Shown here: positions 1 to 20,000 of the stretch, piece by piece
Layout of the letters: every line of letters starts with the position of its first letter
Numbering within the stretch: the first letter of the stretch is position 1
IMG/VR virus record: IMGVR_UViG_3300037067_021324
DNA: 20,000 nucleotides
Direction: 5' to 3' (one strand)
DNA from: an uncultured virus (IMG/VR IMGVR_UViG_3300037067_021324)
Lineage: Duplodnaviria > Heunggongvirae > Uroviricota > Caudoviricetes
Made by a program: the position numbers and the translations under genes
The notes under the pieces: model-generated
What the model was told of the DNA's origin: nothing
The model's input: the letters and a program-made list of their open reading frames with translations, nothing else
The model's database searches: none

Positions 1-2005
1 TTAACAATTCTCTTGCCTCTTTATATTTATAAATTACATATGGTTCTAATTCAGCTACTAACCCTTTACCAATATCTCTATTGTTAAAAAATAAAGAATA
101 TGTTAATAAATCACCTTTATTTTTCCTATTTAATTTATCTGCTTCTTTTAATGCTTCTTCTTTATCTATTTTTTCAGAGGCGGTTGTCTCTGGCATTGTG
201 TTTATATATTTCTTAATAAAGTTTTGAATAGCTTCAGTTGGGATTTTTTGTTTTATAACGGGTAAATTCTTTGCAAATTCTGCTTGATAAAAATATAAGG
301 CTTTTCCCATATCTCTTTCAAAAGCATCTTGTAATTCTTCTTCAGAATATATATTGTATTCGGTTCCATCATCTTCTTTTTCTTTAATTTTTCTATATTC
401 TTGTGTCTCTTTTAATTTATCATTTGAAAAAGACATTTTAGAAATACTTTTATAAAAATCATACAATTCTTTAAACATATTATCTCTAGCCTCTCCAGTT
501 GCCTTTTTTGCATACACATCATAAACTTCTTCTCCAGTTTCTTCTGGCCATACATCGGCAAATTTTTTAACAGACTTTAGAGCTCCAATATTTTTTAATA
601 ATTGTCTAGATTGTGATGTTAATTCTGAAATAAAAGAATATGGAATTTCCCCTTTTATAGATTTAATTGTATTAAAGAAATTAAATAATTCTTCAGGAGA
701 AAAGAATTCATAAGTAAAAGTCCCGTCTTTTTGATTTATTAGAGTACAATAATCTTCAATATTTACTACAGCTTCTGACTTCGTTTTTTCAGTTCTTATT
801 TTGGGAATTATTGTTTCTAAGGGTTTTTTAAAACTTAATGTATTATATTTCATTTCAGATATTGTAAAAGCAATGTCCCTAGTATTAACAAATTCTATAT
901 TTGTTATTTTTTTAATTTCATCTATAACTGAATTTCTTGCAACTGATATTGCCCAAGCCCCAAAGTTTTGTCTAGCTACATCATATTTGTTTTCTACAGT
1001 TAGCCCATCTTTTATTTTGTCCCATGCAGTGTCTTGTATAATTTTGAATTCAGTATCATTTGGATTTAAATTAAATTTTCTACCAGTTAAAGTTGTAATC
1101 ATCGGGAATAAAGCACTAGTATAAAAATCTTTTAATGTAGCTAAAGCTAATCCAGCATAATGATTATTCCCAAATAGCATTTCTTCTAATTCATCCTTTG
1201 GCTTATTTGCGGCGACTCTTGATAAAAATTGTATTTGCCAAAATCCTTGTGGAGTCAATTTCAACTCATTATCTTTTGCATTAAGTTTTTCTGAAATAGA
1301 AGCTTTTTGATTTTTTGTGTTTGGATATAAATTCTTTTTTAATGATTCTATTGATGGAATGATTTCTTGCAATTCTTTATATGCACCTATTTTTTCTAAA
1401 TATTTTCTTTTTGAGTCTAAATCTAAAAATTTATCAAGTTCTCCATTTATATTTACTTTTTTAATTTTGTCTGTTAAAAAAATATTTGCTCTTTTTATAA
1501 TATTTTTAGATATTAAATTCAAAGCCTGTTCAAGATTAACTAGATTGGAATTGCTGAATTCTGGAGCAATTTGTTTTGTTATATCTTTAATAATTTCTTG
1601 CTGTTTTTTTTGCAAAACTTCAATAGAATCAATACTTCCAGGAGAAAACAATTTCATTTCATATGCTTTTCTTAAATAAAGAATTTGATATATATTATAT
1701 AATAATTTTTGATATATTTCTCCATTTCCTATCAGCATAGACACTTTCATTGGAAATGATAAATAGTCTTTTTCTAAAGTTTTTAAGTAATCACTATTTG
1801 CCTTTTGAATATCAATTGATGTTTGTTCTAAATCAGAATCAAGTTCTTTTTCTTTTTTTTCATTTGTCTTTTCTTCATCTTCTTCATTATTAACTTCAGA
1901 AGTTGATTCTTTTGATGGTTTCTTATTTTCCATTAAAGAATTGTTTATTCCAGCCAAAAACAACATCTTATTTAATTCTTCAGTTAATTTTATATTTTCT
2001 CTCAT
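1..2005 (-). CDS. Large hypothetical protein, runs off the window edge (>660 aa); possible virion protein
   Basis: ATG at 2005 on the minus strand. Hand translation gives MRENIKLTEELNKMLFLAGINNSLMENKKPSKES... and ...EARELL at the edge. The frame is presumably open to position 1, since no stop-terminated ORF appears in the track. ATATTTATA lies upstream. Confidence 0.85.
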   Translation of the reverse strand, partial: MRENIKLTEELNKMLFLAGINNSLMENKKPSKESTSEVNNEEDEEKTNEKKEKELDSDLEQTSIDIQKANSDYLKTLEKDYLSFPMKVSMLIGNGEIYQKLLYNIYQILYLRKAYEMKLFSPGSIDSIEVLQKKQQEIIKDITKQIAPEFSNSNLVNLEQALNLISKNIIKRANIFLTDKIKKVNINGELDKFLDLDSKRKYLEKIGAYKELQEIIPSIESLKKNLYPNTKNQKASISEKLNAKDNELKLTPQGFWQIQFLSRVAANKPKDELEEMLFGNNHYAGLALATLKDFYTSALFPMITTLTGRKFNLNPNDTEFKIIQDTAWDKIKDGLTVENKYDVARQNFGAWAISVARNSVIDEIKKITNIEFVNTRDIAFTISEMKYNTLSFKKPLETIIPKIRTEKTKSEAVVNIEDYCTLINQKDGTFTYEFFSPEELFNFFNTIKSIKGEIPYSFISELTSQSRQLLKNIGALKSVKKFADVWPEETGEEVYDVYAKKATGEARDNMFKELYDFYKSISKMSFSNDKLKETQEYRKIKEKEDDGTEYNIYSEEELQDAFERDMGKALYFYQAEFAKNLPVIKQKIPTEAIQNFIKKYINTMPETTASEKIDKEEALKEADKLNRKNKGDLLTYSLFFNNRDIGKGLVAELEPYVIYKYKEARELL

Positions 2006-2083
2006 GACAGAACAGTTTCTTTATAAATATTTGGAAAATATAAAAAAATATATTTAAAATTAAATAAAAAAGAATGATAAAGT

Positions 2084-2114
2084 TTTGTTATTTTAAAAAA
2101 AAGTAATATATTTG
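2084..2114 (+). promoter_or_regulatory. Bacteroidota primary-sigma promoter for ssb
   Basis: TTTG (2084-2087), 19 nt spacer, TATATTTG (2107-2114); matches the -33 TTTG / -7 TAnnTTTG consensus. Confidence 0.7.
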
Positions 2115-2153
2115 CTTTTGAAATTTTATTATTAATAATTAAAATTAAATTCT

Positions 2154-2849
2154 ATGAATGGAATAAATGAAGTATGGTTACTTGGTACCGTGGGGTCAGA
2201 CCCAGAAACCAAAACTTTTGAAAATGCCAGAGTAAGTTCATTTCGTATGGCTACAAATGAAAAGTATACTGATAAGACTGGTGAAAAAAAAGAAATAACA
2301 GAATGGCATAACATTGAAGGTTGGAATTATTTATCTGACACAATTTCAAATTATGTAAAAAAAGGAACTCCTATTGCTATAAGAGGTAAAATAAAAACTG
2401 ACTCTTATGATGATAAAGATGGTAAAAAAGTTTACAGAACAAAAATTGTTGCAGATAATATTAATCTTATTCCAAATGGTAAACCTGCTCAGCAACCTGT
2501 TCAGCAACCTGTTCAGCAACCTGTTCAGCAACCCGTTCAGCAACCTGTAAGACAGCCTAATTATCAGCAACAGCCTAATTATCAGCAACAGCCTAATTAT
2601 CAGCAACAGCCTAATTATCAGCAACAGCCTAATTATCAGCAACAGCCTAATTATCAGCAACAGCCTATTCAGCAGCCTATTCAGCAGCCTATTCAGCAGC
2701 AACCTGCAAGACAACAAAACTACCAAAATCCTGTAGGCAATTTTCAACAGCCTATTAATTCACAAGTTGTAATTCAAGCTAAACAAGAAGTTGAAAAATA
2801 TGTTACTGACGAACAATTTCGTAATATGCCAGATGATTTACCATTTTAA
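2154..2849 (+). CDS. ssb: Single-stranded DNA-binding protein with Q/P/N-rich linker
   Basis: OB-fold motifs (NEVWLLGTVGSDPE, FRMATNE, TEWHNI, YVKKG..I.IRGKI.T.SY.DKDG) and acidic C-terminal tail DDLPF. Confidence 0.97.
   Translation: MNGINEVWLLGTVGSDPETKTFENARVSSFRMATNEKYTDKTGEKKEITEWHNIEGWNYLSDTISNYVKKGTPIAIRGKIKTDSYDDKDGKKVYRTKIVADNINLIPNGKPAQQPVQQPVQQPVQQPVQQPVRQPNYQQQPNYQQQPNYQQQPNYQQQPNYQQQPNYQQQPIQQPIQQPIQQQPARQQNYQNPVGNFQQPINSQVVIQAKQEVEKYVTDEQFRNMPDDLPF
2490..2696 (+). repeat. Coding tandem repeats in the ssb linker
   Basis: 5 x 12 bp CAGCAACCTGTT (QQPV), 6 x 18 bp CAGCCTAATTATCAGCAA (QPNYQQ), 3 x 12 bp CAGCCTATTCAG (QPIQ). Confidence 0.95.
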
Positions 2850-2865
2850 TTTGTTTTTTAAAAAT

Positions 2866-2895
2866 AAAAAGCTCTACAATTGTAGAGCTTTTTTT
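2866..2895 (+). terminator. Intrinsic terminator after ssb
   Basis: AAAAAGCTCTAC-AATT-GTAGAGCTTTTTTT hairpin with T-tract. Confidence 0.85.
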
Positions 2896-2954
2896 ATTTT
2901 ATAGTTTTAATAAAGTAATATTTTTTAATATTTATATATAAATTATATTACACC

Positions 2955-3536
2955 ATGGAAATAGAAAAACAAATACGTTTATTAATACGTGAAATTGTAG
3001 GTAAGCATGTTGAGGAAGAAAGAATCCCAAATCCAGAAGCTGGTGAATATGTAGATAGAAAAGAAAATTTTCTTGGGTCTCATGCATATGGAGAAAATAT
3101 AGGAGATTTAAATAAAATGTATGTTGCATACTCTTATGGAGAGCAGCATCCATTATTTGTTTGGGTTGATAAAGAAGAATTTAAGGACTTAAGACCACAT
3201 GAAGCAAAAAATTTAACAGAAGGTGGAGACGATGAAAAAAAACACACACATCTTTATAGTAATGAGATTGCTCATGAAAAAATTGGAGATAAAGAAGTTG
3301 ATTTAGGTTATAAAAAAGGTCCATGGTTTTATAATGAAAAGCCTTATTATGTAAGAGATAAAAAAGGAAGATTAATCCCAAATAAATGGACATATAAGCA
3401 TTTAAAAGATTTAAAGCCGAATGAAAAAACTCAAGCTAGAGACACTACTTACTTACAAAAGTTAATTGGAGATTTTAAAAAAAAATATCATATTGGAGAT
3501 AATTCACATACAAATCTTCATCCAGGAGAAAAATAA
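2955..3536 (+). CDS. Hypothetical phage protein
   Basis: 193 aa ORF; contains YVAYSYGEQHPLFVW and WFYNE motifs; N-terminal IRLLIREIV; ATATTTATA upstream. Confidence 0.75.
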   Translation: MEIEKQIRLLIREIVGKHVEEERIPNPEAGEYVDRKENFLGSHAYGENIGDLNKMYVAYSYGEQHPLFVWVDKEEFKDLRPHEAKNLTEGGDDEKKHTHLYSNEIAHEKIGDKEVDLGYKKGPWFYNEKPYYVRDKKGRLIPNKWTYKHLKDLKPNEKTQARDTTYLQKLIGDFKKKYHIGDNSHTNLHPGEK

Positions 3537-3581
3537 TAACTATTTATTTATATTATAATAATTTTTTATTATTTTTGTTCT

Positions 3582-5225
3582 ATGAAAAAATTTTATGCAA
3601 TAATTTTAGGTTTTACAGCCATTTTGTTGGCTGTTACAGCAGCTTATTTCTCTGTGTTTGGGCTATCCAAATTATTTATAGGAGCTGCAACGTCAATTAT
3701 TATCATGGCTGGAACTCTTGAGTTTTCAAAAATAATAGTAGTGTCTTACTTACATCAATATTGGGATAAAATAGCAAAAAAAATAAAAGTATATTTACTT
3801 ATTGCAATAGCAGTATTGATGATTATTACCAGTGCTGGTATTTATGGATTTTTAACCAATGCTTACTCAAAAGTATCAACAGAGTTAGACAAGATGGGGG
3901 GAAATATAGAATTATTAGACAAAAGGATAGAAATAAAAAAAGAAGAAAAGAATAGGCTTGATGAGCAGCTAAAAACAAAAAGTGATAGGGTTATATCATT
4001 GACAAATCTTAGGAAAAGCCAAGAGACAAGACTGGATTCTTTGTATCAAAGAGGATGGATGGCTGCAGCAAAAAAAACAGAGGTTATAATAAGTCAAGCT
4101 GATGATAACATCACATCAGTAAATAAAGAAATTGATGCAATTGGAAAAAAAATAGAAATTTTAAATGATTCAATTGCTAAATATGAAACTTCAAAATTAG
4201 AAATTGATAATAGTAATATTGCATCAGAAGTGGGACCTCTTAAATATATTGCAAAATTAACTGGAACGGAAATGGATACTATTGTTAATTGGTTAACATT
4301 GCTTCTAATTATAGTTTTTGACCCTATGGCAGTGGCTCTTGTTATATCTACAAGTGCAATGATTAAATTAATTAGAGAGGAAAAACAGAATGAAAAAAAT
4401 AAAAGCAGAAGTGATTACTTTAAAAAGAAAGTGCAATATGTATCTGATGAGCAAGGTAATTTTAAATTGCAAGATGAAAACATTGGCATAAATAAATCTT
4501 CATTGAAAAACAAAGTATTAAAAAAATGGAAAGACATATTTAATAAAATTCCTTTTACGAAAAAGCCAACAGTAGATGAAAATGCTATTAAAAAAGAATT
4601 CGTTGAAAATGACATTATTAAAGAAAATATCACCAAGGAGGAAAACGCTATAAGTGATAATAATCCCATTAAAAAAGACACTATAGAAAAAGAAAATGTT
4701 GTAAATAAAGAATTTACTGAAGAAAATAGTTTTATCAAAAGAGATTCTATAGAGAAAGAGTCTACTGAAAAAGATGTTATAAAAGAATATATAGAAAATG
4801 AAACTAAAAATACTATAGAAGAATTTAAAAACGAAATTCCGATTTTTAGCGTGAATCAGAATACTGTGGTTCCTAGTGTTTTTACTGCAACAACTTCTCA
4901 AAATGAAACAGGAGAAAGAATTGAAGAAAACATAGCAGAAGAAGTTGAAAAGTTAACAATTGAGAATGTAGGGCAAAAACAAAGTTTGTATTTAAAATTG
5001 TTAGAAATTTTTTATGATAACGGAAATAAAAAAAAGGGAGATGAAATACCAAGTTATTCAGTTCTAATAAAGATGATAGATAAAAGAATAATTAATGTTA
5101 ATGAAAAAGATGTTAAAGATTTTCTTTTAATATGTAATCTATTAAAAATAACAGAGTTTAAAGAAAATCTTGGAATTTTTGAAAAAGATTATAAAAATGC
5201 AAAAATGCTTATATCAAGTATTTAA
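3582..5225 (+). CDS. Membrane-anchored coiled-coil protein
   Basis: Three N-terminal hydrophobic segments, a long heptad-like region, a further TM segment (WLTLLLIIVFDPMAVALVI) and an acidic low-complexity C-terminal half. Confidence 0.8.
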   Translation: MKKFYAIILGFTAILLAVTAAYFSVFGLSKLFIGAATSIIIMAGTLEFSKIIVVSYLHQYWDKIAKKIKVYLLIAIAVLMIITSAGIYGFLTNAYSKVSTELDKMGGNIELLDKRIEIKKEEKNRLDEQLKTKSDRVISLTNLRKSQETRLDSLYQRGWMAAAKKTEVIISQADDNITSVNKEIDAIGKKIEILNDSIAKYETSKLEIDNSNIASEVGPLKYIAKLTGTEMDTIVNWLTLLLIIVFDPMAVALVISTSAMIKLIREEKQNEKNKSRSDYFKKKVQYVSDEQGNFKLQDENIGINKSSLKNKVLKKWKDIFNKIPFTKKPTVDENAIKKEFVENDIIKENITKEENAISDNNPIKKDTIEKENVVNKEFTEENSFIKRDSIEKESTEKDVIKEYIENETKNTIEEFKNEIPIFSVNQNTVVPSVFTATTSQNETGERIEENIAEEVEKLTIENVGQKQSLYLKLLEIFYDNGNKKKGDEIPSYSVLIKMIDKRIINVNEKDVKDFLLICNLLKITEFKENLGIFEKDYKNAKMLISSI

Positions 5226-5295
5226 AATATATTAGTTTTTAATGGTTTCTTATTAATGCTTTTTTATTATATTTATAATAAAAGACTTTATTGTT

Positions 5296-5511
5296 ATGAG
5301 ATTAATTTTAAAAACTATGGAAAAAGTCGTCATTGAAGTACACACCAAAGAAGTGGAAAATGACGGCTTTGATTTTTTATGGGATAAAATTCGGGATGTT
5401 TATAAAATGGATAAATATGAAATTTTTAACATTGAAAAAGATAAAAATAAAACATTGATATACATAGAACTTATTCCATTAAAAGAAAAAGAATTGCAAA
5501 AGTATTTGTAA
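5296..5511 (+). CDS. Small hypothetical protein
   Basis: 71 aa ORF in gene order with a TTATG start context; ATATTTATA at 5269-5277. Confidence 0.65.
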   Translation: MRLILKTMEKVVIEVHTKEVENDGFDFLWDKIRDVYKMDKYEIFNIEKDKNKTLIYIELIPLKEKELQKYL

Positions 5512-5536
5512 ATTTTCCTAAAAAACATTATATTTG
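5505..5536 (+). promoter_or_regulatory. Bacteroidota primary-sigma promoter for the clp gene
   Basis: TTTG (5505-5508), 20 nt spacer, TATATTTG (5529-5536). Confidence 0.65.
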
Positions 5537-5556
5537 TAAAATAAAATTGTAATAAG

Positions 5557-7644
5557 ATGGCAAGAACATTTGATGCTGAAAGAGATGAAAAAAACTTGAA
5601 TCCTACAGGTAAAAAAACAAAAACTCCTTTATTAGACTATTTCGGAAGAGATTTGACAAAATTAGCTTCTGAATCAGAATTAGACCCAGTATATGGGAGA
5701 GACAAAGAAATAGAAGAAATAATTCAAGTGCTAAATAAACGAAAAAAGAATAATCCGCTTTTAGTAGGAGAACCTGGAGTTGGGAAAACCGCAGTTGTTG
5801 AAGGTTTAGCTATTAAAATACATAAAAAAGAAGCTGAAGTGTGGCTTTTAAATAAACGTATTGTTGAAATTAACATAACATCTATGGTTTCTGGAACAAA
5901 ATATAGGGGAGAGTTTGAACAAAGGATGGAGGAGTTAATTAAAGAAATTGAAAACAATCCAGATATAATAATTTTTATTGATGAAATACATAATGTGGTT
6001 GGTGCTGGAGGAACTTCTGGGTCTATGGATGCTGCCAATATTATAAAGCCAGCATTATCAAAGGGAACTATGAAATGTATTGGGGCAACTACTTTTGAAG
6101 AATATAAAAAACACATTGAAAATGAAGGCGCTTTTGAAAGAAGATTTCAAAAAATTTATGTTAATGAACCAACAAAGGAAGAGACTGAAATACTATTAAA
6201 TAGTATTAAAGGAAAATATGAAGAATATCATTGTGTTGAATATTCAGAAGAGGTTATTAAAACATGTATAGATTATGCTGATAAATATATAACTTATAGA
6301 AAATTTCCAGATAAAGCAATTGATTTATTAGATGAAGTGGGGTCAAGAGTAAAATTAAAAAATGTTCCAGTTCCAGGAAATTTTAAAGAGCTAGAAGCAG
6401 AATTAGAAAAAACTGTTCTTAGAAAAAAAGAAGCGTCAAAAAATCAAAATTTTGAAGAAGCCGCAAGACATAGAGATGATGAAAGGAGAATACTTGAAGA
6501 ATTGGATAATGAAAGAAAAGTGTGGGAAAGAGAAACAAAAAAAAATAAAATTAAAGTAAAATCAGAGGATGTTGCTTGTATAATAGCATCTCATACTGGA
6601 ATTCCTGTAGTTAAATTAACTGATTCAGAAAATAAAAAATTTTTAAGTATATCAGATTATTTAAAAGAAAAAATAATAGGGCAAGATGAAGCAGTTCAAA
6701 AAGTAGAAGAAGCTATGCAACGGTCAAGATTAGGTATTCAAGACCCCTTTCGACCTCTCGCATCGTTTTTGTTTCTTGGTCCTACTGGAGTTGGCAAAAC
6801 TCTAATGGCAAAACTTATAGCTTCTCATTTATTTCACACAAATGACTCTTTTATAAGAATTGATATGTCTGAATATGAAGAAAAACATTCTGTATCAAAA
6901 CTCATAGGGTCTCCTCCCGGATATATTGGACACGAAGACAAAGGTCAATTGACTGAAAAAGTAAAAAATAGACCTTATTCACTTATTTTATTTGATGAAA
7001 TTGAAAAGGCACATCCAGATGTTTTTAATGTTTTTTTACAAGTACTTGATGAAGGAAAATTAACTGATTCTACTGGGGCTGAAATAAATTTTAAAAATAC
7101 AATTATTATAATGACATCTAATATAGGGACAAGAAGTTTGTTAGAAGGTAACTCTTTAGGTTTTGGAGTTAAACTAGATACTCTTAAAAATGACAAGAGT
7201 CTTGTATTTAAAGAATTAGAGAAAAGTTTTAAGCCAGAATTTCTTAATAGAATTGATGAAAAAGTAGTGTTTAATCCTCTTGGTAAAGAACAAATAGAAA
7301 TCATTGCAAAAATTGAAATGGACATGATGCTTTTTAGACTTAAAGAAAAAGGATATAATATAACAGTATCAAAAGAAGTTGTTTTAAGTATCGCTACCGT
7401 TGGATATGATAAAAAATATGGAGCTAGACCAATTAAAAGAGCCATTTCAGAAAGAGTAGGAAACCTTATTTCTAAAGCTGTGTTGAAAAAAGAAGTTGTA
7501 GTAAATAAAAAATATAGTCTTATATTGGAAAATGATGAAATAGTTATACATGACGAGACACCAATAGAGCAATTTGCAAATGATTCAGCAAATATTGAAA
7601 AACCAAAAAAAATCAGAAAAAATGCTAGAGATAAAAGCGAATAA
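5557..7644 (+). CDS. clpC: ClpC-like Hsp100 AAA+ ATPase lacking the Clp N-domain
   Basis: Two AAA+ modules (GEPGVGKT / IIFIDEIH; GPTGVGKT / ILFDEIEKAH), pore loops KYRGEFE and GYIG, UVR-like middle coil (QNFEEAARHRDDE), LGF loop, YGARPIKR. Confidence 0.92.
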   Translation: MARTFDAERDEKNLNPTGKKTKTPLLDYFGRDLTKLASESELDPVYGRDKEIEEIIQVLNKRKKNNPLLVGEPGVGKTAVVEGLAIKIHKKEAEVWLLNKRIVEINITSMVSGTKYRGEFEQRMEELIKEIENNPDIIIFIDEIHNVVGAGGTSGSMDAANIIKPALSKGTMKCIGATTFEEYKKHIENEGAFERRFQKIYVNEPTKEETEILLNSIKGKYEEYHCVEYSEEVIKTCIDYADKYITYRKFPDKAIDLLDEVGSRVKLKNVPVPGNFKELEAELEKTVLRKKEASKNQNFEEAARHRDDERRILEELDNERKVWERETKKNKIKVKSEDVACIIASHTGIPVVKLTDSENKKFLSISDYLKEKIIGQDEAVQKVEEAMQRSRLGIQDPFRPLASFLFLGPTGVGKTLMAKLIASHLFHTNDSFIRIDMSEYEEKHSVSKLIGSPPGYIGHEDKGQLTEKVKNRPYSLILFDEIEKAHPDVFNVFLQVLDEGKLTDSTGAEINFKNTIIIMTSNIGTRSLLEGNSLGFGVKLDTLKNDKSLVFKELEKSFKPEFLNRIDEKVVFNPLGKEQIEIIAKIEMDMMLFRLKEKGYNITVSKEVVLSIATVGYDKKYGARPIKRAISERVGNLISKAVLKKEVVVNKKYSLILENDEIVIHDETPIEQFANDSANIEKPKKIRKNARDKSE

Positions 7645-8140
7645 AACAATTTATTTTAATGGAGAAAAATTAGACATTAAAGATGGTTCAATGAAGGATT
7701 TTTTAATATCTTCGTTAAATTGTCAAGTTATATTGGACAAAGATTTAATACTTGGTGATTTAATACATATTTTATATGAAATCAGAGAATTTATTAATTT
7801 ATATTGTTGTGAAGAATATGAAGTTGGAAGAACTTTAATAAATGCTGGAAGGTTGGCACAAGGATATGACTATTTAAAAATTTTTAAAAACGCAGAAGTA
7901 ACTACTGATGGATTTTTAAAAATAAACGTTCAATCTGATTTATGCTCTTATGAAAATTTGGGTAAAATACAAAATGTCTGTAATCTAAAAATAGTACTTG
8001 ACTCAAAAATTGTTGATGATGATGAAATTTTAAGAAAGGGGATTGAGTTAAAATCAGATTTTACTTTGTTAGAAATTATAGAAGTTTTATATGAAGACTT
8101 TTTATATTCTTTAGAAAGAGATAACATTTTAATTAATTAA
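7622..8140 (+). CDS. Hypothetical protein
   Basis: In-frame ATG at 7622 (MLEIKANK...) overlaps the clp 3' end only slightly and is more plausible than 7574. Confidence 0.7.
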   Translation: MLEIKANKTIYFNGEKLDIKDGSMKDFLISSLNCQVILDKDLILGDLIHILYEIREFINLYCCEEYEVGRTLINAGRLAQGYDYLKIFKNAEVTTDGFLKINVQSDLCSYENLGKIQNVCNLKIVLDSKIVDDDEILRKGIELKSDFTLLEIIEVLYEDFLYSLERDNILIN

Positions 8141-8305
8141 AAAATTTTTAATAATTTTATATCTGATAATCAAATAACTGAATGATTTTTTTTAAAAAAA
8201 TGAAAAAAAATTTGGTTTTTATTTTAGAATTTAATATTTTTGTATATATTTATAATGTTAAGAAGTAAAATTCTTAATAATAATGTTCTTAAAAATATTG
8301 AAAAT

Positions 8306-8435
8306 ATAAAGTGGCTATTGAAAGAGTTACTTCGGTTTATAATTGGTTCGACTCCAATCGTGCCCACCAGAAATTCTGGGCGTGATTTATTCCTGGAGAC
8401 AGGAATATTACACTCTTCAAAACTTTCCCTTTTAT
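8306..8435 (+). ncRNA. Y RNA (YrlA-like) with circularly permuted tRNA-like domain
   Basis: 5' AAAG-TGGCTAT-TGAAAGAGT-TACTTCG pairs with 3' ACTCTTCAA-AACTTTCC-CTTT. Inside: T arm ATTGG/TTCGACT/CCAAT, acceptor-like CGTGCCC-ACCA...GGGCGTG, and a TATTCCTG-GAGA-CAGGAATA hairpin. Lies upstream of ro60. Confidence 0.8.
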
Positions 8436-8439
8436 TTTT

Positions 8440-8466
8440 GTAACTTTTTTAAAAATATTGCGTATA
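8440..8466 (+). promoter_or_regulatory. GTAAC-N16-CGTATA promoter-like motif (copy 1)
   Basis: Same motif and 16 nt spacer at 15660, 15991 and 19620; AAC...CGT resembles ECF-sigma promoters. Confidence 0.7.
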
Positions 8467-8505
8467 AGATAATGTTAGTTCTTTAAAATAGAATTTATAA
8501 AAAAT

Positions 8506-8570
8506 TATAGTGGCGATAAATAGAGATACTTCGATGCAAATGAAAAAACTCTGTTTGAAAATTCCCTATG
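8506..8570 (+). ncRNA. Short Y-RNA-like element 2
   Basis: TATAG-TGGCGAT-AAATAGAGA-TACTTCG...CTCTGTTTG-AAAATTCC-CTATG; same conserved motifs as element 1 with covarying stems. Confidence 0.7.
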
Positions 8571-8579
8571 TTTAAAATA

Positions 8580-8655
8580 TTTGAGTGGCTATTAAAAGCA
8601 GTTCATCGCTATTAGTAAATTGCAAAACAAACTTGCTTTAAGACTTTCCCTCAAA
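8580..8655 (+). ncRNA. Short Y-RNA-like element 3
   Basis: TTTGAG-TGGCTAT-TAAAAGCA-GTTCATCG...TGCTTTAA-GACTTTCC-CTCAAA; same architecture as elements 1 and 2. Confidence 0.7.
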
Positions 8656-8661
8656 AAACAT

Positions 8662-8704
8662 AATAGGGACACTATGTAGAAATACATTATGTCCCTATTT
8701 TTTT
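8662..8704 (+). terminator. Terminator-like hairpin between the Y RNA array and ro60
   Basis: AATAGGGACA...ATGTA-GAAA-TACAT...TGTCCCTATT followed by a T run. Confidence 0.75.
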
Positions 8705-8733
8705 AATTAAATATTAACAAAAAATTAGATGTT

Positions 8734-10440
8734 ATGTCAAAATTTAACGAAAAAAGTGTGGCAAAAAACATAACCACAAATTATATGGGCGAGAAAGCTT
8801 ATATAGAAAAACCTGAATTTGAACTTGTTTCAATGCTTTTAACTTCATTTATGGAAGATTCATATTATGAAAAATCAAGTGATATGTTGGAAAGAATGAA
8901 GGCAGTATTAGAGAAAGTGGACACAAAATTTGCAGCAAAAGCTGCGATTTATGCGAGAAATGAATTTGGTATGAGGTCTATTTCTCATGTATTATCAATA
9001 GAATTATTGAAATATATTGGGGGACAGTCATGGGGAAAGAATTTCTTTGAATCTATTATCCGTAGGCCAGATGATATGACAGAAATCATCGCTTACTATT
9101 TTGCACAAGGGAATAAAAAGCTTCCTGCTGCAATTAAAAAAGGATTTGCTAAAGCATTTAATAAATTTGATAGATACCAAATTTCAAAATACAAAGGAAA
9201 AAATAAAAATGTTTCTCTTGTTGATGTTGTAAATCTTGTTCACCCACTTACAACCAAAAAAAATGGTGTTGTTGAAATAAAAAAGGATGAATATGCCGCC
9301 TTACTTGAAAAGAAATTAAAAAGTTTTGGGAAAAATGCAAATAAATATTCTGAAAAAATTGCAGAAATAAAAGCAAATTTAAATGAGATTAAAAATAATC
9401 AAGGAGATACTATTGAAATTTCAACTCTAAATGCATTGATGGCTGGCTTATTGAAAAACACAGAAACATGGGAAGCAAAGCTTTCAAAAGCCGGACAAGA
9501 AGCTAAATCTGATGAAGAAAAAGCAGAATTGAAAACAGAAGTTTGGAAAGATTTGTTTAAAGCAAAGAAAATGCCTTATATGGCTTTGCTAAAAAACTTA
9601 AGAAACATTTTTGAACAAGCTCCTGAACTTATTGATGAAGTTTGTGAAATGCTTGTTAATAGAAAAGCAATTGAAAATTCTTTGGTTCTTCCTTTTAGAT
9701 TTCTTTCAGCATATGAAGAAATAGAAAAACTCAAAAAAATAGGTACTTTCGAAAAAGATGAAGAAAATATTAGAAAGATTCTTGCTGCTATTGATGATGC
9801 TATTAAAACATCTGTTGTAAACTTGCCTACCTTATATGGAAAAACAGTTATTCTTTCCGATAATTCTGGAAGTATGACTGGTGATAGGGGTAATAGTTCG
9901 TTAATATCAAGATTGTCTAATATAAAAACAAGTGATATTGCAAATTTGTTTGCTGTACTTTATTGGCTAAAAGCTGATAATACTTTAGTTGGATTGTTTG
10001 GAGATAGATTAATATATCCAACACTTAACAGAAATGCTGGAGTATTTGAAAATTTTAAAGCAATTGATATCGAAAAAAACAAATGTGGGCCTAGCACTGA
10101 AAGAGGAATTTTTGATATGTTTGAAAAATTAATAAAAGAAAAAACTATAGTTGATTCAATTGTTGTTTTTTCTGACTGTCAAATAGGAAGTGGTTGTAAA
10201 TGGTATGACCAAAAAGGAAATCGTGGGGGAGAATTTAATAAATTATTTAATGATTATAAAAAAATAAGTCCAAAAGTTAGAGTGTATTCTGTAGATTTGA
10301 AAGGTTATGGAACAAACGTTTTCAATGATAATGTTTATAAAATTTTTGGATGGTCAGATAAAATATTTGACATCATGAAAGTTTTAGAACAGGACAAAAA
10401 TGCTCTTATTAAAATAATCAATGAATATGTTGATTTTTAA
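8734..10440 (+). CDS. Ro60/Rsr-like TROVE-domain ribonucleoprotein with C-terminal vWA domain
   Basis: TROVE motifs (TNYMGEKAY, AIYARNEFGMRS, RRPDDMTE, FD.YQ.SKY, DVVNLVHP, TWE, MPYMALLKNLRN, LPFRFLSAY), MIDAS DNSGSM, FSD.Q, VDLKGYG, IFGWSDKIF. Confidence 0.95.
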   Translation: MSKFNEKSVAKNITTNYMGEKAYIEKPEFELVSMLLTSFMEDSYYEKSSDMLERMKAVLEKVDTKFAAKAAIYARNEFGMRSISHVLSIELLKYIGGQSWGKNFFESIIRRPDDMTEIIAYYFAQGNKKLPAAIKKGFAKAFNKFDRYQISKYKGKNKNVSLVDVVNLVHPLTTKKNGVVEIKKDEYAALLEKKLKSFGKNANKYSEKIAEIKANLNEIKNNQGDTIEISTLNALMAGLLKNTETWEAKLSKAGQEAKSDEEKAELKTEVWKDLFKAKKMPYMALLKNLRNIFEQAPELIDEVCEMLVNRKAIENSLVLPFRFLSAYEEIEKLKKIGTFEKDEENIRKILAAIDDAIKTSVVNLPTLYGKTVILSDNSGSMTGDRGNSSLISRLSNIKTSDIANLFAVLYWLKADNTLVGLFGDRLIYPTLNRNAGVFENFKAIDIEKNKCGPSTERGIFDMFEKLIKEKTIVDSIVVFSDCQIGSGCKWYDQKGNRGGEFNKLFNDYKKISPKVRVYSVDLKGYGTNVFNDNVYKIFGWSDKIFDIMKVLEQDKNALIKIINEYVDF

Positions 10441-10457
10441 ACATTATATTTTTAAAT

Positions 10458-10499
10458 AAAAAAACCTGGATAAATTTGATTTTGTCCAGGTTTTTTTTT
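10458..10499 (+). terminator. Intrinsic terminator after ro60, overlapping the next promoter
   Basis: AAAAAACCTGGATAAA...TTTGTCCAGGTTTTTTTTT. TTTG (10475-10478) N20 TATATTTG (10499-10506) overlaps it. Confidence 0.8.
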
Positions 10500-10529
10500 A
10501 TATTTGGCAAAAATAAAAATAAAAGACAA

Positions 10530-11129
10530 ATGGATATAATACACAAACCCAAAGTAAACAAAAAGATTTCAGAAATTCTTAATTCTTTTTATTTAGAACA
10601 AAATAGTGATACCAATAGAAGCGGAATAGCTTATCAAATTAAATGTTTTTTGGAATATGAAAAAATTAATTATGAAACAGTAAATCTTTATACTCCGCCA
10701 GAAAGAGTTGATAGAGAATTGATAGACATTAGAATAGATGATGAGTTATATCCATTTAAGGAAATTATTGAACTGAACGAGGATAATTGGAGAGAATATT
10801 GTATTAAATGTGAAGATGGCTATTTGCTAAATAAAGATGATATCATAGAATTATTTCAATATTTAATTAATGAAGGATATGCATGGAATTTGCAGGATTT
10901 TTATAAAAGGAAAGCAGAAGAATTGATTAAGGAAGGATATTGTACACTTTCTTATAATAATACCACAGGACATTATATATGGGGAAACGTAAAAATCCCA
11001 TCAAAATATAATTTAAAACCAAATGCCCCAGGAACTGATGAATATGTTCAAAAAAGAAAAGATTTAAATGATGACGAATTTTTTACATGGTCAAATTTGC
11101 AAATGAGTAATGAAGAAGAAACGGAATAA
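10530..11129 (+). CDS. Hypothetical phage protein
   Basis: The ATG at 10530 follows the promoter; the TTG at 10476 lies inside the terminator. Contains IIELFQYLINEGYAWNLQ.FY.R.A..LI.EGYC, a motif resembling a common small phage domain of unknown function. Confidence 0.75.
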   Translation: MDIIHKPKVNKKISEILNSFYLEQNSDTNRSGIAYQIKCFLEYEKINYETVNLYTPPERVDRELIDIRIDDELYPFKEIIELNEDNWREYCIKCEDGYLLNKDDIIELFQYLINEGYAWNLQDFYKRKAEELIKEGYCTLSYNNTTGHYIWGNVKIPSKYNLKPNAPGTDEYVQKRKDLNDDEFFTWSNLQMSNEEETE

Positions 11130-11152
11130 TATTTGCGATTCAGAAGTTAAAT

Positions 11153-11176
11153 AAAAAAGGGGCTTTATGCCCCTTT
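11153..11176. terminator. Bidirectional terminator between convergent genes
   Basis: A-tract, GGGC-TTTAT-GCCC hairpin, T-tract. Confidence 0.65.
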
Positions 11177-11180
11177 TATT

Positions 11181-11558
11181 TTATCTCATTTCATATAATT
11201 TTCGCTCTGCTGCTAATTTTGCTCTTTTAACTTCTTTAAAAATATCTAAAATAACTTGTTTGTGTCTTTTTCCTTCCTCAAGTCTTGTTGCAACTTCTGG
11301 AATGGCTTTTATATGTGATTCCTGCCTTAAAGTAGCTGTTTCTAATTTATTGCAGGCTTCTGCCAAATTTTTAACAACTTCTTCTAAATCTTTTTTATAT
11401 GATTCATAAACATTGCTTTCATAAGTTTTTTCTGTGTTTTCTTCGCTTACTTCATTTAAAAATCCCAATTCTTTATTAATATTTTTTAATTCTAATTCTA
11501 ACATTGTTATTTTATGTAATTTAACAATTTCTTCTTTTATATATTTTTTTGCATCCAT
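11181..11558 (-). CDS. Hypothetical coiled-coil protein
   Basis: 125 aa E/K-rich ORF starting MDAKKYIKEEIVKL; TATTTATA upstream on the minus strand. Confidence 0.75.
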   Translation of the reverse strand: MDAKKYIKEEIVKLHKITMLELELKNINKELGFLNEVSEENTEKTYESNVYESYKKDLEEVVKNLAEACNKLETATLRQESHIKAIPEVATRLEEGKRHKQVILDIFKEVKRAKLAAERKLYEMR

Positions 11559-11625
11559 AGCTTTACAGTTTTATATAAATAGATAAAAATTTGATTTTTA
11601 AAAATATTATAACTATATTTTTACT

Positions 11626-11970
11626 ATGGGATTTATTTATTTAATAAATAGTGGAACTACGGATAAATATAAAATTGGTGTGTCAAAAAATCCACCCAAT
11701 AGAAAAAAGGAATTGCAAACAGGAAATCCACAAGATTTAATTTTGGTAGATTACTATGAAAGTGAGAATTATCAAAAAATAGAAACAATTTTACATAGAA
11801 ATTTAAAACATAAGAAGTATATCGAAGATGACTTCAGAAATCTAAAGGGCGAATGGTTTATACTAACAAATGAAGATGTCTTAAACTTTAAACAAAAATG
11901 TAAAAAAATAGAAGACTCAATTGAATATCTAAAAGAAAATTCAACTTTTGATATAACAAAAATTTTATAA
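11626..11970 (+). CDS. T5orf172 / GIY-YIG-like nuclease domain protein
   Basis: GFIYLI...YKIGVS..P..R..ELQTGNP..L...E..LH......GEWF.L pattern. Confidence 0.9.
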   Translation: MGFIYLINSGTTDKYKIGVSKNPPNRKKELQTGNPQDLILVDYYESENYQKIETILHRNLKHKKYIEDDFRNLKGEWFILTNEDVLNFKQKCKKIEDSIEYLKENSTFDITKIL

Positions 11971-12080
11971 TTACGTATAATTAAAAAATATTTGTAGAGT
12001 TGAAACAAAAATATAGCCTTTAATGCATAAATTAAAGTAAGTAGTATTATTTTTGTTTTACCTTATAAACAAATTAAATT

Positions 12081-12260
12081 ATGGAAGAAAAGAAATTCAC
12101 AACAGAAGAAGTAATAACTTTATTAAAAGCATTCCATCTTGATTCAGTTGAAGGAAGATATAGTAAAGAATTATTAGAATGGTGCAATAATTGGATTGAT
12201 TACAACATTAAAGAGAAAATAGATTTTGAAACATATATGAAAAATTCAAAACAAAAATAA
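12081..12260 (+). CDS. Small hypothetical protein (59 aa, not in ORF track)
   Basis: AAATT-ATG start; MEEKKFTTEEVITLLKAFHLDSVEGRYSKELLEWCNNWIDYNIKEKIDFETYMKNSKQK, TAA at 12258-12260. Confidence 0.7.
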   Translation: MEEKKFTTEEVITLLKAFHLDSVEGRYSKELLEWCNNWIDYNIKEKIDFETYMKNSKQK

Positions 12261-12299
12261 TATTATTTATAAACAATTACAAACAAATATAGTGCGATT

Positions 12300-12566
12300 A
12301 TGAAACCTTCAAATTTTATCACTTATCCTTGGTCTTCTGTTTGTCAAAAATCAGAGTGCGAAACTATTGCAATGAATATTATGGTTATTTTAAAAAGAAC
12401 TGGCGATGAATTTAGAAATTTATCTTTTGAAGAATATAAATTAGAACGTTTGAAAGATGGTAATTATACCGAAAAAGAAAAAGAATATTTTGAACAGGTA
12501 ATTGGTTATTGCAAATCTGAAGATACTGCTAAATTATTTAGTAAAAGTTGGGCAAATTGTATTTAA
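12300..12566 (+). CDS. Hypothetical protein, probable gene cassette
   Basis: 88 aa ORF whose TAA stop forms the TAAC end of an attC-like hairpin. Confidence 0.75.
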   Translation: MKPSNFITYPWSSVCQKSECETIAMNIMVILKRTGDEFRNLSFEEYKLERLKDGNYTEKEKEYFEQVIGYCKSEDTAKLFSKSWANCI

Positions 12567-12616
12567 CGGTTGCACAAATATATTGTTGTTTTAATGCAAT
12601 ATATTTGTTGTTATAA
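12560..12616 (+). repeat. attC-like hairpin 1
   Basis: TATTTAAC...ACAAATATATTG (12574-12585) / CAATATATTTGT (12597-12608)...GTTATAA. Confidence 0.6.
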
Positions 12617-12655
12617 GTATGTAAAACAAAAATTATACAAATAAAAAATAAAATT

Positions 12656-12856
12656 ATGGAAACAACAAAATTTGAAAAAATGTACGAAAAATATTTAAAC
12701 AGATTAGATGCTAAATTCAGAAAGGAAGATGCCAAAATGATTGGTAAACGAGATGCTCTTTGTTATGGTAATATTGATTACACAAAAGATGAGTTTTTGA
12801 AAAAAATAAATGCAGATGCCGAATTTGCTAAAAAATGGGAAGTTATTAATTCATAA
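12656..12856 (+). CDS. Small hypothetical protein, probable gene cassette
   Basis: 66 aa ORF flanked by about 26 bp inverted repeats (12610-12636 and 12853-12878). Confidence 0.7.
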   Translation: METTKFEKMYEKYLNRLDAKFRKEDAKMIGKRDALCYGNIDYTKDEFLKKINADAEFAKKWEVINS

Positions 12857-12870
12857 TTTTTGTTTTATTA

Positions 12871-12969
12871 CTTATAACGTTTTGCAGATTTGCGTTTGTG
12901 TGCCACGCAAAAATGTTTCTTTAATGGCACACCGTTTATTGGCACATAACGCAAATGTGCTGTTATAAC
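12871..12969 (+). repeat. attC-like hairpin 2
   Basis: CTTATAAC...GCAGATTTGCGTT-TGTGTGCCA...TGGCACAT-AACGCAAATGTGC-TGTTATAAC; long imperfect palindrome. Confidence 0.65.
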
Positions 12970-12980
12970 CAGTGCGGAAT

Positions 12981-13187
12981 ATGAAAAAGAAAGCTCACGA
13001 ATTAGAATTTATTAGCCAAATAAAACGAGATGGCTCAGGAACAACAAAAGTTAAAAAAAGCTACTTAAAAGCTATGTTAGAAAATTCATTGATGAAAGAC
13101 GAAGATTTTGAATTGCATTGCCTTTCATTAAGCGAAAAAACCTTTATAGCTTTTAACTTTAATGCTTTTATTGTTAGGGTCAAGTAG
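12981..13187 (+). CDS. Small hypothetical protein, probable gene cassette
   Basis: ATG at 12981, TAG stop; flanked by GTTATAACCAGTGC (12962-12975) and GCATTGGTTATAAC (13187-13200). Confidence 0.6.
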   Translation: MKKKAHELEFISQIKRDGSGTTKVKKSYLKAMLENSLMKDEDFELHCLSLSEKTFIAFNFNAFIVRVK

Positions 13188-13255
13188 CATTGGTTATAAC
13201 TAGTTTATAACAGCAATAAAGATGCCATTTATAAATTTAAAAATCAATAATCTAA

Positions 13256-13453
13256 ATGGATTTTGAATATAGATTTAAGAATATTGATAATCTTCGTTGT
13301 GATATGAATGGAAATTTTATTTGTAATAATATCCCCATAAAAAAGCAATGGCGACCTGGACAAATTTTTATTAAAGTGTCTGGAAAAAGATATGGGATAA
13401 AAACGTTAAGAAAATTAGCATATAAAGTTGAGTGTGAAAATTTACCTTTTTAA
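13256..13453 (+). CDS. Small hypothetical protein ending in ENLPF
   Basis: 65 aa ORF in gene order. Confidence 0.65.
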   Translation: MDFEYRFKNIDNLRCDMNGNFICNNIPIKKQWRPGQIFIKVSGKRYGIKTLRKLAYKVECENLPF

Positions 13454-13465
13454 TACATAAAAATT

Positions 13466-14260
13466 TTGAATATAATAGCAAAACATAATGATTTACCTAT
13501 TGCTGTCATCGGAGATATTCATGGCGAATTTAATGTGATAATAAAAAAGGTTAAACATTATGACCTTAATGATGTTGTATTGCTTGTGGCTGGAGATATG
13601 GGTGTGGGATTTAATTACAACAATCCCAGAGAACCAAAAAAAGAAAAAGTAAGGTTGTTATATTTAAATCAATTCCTAAAAAGACACAATATTTTTCTTT
13701 ATATTGTAAGAGGTAATCATGATAACCCTTCATTTTATGATGGTAAACATAATTTAAGTAATTTAATTTTTATGCAGGATTATGACATTGTACAAGTTGG
13801 CGAATATATGATTTTGGGTGTTGGGGGAGCAACCTCTGTTGATAGAAAACCAAATCATCATTTTAAAGATTACAAAGGAGAGAATCATCCAGGAAGAAGA
13901 GAAAACGTAGATTGGTGGCCAAATGAAAAAGTTATATATGATGAAGAAAAATTGAATGTAATTGCTGGTATAGATATTGTAGTAACACATACTTGTCCCG
14001 ATTTTGTGCATCCTCCTGTATTGGGTGATAATGTTTGGAAGTGGTGTGATTGTGACCCAGAATTAAAAAGCGAACTTATTGAAGAACGTGAATTAATGGG
14101 AAAGATTTATGATAAGCTAAACGAGTTGAGCGTAATAAAATGGTGGTATTATGCCCATTACCATCAAAGCAATTTTCAGACATATAACAGTACAAAATTC
14201 AAACTTTTGGATATTGGAGAATTTCATGAAATAAAATTTAAAAACGAACAAAATGAATAA
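13466..14260 (+). CDS. Calcineurin-like metallophosphoesterase
   Basis: GDIHG, AGD.G, RGNHD, VTHT and AHYH metal-binding motifs in the correct order. Confidence 0.92.
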   Translation: MNIIAKHNDLPIAVIGDIHGEFNVIIKKVKHYDLNDVVLLVAGDMGVGFNYNNPREPKKEKVRLLYLNQFLKRHNIFLYIVRGNHDNPSFYDGKHNLSNLIFMQDYDIVQVGEYMILGVGGATSVDRKPNHHFKDYKGENHPGRRENVDWWPNEKVIYDEEKLNVIAGIDIVVTHTCPDFVHPPVLGDNVWKWCDCDPELKSELIEERELMGKIYDKLNELSVIKWWYYAHYHQSNFQTYNSTKFKLLDIGEFHEIKFKNEQNE

Positions 14261-14660
14261 TAGAATTACTTCAGAAAAAATTACACAATTAAAAGACAAC
14301 GAAATTTTTGTGTTCGGCTCAAATTTATCTGGCCGTCATTTTAAGGGTGCCGCAAGAACTGCTTTAGGGTGGGGAGCGAAAGTTGGACAAGCTTCTGGAT
14401 TACAAGGTAAAACATATGGAATCCCAGCAAAAGATGCCTCAATTAGGAGAGTCCTTACAATAAGAGAAATTAAACCATATGTTGATGAATTTATTGAGTT
14501 TGCAAAAGCAAATCCCCAGCTTATATTTCTTGTAACAGAAGTCGGATGTGGACTTTCAAATTATCACCCAAAGGATATGGCTCCTTTATTTAAAAATGCA
14601 ATAAATATTCCAAATATTTATTTGCCAGCTCGATTTTGGCATAAAATACAAGAAAAATAA
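14253..14660 (+). CDS. A1S_2505-like phage non-structural protein
   Basis: EIFVFGSNLSGRH..GAA..A..WGA..G...G.QG.TY.IP and FLVT.VGCGL motifs. Confidence 0.8.
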   Translation: MNNRITSEKITQLKDNEIFVFGSNLSGRHFKGAARTALGWGAKVGQASGLQGKTYGIPAKDASIRRVLTIREIKPYVDEFIEFAKANPQLIFLVTEVGCGLSNYHPKDMAPLFKNAINIPNIYLPARFWHKIQEK

Positions 14661-14668
14661 GTTTTTTA

Positions 14669-15079
14669 TTATGCTGATAAATCTTCTTCTTTCTTGCCTC
14701 CAGTATTAATATCATCTAGTGGTGCTACTACATCATTGGGATTAGAATTTAAATCTGAATTGGTAGTTGTATCTGTGTTTTGGTCTTCATTAATGATTGG
14801 AGGAATCAAATAATTTTTCCCACTTTTTATTTTAAATACATCTTTTACAGCAGAAACTCCTTTTCCCCCAAGTACATATGCGGCAAATAAAAATATTGCC
14901 CATTGTAATGAATCTATAATTGTTTGTGCTGATGCTGGTAAATTTGCAATAAATGTATAATAAGTTAGGCAGGCTATATATAATATTACAAATACAAAAA
15001 GATACACTCTTCCTTGCGAGTATTTATAAACACCATCAAGTTTTACTTTTAAAATGTCTTTAAATAATTTTATTTTCAT
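14669..15079 (-). CDS. Two-TM membrane protein (holin-like topology)
   Basis: Two hydrophobic helices after YSQGRVY, acidic disordered tail; ATATTTATA upstream. Confidence 0.65.
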   Translation of the reverse strand: MKIKLFKDILKVKLDGVYKYSQGRVYLFVFVILYIACLTYYTFIANLPASAQTIIDSLQWAIFLFAAYVLGGKGVSAVKDVFKIKSGKNYLIPPIINEDQNTDTTTNSDLNSNPNDVVAPLDDINTGGKKEEDLSA

Positions 15080-15122
15080 ATTTTTATTTATAAATATTTA
15101 AAAGAAAATAAATATTTAAATT

Positions 15123-15656
15123 ATGAAAAAATTATTAGCAAGAATTTTAAGATTTTTATTAAAAAAAGTTGAAAAATCTATTCATCGTAAATATAAAATA
15201 GATGAAGAAGAGTTAAAAGGTAGAGAATGTTGTATTCAGGTGCCAGAAATAAAGGAGTTAACAGAAGAACAAAAAAAAATTGTAAACATTTATGTTTATC
15301 ATGAATCAATTTTTTCAGTAAATATAAAAAATATACCTTCAAGATTAATTCAAGATTATTGTTTTGTAGATAATGATAAAATAAAACTAGAAATTATTTT
15401 AGGAGGAGAAAATGATTTGGATGTTTACGAAGAACTCGAAAAGAAAAAATGTTCAAATATTTTTGAAGAAAATATGGAAAAAGAAAATATGGAAATAGAA
15501 ATATTTTCACACATTGGATTTAATAAAAAAATAATATTGAAGAACATTAAAGTTATGAAAGTTAATGCCTTTGAACATGGTAATAGCAAATCGAAAGAAG
15601 TATATAAAGCAAATGTATTAATTAAATATGATTCTAAGTATATTGAAAGATTCTAG
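15123..15656 (+). CDS. Hypothetical protein
   Basis: 177 aa ORF ending in TAG, followed directly by the GTAAC promoter-like motif. Confidence 0.7.
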   Translation: MKKLLARILRFLLKKVEKSIHRKYKIDEEELKGRECCIQVPEIKELTEEQKKIVNIYVYHESIFSVNIKNIPSRLIQDYCFVDNDKIKLEIILGGENDLDVYEELEKKKCSNIFEENMEKENMEIEIFSHIGFNKKIILKNIKVMKVNAFEHGNSKSKEVYKANVLIKYDSKYIERF

Positions 15657-15659
15657 AAT

Positions 15660-15686
15660 GTAACTTTTTTTCTTTTTTAGCGTATA
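15660..15686 (+). promoter_or_regulatory. GTAAC-N16-CGTATA promoter-like motif (copy 2)
   Basis: GTAAC 15660-15664, CGTATA 15681-15686; 16 nt before the SemiSWEET ATG. Confidence 0.7.
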
Positions 15687-15702
15687 AAAAAGGAAAAAAC
15701 AA

Positions 15703-15966
15703 ATGAGTTTTCAAGATATTGGCTTTATAGGAGGATTAATTTTTTTATATTCTTATGTGCCACAACTAACACATCTTTTAAAACAAAAAAATTCTATTGG
15801 AATTAGTGTTTCATCATGGGTCATGGGAGCAATAGGATTAATAATACTGTTCGCATATTCAGTATACAGAAAAGATTTGGTATTTATGATATTAATTTTT
15901 CTTGAATTGATTATAACCATTGTTACTTTGATTTTGACAGTGAAATTTAAACCAAAAAAAAAATAA
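15703..15966 (+). CDS. SemiSWEET / PQ-loop membrane protein
   Basis: 87 aa, three TM helices, IG.IGG....SYVPQ.....K.K.S.GIS motif. Confidence 0.85.
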   Translation: MSFQDIGFIGGLIFLYSYVPQLTHLLKQKNSIGISVSSWVMGAIGLIILFAYSVYRKDLVFMILIFLELIITIVTLILTVKFKPKKK

Positions 15967-15990
15967 TAATTAAAAAAACTTGTTTTTTTT

Positions 15991-16017
15991 GTAACTTTTT
16001 TATATTTTTGTCGTATA
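15991..16017 (+). promoter_or_regulatory. GTAAC-N16-CGTATA promoter-like motif (copy 3)
   Basis: GTAAC 15991-15995, CGTATA 16012-16017; upstream of the PTH2-like gene. Confidence 0.7.
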
Positions 16018-16062
16018 GGTTAGTAGAAAATAAATTTTTTAAATATTTATTAAAAAAAAGCA

Positions 16063-16464
16063 ATGAAGTAGATTGTTAAAAATAATGCAAAATTAGCTGT
16101 AGTAACAAGAGAAGATTTAAAATTCAGTTACCAAGCTATCCAAAGTGGTCATGCCTTGGCCAAGTTCTGTATAGAACATAATGATATTGCTAATTCCTGG
16201 CACAAAAATTCCCAGTATTTAACTTATTTATCTGTAAAAGATGAATCTGAACTATTATTCTTGATTGAGAAAGCTCATTCGAGAGGAATAGCTATTTCCA
16301 TATTCAGAGAACCTGATATTGATAATCAAATCACCGCAATTGCTATAGAACCATCTGACGACGCCAGAAGGTTGTGTGCAGGACTTCGTTGTGCCCTAAA
16401 AGAAAGTTATCAAAACGGCTTGATTGACAAAAATAGTTATAAACAAAATACAGTATTAATTTAA
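16063..16464 (+). CDS. PTH2-fold peptidyl-tRNA hydrolase-like protein with in-frame TAG at codon 3
   Basis: ATG AAG TAG ATT GTT... gives MK*IVKNNAKLAVVTREDLKFSYQAIQSGHALAKF..., in frame with the 16156 ORF. KL.VV.R.DL...Q..Q..HA and FREPD..NQITAIAIEP resemble PTH2-family motifs. Confidence 0.75.
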
Positions 16465-16476
16465 AAAATTTTTTTT

Positions 16477-16833
16477 ATGAAAAGCGAAAAAATTAAAAAA
16501 CGTAAAGAAGTCTATTCCACAGAATTTTGTAATGGATTACACGTGGACGAGTTAACTGCCATTATTAATATGGCAAAAAAGGATTATGAGGCCGAATTTG
16601 TAGAGGTGTATGAAAATACCGATAGATGCGGAGACCACGAAGGTTATTCATTGGATTTTTACAAATATATTTTAGAGACAGATGAAGAGTGTGAAGAAAG
16701 ATTAGCATATGAAAAACATCAAGAACAAAAAAAGAAAATGGCAGAGGAAGCTGCTGCAAAAAAGAAGGCCGAAGACGAACAAATGAAGTTGCTAGAATTA
16801 ATGGAAAAATACCCAGAGTTGGTTAAAAAATAA
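16477..16833 (+). CDS. Hypothetical phage protein
   Basis: 118 aa ORF with ETDEE..ERL motif and charged coiled-coil tail. Confidence 0.75.
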   Translation: MKSEKIKKRKEVYSTEFCNGLHVDELTAIINMAKKDYEAEFVEVYENTDRCGDHEGYSLDFYKYILETDEECEERLAYEKHQEQKKKMAEEAAAKKKAEDEQMKLLELMEKYPELVKK

Positions 16834-16845
16834 AAATTTGGGTAA

Positions 16846-16897
16846 CGGGGAGTGCAAATTTGGTTGCAAATTGGGTGTTCGACCCACTCCTCCCCGA
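16846..16897 (+). ncRNA. Minimal tRNA-like element without a D arm
   Basis: Acceptor CGGGGAG/CTCCCCG, T arm GGGTG-TTCGACC-CACTC, only 20 nt between them. Confidence 0.55.
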
Positions 16898-16933
16898 CAA
16901 AATAAAGTTCTTTGACGTATTGGAAAAGCCCAC

Positions 16934-17002
16934 GGGGAAAATAGCTTAAAGTAGAGCGATTGCTTTGACAAGATGTTGGTGGTTCATATCCATCTTTCCC
17001 CA
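16934..17002 (+). tRNA. Degenerate tRNA-like gene (possible TTG anticodon, malformed anticodon arm)
   Basis: Acceptor GGGGAAA/TTTCCCC, D stem GCTT/GAGC, T arm GGTGG-TTCATAT-CCATC; anticodon arm only TTG-CTTTGA-CAA. Confidence 0.55.
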
Positions 17003-17007
17003 CAAAT

Positions 17008-17190
17008 GGCTGTCTAACACATTTCAGATTGTGTAGTGATTAGAGAAATTAAATAACAATCAGCTGTAGTTATTTGAAAGTAAAAATTCATAAAACATGT
17101 AAAACCAATGTATAGCTTACATTGCGAAATGAGGTGTTAAATTCTAGAAGTAGCTATCTAGAGTTGGGGGTTCGAATCCTTCGGCGGCTA
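17008..17190 (+). ncRNA. tRNA-scaffold RNA with large structured insert
   Basis: Acceptor GGCTGTC/GGCGGCT-A, TA linker, D stem ACAC/GTGT, T arm GGGGG-TTCGAAT-CCTTC; about 130 nt between D and T arms with three AGCT-loop hairpins. Confidence 0.6.
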
Positions 17191-17220
17191 CAAATTATTA
17201 ACAAATTAATATTGTATATT

Positions 17221-17655
17221 ATGAAACAATTAAAAAGTTCTACAATGCTTGAAGCATGTAAATATCAGAAGCCTTCGGCTTTCAGTAGAGGAATGTCAGT
17301 AAAACTAAAAATGGACACCGAAATGATATTTATATCTGGAACAGCGAGTGTGGGAGAAAATGGAGATACATTATACAAAGGAAATTTTAAAAAGCAAACA
17401 AAGAGAATGTTTGAAAATATTACAGCTCTTTTGAAAAATGGAGGAATAACCTGGAAAAATGTAATCAAAACCACAATTTACTTAAGAGATATTGACCGTG
17501 ATTATGAAGAATTTAATGTTATAAGAAAAGATTTTTATGACAAAATGGGGTTAAGCATATATCCTGCTTCAGTTTGTGTAGAAGCAAAATTATGTAGAAA
17601 TGATTTATTAGTAGAAATGGAGTTAATAGCAATAAAAGATGAAACCGTACAATAA
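17221..17655 (+). CDS. Rid (YjgF/YER057c/UK114) family protein
   Basis: PSAFSRG, IFISGTAS, QT..MFENI..LL, V.KTTIYL.D, FN..R..F, PAS..V...LCR.DLLVEME.IA; ATG at 17221. Confidence 0.88.
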   Translation: MKQLKSSTMLEACKYQKPSAFSRGMSVKLKMDTEMIFISGTASVGENGDTLYKGNFKKQTKRMFENITALLKNGGITWKNVIKTTIYLRDIDRDYEEFNVIRKDFYDKMGLSIYPASVCVEAKLCRNDLLVEMELIAIKDETVQ

Positions 17656-18088
17656 ATTTAAATCTTTCCAAATAAGATGGAAAGAAAAAATGGGGAAAGA
17701 TAAAAATGACCCATATCTTATTAGATGGACATTTATATTTTTTAATTATTCCATCAGGATTCATAAATGGATAAGGTCAGATGATAAGAGATTTTTTCAT
17801 GACCATTCTTGTAATCTTGTATCAATGATTTTAAAGGGATGGTATTATAATGTGATTCCAGTTGACCCTGAAAATCCAGATGTAAATAATTGTAAAAAAA
17901 TAAGAGCAAAAGCATGGAAACCATGGTATGCAAATGCAAAGAAAAAACATTATTTGGAAATTCCTAAAGAAGGTGCCTGGACAATATTATTCTGTGGAAG
18001 GCCATACCACAAATGGGGATTCTATGTAAAAGGAAAAAGAGTAAGACCATTAAAATATTTTTATAAGTATGGAATGGTAAATGAATAA
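17639..18088 (+). CDS. Cupin-like phage protein
   Basis: YL.RW....F..SIRIH....SDD.R.FHDH...L.S.ILKGWY and H.LE....AWTILF.G....KWGF motifs. Confidence 0.7.
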   Translation: MKPYNKFKSFQIRWKEKMGKDKNDPYLIRWTFIFFNYSIRIHKWIRSDDKRFFHDHSCNLVSMILKGWYYNVIPVDPENPDVNNCKKIRAKAWKPWYANAKKKHYLEIPKEGAWTILFCGRPYHKWGFYVKGKRVRPLKYFYKYGMVNE

Positions 18089-18093
18089 AAGAG

Positions 18094-18300
18094 CGCCCTT
18101 TAGCTCAGTTGGTCAGAGTACCTGTCATCGAAAATTTCGTATTAGCTATACGAGAGAATAGATGGAGTATGAGTGGAATTATTGAAAGTAAAAAAAGTGG
18201 AGTGTTAAAAAGCTATTAATGTGAAACTAGAATGAAATCAATTTGGAAATAAGTACTTTATACTTGCAGGAGGTCCGAGGTTCGAATCCAAGGGGGGCGA
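18094..18300 (+). ncRNA. tRNA with anticodon loop replaced by a 140 nt structured insert
   Basis: Acceptor CGCCCTT/GGGGGCG-A, TAGCTCAGTTGGTCAGAGT D arm, anticodon stem CCTGT/GCAGG, variable loop AGGTC, T loop TTCGAAT (T stem has two mismatches); insert 18126-18265. Confidence 0.7.
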
Positions 18301-18452
18301 GGCAACTAAATTAACTCACTTGCACGAAGTGGTTGCTGCATAGCGAAAGCTAACTAAGAAGTTAATAAGCGTTCTTTGATGTATTTAAGTATAAATAAAA
18401 TCATTTAACTGATTTTTTTAAAAATTTGTTATATAACAAAAATAATTGGGAA

Positions 18453-18935
18453 CTAATGTTTACACTTTTTGCAAGATTGTTTTCCGCAATAAGTTTCTGT
18501 TTGACTATGACAGTTTGGACACAGAAATCTCAGATTGCTCAATCTATTATCATTGTTAATGCCATTTTTGTGGTCTAATTGTAATGTTAATGTTTTATCT
18601 AGCCATTCACCATTATTGTTGCACTCACAACATGTATACTGTAAAAGACCTGCTTTGATAATTCTTAATTTCAATCTATAATTATTATTATATTGTGAAT
18701 CCTGTACAAGGATTTCATTTAATGGCACCCCACGTTCTCCACACAATTTGTGTCCCAACATATGGCTGACAGATAATTCTTCATCACGTATTCTGTTGTT
18801 GATTTTATTGTAATTTGACGCACTTGTATATTTATATCCAAGTTTTAACAAAGCATGCTTAATGCTCACACTCGATTCAATTACTTTTTTAAATTCCTCT
18901 TTAGAAATTGAATCAATTTTTGTTTTGTTTTTCAT
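18453..18935 (-). CDS. HNH endonuclease (tRNA-cluster associated, homing-type)
   Basis: C..C...W....L.LQLDHKNG...DNRLSNLRFLCPNCHSQT motif; lies antisense between tRNA genes; TAG stop. Confidence 0.92.
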   Translation of the reverse strand: MKNKTKIDSISKEEFKKVIESSVSIKHALLKLGYKYTSASNYNKINNRIRDEELSVSHMLGHKLCGERGVPLNEILVQDSQYNNNYRLKLRIIKAGLLQYTCCECNNNGEWLDKTLTLQLDHKNGINNDNRLSNLRFLCPNCHSQTETYCGKQSCKKCKH

Positions 18936-19036
18936 AATTTTTTATTATAAATATATAAAAAAACAAAAAACTTGAATAGATGTCCAAATAAATGTTAAAT
19001 TAAAATGGAGTATTATAATAAATTAAAAAACAAAAT

Positions 19037-19110
19037 GGGAATGTAGCTCAGAGGCAGAGCAATCCACTCTAGATGGATTTTGGTCGCAGGTTCGAATCCT
19101 GTCTTTCCTT
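19037..19110 (+). tRNA. tRNA with CUA anticodon (amber suppressor 1)
   Basis: Acceptor GGGAATG/CTTTCCT (one U-U), D arm GCTC-AGAGGCA-GAGC, anticodon arm ATCCA-CTCTAGA-TGGAT (CTA at 19069-19071), T arm GCAGG-TTCGAAT-CCTGT; CCA not encoded. Confidence 0.85.
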
Positions 19111-19165
19111 CAATTGCACAAGGTGTACAGTTATAAATTAAAATAAAAATTTAAAAAAAATAATT

Positions 19166-19603
19166 ATGGAAACACAATTAAAAGAAAAAGTAGACTTAGC
19201 AAATCTTAAAAAGATTGAAGATTATTTAGAAACAACGTCCAAGCACTTGTTTTTAACAGAAGATGGAAAGTTTTTTAAAGCTTTCTCGGTAAAAATAAAA
19301 GACAAATTGTATTGTATAACATTAAATTTTGATGGAGTAGAATCAAATAATGTAACAATTATTGATGTGGAACGTTATATTCCACGTTATGGAAACAATA
19401 CAAAAAATGTAATTTCTCACTTTTTATTCCCGCCACATGTAAATAGAAGAACATCTATATCAAGTTTCAAAGCTATGAAAGAAAAGGTGAATGAAATTAA
19501 AAAATTCATTGAGGAAAAATTTGATGGAAAAAACATAGAAATTATTGTAAATGAAATTAAAAAAATGCTTGTTGGATTAACAGTAAAGAAGGAAGGGGAT
19601 TAA
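19166..19603 (+). CDS. Hypothetical protein
   Basis: 145 aa ORF with AATT-ATG start, between the two CUA tRNAs. Confidence 0.75.
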   Translation: METQLKEKVDLANLKKIEDYLETTSKHLFLTEDGKFFKAFSVKIKDKLYCITLNFDGVESNNVTIIDVERYIPRYGNNTKNVISHFLFPPHVNRRTSISSFKAMKEKVNEIKKFIEEKFDGKNIEIIVNEIKKMLVGLTVKKEGD

Positions 19604-19619
19604 TCTCCTTCCTTTTTTT
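19591..19619 (+). terminator. Intrinsic terminator
   Basis: GGAAGGGGA-TTAA-TCTCCTTCC followed by T7. Confidence 0.8.
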
Positions 19620-19646
19620 GTAACTTTTTTTGTTCTTTCTCGTATA
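19620..19646 (+). promoter_or_regulatory. GTAAC-N16-CGTATA promoter-like motif (copy 4)
   Basis: GTAAC 19620-19624, CGTATA 19641-19646; upstream of the second CUA tRNA. Confidence 0.7.
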
Positions 19647-19684
19647 TATTAATATGAAATGGAAAACATTCATATAGAATATAA

Positions 19685-19757
19685 CCCCCCATAGCTCAGT
19701 TGATTAGAGCAGTGGACTCTAAATCCATGGTCGAGAGTTTGAATCTCTCTGGGGTGG
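19685..19757 (+). tRNA. tRNA with CUA anticodon (amber suppressor 2)
   Basis: Acceptor CCCCCCA/TGGGGTG (one mismatch), D arm GCTC-AGTTGATTA-GAGC, anticodon arm GTGGA-CTCTAAA-TCCAT (CTA at 19719-19721), T arm GAGAG-TTTGAAT-CTCTC. Confidence 0.85.
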
Positions 19758-19790
19758 ACAACATTTTTCGTTTCTTTCTGTTTTGTTTCT

Positions 19791-19832
19791 AAATCTCTTT
19801 AAAATTATTTGATTTTGAGGAGATTTTTTTTT
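19791..19832 (+). terminator. Probable terminator after the tRNA
   Basis: AAATCTCTTTAAAAT...ATTTTGAGGAGATTT followed by a T run. Confidence 0.55.
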
Positions 19833-19854
19833 ATATTATATAAAATATAAAAAT

Positions 19855-20000
19855 ATGAAAGCACAGATTACAAAAAAAATTGATTCAAAAATAGAACAAA
19901 TTGTGTGGGAGAATGAAGTAATGTATTTAGAAACTAAATCTTCTCAAAATGGAATAAGAGAATACTCAATTAGTCTTCTTCCAGAATCTAAAGAATTTCC
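19855..20000 (+). CDS. Hypothetical protein, partial at window edge
   Basis: MKAQITKKIDSKIEQIVWENEVMYLETKSSQNGIREYSISLLPESKEF..., open to the end. Confidence 0.65.
   Translation, partial: MKAQITKKIDSKIEQIVWENEVMYLETKSSQNGIREYSISLLPESKEF

Follow-up and report, generated by a model that had tools for sequence, protein, structure and literature searches.

The locus described here raises the question of whether a small phage RNA that is laid out like a permuted tRNA remains a single closed molecule or is opened to present a tRNA-like 3′ end. It lies in a window of 20,000 nucleotides (the whole stretch of DNA that was analysed), which is a piece of a 48.5-kb metagenome contig (L001). An earlier note on this DNA had described, between 8342 and 8407, a T arm, the 3′ strand of an acceptor stem, an A-CCA, a linker, the 5′ strand of the same stem and a hairpin in place of a D arm, and had proposed that RNase P and 3′ trimming could open the loop into a two-piece RNA with a chargeable end, as in permuted tmRNA. 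Our reading of the sequence confirmed all of these elements at their positions. Likewise upheld, by a YrlA layout, an rsr gene downstream and homologues in phages, was the view that this is a Y RNA whose tRNA-like module is circularly permuted. The proposed fate of the module fared less uniformly: for the opening into two pieces, the determinants of RNase P cleavage are in place and there is a precedent in M. smegmatis, but the ACCA is not conserved in the nearest relatives, and the charging of this RNA, termed Y RNA 1 in the following, found no support. We favour, with modest confidence, a single closed molecule in which the ACCA is a probable by-product.

The window appears to derive from a huge phage. 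Its G+C content is 25–33%, and its phage-like genes encode an SSB, a ClpB-like ATPase, T5orf172, HNH, a PTH2-like protein and a RidA-like protein. On the + strand, 8734–10440 encode Rsr, a Ro60 orthologue of 568 aa with a TROVE domain (Pfam TROVE, E = 1.3e-24). Homologues of this protein numbered 3113 at E <= 1e-20; it is about 50% identical to the Rsr of Saprospiraceae, the nearest named homologues being Bacteroidota, and its identity to proteins of deposited phages is at most 38%. Upstream of rsr, three tandem Y-RNA-like elements with a common 5′ motif and 3′ strand were recognised, all on the + strand, and the tRNA-like module is confined to the first of them. This element, the YrlA-type Y RNA 1 (8308–8432, ends approximate), ends some 304 nt before the same-strand rsr and shows 87% mean identity to two phage-contig homologues that also have Rsr directly downstream. 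It is preceded by a conserved block (8212–8305, + strand), to which similar sequence stands before the homologues in L316 and L320 and which contains a weak sigma-70-like match (9/12) at 8223–8250; we regard the block as the likely promoter region for Y RNA 1. Y RNA 2 (8506–8571) is short and YrlB-like, lacks a tRNA module and has the same 5′ motif and 3′ strand type. When folded (−10.9 kcal/mol, z −2.33), it forms a terminal stem from which a U bulges, as is predicted for Y RNA 1 as well, and it is similar to the second Y RNA of loci L003 and L004. Y RNA 3 (8581–8654), a short Y-RNA-like element with the same 5′ and 3′ motifs, is weakly folded (z −0.55). An inverted repeat followed by a T run (8662–8706, + strand), read from the sequence, resembles a terminator; a terminator scan returned none and did not call this repeat. 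The number of Y RNAs differs among close relatives, because one X3 DNA contig joins 8467 to 8661, so that Y RNAs 2 and 3 are skipped, and in G001, another relative, just one Y RNA stands ahead of rsr.

Within Y RNA 1, all features of which lie on the + strand, the T arm (8342–8358) consists of five base pairs (ATTGG/CCAAT) and the 7-nt loop TTCGACT and fits the tRNA T-loop pattern; in the subfamily alignment A2 it is 100% paired, with two covarying pairs. It is followed immediately by the 3′ strand of the acceptor-like stem, CGTGCCC (8359–8365, tRNA positions 66–72), which pairs with the 5′ strand GGGCGTG (8378–8384, positions 1–7) to give 7 bp, namely five G-C and two G-U pairs. Between these strands stand the A-CCA (8366–8369, read from the sequence as positions 73–76), for which the local base composition gives an expectation of about 0.002 at one fixed offset, and the 8-nt linker GAAATTCT (8370–8377) with a GAAA tetraloop at 8370–8373. 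In the window the GAAA is closed only by A8369-U8374, and U8377 is able to pair with A8366. By analogy with the YrlA of M. smegmatis, an RNase P site is predicted between 8377 and 8378. After a 5-nt spacer, a 6-bp hairpin, TTCCTG-GAGA-CAGGAA (8390–8405), occupies the D-arm position and lacks the GG of a D loop. The module is framed by the two strands of a terminal stem. The 5′ strand (8308–8327; AAAG-U-GG, then AGAGU), the putative Rsr-binding side, is nearly invariant in alignment A3, and the 3′ strand (8410–8432) belongs to a segment that is invariant from 8410 to 8433 in the same alignment; an exact-pattern scan with this strand returned the two phage-contig relatives only. The motif GTTACTTCG (8326–8334) is invariant in both A2 and A3 and was also found near Rsr in L003, L004, L074 and L086, and in the YrlA of Bacillus phage G. 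Passages of PMC4201824 describe a GNCGAAN0-1G motif situated close to the 5′ end in YrlA RNAs as a putative Rsr contact. Y RNA 1 has GGCTATTG at 8313–8320, with two departures from this motif, and the corresponding sequence of Y RNA 2 is GGCGATAA.

According to the same passages, YrlA RNAs are Y RNAs located within about 4 kb of a Ro60/Rsr gene and on the same strand, and their modules follow the order T arm, acceptor-like stem-loop, D arm (PMC4201824; also in parts of bioRxiv 10.1101/312249). The loop-closed mimicry of tRNA, given in the earlier note as a known trait of YrlA, agrees with the architecture published in these parts of the two sources, and both the module layout and the opening mechanism are already in print for the YrlA family. 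We tie Y RNA 1 to this published family because the YrlAs of phage G and CcrColossus, taken from the Table S2 coordinates of PMC4201824, share GTTACTTCG, the T arm and the acceptor hairpin with it. Both the phage G YrlA and the CcrColossus YrlA no. 2 carry the ...TTACTTCG motif, lie near a Ro60 gene and combine a 7-bp stem with an ACCA, which is followed by an A/T-rich linker of 21 nt in phage G and by a linker of 30 nt in CcrColossus. They differ from Y RNA 1 by their canonical D arms, by a hairpin resembling an anticodon arm and by the greater length of their linkers. Their encoded CCA receives no comment in the main-text passages or supplementary legends of PMC4201824. In Rfam, a gathering-threshold scan of the window and a scan of 7900–9200 at E <= 10 gave no family for the module, the only matches being tRNAs and one sub-threshold match to tmRNA_permuted, and a gathering-threshold scan of 20 related loci, including canonical YrlA modules, gave no module match either. 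Because canonical modules were also left unmatched, Rfam 15 holds no usable YrlA model. Between 8300 and 8440 neither Rfam tRNA nor ARAGORN matched, i.e. no cloverleaf was recognised.

Two bacterial YrlAs delimit the range within which Y RNA 1 has to be placed. The M. smegmatis YrlA, like the element described here, is found upstream of rsr and consists of a T arm followed by a 7-bp loop-closed stem. As reported in passages of PMC4201824, it undergoes cleavage by RNase P, nibbling and CCA addition, both in vitro and in vivo, and its opening yields two Rsr-bound halves; the idea of opening by RNase P with a CCA end is thus not new and was published for this RNA. Its CCA is partly encoded, with CA being added, and it has a D arm, whereas Y RNA 1, which is known from its sequence, encodes the full A-CCA and has no D arm. 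The YrlA of Salmonella Typhimurium, for which parts of bioRxiv 10.1101/312249 describe a crystal structure, resembles Y RNA 1 in its T arm, closed acceptor and Rsr-binding terminal stem. However, its stem of 6 bp is not cut by RNase P, while that of Y RNA 1 has 7 bp and a weak capped extension, and it possesses a true D arm forming an elbow with the T loop, where Y RNA 1 has a small GNRA hairpin instead. Because the hairpin at 8390–8405 does not qualify as a D arm, we file Y RNA 1, on the strength of its sequence, as a D-arm-less YrlA variant rather than as a plain member. The loss of the D arm together with retention of the T-arm/acceptor half narrows what the partner of YrlA must recognise.

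In the reading that we prefer, a YrlA-type Y RNA encoded by the phage has its tRNA-like effector module at 8342–8407. Its two ends would pair into the bulged-U stem, and the Rsr ring would bind there, as the family pattern suggests. The T arm, stacked on the 7-bp acceptor-like hairpin, would mimic the top half of a tRNA and give a partner that recognises tRNA a surface to dock on, as has been proposed for YrlA, with the small hairpin taking the place of the D arm. At the end of the acceptor hairpin, a GAAA-capped closed extension would be under selection and would have been weakened in the window copy. The ACCA would then have arisen as a CC/GG extension decayed, and the pre-existing A-CC would make one extra A unremarkable. 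Y RNA 1 would most likely be produced and used intact, as in Salmonella. That Rsr binds the RNA, that the module has a tethering role and that the molecule stays intact in vivo are features that we infer.

The six nearest relatives, comprising two phage contigs and four metagenome variant contigs, bear directly on the role of the ACCA. The two syntenic homologues, on G001 (372 kb; L245/L316) and G002 (229 kb; L320/L322), have Rsr directly downstream (49% and 50% identity, respectively). Alignment A3 puts the identity among the Y RNAs of the window, G001 and G002 at 87%; hardly any change falls in the T arm or in the strands of the terminal stem, while the flanks and the acceptor loop vary, the latter being the most variable part. 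The earlier note had tied its proposal to conservation of the ACCA in homologues, and none of the six relatives has CCA at positions 74–76. The acceptor stem of the G002 homologue (L320) is identical to that of the window and its loop reads T, CC, GAAA, GG, TCA. In the G001 homologue (L245) the first pair of the stem shows a compensatory change from C-G to A-U and the loop reads T, CA, GAAA, TG, T. The counterpart of ACCA is T-CAG in L245 and T-CCG in L320. The variant contigs are DNA from two other metagenome runs with depths of 2.6–4.6, and their changes are given here as found among the indels listed. Position 8369 is covered by five contigs, one identical to the window and four altered there: among the indels listed, A8369 is deleted in three variant contigs and changed to C in one. 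All four altered contigs carry T8374G, and T8375 is G in three. In one variant contig some of the listed changes would break acceptor pairs unless further indels shift them. The read runs X3 and X8 have no cover over 8348–8391.

Around the tetraloop, these sequences vary in a concerted manner. The GAAA is closed by A-U in the window, by C-G in one variant contig, by CC/GG in three variant contigs and L320, and by CA/UG in L245; the 73/−1 pair switches between A-U (window) and U-A (L320). Because the GAAA is retained while its closing pairs covary, the closed, GAAA-capped extended hairpin appears to be kept in this lineage, with the window copy as its weakest version. It is this covariation, around the GAAA and at 73/−1, that leads us to favour the closed form for the lineage. 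The stem of the D-position hairpin covaries, too, with a GAAA loop in L245 and a 5-nt non-GNRA loop in L320, and G8398>A in the variant contigs preserves its GNRA loop. This hairpin is known only from the window and the two nearest relatives; in the subfamily alignment, 8/10 sequences pass from the acceptor hairpin directly to the 3′ strand. An exact 25-mer spanning the T arm and the ACCA had no match in viral contigs, and a single-protein scan of viral contigs gave no confirmed close relative.

Folding calculations were compatible with the module and also revealed how loosely its end is closed in the window. Taken alone, 8342–8407 adopts both the acceptor hairpin and the one at the D position (−22.3 kcal/mol, z −2.48). 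In the whole 125-nt RNA (8308–8432), the tRNA-like fold (−29.9 kcal/mol) lies 2.3 kcal/mol above the MFE (−32.2 kcal/mol), which is itself only modestly below that of shuffles (z −1.88). The acceptor pairs have probabilities of 0.48–0.66 in this RNA versus 0.36–0.56 for an alternative CCAG/CUGG hairpin, which according to the earlier note could hide the CCA and which competes with the acceptor stem. The extension beyond the stem is weak in the window: it consists only of A8366-U8377 and A8369-U8374, flanking a 2x2 mismatch, and the latter pair has a probability of 0.09. The terminal stem between 5′ and 3′ ends may meet competition from a local hairpin of AGTRGY with GTTACT. The RNAalifold consensus for A2 was poor (−6.45 kcal/mol) and contained a possible local 5′ hairpin.

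What speaks against the closed form is that the window copy effectively carries a 12-nt loop on a 7-bp stem. The rival reading, which we regard as possible but fall short of calling probable, is that RNase P opens the acceptor loop in vivo, that the trailer is trimmed to A-CCA and that Rsr binds the two-piece RNA. Host RNase P would cut between U8377 and G8378, and exonucleases would trim the 8-nt trailer; the halves would be held together by the acceptor and terminal stems, and the resulting tRNA-like 3′ end would protect the RNA from exonucleases or engage a CCA-recognising partner. A 7-bp stem, a U at −1, a G at +1 and A73-CCA are determinants of RNase P. Y RNA 1 offers a 7-bp stem coaxial with a canonical 5-bp T arm, U-1, G+1 and A73-C74-C75, but it offers no D loop from which the elbow, likewise read by RNase P, could form. 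The three tRNA genes in the window all lack an encoded CCA, and the ACCA is hence not a habit of its tRNA genes. A precedent exists in the M. smegmatis YrlA, which was opened in vitro and in vivo and which, according to passages of PMC4201824, became an RNase P substrate through a loop on a 7-bp stem. The YrlAs of phage G and CcrColossus, with their ACCA and long linkers, fit the same picture. Against opening stand the six nearest relatives without CCA, in which the closed GAAA hairpin and an eighth base pair are preserved, and the consideration that an ancestral A-CC could well have gained one further A by chance. The non-conservation of A76 is nevertheless compatible with opening, because the M. 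smegmatis end is nibbled and its CCA added.

The case for opening was strengthened by the wider family. Viral contigs were scanned with a pattern of motif GTTACTTCG plus the T-arm consensus, and membership was assigned by features and direct parsing. The scan returned at least 123 stretches (97 with a narrower gap), and the T arm, acceptor hairpin and 5′/3′ strands recur in well over 100 viral contigs. Rsr-anchored loci commonly show a T arm with a complementary stem immediately behind it and then a D arm. In 91/191 sequences the seven bases ahead of TTACTTCG find a perfect complement downstream, compared to 37 on average and at most 52 in 200 permutations, which supports a terminal stem between the 5′ and 3′ ends across the family; the inner helix is 70% paired in A2, and in three of its pairs both partners have changed. 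Around the variable loop the strands are displaced by MAFFT, leaving the acceptor stem only 45% paired in A2, and because of this misplacement each sequence was parsed directly. For the CCA count, one module was taken per distinct 7-bp stem, the motif was required upstream and the contig of the window was excluded. This procedure gave 95 distinct complementary 7-bp stems, 42 of them with loops of at least 9 nt.

CCA was found at positions 74–76 in 11 of the 42 long loops, a number that none of 20000 within-loop shuffles reached, although counting distinct stems only partly removes the relatedness among contigs. C74 is present in 33/42 long loops, with CAA (8), CTA (4) and CGA (3) as further triplets, and CCA at other offsets within the loops occurs at 4/575 positions. 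An earlier count on the first set had given CCA in 8/37 versus 0.5 expected. Because the patterns did not involve the loop, this enrichment is not built in by the search. At least two lineages keep the N-CCA while their linkers change: in the lineage with stem ATTTTCC, G-CCA is retained with three different linkers, and in that with stem CCGGTCC, A-CCA is retained with linkers of 31 nt and 5 nt. In the AGAAAGC group, the stem is followed either by A-CCA and an A/T linker or by a GAAA-capped 3-bp extension that covaries (CGC/GCG vs GGT/ACC). The Rsr-anchored loci L002–L095, in contrast, count against opening, as none of their 26 distinct modules has CCA at 74–76. Owing to the family-wide enrichment and the floppy 12-nt loop of the window copy, opening remains a plausible alternative to the closed molecule that we prefer.

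Taken further, the enrichment would be explained if a sizeable subclass of phage YrlA-type RNAs were true permuted tRNA-like genes, with the N-CCA under purifying selection and the products opened by RNase P, two-piece and Rsr-bound. Lineages would switch between closed and open forms, and the window would represent a recent switch to the open one. We put this forward as a speculation that is rather unlikely to hold in full; if true, the displayed acceptor end could be a decoy, or a place to dock, for enzymes or defence toxins that have the 3′ ends of tRNAs as their target. Relative to the searchable literature, the new elements are the loss of the D arm in a phage lineage and the recurrent encoded N-CCA. 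The latter is far above chance in phage YrlAs, including two that were catalogued in 2014, and on the basis of these sequences processing of the M. smegmatis type, far from being an oddity, may be common among phages.

A more far-reaching reading holds that the opened CCA end is aminoacylated and serves in translation, like two-piece tmRNA or tRNA; we consider this very improbable. AlaRS requires a G-U pair at 3-70. In Y RNA 1 this pair is G-C, and the anticodon arm, a tag reading frame and pseudoknots are missing as well, and the chargeable end envisaged in the earlier note finds no support. The encoded A-CCA and the match to Rfam tmRNA_permuted might be taken in favour of charging, but this match scored 15.9 bits against a gathering threshold of 47 (E = 1), ARAGORN called neither a tmRNA nor a tRNA, Rfam gave no tRNA match, and A76 is not conserved in relatives. 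The likeness to permuted tmRNA lies in the layout: in two-piece tmRNA, too, the 3′ acceptor strand and CCA precede the 5′ strand and processing opens the loop, but tag ORF, pseudoknots and G3-U70 are all absent from Y RNA 1. Similarly, the permuted tRNA genes of Cyanidioschyzon merolae have a closed acceptor loop that is opened by RNase P/RNase Z (parts of bioRxiv 10.1101/312249); these genes, unlike Y RNA 1, yield real tRNAs with anticodon arms via a circular intermediate. Aminoacylation of the M. smegmatis YrlA was raised as a possibility by Chen et al. in passages of PMC4201824. Hardly credible, finally, is a chance likeness in AT-rich intergenic DNA or a decayed tandem tRNA gene pair, which could point to the modest whole-element MFE and the missing Rfam family match but is contradicted by the 87% conservation in two other phages with variable flanks and loop, by compensatory changes in T arm, acceptor stem and D-position hairpin, by the consistent linkage to Rsr and by well over 100 members in viral contigs.

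The survey of related loci yielded several further observations. In YrlAs of the gut Bacteroidales type (L016, L018, L023–L025, L027, L030, L031, L035, L036, L039, L055 and L080), an A-CGA after the 7-bp stem, nearly a CCA, is kept, and the next 17–18 nt are variable. Among loci L096–L218 (e.g., L113, L116, L130) and L318, many phage YrlAs with a 21-nt gap have an apparently complete anticodon arm, which lies between GTTACTTCG and the T arm and has a stem of 5 bp and a loop of 7 nt (e.g., CTGTTAA); these RNAs would thus carry all four tRNA arms as closed hairpins on a Y stem. In CcrColossus (L318), the tRNA-Gln given in the record at 109217–109284 (− strand) overlaps YrlA no. 2 of Chen et al. 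and is probably the result of a tRNA finder misreading the tRNA-like module of the Y RNA. At L003 (735–1045), whose Rsr is a relative at 59%, the first Y RNA has the same 5′/3′ motifs with an insert of about 250 nt and no T arm, and it may hold a different effector module. Seven loci (L159, L169, L183, L246, L267, L290 and L303) in which a T arm is followed by CATCTCC-ACCA and a terminator hairpin were rejected as Y RNAs; they look like 3′ ends of tmRNA, possibly prophage attachment sites, and do not enter the counts given above, as they are without the required perfect 7-bp closing stem.

Other features of the window lie outside the Y RNAs. Two of its tRNA genes (19037–19110 and 19685–19757) have the anticodon CUA according to ARAGORN and would read the TAG stop, which hints at TAG recoding elsewhere in the phage. 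When TAG was read as sense, the ORFs of the window were nearly unchanged; only 15123–15656 lengthened, to 15905, with three TAGs. The third, odd tRNA-like gene (16935–17002) was found by Rfam only (41.1 bits) and not called by ARAGORN, and it shows a shortened anticodon region and one acceptor mismatch. Furthermore, the 14-mer TTTGTAACTTTTTT has three exact copies, all of them intergenic and on the + strand: after Y RNA 1 (8437–8450), before the PTH2-like gene (15988–16001) and before a tRNA (19617–19630). Allowing up to two mismatches, eight matches were obtained versus 4.5 expected. The 14-mer, of which L320 has a near copy behind its Y RNA homologue, may represent a phage promoter or a motif located close to terminators.

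Follow-up and report, generated by a model that had tools for sequence, protein, structure and literature searches.

An early amber codon in a phage PTH2-like hydrolase gene, conserved alongside suppressor tRNA genes, may gate translation in phages that use the standard genetic code

The best explanation for the arrangement described here is a compact module in which a gene for a PTH2-like hydrolase is accompanied by one or two tRNA(CUA) genes in a phage genome that uses the standard code. The hydrolase gene carries an in-frame amber codon almost immediately after its start codon, and comparative sequence analysis suggests, with a probability of roughly 70%, that an amber suppressor encoded by the phage itself gates translation of that gene. 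The amber codon itself is neither an error nor a product of chance, and the relatives of the phage keep to the standard code, encode amber suppressors and have a TAG at one specific spot. What the sequences show directly is the layout of the gene, the conserved TAG, its association with tRNA(CUA) and the relatives' standard code; the decoding of the UAG, and anything said about the inserted amino acid, the substrate of the enzyme or the direction of the regulatory loop, goes beyond this as inference.

The window is the whole stretch of DNA that was analysed, 20,000 nucleotides from an uncultured virus of the Caudoviricetes (IMG/VR record IMGVR_UViG_3300037067_021324). It has a G+C content of 27.5% and looks like a piece of a very large phage. 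Its other genes with Pfam assignments encode an SSB, a ClpB-like double AAA ATPase, a TROVE/Ro60-like protein, a metallophosphatase and a RidA-like protein. Megablast finds no near relative of the whole window among deposited phages. The hydrolase gene has the following parts:

16063..16065, + strand: ATG start codon of the putatively gated ORF, preceded in the sequence by an A-rich leader
16069..16071, + strand: in-frame amber TAG at codon 3, followed by ATT, in the sequence; conserved in relatives
16063..16464, + strand: PTH2-like hydrolase ORF (Pfam, AlphaFold2 model, Foldseek), 133 aa if the TAG is decoded, with a TAA stop at 16462-16464

From 16063 the sequence reads ATG AAG TAG ATT GTT AAA AAT AAT GCA AAA TTA. 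Gene calling with translation table 11 gives an ORF only from the TTG at 16156 (16156-16464, 102 aa). When the TAG is read through, a single ORF of 133 aa runs from 16063 to 16464 with exactly one odd codon and the frame unshifted. An earlier note on this DNA had described ATG-AAG-TAG followed by an open frame with a PTH2-like N-terminus, had stated that no canonical start codon lies between the TAG and the PTH2 signature and that a start at 16156 would remove the PTH2 N-terminus, and had advised a check for sequencing error; its description is right on every checkable point. Sequence and a Pfam match over residues 10-100 bear out the open frame, and in the window gene ATG, GTG and TTG are absent between the TAG and residue 10, where the first strand begins. 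The 16156 start corresponds to residue 32 and costs about 22 PTH2 profile positions. It drops strand 1 (residues 10-16), half of helix 1 in the structural model and the invariant residues K10, L11, Q27 and H30, so the protein must begin before residue 10. The chance that the TAG is a sequencing error, that the gene is a pseudogene or that TTG 16156 is the true start is next to negligible. Such a reading accords with the 16156-16464 ORF from table 11 calling, but it is contradicted by the loss of strand 1 and the four invariant residues, by more than 50 independent assemblies in which the TAG is kept and the frame after it is intact, and by a contig from an independent run. That contig, the one among those of four runs that crosses the start, spans 16044-16600 with 0 differences and contains the TAG.

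The protein belongs by sequence to the Pfam family PTH2 (PF01981): residues 10-100 match profile positions 2-102 of 115 with an E-value of 1.7e-9 and a score of 38.4 bits, the curated cut-off being 23. A profile of 27 relatives matches seven PDB Pth2 or Bit1 sequences (best E 1.6e-8), and an AlphaFold2 model built on 27 relatives, in which residues 10-16 form strand 1, has a pLDDT of 88.8 and a pTM of 0.82. In a Foldseek comparison with the PDB, the top 12 rows (ranks 1-14) are all archaeal Pth2 or human Bit1, with TM-scores by target length of 0.56-0.78, the best being 0.78; rank 15 is Atu0240, a protein whose function is unassigned. The 133-aa protein is accordingly modelled with the PTH2 alpha/beta fold, which it would share with archaeal and eukaryotic Pth2 (PF01981; 2zv3, 3erj, 1xty and human Bit1 1q7s). 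In Sulfolobus Pth2, the catalytic residues are reportedly the Lys of the G-K-G-K loop and the Asp of the D-A-G motif. Compared with archaeal Pth2, the phage family is two residues short in the G-K-G-K loop, and after this deletion a nearly invariant Tyr (Tyr23) aligns with the Lys. Opposite the archaeal D-A-G it has an invariant Glu83-Pro-Asp85, which gives R-E-P-D where archaeal Pth2 has R-D-A-G. The presence of PTH2 in jumbo phages has already been described (PMC7824862) and its presence in the tRNA arrays of cluster-C mycobacteriophages already noted (PMC5966550). In the accessible portions of these two articles the word 'suppressor' occurs 0 times and an amber codon is not mentioned.

The early TAG is a conserved feature of the family. 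Among viral contigs, a first scan identified 46 related loci, and in 38 of them ATG-(0-3 codons)-TAG stands in frame just before the domain. The others are six G+C-rich loci with a sense codon (M-A-T-I-K), one locus with a TAG that lacks an upstream ATG and one poor match. A second scan with the family alignment covered the best 80 of 119 relatives and one locus from a genome collection, 81 in all, of which 66 are non-duplicate. A locus was scored as gated when an in-frame start codon lies 1-4 codons 5′ of the TAG; L235 has an in-frame TAG without such an upstream start. The earlier note had proposed looking for ATG-NNN-TAG among homologues, and a start-(0-4 codons)-TAG is present at the same place in 50 of the 66 loci drawn from the best 80 of 119 relatives plus one. 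The TAG is codon 2 in one of the 50 gated loci, codon 3 in 28, codon 4 in 16 and codon 5 in five, and throughout the 50 the gate stop is TAG, never TAA or TGA. The base after it is a purine in 35 of 35 sequences (A in 24, G in 11), and 14 different codons directly precede it in these same 35 sequences. This conservation spans proteins 42-74% identical to that of the window. Of the 42 rows of the family tree, 32 have the TAG state; they are scattered over the tree, with a median end branch of 0.31 changes per column.

Several features bear on where the protein begins. Of 35 gated genes, 31 lack any ATG, GTG or TTG in the stretch that separates the TAG from the domain. Several relatives have GGAG 5-9 nt 5′ of the gate ATG. 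Ungated relatives start with M-A-T-I-K and have a sense codon exactly at the place of the TAG, which means that the short N-terminal tail belongs to the protein. Initiation at the ATG followed by translation of the tail would be supported by the GGAG, by the N-termini of the ungated relatives and by the purine after the TAG.

The general frequency of such leaders was gauged in two ways. Within the window, ATG-(0-5 codons)-TAG followed by a long frame gives five matches, of which the one at 16063 is the sole credible one; three others are inside the end of the ClpB-like gene and one is inside the ORF 16477-16833. Across the 66 loci, a control count took every ATG-(0-4 codons)-stop with 90 or more open codons behind it; the stop is TAG in 100 such cases, TAA in 49 and TGA in 51. 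The hydrolase gene makes up 48 of the TAG cases, and the remaining excess consists mostly of two related cases, a second protein family and endonuclease fusions.

The second family comprises proteins of about 190 aa with no match in Pfam, encoded directly 5′ of the hydrolase gene in 13 of the 66 loci. Eleven of the 13 have an in-frame ATG-(1-4 codons)-TAG, in one the TAG comes six codons on, and in one the protein is joined to the hydrolase. The fusion of the ~190-aa domain to the PTH2-like domain is found in L043 and, by the author's reading of translations, also in phages pT24 and XacN1. The ~190-aa protein and the hydrolase probably work together, and the gate is probably a property of the module and not of a single gene. 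A conserved ATG lies 6-7 codons past the TAG of the ~190-aa family, which makes its dependence on read-through less clear. The endonuclease fusions are found in six loci, where a duplicated leader and the first ~18 hydrolase codons run on in frame into a homing-endonuclease-like ORF; these six fusions sit just 5′ of the intact hydrolase gene.

The remaining features of the window concern tRNA genes and signals for transcription:

15990..16017, + strand: promoter-like bipartite motif TGTAACTTTTTT-N10-CGTATA, 46 nt 5′ of the ATG (12-mer copies)
16935..17002, + strand: tRNA-like gene with an irregular 6-nt anticodon loop (CUUUGA); Rfam RF00005, 41.1 bits; missed by ARAGORN
19037..19111, + strand: tRNA(CUA) number 1, a predicted amber suppressor; ARAGORN; Rfam tRNA, 56.5 bits
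19585..19618, + strand: terminator-like hairpin and T run just 5′ of the next promoter-like motif (sequence)
19619..19646, + strand: second copy of the promoter-like motif, about 40 nt 5′ of tRNA(CUA) number 2 (motif scan)
19685..19757, + strand: tRNA(CUA) number 2, a predicted amber suppressor; ARAGORN; Rfam tRNA, 57.6 bits

The earlier note had also placed two CUA tRNAs 3-3.6 kb downstream and a GTAAC promoter-like motif before the gene. ARAGORN and Rfam agree on both tRNAs, which lie 3.0 and 3.6 kb 3′ of the hydrolase gene on the same strand, and the motif is real and repeated four times in the window. The first tRNA(CUA) is 87% identical to a CUA tRNA of G001, a complete genome related to the window; the second is unrelated in sequence to the first and belongs to a separate cluster. 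The 38 distinct CUA tRNAs compared fall into nine clusters. The nearest non-CUA tRNAs of G001 are of mixed kinds and just 64-69% identical to the CUA tRNAs of the window, and the comparison singles out no amino acid for the two. The tRNA-like gene at 16935..17002 has its homologous place at 3513-3582 in locus L001. Three other ways of decoding the TAG were considered and rejected. The label 'tRNA-Pyl' derives from the anticodon alone, and both genes score as ordinary tRNAs in Rfam. By the author's reading, the anticodon stems lack the three consecutive G-C pairs of an amber-initiator tRNA, which would also make the conserved ATG 5′ of the TAG needless. Quadruplet decoding of TAGA is contradicted by the ORF, which goes on in the triplet frame.

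The bipartite motif, written TGTAACTTTTTT-N8-10-CGTATA, has its four window copies at 8439, 15659, 15990 and 19619, all on the + strand and all intergenic. In G001, GTAAC-N14-18-CGTATA occurs 20 times, as against 0.95 in shuffled sequences. One copy lies about 100 nt 5′ of the homologous hydrolase gene, and the motif is also found 5′ of the corresponding CUA tRNA (74364). A common motif before the hydrolase gene and one CUA tRNA suggests that the two are switched on together.

Across relatives, the gate and the suppressor tRNA occur together. A search of up to 6 kb on each side of the gene in the 66 loci, which followed up the suggestion of the earlier note that the gate might co-occur with CUA tRNAs, found a tRNA(CUA) in 46 of 50 gated loci and in one of 16 ungated loci; four gated and 15 ungated loci are without one (Fisher p 2e-10, a value uncorrected for kinship). 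Wherever a gated locus has a CUA tRNA, the nearest is on the strand of the gene (46/46). It lies 111-275 nt 5′ of the gene match in 11 loci and 350-3632 nt 3′ in 32, and two or more CUA tRNAs are present in 15 of the 47 loci that have any. The exceptions count against gating. The four gated loci without a CUA tRNA comprise two with short flanks, one with a UUA tRNA and one with none in 6 kb, and L238 has two CUA tRNAs yet a sense codon at the gate position. For loci of the first scan without a CUA tRNA inside 3 kb, whole contigs were examined. A CUA tRNA lies 3-6 kb off in G006, G007 and G012, and G008 has a tRNA with an irregular loop that contains CUA. The small fragments G009 and G010 have no CUA tRNA, and there is none among the 24 tRNAs on the contig of G011, whose hydrolase gene is without the ATG-TAG leader. 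The family thus presents a conserved in-frame stop at a fixed place, inherited together with its cognate tRNA, as is expected of programmed read-through. Beside the gene in 11 of the 16 ungated loci, in the G+C-rich clade, stand tRNAs whose anticodon loop is irregular (6 or 8 nt). Their identification as opal suppressors was rejected: G005 is a standard-code contig in which TGA ends 56 of 72 ORFs.

Amber suppressor tRNAs are also found in phages that reassign TAG throughout the genome, as in Lak and some crAss-like phages (code 15), and the tRNA(CUA) genes encoded here would fit such a reassignment. An AT-rich, TAA-dominated genome is, moreover, the setting described for precursors of recoding in the available portion of Borges et al. 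(10.1101/2021.08.26.457843). Code usage was judged on the genomes of relatives, the window being known as a 20,000-nt stretch only. G001, the closest complete relative (372,283 bp, rated complete), is syntenic with the window at ~65-82% nucleotide identity, and its hydrolase-like gene is 74% identical to that of the window; G014 and G012 are near-complete relatives of which 400 kb each was examined. Coding density under code 11 and with TAG as sense is 0.899 and 0.903 in G001, 0.922 and 0.917 in G014, and 0.912 and 0.912 in G012. TAG ends 36 of 464, 28 of 608 and 49 of 587 ORFs in G001, G014 and G012, respectively, and TAA ends 385 of 464 in G001. Pairs of long ORFs in the same frame separated by a TAG number 0, seven and two in the three genomes, the TGA equivalents being five, nine and 13. 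G001 has no general excess of ATG-x-TAG leaders (TAG 5/46, TAA 24/351, TGA 5/66).

Genome-wide reassignment of TAG is very improbable on these figures. G001, G012 and G014 are 90-92% dense under code 11, use TAG as a terminator and have no excess of TAG-split genes, so that the marks of code 15 (a gain in density, TAG not used as a terminator, many in-frame TAGs) are absent from all three. Nor are the other ORFs of the window improved by reading TAG as Q, and a neutral sense codon would be unlikely to remain TAG at one site over such divergence. In the window, TAA ends 25 of 28 ORFs and TAG three of 28. The long genes had been said to contain no in-frame TAG, and indeed the four ORFs of more than 500 aa are the same with TAG as sense as under table 11. 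The earlier note had gone on to propose programmed, gene-specific amber read-through. Its local character, as opposed to general recoding, stands in the light of the relatives' standard code; strict gene-specificity does not, since in one clade a second protein family of the module has the same leader. The further idea of the earlier note, a translation-state sensor with prfB-like logic, would need a product that acts back on the decoding of UAG.

A protein search of deposited phages returned 238 records, among them 206 Mycobacterium phages, 15 Lak phages and eight uncultured huge phages, together with XacN1, pT24 and others. In Tenacibaculum phage pT24 the gene begins ATG AAA TAG ATA, with an annotated tRNA-Sup 2.6 kb upstream, and the annotated CDS (BPT24_235) starts 96 nt late. 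The huge-phage assembly LR756501 has ATG TCG TAG ATT with two CUA tRNAs downstream, and LR756504 has ATG ACA TAG ATT. The mycobacteriophages Cane17, Alice, ScottMcG and I3 have ATG TAG GTG, and ScoobyDoobyDoo has GTG TAG GTG. In all five of these cluster-C phages a suppressor tRNA(CUA) lies ~180-300 nt 3′ of the gene, and in all five the annotated CDS takes as its start the GTG that follows the TAG, with GAAGG or AGGGG ~7 nt 5′ of that GTG. The gate may therefore be bypassed in mycobacteriophages via the GTG start. The 91-nt start region is at least 95% identical in 202 mycobacteriophage records, which count as one lineage. Distant relatives of the gene in Lak-C1, XacN1 and Aeromonas phage CC2 are ungated, and a CUA tRNA is not nearby. 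Lak-C1, which we take to be a TAG-recoded phage, was counted against the gating reading for its ungated gene.

If the TAG is a gate, expression of the hydrolase would proceed as follows. Ribosomes would initiate at ATG 16063 and reach the UAG at codon 3. With RF1 alone, a dipeptide would be released (a di- to tetrapeptide across relatives) and no enzyme would be made. Once the phage tRNA(CUA) is transcribed, processed and charged, the UAG would be decoded and the full 133-aa protein would follow, so that the amount of hydrolase would be tied to the capacity for amber suppression. In E. coli, amber suppression is favoured by a purine after the UAG. While the nascent chain is still very short, release factors are inefficient, and an early UAG would therefore be decided mainly by the supply of tRNA. 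Against gating, TAG still ends 5-8% of the phages' ORFs, which would make strong suppression costly.

The most likely purpose, and the one favoured here, is feed-forward coupling, in which suppression, while active, would both permit and scale the synthesis of an enzyme for recycling peptidyl-tRNA or for rescue. The enzyme probably handles a consequence of unusual tRNAs, for example by recycling peptidyl-tRNA that has dropped off or by rescuing ribosomes that have read through stop codons, since the association of the family with such tRNAs holds even where the gate is absent. A more tentative and somewhat improbable version makes the loop homeostatic: the PTH2-like enzyme would act on acylated or peptidylated tRNA(CUA), and the UAG at codon 3 would close a negative feedback that keeps read-through at a set level in a genome where TAG still terminates 5-8% of genes. 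Such prfB-like negative feedback may act on the suppressor, and would suit the diverged active-site loops, with Tyr for Lys and R-E-P-D.

The main rival reading divides the start region into two separate units. ATG-(0-4 codons)-TAG would be a minigene of its own, and translation of the hydrolase would begin on the codon that follows (ATT, GTT, GTA or GTG), either through near-cognate initiation or through termination-reinitiation. The suppressor tRNA would then only modulate expression, or the link to it would be indirect, for instance through drop-off of peptidyl-tRNA from the minigene. The length of 2-5 codons suits this reading, as mini-ORFs of that length are prone to peptidyl-tRNA drop-off. 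It also gains from the five of five mycobacteriophages with GTG after the TAG, a well-spaced purine-rich stretch and the annotators' choice of that start, and from the second gated family with its conserved ATG soon after the TAG. A further point is the codon after the TAG. Where it encodes Ile, ATT is used 30 times out of 33, as compared with 58% for the Ile codons within the bodies of these genes (p 4e-5); this excess fits a context effect on suppression and equally AUU as a weak start codon.

We nevertheless consider separate initiation unlikely, in its direct as in its indirect form. It does not account for the exclusive use of TAG where TAA ends ~83% of ORFs, or for the loss of the leader where a tRNA(CUA) is not nearby (15 of 16). 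In five of the 50 gated loci the codon after the TAG is AGC, AAC or GGC, none of them start-like. Ungated relatives, which begin three codons before that position, retain its Ile/Val, and the leader is always in the frame of the gene, which a separate uORF would not need.

Suppressor tRNAs of phages have so far been discussed mostly for whole-genome recoding, and here they occur in standard-code genomes with one small conserved target. If the gate operates as proposed, it would give these tRNAs a concrete, testable job and provide a natural example of gene gating by a suppressor tRNA. The association also suggests that a phage PTH2-like enzyme is functionally connected with tRNAs of unusual decoding. 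The homeostatic version, if true, would amount to an analogue of prfB autoregulation that relies on a tRNA, would set a natural precedent for gene switches built on orthogonal tRNAs, and would explain why standard-code phages carry amber suppressors. In practical terms, gene callers truncate or mis-start the hydrolase gene, as at 16156 in the window, 96 nt late in BPT24_235 of pT24 and at GTG in mycobacteriophages. A direct bench test is possible, as phage pT24 and the M. smegmatis mycobacteriophages of the Bxz1 type exist in culture.

Several known systems resemble parts of this arrangement. The bar minigenes of phage lambda give rise to peptidyl-tRNA drop-off in Pth-deficient E. coli. The gated loci contain the same form, an AUG with one to four sense codons and a stop, of the class that yields peptidyl-tRNA needing a hydrolase. 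Unlike the bar minigenes, the mini-ORF here shares its frame with the gene behind it, has UAG as its invariable stop and is linked to a suppressor tRNA. In prfB, the gene for RF2, an early in-frame stop is passed by a +1 frameshift, and the product is the factor that reads that stop. By analogy, an early in-frame stop would here too tie the synthesis of a translation factor to stop decoding. The difference is that the frame is unshifted through the TAG, with no frameshift of the prfB type at the 16063 gene, and that the proposed reader is a tRNA.

A full-text literature search, with subscription journals and bioRxiv supplements beyond its reach, returned no description of an amber-gated hydrolase gene. 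The closest work is that of Borges et al. (10.1101/2021.08.26.457843), where, in the portion of the preprint available, in-frame stops are proposed to regulate late and lysis genes of phages and the code-change module itself is found to be written in the standard code. The word 'hydrolase' is absent from that portion of the text; the supplementary tables of the preprint might list the gene. As far as the accessible text describes such recoding, it shares with the present case a phage suppressor tRNA and in-frame TAG, a translation that relies on decoding by the phage, and AT-rich, TAA-dominated genomes. By the same text, it differs in that here the code is standard, TAG remains a terminator and a single TAG stands at codon 2-5 beside the tRNA, in one gene only (two in one clade). 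The arrangement is apparently an undescribed variant of stop-codon-based regulation of phage genes by suppressor tRNAs. Its nearest counterpart in design is synthetic. In feed-forward switches built on amber suppressors, as presented in the accessible part of PMC7969014, a suppressor tRNA and an early amber codon in the target gene jointly guard against leaky expression; that switch is engineered, and the phage arrangement would be its natural, evolutionarily conserved counterpart.

The arrangement of a start codon, a few sense codons and an in-frame TAG, seen in the leader of the PTH2-like hydrolase gene, recurs in related viral loci in a second protein family of ~190 aa that carries the motif FHDCGKPYC and is encoded directly 5′ of the hydrolase gene. 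Its leader is likewise ATG-(1-6 codons)-TAG. The family is present at L177 (5409-6005) and at 12 more loci (L171, L173, L174, L178, L188, L189, L191, L197, L202, L207, L225 and L244). It has no match in a Pfam search, and a relative was sought in the window and not found.

The gated leader is also found in duplicate. Copies of ATG-x-TAG together with the first ~18 PTH2-like codons are fused in frame to homing-endonuclease-like ORFs sited just 5′ of the intact PTH2-like gene (L167 2098-3117, L169 3033, L176 5196, L196 1709-2449, L220 4975 and L240 1930). The domains in these fusion ORFs are either DUF4379/DUF723 repeats or HNH_4 and NUMOD3.

Two unrelated tRNA(CUA) genes lie side by side in the window, and many of these phages have such unrelated pairs; 15 of 47 related loci with a CUA tRNA encode two or more. 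The pairs that were inspected mostly have G1 at the start of one tRNA and C1 or U1 at the start of the other. A third tRNA-like gene scores 41 bits with Rfam and is not called by ARAGORN in the window; its 6-nt anticodon loop reads CUUUGA versus CUUCGA at L001 (3513-3582). Bipartite promoter-like elements of the form TGTAACTTTTTT-N8-10-CGTATA occur upstream of the TROVE-like, small membrane-protein and PTH2-like genes and of tRNA(CUA) number 2. In G001, a syntenic contig of a relative, GTAAC-N14-18-CGTATA is found 20 times compared to ~1 in shuffles. A scan of the window with Rfam placed all Y-RNA families below threshold.

Features of the window
5557-7644, ClpB-like double AAA ATPase
8439-8465 (+), promoter-like motif
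8734-10440, TROVE/Ro60-like protein
12972-13187, ORF terminated by TAG
15123-15656 (+), ORF terminated by TAG
15659-15685 (+), promoter-like motif
15990-16017 (+), promoter-like motif
16935-17002 (+), third tRNA-like gene
17266-17655, RidA (L-PSP) protein
17639-18088, cysteine-dioxygenase-like protein
18453-18935 (-), ORF terminated by TAG
19037-19111, tRNA(CUA) number 1
19619-19646 (+), promoter-like motif
19685-19757, tRNA(CUA) number 2

Active suppressors would affect each of the three TAG-terminated ORFs of the window. The ORF at 12972-13187 would be lengthened by 4 codons and that at 18453-18935 by 8, while the ORF at 15123-15656 would gain 83 codons, passing two more TAGs.

Ochre-type tRNAs with a UUA anticodon are encoded in G001 (33634-33706, minus strand), beside the ungated Lak-C1 gene (L098 3249-3321) and, at L241, ~1730 nt past the start of the gene match, where the adjoining gene is gated and a CUA tRNA is lacking. 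In the ungated G+C-rich clade, tRNAs lie 3′ of the hydrolase gene, and ARAGORN folds them with UUCA inside 6- or 8-nt anticodon loops (L019 4756-4914, L017 4750-4902, L028 4436-5048 and further loci). Strong opal suppression by these tRNAs is unlikely, since G005, the one contig of this clade that was tested, has the standard code, and TGA terminates 56 of its 72 ORFs.

A search of 185,579 species genomes gave a sole match, a 170-kb contig (L165) in a metagenome-assembled genome labelled Methanobacterium. Its leader, ATG ACA CAT TAG, is the same type of gate, and a CUA tRNA has its start 111 nt 5′ of the gene match. The contig is probably from a phage and misbinned.

Among cultured phages, deposited records place the start of the hydrolase gene 3′ of the TAG, both in Tenacibaculum phage pT24 (L100 4097-4915) and in mycobacteriophages (L096, L101-L104). 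The annotated start of BPT24_235 in pT24 lies 96 nt inside the domain, and that of the mycobacteriophage CDSs is the GTG immediately 3′ of the TAG. At L207 and L043 the FHDCGKPYC family is fused to the PTH2-like domain; as read from their translations, pT24 and XacN1 would encode the same fusion.

Follow-up and report, generated by a model that had tools for sequence, protein, structure and literature searches.

The tRNA region of bacteriophage T4 also encodes C and D, two small stable RNAs whose role is given as unknown (PMC3014915). The tRNA genes of huge phages number in the dozens, and the odd ones among them are missed by standard finders. The tRNAs of the Lak megaphages are described, in a single sentence of the source, as "previously established to contain introns" (PMC8346664). 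YrlA RNAs, which also occur in phages, are noncoding tRNA mimics with T and D arms that are handled by tRNA enzymes, and the excerpted account places a T arm, a closed acceptor-like stem-loop, and a D arm in that order, with the ends forming the Ro60-binding stem (PMC4201824). In tmRNA, an acceptor stem and a T arm surround a large structured insert. The engineered "tRNA scaffold" replaces the anticodon arm with an RNA of interest, which thereby borrows tRNA processing and stability. Several of the structured RNAs ROOL, GOLLD, OLE, and manA are phage associated and lie near tRNA genes. According to the excerpts available, these four form RNA-only homo-oligomers through RNA-RNA contacts (PMC12286853; bioRxiv 10.64898/2026.07.01.735769).

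Here, we describe E1, a genuine and conserved gene of a giant phage that specifies a tRNA-shaped RNA, one of a little-studied set of tRNA look-alikes. E1 occupies positions 17008 to 17190 (plus strand) of the window, by which we mean the whole 20,000-nt stretch of DNA analyzed, and a second tRNA-scaffold RNA gene, E2 (207 nt), is located at 18094 to 18300 on the same strand. Phages related to the source of the window range from 321 to 372 kb. E1 and E2 resemble T4 rnaC and rnaD (species 1 and 2; 139 and 119 nt) in residing in a phage tRNA array, in being longer than a tRNA, and in having a homing endonuclease gene (segB in T4) adjoining. Like E1, rnaC is predicted by folding to have paired ends and a canonical T arm (CCGGG-UUCGAAU-CCCGG), but it possesses neither the tRNA-type D arm nor the AGCU loops of E1 and E2. 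The T4 RNAs have no sequence or model similarity to E1 or E2, and our model CM R1 matches only tRNA-Ile in the T4 region.

The remaining systems are likewise similar in part. Lak megaphages are also huge phages with TAG suppressor tRNAs and with inserts missed by bacterial-mode finders, as far as the one-sentence description on which the comparison is based allows (PMC8346664), but E1 is not reducible to a canonical tRNA. E1 and E2 share the general plan of tmRNA but carry C3-G70 rather than a G-U pair and have D stems. ARAGORN reports no tmRNA in E1 or E2, and no tag reading frame is present, a stop codon lying directly upstream of the only conserved UAA. ROOL, GOLLD, OLE, and manA, in the excerpts cited above, are comparable as structured RNAs of unknown function, and the E1 and E2 loops are self-complementary. 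In contrast to those RNAs, E1 and E2 have no Rfam homology to them, are built on tRNA bodies, and would oligomerize only by prediction. The engineered scaffold is a laboratory design, whereas the arrangement of E1 and E2 is natural.

The 183-nt E1 gene, delimited by sequence, fold, and orthologue, ends with the discriminator A17190. Its acceptor stem pairs GGCTGTC (17008 to 17014, plus strand) with GGCGGCT (17183 to 17189), and three of the seven pairs are G-U, the first being G1-U72. The D arm (17017 to 17034, plus strand), recognized by sequence and by pair comparison with the orthologue, has the stem ACAC/GUGU and the loop AUUUCAGAUU, which is without the usual GG, and the T arm (17166 to 17182, plus strand) reads GGGGG-UUCGAAU-CCUUC. 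Between the D stem and T arm lies an insert of about 130 nt in which conserved single-stranded linkers connect three plus-strand hairpins, all of them with an AGCU-containing loop: h1 (17049 to 17077; 9 bp, loop AAUCAGCUGUA), h2 (17106 to 17124; 7 bp, loop UAGCU), and h3 (17142 to 17163; 7 bp, loop AGUAGCUA). The h1 loop contains the 6-nt palindrome CAGCUG, and h3 occupies the usual place of the anticodon or variable arm. A preliminary description of this DNA had proposed just such an arrangement of acceptor stem, D stem, and T arm around three AGCU-loop hairpins, and our analysis confirms it, with hairpin positions shifted by 1 to 2 bases at most. It had also expected folding to place AGCU in loops, and RNAfold does so for h2 and h3 in both the minimum free energy (MFE) and centroid structures and for h1 in the MFE structure only. 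E1 folds with an MFE of -44.5 kcal/mol (z = -2.79), a stability matched by 1 of 200 shuffled sequences.

Standard tRNA searches do not recognize either gene: Rfam RF00005 matches neither E1 nor E2 even at E values up to 10, ARAGORN with default settings calls neither, and with introns allowed it makes no call on E1. When h3 is taken as the anticodon arm, its 8-nt loop reads AGC in the window and AGU in the orthologue. A canonical 7-nt anticodon loop with U33 and a stable anticodon on a 5-bp stem is found in neither E1 nor E2. Because three hairpins replace the anticodon arm, E1 probably cannot read codons. Our own split-tRNA script, applied to 100 kb of G001, proved too noisy in AT-rich DNA: E1 and its orthologue were recovered, whereas E2 and the element that we label E3 were missed.

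The sole E1 orthologue (L001:2635-2819; 89% identity) resides in a 372-kb IMG/VR phage, and the comparison indicates that the structure of E1 is under selection. The orthologue preserves 38 of the 39 pairs, and pairing extends to 97.4% of 78 cells, compared to 37 to 46% in slid controls. Five pairs have changed on both sides, at least one per hairpin (two in h1 and a compensatory A-U to G-C change in each of h2 and h3), and five more on one side, all still pairing. The acceptor stem retains 7/7 pairs in both orthologues, with C7-G66 replaced by U-A and two G-U pairs by Watson-Crick pairs; the T stem keeps 5/5 pairs, and the D arm loses one. The covariation observed was reached by 18 of 500 shuffles, on the basis of two sequences that are 89% identical. 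Conservation is higher in the loops and linkers than in the stems. The h1 loop is identical in the orthologue, while h2 reads UAGCA, which has lost its self-complementarity, and h3 reads AAUAGUUA. Among 40 related phage records, one contains E1. A metagenome scan with the E1 pattern gave at least 118 stretches, and CM R2, applied to 80 of these loci, detected no E1 relative, its single match (21.6 bits) lying away from the pattern site. This occurrence in 1/40 related records and 0/80 metagenome loci examined suggests that the E1 lineage is young and narrow.

E2 has a different tRNA body, with C1-G72, A73, a D arm with GG, the variable loop AGGUC, and an irregular T arm and T stem. Its anticodon stem (CCUGU/GCAGG) pairs 18121 to 18125 with 18266 to 18270, and a 140-nt insert (18126 to 18265) separates the strands. 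The two additional AGCU loops that had been reported in E2 are indeed present, in the plus-strand hairpins h1 (18135 to 18155; loop UAGCU, AGCU at 18144), with compensatory changes relative to L001, and h2 (18202 to 18222; loop AAAGCUA, AGCU at 18211). E2 alone folds no better than shuffled sequences (z = -0.97), and its structure thus rests on covariation. It scores 219 bits with CM R1 and belongs to what we define in this analysis as the E2-type family of valine tRNA look-alikes, which has nine long members from separate phage contigs. Across the family, 93.4% of 271 cells pair, 27 of 36 pairs have changed on both sides, a level that 0 of 500 shuffles reached, and C1-G72 is present in 9/9 members. 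Every one of the seven h2 stem pairs shows a two-sided change in one or more of the nine sequences. This is the conserved AGCU-loop hairpin of the family, its loop conforming to NWAGCUR in 6 of 7 aligned relatives and reading UAGGCCA in the seventh, in which the sequence is altered and self-complementarity is kept. An AGCU loop held across several phages thus applies to E2 h2 only, with GGCC as the one departure. The middle part of the insert folds inconsistently between the thermodynamic predictions for three E2 inserts. The first hairpin of other E2-type relatives has the palindromic centers GGUUAACC, GUUAAC, and AACGUU, to which we give no weight because they may merely extend the stem.

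Members of the family have C1-G72, A73, and A35-C36 ahead of the 3' anticodon-stem strand, together with an insert whose core contains AGUAA, a hairpin with a palindromic loop, and UGAAA. All of these are found in E2. E1 falls outside the definition, with G1-U72 and no A35-C36, and has the insert motifs alone in common with the family. The core spacing AAAGUAAA-N17-AAGCU-N15-GRAUGAAAU is fixed in three phages, and in the two other than the source of the window the neighboring cupin-fold proteins are 85% and 44% identical to its own. In IMG/VR, the exact core pattern recovered only two contigs, both already known, and among 62 stretches recovered with a looser pattern, the hairpin and tRNA flanks were present in only those two. 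The bases kept by E2-type RNAs include those that we take to be valine identity elements. These RNAs are the longest representatives of a series of unusual valine-type look-alikes of tRNA that have A35-C36 and mostly A73. A-C occurs at positions 35 and 36 in 16 of the 28 look-alikes near the cupin gene as read by script, and in 22 after six mis-assigned stems were reread manually, and it is kept whatever sequence lies 5' of it. The stretch between the anticodon-stem strands measures 4, 6, 7, 8, 9, 12, 42, or 124 to 160 nt, a range that looks like graded expansion rather than the presence or absence of an intron. E2-type RNAs, found on at least nine phage contigs, combine strong covariation and retained valine-type bases with the loss of a readable anticodon loop.

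The inserts of E1 and E2 have in common AGUAAA, an AGCU-loop hairpin, and GAAAUGA / GAAUGAAAU, in support of the earlier proposal that unrelated tRNA bodies carry common insert motifs. The 13-mer that had been noted in both inserts is there on the plus strand, as UUGAAAGUAAAAA at 17074 to 17086 in E1 and as an exact match at 18182 to 18194 in E2, and TTGAAAGTAAAAA occurs exactly twice in the 20 kb. On its own it is weak evidence, because 34 of 200 shuffles also gave at least two matches with no more than one mismatch; its core, AGUAA, is conserved in relatives, and RAGUAA recurs in those from other phages. The two inserts (274 nt) contain five AGCT motifs, compared to 0.84 expected from the density in the window (Poisson P, ~0.002), and no 134-nt stretch of the window exceeds the three in E1. 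Rfam scans of the window and nine related loci, at both gathering and E-value thresholds, found no family for E1 or E2, which agrees with the suggestion of a new noncoding RNA family. A blastn search of 50,697 phage records likewise found nothing like E1 or E2, its only matches being to the HNH gene and a suppressor tRNA.

The surrounding 3-kb array comprises six tRNA-related genes: a mini tRNA, a tRNA with a 6-nt loop, E1, E2, and two amber suppressor tRNAs. The mini tRNA-like element (16846 to 16896, plus strand; fold z = -2.95) is the first gene of the array and consists of an acceptor stem, one hairpin, and a T arm with no D arm; its L001 orthologue has the same fold. The odd tRNA with a 6-nt anticodon loop (16935 to 17002, plus strand; 41.1 bits with the Rfam tRNA model) ends 5 nt upstream of E1, and its orthologue (L001:2561-2630) is called tRNA-?(tc). 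A gene for a 149-amino-acid cupin-fold protein (17639 to 18088, plus strand; 557 homologues) ends 5 nt before E2, and in other huge phages it often adjoins odd tRNA look-alikes, according to neighborhood counts. The AlphaFold model of this protein (pLDDT, 88.7; no Pfam family) resembles only generic cupins among PDB structures (HppE, auxin-binding protein, and oxalate decarboxylase; E, ~3e-5), so that no function follows for it. The fold is that of a generic metal-enzyme, and none of its top Foldseek matches is a relative known to bind RNA.

We consider it on balance probable, judging from sequence and comparative folding, that E1 specifies a stable, non-decoding RNA on a tRNA scaffold within the tRNA array of a huge phage and that its insert is retained. 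E1 keeps the "top half" of a tRNA (acceptor stem, D stem, T arm, and discriminator A). Host RNase P, 3' trimming, and CCA addition would cut it from the array and stabilize it, and the expansion of about 130 nt would stay in the mature RNA as its working part. E2 would follow the same design on a different body, that of a valine-type look-alike that carries a 140-nt insertion on the 5' side of its anticodon-like bases. RNA-RNA kissing is the likeliest function of the hairpins and could take place within a molecule (E1 h2 with h3 and E2 h1 with h2) or between copies. AGCU, GGCC, CAGCUG, and UAGCUA are all self-complementary, a property that kissing explains no less well than a protein site does; alternatively, the hairpins could be bound by a symmetric protein. 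One co-change (AGCU to GGCC) supports kissing, and one change (UAGCUA to UAGUUA) is neutral. Pairing of the AGCU loops with the anticodon loop of a suppressor tRNA was considered and dropped, as only 3 bp are possible. Such RNAs may act in a tRNA-centered conflict between phage and host. It is conceivable, though unlikely, that E1 and E2 are non-decoding mimics joined by palindromic kissing loops into dimers or larger assemblies, E2 perhaps being charged by valyl-tRNA synthetase (A35, C36, and A73), and that the multimer would trap a host defense nuclease, a synthetase, or a real tRNA during takeover by a phage with stop codon suppressors. If the inserts are retained, these genes represent a new set of tRNA mimics, often with a conserved cupin enzyme adjoining; if they are excised, the introns would be smaller than those of any known self-splicing class. 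Either outcome would add to the understanding of how large phages handle translation.

The main rival holds that E1 and E2 are intron-interrupted tRNA genes, from which the insert is excised, autocatalytically or through enzymes of the phage or host, to leave an ordinary or near-ordinary tRNA (valine for E2). This reading, which fits several E2 relatives but not E1, is a serious possibility that we nevertheless regard as doubtful. Introns are reported in huge-phage tRNAs in the sentence available on Lak phages (PMC8346664), and removal of the insert leaves, as judged by eye, a canonical 7-nt valine anticodon loop (Y32 and U33-N-A-C-N-N) in 7 of 11 long inserts (L001, L066, L067, L020, G006, G038, and G014). 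The Rfam tRNA model also accepts long relatives with the insert looped out (L138:201-389, 46 bits; L064:3295-3474, 54.8 bits). No excision turns E1 into a canonical tRNA, however, and its would-be anticodon differs between the two orthologues; the E2 of the window would be left with A33 or an 8-nt loop, and ARAGORN parses the E2 intron inconsistently, as Pro-TGG in the window and Lys-TTT in L001. Insert motifs common to E1, E2, and E3 on unrelated tRNA bodies, as with mobile introns, and an HNH endonuclease gene 150 nt downstream of E2 also speak for introns. The length of known group I introns starts at about 200 nt, with a 5' exon that ends in U and an intron that ends in G, whereas the inserts measure 105 to 160 nt, C predominates as the base preceding them, and U33 follows A or U. 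Rfam Intron_gpI has no match at E values up to 10 in the window region or up to 1 in nine related loci. An RtcB RNA ligase encoded by G001 is likewise in favor of introns, but G002, a complete genome with E2, is without RtcB; archaeal-type EndA (PF01974) is encoded by 0 of 5 related phage records, two of them complete genomes, and no bulge-helix-bulge motif could be drawn at the E2 junction by manual reading of the window. Uninterrupted relatives have loops of 4 to 12 nt at the same place, lengths that cannot be introns.

The preliminary description had itself favored a different role, with the AGCU loops as repeated sites that soak up a protein, like a CsrB-type sponge, or act as a decoy for a host RNase or toxin. 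The presence in each RNA of several loops that are alike although their stems differ, the AGCT enrichment, and the retention of the E2 h2 loop are consistent with this role, and a neighborhood rich in genes for tRNA and RNA repair (those for PTH2-like, RidA/L-PSP, and Ro60/TROVE proteins) suits a tRNA-centered conflict. The window does contain five AGCU loops, but only three of them survive as AGCU in the nearest relative; the two elements themselves are conserved in related phages, with compensatory changes. Multivalency is not a conserved property, as most E2-type relatives have just one AGCU loop. The one changed h2 loop is another palindrome, GGCC, which suggests that the loop pairs with itself or, at most, binds a symmetric partner. 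No protein emerged as a candidate binder, the adjacent cupin having only the generic fold described above, and we judge a sponge or decoy improbable. Still less likely are YrlA-like Y RNAs partnering the phage Ro60 protein, although a TROVE-domain protein is encoded at 8734 to 10440 (Pfam E = 1.3e-24) and bacterial and phage Y RNAs contain tRNA-like domains in the account available (PMC4201824). The permuted topology, Ro60-binding terminal stem, GNCGAA motif, and rsr adjacency that this account gives for YrlA are absent from E1 and E2: their ends form an acceptor stem, the D arm precedes the T arm as in a normal tRNA, no GNCGAAN0-1G motif was seen by eye, and they lie 6.5 to 7.6 kb from the TROVE gene. 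Three better candidates occur directly upstream of that gene (8309 to 8664), with matching 5' and 3' ends and, in one, a T arm. Degenerating tRNA pseudogenes, broken up by junk sequence or by a small mobile insertion, would account for the non-canonical loops, the irregular T arm of E2, and the lack of a call by standard tRNA finders, yet this is the least credible reading of all given compensatory changes in every hairpin and loops and linkers conserved across phages whose neighboring protein is only 44% identical. We also tried a likeness to T-box Stem I (GUGGAA, AGAGA, and AGUA motifs and a GUA valine codon), which was set aside as it has no Rfam support.

Of the 12 public runs listed, none is recorded as RNA, and those with this DNA are labeled landfill and groundwater metagenomes. 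The earlier premise of a Bacteroidota phage finds no support in the analysis. In contigs from four DNA runs, no variants fall inside E1 or E2 among the differences listed. One of these contigs departs from the window just after position 18300.

The RNA gene at 17008-17190 (+), E1, keeps the element order of a normal tRNA. Its 7-bp acceptor stem (GGCUGUC/GGCGGCU, with G1-U72) is followed by U8-A9 and a 4-bp D stem, its T arm is canonical (GGGGG-UUCGAAU-CCUUC), and its discriminator is A. About 130 nt separate the D arm from the T arm, folded as three hairpins: h1 (17049-17077, loop AAUCAGCUGUA), h2 (17106-17124, loop UAGCU), and h3 (17142-17163, loop AGUAGCUA). The RNAfold energy is -44.5 kcal/mol (z = -2.79), and 1 of 200 shuffles folded equally well. 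Sequence and fold thus bear out the preliminary description of a tRNA scaffold with three AGCU-loop hairpins. The 13-mer that it reported as shared with the second such element, E2 (18094-18300, +), has exactly two copies in the window and, being AT-rich, is weak evidence by itself. AGCT occurs five times in the 274 nt of both inserts, against 0.84 expected. Within the window, default ARAGORN called no tRNA beyond two tRNA(CUA) genes (suppressors at 19037-19111 and 19685-19757, both +), and E1 and E2 went uncalled by it and by Rfam, even at E up to 10.

Both elements sit 5 nt downstream of the preceding gene. Upstream of E1 are a PTH2-like gene (16156-16464, +), a mini tRNA-like element without a D arm (about 16846-16896, +), and an odd tRNA matched by Rfam (16935-17002, +); between E1 and E2 lie a RidA/L-PSP-like gene (17221-17655, +) and a 149-aa gene (17639-18088, +). 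The nearest relative, G001, is a 372-kb IMG/VR contig rated 100% complete by CheckV, with 50 tRNA matches and both amber and ochre suppressors. In its first 100 kb, ARAGORN listed 45 tRNA genes, three of them suppressors (one ochre, UUA; two amber, CUA), with tRNA-Glu and tRNA-Ile(GAU) absent; three more tRNA matches lie outside this typed part, near 338-341 kb. Runs containing the window DNA are labeled as landfill and groundwater metagenomes, and no RNA run is among them.

G001 carries an E1 orthologue (L001:2635-2819) with 89% identity. Across 39 drawn pairs, 97.4% of 78 cells are paired and two are broken; five pairs, of which two belong to h1 and one each to the acceptor stem, h2, and h3, are altered on both sides, and five more are altered on one side with pairing retained. 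When the 3' partners were shifted by 1-3 columns, pairing fell to 37-46% with 0-1 double changes, and 18 of 500 shuffles matched the observed covariation values. Differences number 18 within 78 paired columns and 22 within 107 unpaired columns; hardly any fall in the linkers (GAGUAAA, AAAACAUGUAAAA, and GCGAAAUGA) or in the loop of h1. The E1 covariance model R2 found a strong match in G001 only among 40 related phage records, where two more matches (26.8 bits each) are unrelated 136-nt elements, and no E1 relative was among the matches listed for 80 metagenome loci. E1 is therefore a real gene with a conserved structure, but a narrowly distributed one. In G001, a third insert-bearing tRNA look-alike, E3 (L001:2828-2976), separates E1 from the RidA-like gene, with G1-C72, A73, UAC ahead of the 3' stem strand, and the motifs GGAGUAAAAAGG and UUAAUGAG. 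It is missing from the window, so such insert-bearing elements are gained or lost quickly.

Orthologues of E2 occur at L001:3875-4083 (G001) and L066:1878-2084 (a 321-kb phage). All three elements share C1-G72, the D arm, an irregular T arm, an anticodon stem (CCUGU/GCAGG) with AGGUC directly after it, and a core of fixed spacing, AAAGUAAA-N17-AAGCU-N15-GRAUGAAAU. With the 149-aa gene as anchor, we scanned 63 IMG/VR loci around its relatives with the E2 model R1, which returned many tRNA-like genes, several of them 130-230 nt long; a whole-record search yielded additional ones. Nine long sequences form one aligned family, in which 93.4% of 271 cells are paired and 27 of 36 pairs are altered on both sides (matched by 0 of 500 shuffles), although the alignment was fitted to the model and is thus biased toward the structure. 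C1-G72 is present in all nine. The core aligns in seven: AGUAA, a 5-7-bp hairpin, and a RUGAAA-like sequence. The hairpin loops are GAAGCUG, AAAGCUA (twice), GUAGCUA, UUAGCUA, and UUAGCUG, with UAGGCCA in L024; by these seven loops, the conserved AGCU loop is that of E2 h2, its sole variant being another 4-nt palindrome. In E1, AGCU is conserved in part: the h1 loop is unchanged in G001, but h2 and h3 become UAGCA and AAUAGUUA. The suggested new RNA family gains support, broadly for E2 with its nine members and narrowly for E1 with its one orthologue. About 230 nt upstream of E2 in the 321-kb phage (L066:1640-1870) may be another structured RNA, with paired ends AAAGUAGUAG ... CUAAUCUACUUU and three GCGAAA/ACGAAA motifs.

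The 149-aa product has 557 homologues (44-87% identity), an HxH...H motif, no Pfam family, and a confidently predicted cupin fold. Among the 63 related loci in huge phages, its gene often directly adjoins odd valine-type tRNA look-alikes. Those that are short have a C1 acceptor start, mostly discriminator A, and anticodon loops of 4-12 nt; one (L014:2423-2502) shares the stem and variable loop of E2 (UCUGU ... GCAGA-AGGUC) and an equally irregular T arm, with a loop of just 8 nt. The valine anticodon is N-A-C, and valyl-tRNA synthetase recognizes its substrate chiefly through A35, C36, and A73. Taking positions 35-36 as those 4 and 3 nt ahead of the 3' anticodon-stem strand, a script found A35-C36 in 16 of 28 look-alikes (E1 left out), and manual re-reading of six mis-assigned stems raised this to 22; of the six exceptions, two are shifted by one base, two have GCAA tetraloops, and two lack a clear stem. 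The span between the anticodon-stem strands is 4, 6, 7, 8, 9, 12, 42, or 124-160 nt, a series that we read as stepwise growth, 5' of the anticodon-like bases, of a loop freed from ribosome fit, with E2 at the long end. The cupin gene has a tRNA or tRNA-like neighbor no more than 100 nt away in 15/63 loci, 300 nt away in 21/63, and 1 kb away in 40/63, and none was seen in 22/63; these counts are lower bounds, as the script overlooked E2 in L007 and some L043-type repeats. The link is real but not universal, and the cupin protein may act on the neighboring look-alikes. At L037:2106-2330, two look-alikes with a 7-bp anticodon stem and GCAA tetraloop stand on either side of an A33-bearing tRNA-Val(AAC)-like gene.

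The inserts could instead be tRNA introns, as stated for Lak phages, whose tRNAs are described in one passage of PMC8346664 as "previously established to contain introns." For E2, this reading stays alive because cutting between Y32 and U33 restores a canonical valine loop in 7 of 11 long inserts read by eye, and because the Rfam tRNA model accepts some long relatives. Against it, excision from the window E2 leaves A33 or an 8-nt loop, and ARAGORN intron parses conflict between the orthologues. The inserts are also below group I size, lack group I boundary bases, and gave no Intron_gpI match in Rfam (window region at E up to 10, and nine related loci). No bulge-helix-bulge motif could be drawn manually at the window E2 junction, five related records hold no EndA homologue, and RtcB is present in two of these five but missing from the complete G002, which carries E2. 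Moreover, E1 has the same insert motifs yet no restorable tRNA: with h3 as the anticodon arm, the loop has 8 nt and its U is followed by AGC (window) or AGU (G001), and ARAGORN did not call it with introns allowed. E1 is not an intron-bearing tRNA: no excision gives a decoding tRNA. We lean, at slightly better than even confidence, toward E1 being a scaffold RNA that keeps its insert and does not decode. Separate insert types occur elsewhere. Three ordinary-looking tRNAs (L064:3295-3474, L062:892-1069, and L062:1179-1354; loop starts CUUCUA and CUUCAU) are interrupted at the classical 37/38 site by intron-like inserts of ~105 nt, leaving the CUUCUA-type loop intact; these start ACGGAWUUAUCCACCGAAACGGAU, include a T-arm-like hairpin, and form a family apart from E1/E2. 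Two look-alikes (L043:1905-2074 and L055:2028-2198) have a ~95-nt D-loop insert and 8-nt anticodon loops (AUUUACAU, AUUUACUU).

Other identities fare worse. As Y RNA or YrlA, E1 and E2 fail in topology, motif, and location; as tmRNA, they fail in every tested feature; and covariation contradicts pseudogenes. Better Y RNA candidates are three tandem units at 8309-8664 (+), directly upstream of the TROVE/Ro60 gene (8734-10440), which are likely Y RNAs, one of them YrlA-like. They start RGUGGCNAU...AGAG-like and end ...CUUUCCCU-like, the first including a T-arm-like AAUUGGUUCGACUCCAAUC; they had no Rfam match, and their thermodynamic folds are unconvincing. The closest described analogues of E1 and E2 are T4 RNAs C and D, small stable RNAs of the T4 tRNA region described in PMC3014915 as having no known role. 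In T4 rnaC the ends pair and a T arm is present, but neither T4 RNA resembles the E2 model. We regard E1 and E2 as tRNA-derived phage RNAs.

The tight tRNA array and the intact acceptor and T arms suggest that RNase P and 3' trimming would excise E1 and that CCA, which is not encoded, would then be added. The loop sequences suggest kissing contacts between hairpins: in the window, h2 (UAGCU) and h3 (AGCUA) of E1 are complementary over 5 nt, as are h1 (UAGCU) and h2 (AGCUA) of E2. In G001, both contacts are reduced to 4 pairs including a G-U, the h1 CAGCUG of E1 is conserved, and UAGCUA in h3 becomes UAGUUA, which can still self-pair via G-U. RNA-only homo-oligomers are known from ROOL, GOLLD, and OLE (PMC12286853) and are also reported among RNAs of <200 nt, including the manA motif (bioRxiv 10.64898/2026.07.01.735769). 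A symmetric protein partner would explain palindromic loops equally well, and the sponge mechanism proposed for the AGCU loops is a guess.

Three neighboring features deserve mention. The HNH endonuclease gene after E2 (18453-18935, -) looks like a variable mobile insertion, given its 74-77% DNA identity to many unrelated phages and contigs of another public run that agree with the window up to 18300 and diverge beyond. The mini tRNA-like element is kept in the related phage (L001:2472-2523) and combines a 7-bp acceptor stem and a T arm with a single hairpin of 5 bp, whose loop is 6 or 7 nt long; both copies beat shuffles in folding (z = -2.95 and -2.24). The tRNA at 16935-17002 (L001:2561-2630) has a 6-nt anticodon loop in both phages, CUUUGA in the window and CUUCGA in the relative, and this loop is therefore not a sequencing error.

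Follow-up and report, generated by a model that had tools for sequence, protein, structure and literature searches.

At positions 18094 to 18300 of the window (the whole 20,000-nt stretch analysed, from the uncultured virus record IMGVR_UViG_3300037067_021324) lie, on the plus strand, the two halves of a tRNA body separated by a structured insert. An initial annotation had described a tRNA body split in this manner, and direct reading and folding bore this out. The window has a GC content of 27.5% and appears to derive from a huge phage, and the locus belongs to a low-GC, TAG-recoding phage. The window also encodes SSB, a ClpB-like ATPase, a GIY-YIG-like protein, a metallophosphoesterase, and PTH2-like and RidA/L-PSP-like proteins; genes such as those for SSB and the ClpB-like protein suggest that the host is a bacterium. 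The main features are as follows.

8734–10440, plus strand: Ro60/TROVE (Rsr) gene (Pfam, 1.3e-24), 7.6 kb upstream of the element
16935–17002, plus strand: odd tRNA (Rfam, 41 bits)
17008–17190, plus strand: second tRNA-shaped gene with an extensive structured interior
17639–18088, plus strand: gene for a 149-aa protein (PHROG phrog_4786, 8.4e-28), ending 5 nt upstream of the tRNA
18094–18126, plus strand: putative 5' exon of a valine-type tRNA (sequence reading; in-silico join giving an ARAGORN tRNA-Val)
18127–18259, plus strand: structured insert of 133 nt, a putative intron (132 nt in the case of an 8-nt mature loop) (RNAalifold, homologue comparison)
18260–18300, plus strand: putative 3' exon (sequence reading; in-silico join)
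18453–18935, minus strand: free-standing HNH endonuclease gene (phrog_10822, 1.3e-39)
19037–19111 and 19685–19757: tRNAs with anticodon CUA

Surroundings of the tRNA locus

Relatives of the 149-aa gene were found at 37 huge-phage loci of IMG/VR, on contigs of up to 640 kb and nearly always among tRNA genes. Pfam gave no match for this neighbour at E-values up to 5, and nothing useful for the other ORFs without assigned function. On the downstream side, the HNH gene sits in a variable cassette (18301–19029) that separates the split tRNA from the suppressor tRNA following it. A contig of metagenome run X5 connects position 18300 with 19030 through 198 different letters that replace the HNH stretch, and the HNH gene is absent at the corresponding place in a close homologue (L001, see below). 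Contigs from three of four metagenome runs cease to resemble the window at 18300, and this position therefore behaves as a gene end. The first 100 nt or so after 18300 are 81% identical in another homologue (L059), with small hairpins present.

Homologues of the element with and without the insert

Four distinct homologous sequences, three of them close, were compared: the window, L001, L059 and L012. L001 (positions 4457–4665) belongs to G001, a 372-kb record rated complete by CheckV, and follows the 149-aa gene as in the window. L059 is a 1002-nt metagenome contig carrying the element on its minus strand, with the 5' end cut off. L012 (positions 1403–1603) is very divergent and was detected only with a covariance model covering the insert and the anticodon stem. 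The scores with the insert model were 176 bits for L001, 93 bits for L059 and 21.4 bits (E-value 3.7e-4) for L012. A contig of run X8 spanning 18003–18300 represents a 13%-divergent copy (39 differences and 2 gaps) outside the four counted sequences, and a contig of X3 is identical to the window over 18117–18816. Being conserved in other contigs, the element is more than a chance arrangement.

Outside these sequences the searches gave little. The exact two-half pattern found no match in viral contigs, and further pattern scans recovered G001's contig only, plus one chance match in coding sequence. The pattern scan of metagenomes returned three loci, namely L060 (identical to the window over the compared stretch and taken as its own contig), G001's contig and L059. 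A relaxed scan produced 99 loci, among which the insert model confirmed G001's alone, and a genome scan produced six loci, every match being partial or weak. One of the 99 loci (L141; 15.7 bits, E-value 0.039 with the insert model) was taken as a chance match. GenBank phages gave nothing matching by megablast, or by blastn with the insert. Among the contigs of four metagenome runs none joins across the insert, which is a neutral outcome.

Homologues of the same tRNA free of the insert were found in related phages, at L008 (positions 3923–4002; the sequence type of L007, positions 2714–2793) and L010 (positions 2421–2501). Both have the D arm of the split gene and the anticodon stem UCUGU, with loops UUUUACGA and UUUAACUG. 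They share the 5' half and the loop and stem sequence, and the insert forms a single gap in the alignment to both exons. The intronless tRNA-Val(tac) gene of G001, by comparison, is unrelated in sequence to the split tRNA. The insert-free relatives have unusual 8-nt anticodon loops and weak or irregular T stems, so that even the parent tRNA was atypical; in huge phages that recode TAG, such tRNAs may read four bases or decode in some other unusual way. The insert-free genes adjoin suppressor tRNA(CUA) genes.

The tRNA halves

The 5' exon contains the acceptor 5' strand, U8 A9, the D arm, A26, CCUGU (18121–18125) and C32 (18126). The 3' exon contains A33 to U38 with anticodon UAC (18261–18263), GCAGG (18266–18270), AGGUC, the T arm and the acceptor 3' strand GGGGGCG, followed by the discriminator A73 at 18300. 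The acceptor stem (CGCCCUU/GGGGGCG) is of 7 bp, including two G.U pairs, and is followed by U8 A9. The D arm reads GCUC-AGUUGGUCA-GAGU with G18 G19, A26 coming after it, and the anticodon stem consists of 5 bp (CCUGU/GCAGG), with 140 nt between its two strands. The variable loop is AGGUC and the T loop UUCGAAU. A cloverleaf is thus recognizable by its 7-bp acceptor, D arm with G18 G19, 5-bp anticodon stem and T loop of the form UUCRANY. The description of this body as near-canonical holds for the acceptor, D arm, anticodon stem, variable loop and T loop, but not for the T stem, where only three of five pairs form in CGAGG-UUCGAAU-CCAAG, leaving two purine-purine mismatches.

A regular 5-bp T stem, U33 and a purine at 37 are present in L059 and L012 but not in the window, which has A33 and U37 when the loop is read as 7 nt. 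The T arm of L001 carries one extra nucleotide and two mismatches. The acceptor stem is preserved between the window and L001 through compensatory changes, and C1-G72 stands at the start of every family member with its 5' end present. The identity elements of valine tRNA are, as we take from work on E. coli, A35, C36 and A73. A35 and C36 are found in all four homologues, and A73 in the window, L012 and L059; in L001 this position is ambiguous (A or G) owing to the extra nucleotide.

Anticodon and exon joining

The anticodon loop had initially been described as replaced by the insert. It is instead split: a valine anticodon (NAC) lies exactly 5 to 3 nt upstream of the 3' strand of the anticodon stem, and a C directly follows the 5' strand, in four of four distinct homologues. 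The anticodons are UAC in the window, AAC in L001, UAC in L059 and GAC in L012. The six nucleotides preceding the 3' strand have the form N-NAC-N-N (A-UAC-UU in the window, U-AAC-GU in L001, U-UAC-GA in L059 and U-GAC-AU in L012), a register that reads as positions 33–38 carrying a valine anticodon.

Upon joining of C32 to N33 by script, ARAGORN called tRNA-Val in all three full-length copies, the window, L001 and L012 (anticodons tac, aac and gac), L059 being left out for its missing 5' end. Contrary to the earlier statement that no splice restores a 7-nt loop, joining C 18126 to A 18260 in the window gives such a loop with anticodon UAC. An alternative 8-nt loop, C plus UAUACUU, would restore U33 in the window copy, and since loops of 8 nt are found in the insert-free genes, the same length may apply to the mature loop of the split gene. 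The boundaries of the insert are uncertain by about 2 nt. The sequence UUUUUUACGA-GCAGG of L059 matches the loop of L008, which places the insertion after nucleotide 31 or 32. A U31.G39 wobble pair lies beside the possible 5' splice site in five of six family members. From its sequence, the locus reads as a valine-type tRNA gene interrupted by an insert of 132–133 nt on the 5' side of the anticodon.

Fold of the insert

RNAalifold on the window and L001, with recounting after addition of L059, gave a three-way junction atop the anticodon stem, with the following helices (all on the plus strand).

Pa, 18126–18129/18161–18164: CAUC/GAUG, the first pair using the exon nucleotide C32
Pb, 18135–18142/18148–18155: hairpin on Pa, UUUCGUAU-UAGCU-AUACGAGA, with loop UAGCU
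Pc, 18165–18170/18253–18258: GAGUAU/GUACUU
Pd, 18174–18179/18241–18246: part of the long arm
Pe, 18183–18185/18238–18240: part of the long arm
Pf, 18196–18198/18226–18228: part of the long arm
Pg, 18202–18208/18216–18222: 7-bp hairpin ending the long arm, with loop AAAGCUA

The long arm is thus composed of Pc-Pd-Pe-Pf-Pg. The hairpins noted at the outset (CAUC/GAUG, the one with loop UAGCU, and GUGUUAA-AAAGCUA-UUAAUGU) are supported by compensatory changes in the homologues; the helix AGUAUGA/UUAUACU gave way to the conserved pairing GAGUAU/GUACUU of Pc. In the alignment of L059 with the window and L001, 96.5% of the 115 cells form pairs, and nine of the 41 pairs in the model of insert plus anticodon stem are changed on both sides, these counts resting on three sequences of which two served to derive the structure. 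None of 500 shuffles reached either the pairing or the compensation value, and sliding of the partners by 1–3 columns as a control left 37–46% paired, with 0–1 compensatory pairs. The fold of the single sequence is no more stable than that of shuffles (z = -0.97), and the case for the structure therefore rests on the comparison of homologues.

In L059 a GAAA tetraloop on Pa (CACC-GAAA-GGUG) stands in for the entire Pb, and the remainder of the insert is kept; judging from this replacement, Pb appears to be a peripheral element. The unpaired columns are invariant at 40 of 71 positions, yet 28 of those 40 are deleted in L059. Invariant unpaired stretches of the insert are AGUAAA, GGAG, AAGCU and GAAUGAAAU. 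AGUA opposite GAA presumably resembles a loop-E/sarcin-ricin motif, and GGA opposite GAA presumably resembles tandem sheared pairs. The loops UAGCU and AGCU might kiss each other, though L059 is without one of them. The window and L001 share 72% identity over the insert, 75–79% over the exons and 85% over the neighbouring 149-aa gene, which rules out the idea that the insert is more conserved than the exons. Since the identity of the insert is below that of its surroundings, its sequence is not unusually conserved; what is conserved is the pairing, and the fold of the insert appears to have been kept in shape during evolution.

Searches for known RNA classes

The locus was called neither by ARAGORN under default settings nor by the Rfam tRNA model at the gathering score. 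With introns allowed, ARAGORN called Val(gac) for L012; its calls of Pro(tgg) for the window and Lys(ttt) for L001 were rejected, as they disagree between clear homologues. A permissive Rfam scan of 17900–18500 at E-values up to 10 gave just three matches, all weak and spurious, and none to an intron, ribozyme, tmRNA or Y-RNA family. The model of the group I core (Intron_gpI) also remained without a match over this range, in keeping with the initial annotation, which saw no such core, and no known intron, tmRNA or ncRNA family of Rfam matches the element. The last nucleotide of the insert is U in the window, L001 and L059, instead of the terminal G of group I introns. By eye, no RYRGG internal guide for CCUGU was seen, and hammerhead, hairpin and twister motifs were found neither by eye nor via Rfam.

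In a manual attempt on the window sequence, no bulge-helix-bulge (BHB) motif could be drawn at the junctions, the four nucleotides following the 3-nt bulge being unable to pair with U38 U37 C36 A35. EndA (PF01974) gave no match in the complete 372-kb G001, the control being positive in four archaea. G001 encodes RtcB (180 bits), an Rnl2-family ligase and Rsr. A transposon-like DNA was rejected, as neither terminal inverted repeats nor a target duplication were seen at the ends of the insert. The possibility of a tmRNA was also rejected, given the full D arm and anticodon stem, the pair C3-G70 in place of G3.U70, and the lack of a conserved tag frame; the window and L001 differ by non-synonymous changes in a short frame within the insert. 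ARAGORN made no tmRNA call for the element, and the match to Rfam covers only 11 nt of the T loop.

Other tRNA-shaped genes

The odd tRNA at 16935–17002 has a counterpart in L001, which ARAGORN reports as tRNA-??? and in which the anticodon loop is shortened. Directly next to this odd tRNA comes the second tRNA-shaped element, with its extensive structured interior (window 17008–17190; L001:3217–3401). The acceptor of this element, GGCUGUC/GGCGGCU, is compensated in L001 as GGCUGCU/AGCAGCU. A D arm, about 110 nt of conserved hairpins and the T loop UUCGAAU follow, with a 9-bp hairpin having an 8-nt loop just upstream of the T arm. It shares UUAUU(U)GAAAGUAAAAA and a hairpin with loop UAGCU with the insert studied here. 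No tool called this element, and no anticodon could be assigned to it.

By ARAGORN, G001 has 46 tRNA genes, including two CUA and one UUA (ochre) suppressors and none for Ile or Glu. At several loci of related phages, tRNAs of types that are usually short measure 80–94 nt. G001 and related phages may harbour more tRNA genes that are interrupted or expanded.

Discussion

With moderate confidence, we propose that the locus is a valine-type tRNA gene interrupted after nucleotide 31 or 32 by a self-folding RNA of 132–133 nt that behaves as an intron. The insert would be a further form of the unclassified tRNA introns of Lak megaphages, its removal by splicing being suggested by the sequence comparison. 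The initial annotation had left the choice between a scaffold carrying a cargo RNA and an intron of new type; the evidence favours the latter over the former, in that the anticodon is kept in four of four homologues, insert-free homologues exist and no known intron class fits.

The split tRNA gene is probably co-transcribed with the gene upstream, and its transcript probably undergoes the usual trimming of tRNA ends, at 18094 and 18300. The presumed splice sites would both be located at the three-way junction, the 5' site one base pair into Pa and the 3' site 0–3 nt past helix Pc, and thus close to each other in space. The insert would then be excised at the junction, through its own catalysis or by some endoribonuclease, and the halves would be sealed by an RNA ligase, for instance RtcB or an Rnl2-type enzyme as encoded by G001. 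The expected product is a tRNA reading valine codons, possibly with an 8-nt loop like that of the insert-free relatives. Given A33, U37 and the T-stem mismatches of the window and the T-arm defects of L001, these copies may decode poorly or not at all.

The defective T stems and A33 keep alive two other readings, in both of which the gene yields no spliced tRNA. The insert could never be removed, so that a stable tRNA-shaped RNA of about 207 nt, trimmed by RNase P and a 3' nuclease, displays the insert as a module and serves as a decoy, protein platform or regulator instead of a codon reader. We regard this as a possible but distinctly less probable account. The T stems of the window and L001 are defective, the window has A33, the fold of the insert is fully kept, its unpaired nucleotides are strongly conserved in the manner of protein- or RNA-binding modules, and no splicing machinery was found (with Rfam at 17900–18500, and for EndA in G001). 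Such an RNA would not explain, however, why the valine anticodon and the loop-restoring geometry are kept in four of four homologues, including the very divergent L012, and it is also at odds with the existence of homologues without insert and with the retention of the acceptor stem and A73. If the insert does stay in place, the locus would be a natural example of a tRNA body displaying a folded RNA module. The other reading, that a selfish insertion disabled the tRNA gene, which now decays without any function at the RNA level, could account for the T-stem mismatches and A33 of the window copy and agrees with the homing-type HNH gene adjoining in a variable cassette. We consider it unlikely, as compensatory changes keep the helices of the insert across about 28% sequence divergence, the acceptor stem is compensated too, and the insert ends are without terminal repeats or target duplication.

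A partner RNA of the phage Ro60/Rsr (TROVE) protein, in the form of a YrlA-like tRNA mimic fused to a Ro-binding module, is suggested by the TROVE gene at 8734–10440, whose arrangement is the same in G001 (G001:C1:83831–84688). YrlA itself was detected neither at 7400–13600 (E-values up to 5) nor at 17900–18500 (up to 10), nor window-wide at the Rfam gathering score, leaving this protein without a canonical partner in these ranges. The start of the insert, A(U/C)CGAAA, resembles the Ro-binding motif GNCGAAN0-1G as quoted in the available part of Chen et al. (2014; PMC4201824). This motif, however, is present only in part and on the opposite strand side from that in YrlA, and in L059 it is a mere GAAA tetraloop closing a 4-bp hairpin; the YrlA topology is reversed and the acceptor open. 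The link in occurrence is weak, since TROVE is found in five of 37 related records and the insert model matches two of the 37, both being present in one record. A Y-RNA-like function is thus improbable in our estimate. TROVE lies within about 10 kb of the cluster of tRNA genes and the 149-aa gene in at least G001, G017 and G026.

We give the lowest probability to the possibility that the models missed a group I intron of much reduced size or one of the known small self-cleaving ribozymes. To our knowledge, all characterised tRNA introns of bacteria and phages so far are of group I, and the U31.G39 wobble next to the possible 5' splice site would suit one. Known group I introns, on the other hand, are of about 200 nt or more, far above the 133 nt observed here; the insert ends in U instead of G, shows no guide pairing with CCUGU, and has no Rfam intron or ribozyme match at E-values up to 10 over 17900–18500.

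Within the preferred reading of a spliced tRNA gene, the insert could, as a tentative extension, represent a new class of small catalytic intron, whose compact and A-rich RNA excises itself from the phage pre-tRNA at the three-way junction and leaves ends to be sealed by an RtcB- or Rnl2-type ligase. If so, a natural tRNA splicing pathway of ribozyme plus ligase would exist in bacteria and their viruses, and might time the appearance of an unusual valine tRNA with 8-nt loop during infection. As far as we know, bacteria and phages are thought to splice tRNAs solely via self-splicing group I introns. The conserved non-group-I inserts of megaphage tRNAs have been unexplained since 2019, and this locus provides a well-defined test case, with a small intron of 132–133 nt having a supported fold, a natural minimal variant (L059), insert-free homologues fixing the site within about 2 nt, and a relative carrying RtcB and an Rnl2-type ligase and no EndA. 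The removal of such introns thereby becomes directly testable in vitro.

Relation to known systems

Like tmRNA, the element has a tRNA-like domain and a large domain where the anticodon stem would continue, but it differs in its full D arm and anticodon stem and in the absence of G3.U70 and of a conserved tag frame. YrlA, as described in the available part of Chen et al. (2014), is circularly permuted and ends in the Ro-binding stem, with its acceptor closed. It resembles the element in that a tRNA-like D arm, T arm and acceptor are joined via the anticodon-stem position to another module, and the genome region here also contains a Ro60/TROVE gene. The assignment to YrlA or another bacterial Y RNA was nevertheless rejected, since Rfam gives no match, the topology is reversed with the acceptor open, the ends lie outside the Ro-binding stem, and co-occurrence with TROVE is weak.

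Archaeal BHB tRNA introns, cut by EndA and joined by RtcB, are comparable in occupying positions other than 37/38, and the related phage G001 encodes RtcB; they differ in that no BHB could be drawn here, no EndA was found in G001, and a bacterial host is indicated. Group I tRNA introns share the host gene and the location in the anticodon loop, and their 5' splice site lies within P1 as the presumed site here lies within helix Pa. In contrast to them, the present insert is without Rfam match, terminal G or guide sequence and measures 133 nt.

The closest likeness is to the 'enigmatic', highly conserved and unclassified introns in tRNAs of Lak megaphages (Devoto et al. 2019; PMC6784885), the sole account of non-group-I introns in phage tRNAs that full-text literature searches brought up. 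In the available part of that paper, its authors describe introns of phage tRNAs as previously unreported. Lak megaphages and the present phage are alike in being huge, low in GC and TAG-recoding, with suppressor tRNAs, and the introns, as far as that part describes them, are alike in being conserved, of about 90–130 nt, located in the anticodon loop and outside any Rfam class. A conserved anticodon-loop insert in a huge-phage tRNA without Rfam class is what was found here, and membership is meant in this sense, the family being defined only descriptively in that part of the paper. The Lak tRNA-Tyr example given there (Table S6) carries its insert on the 3' side of the anticodon (37–129), whereas the insert here lies on the 5' side, after nucleotide 31 or 32, and the two inserts show no evident resemblance. 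For the present insert, a covarying fold with a three-way junction and homologues free of the insert are now documented.
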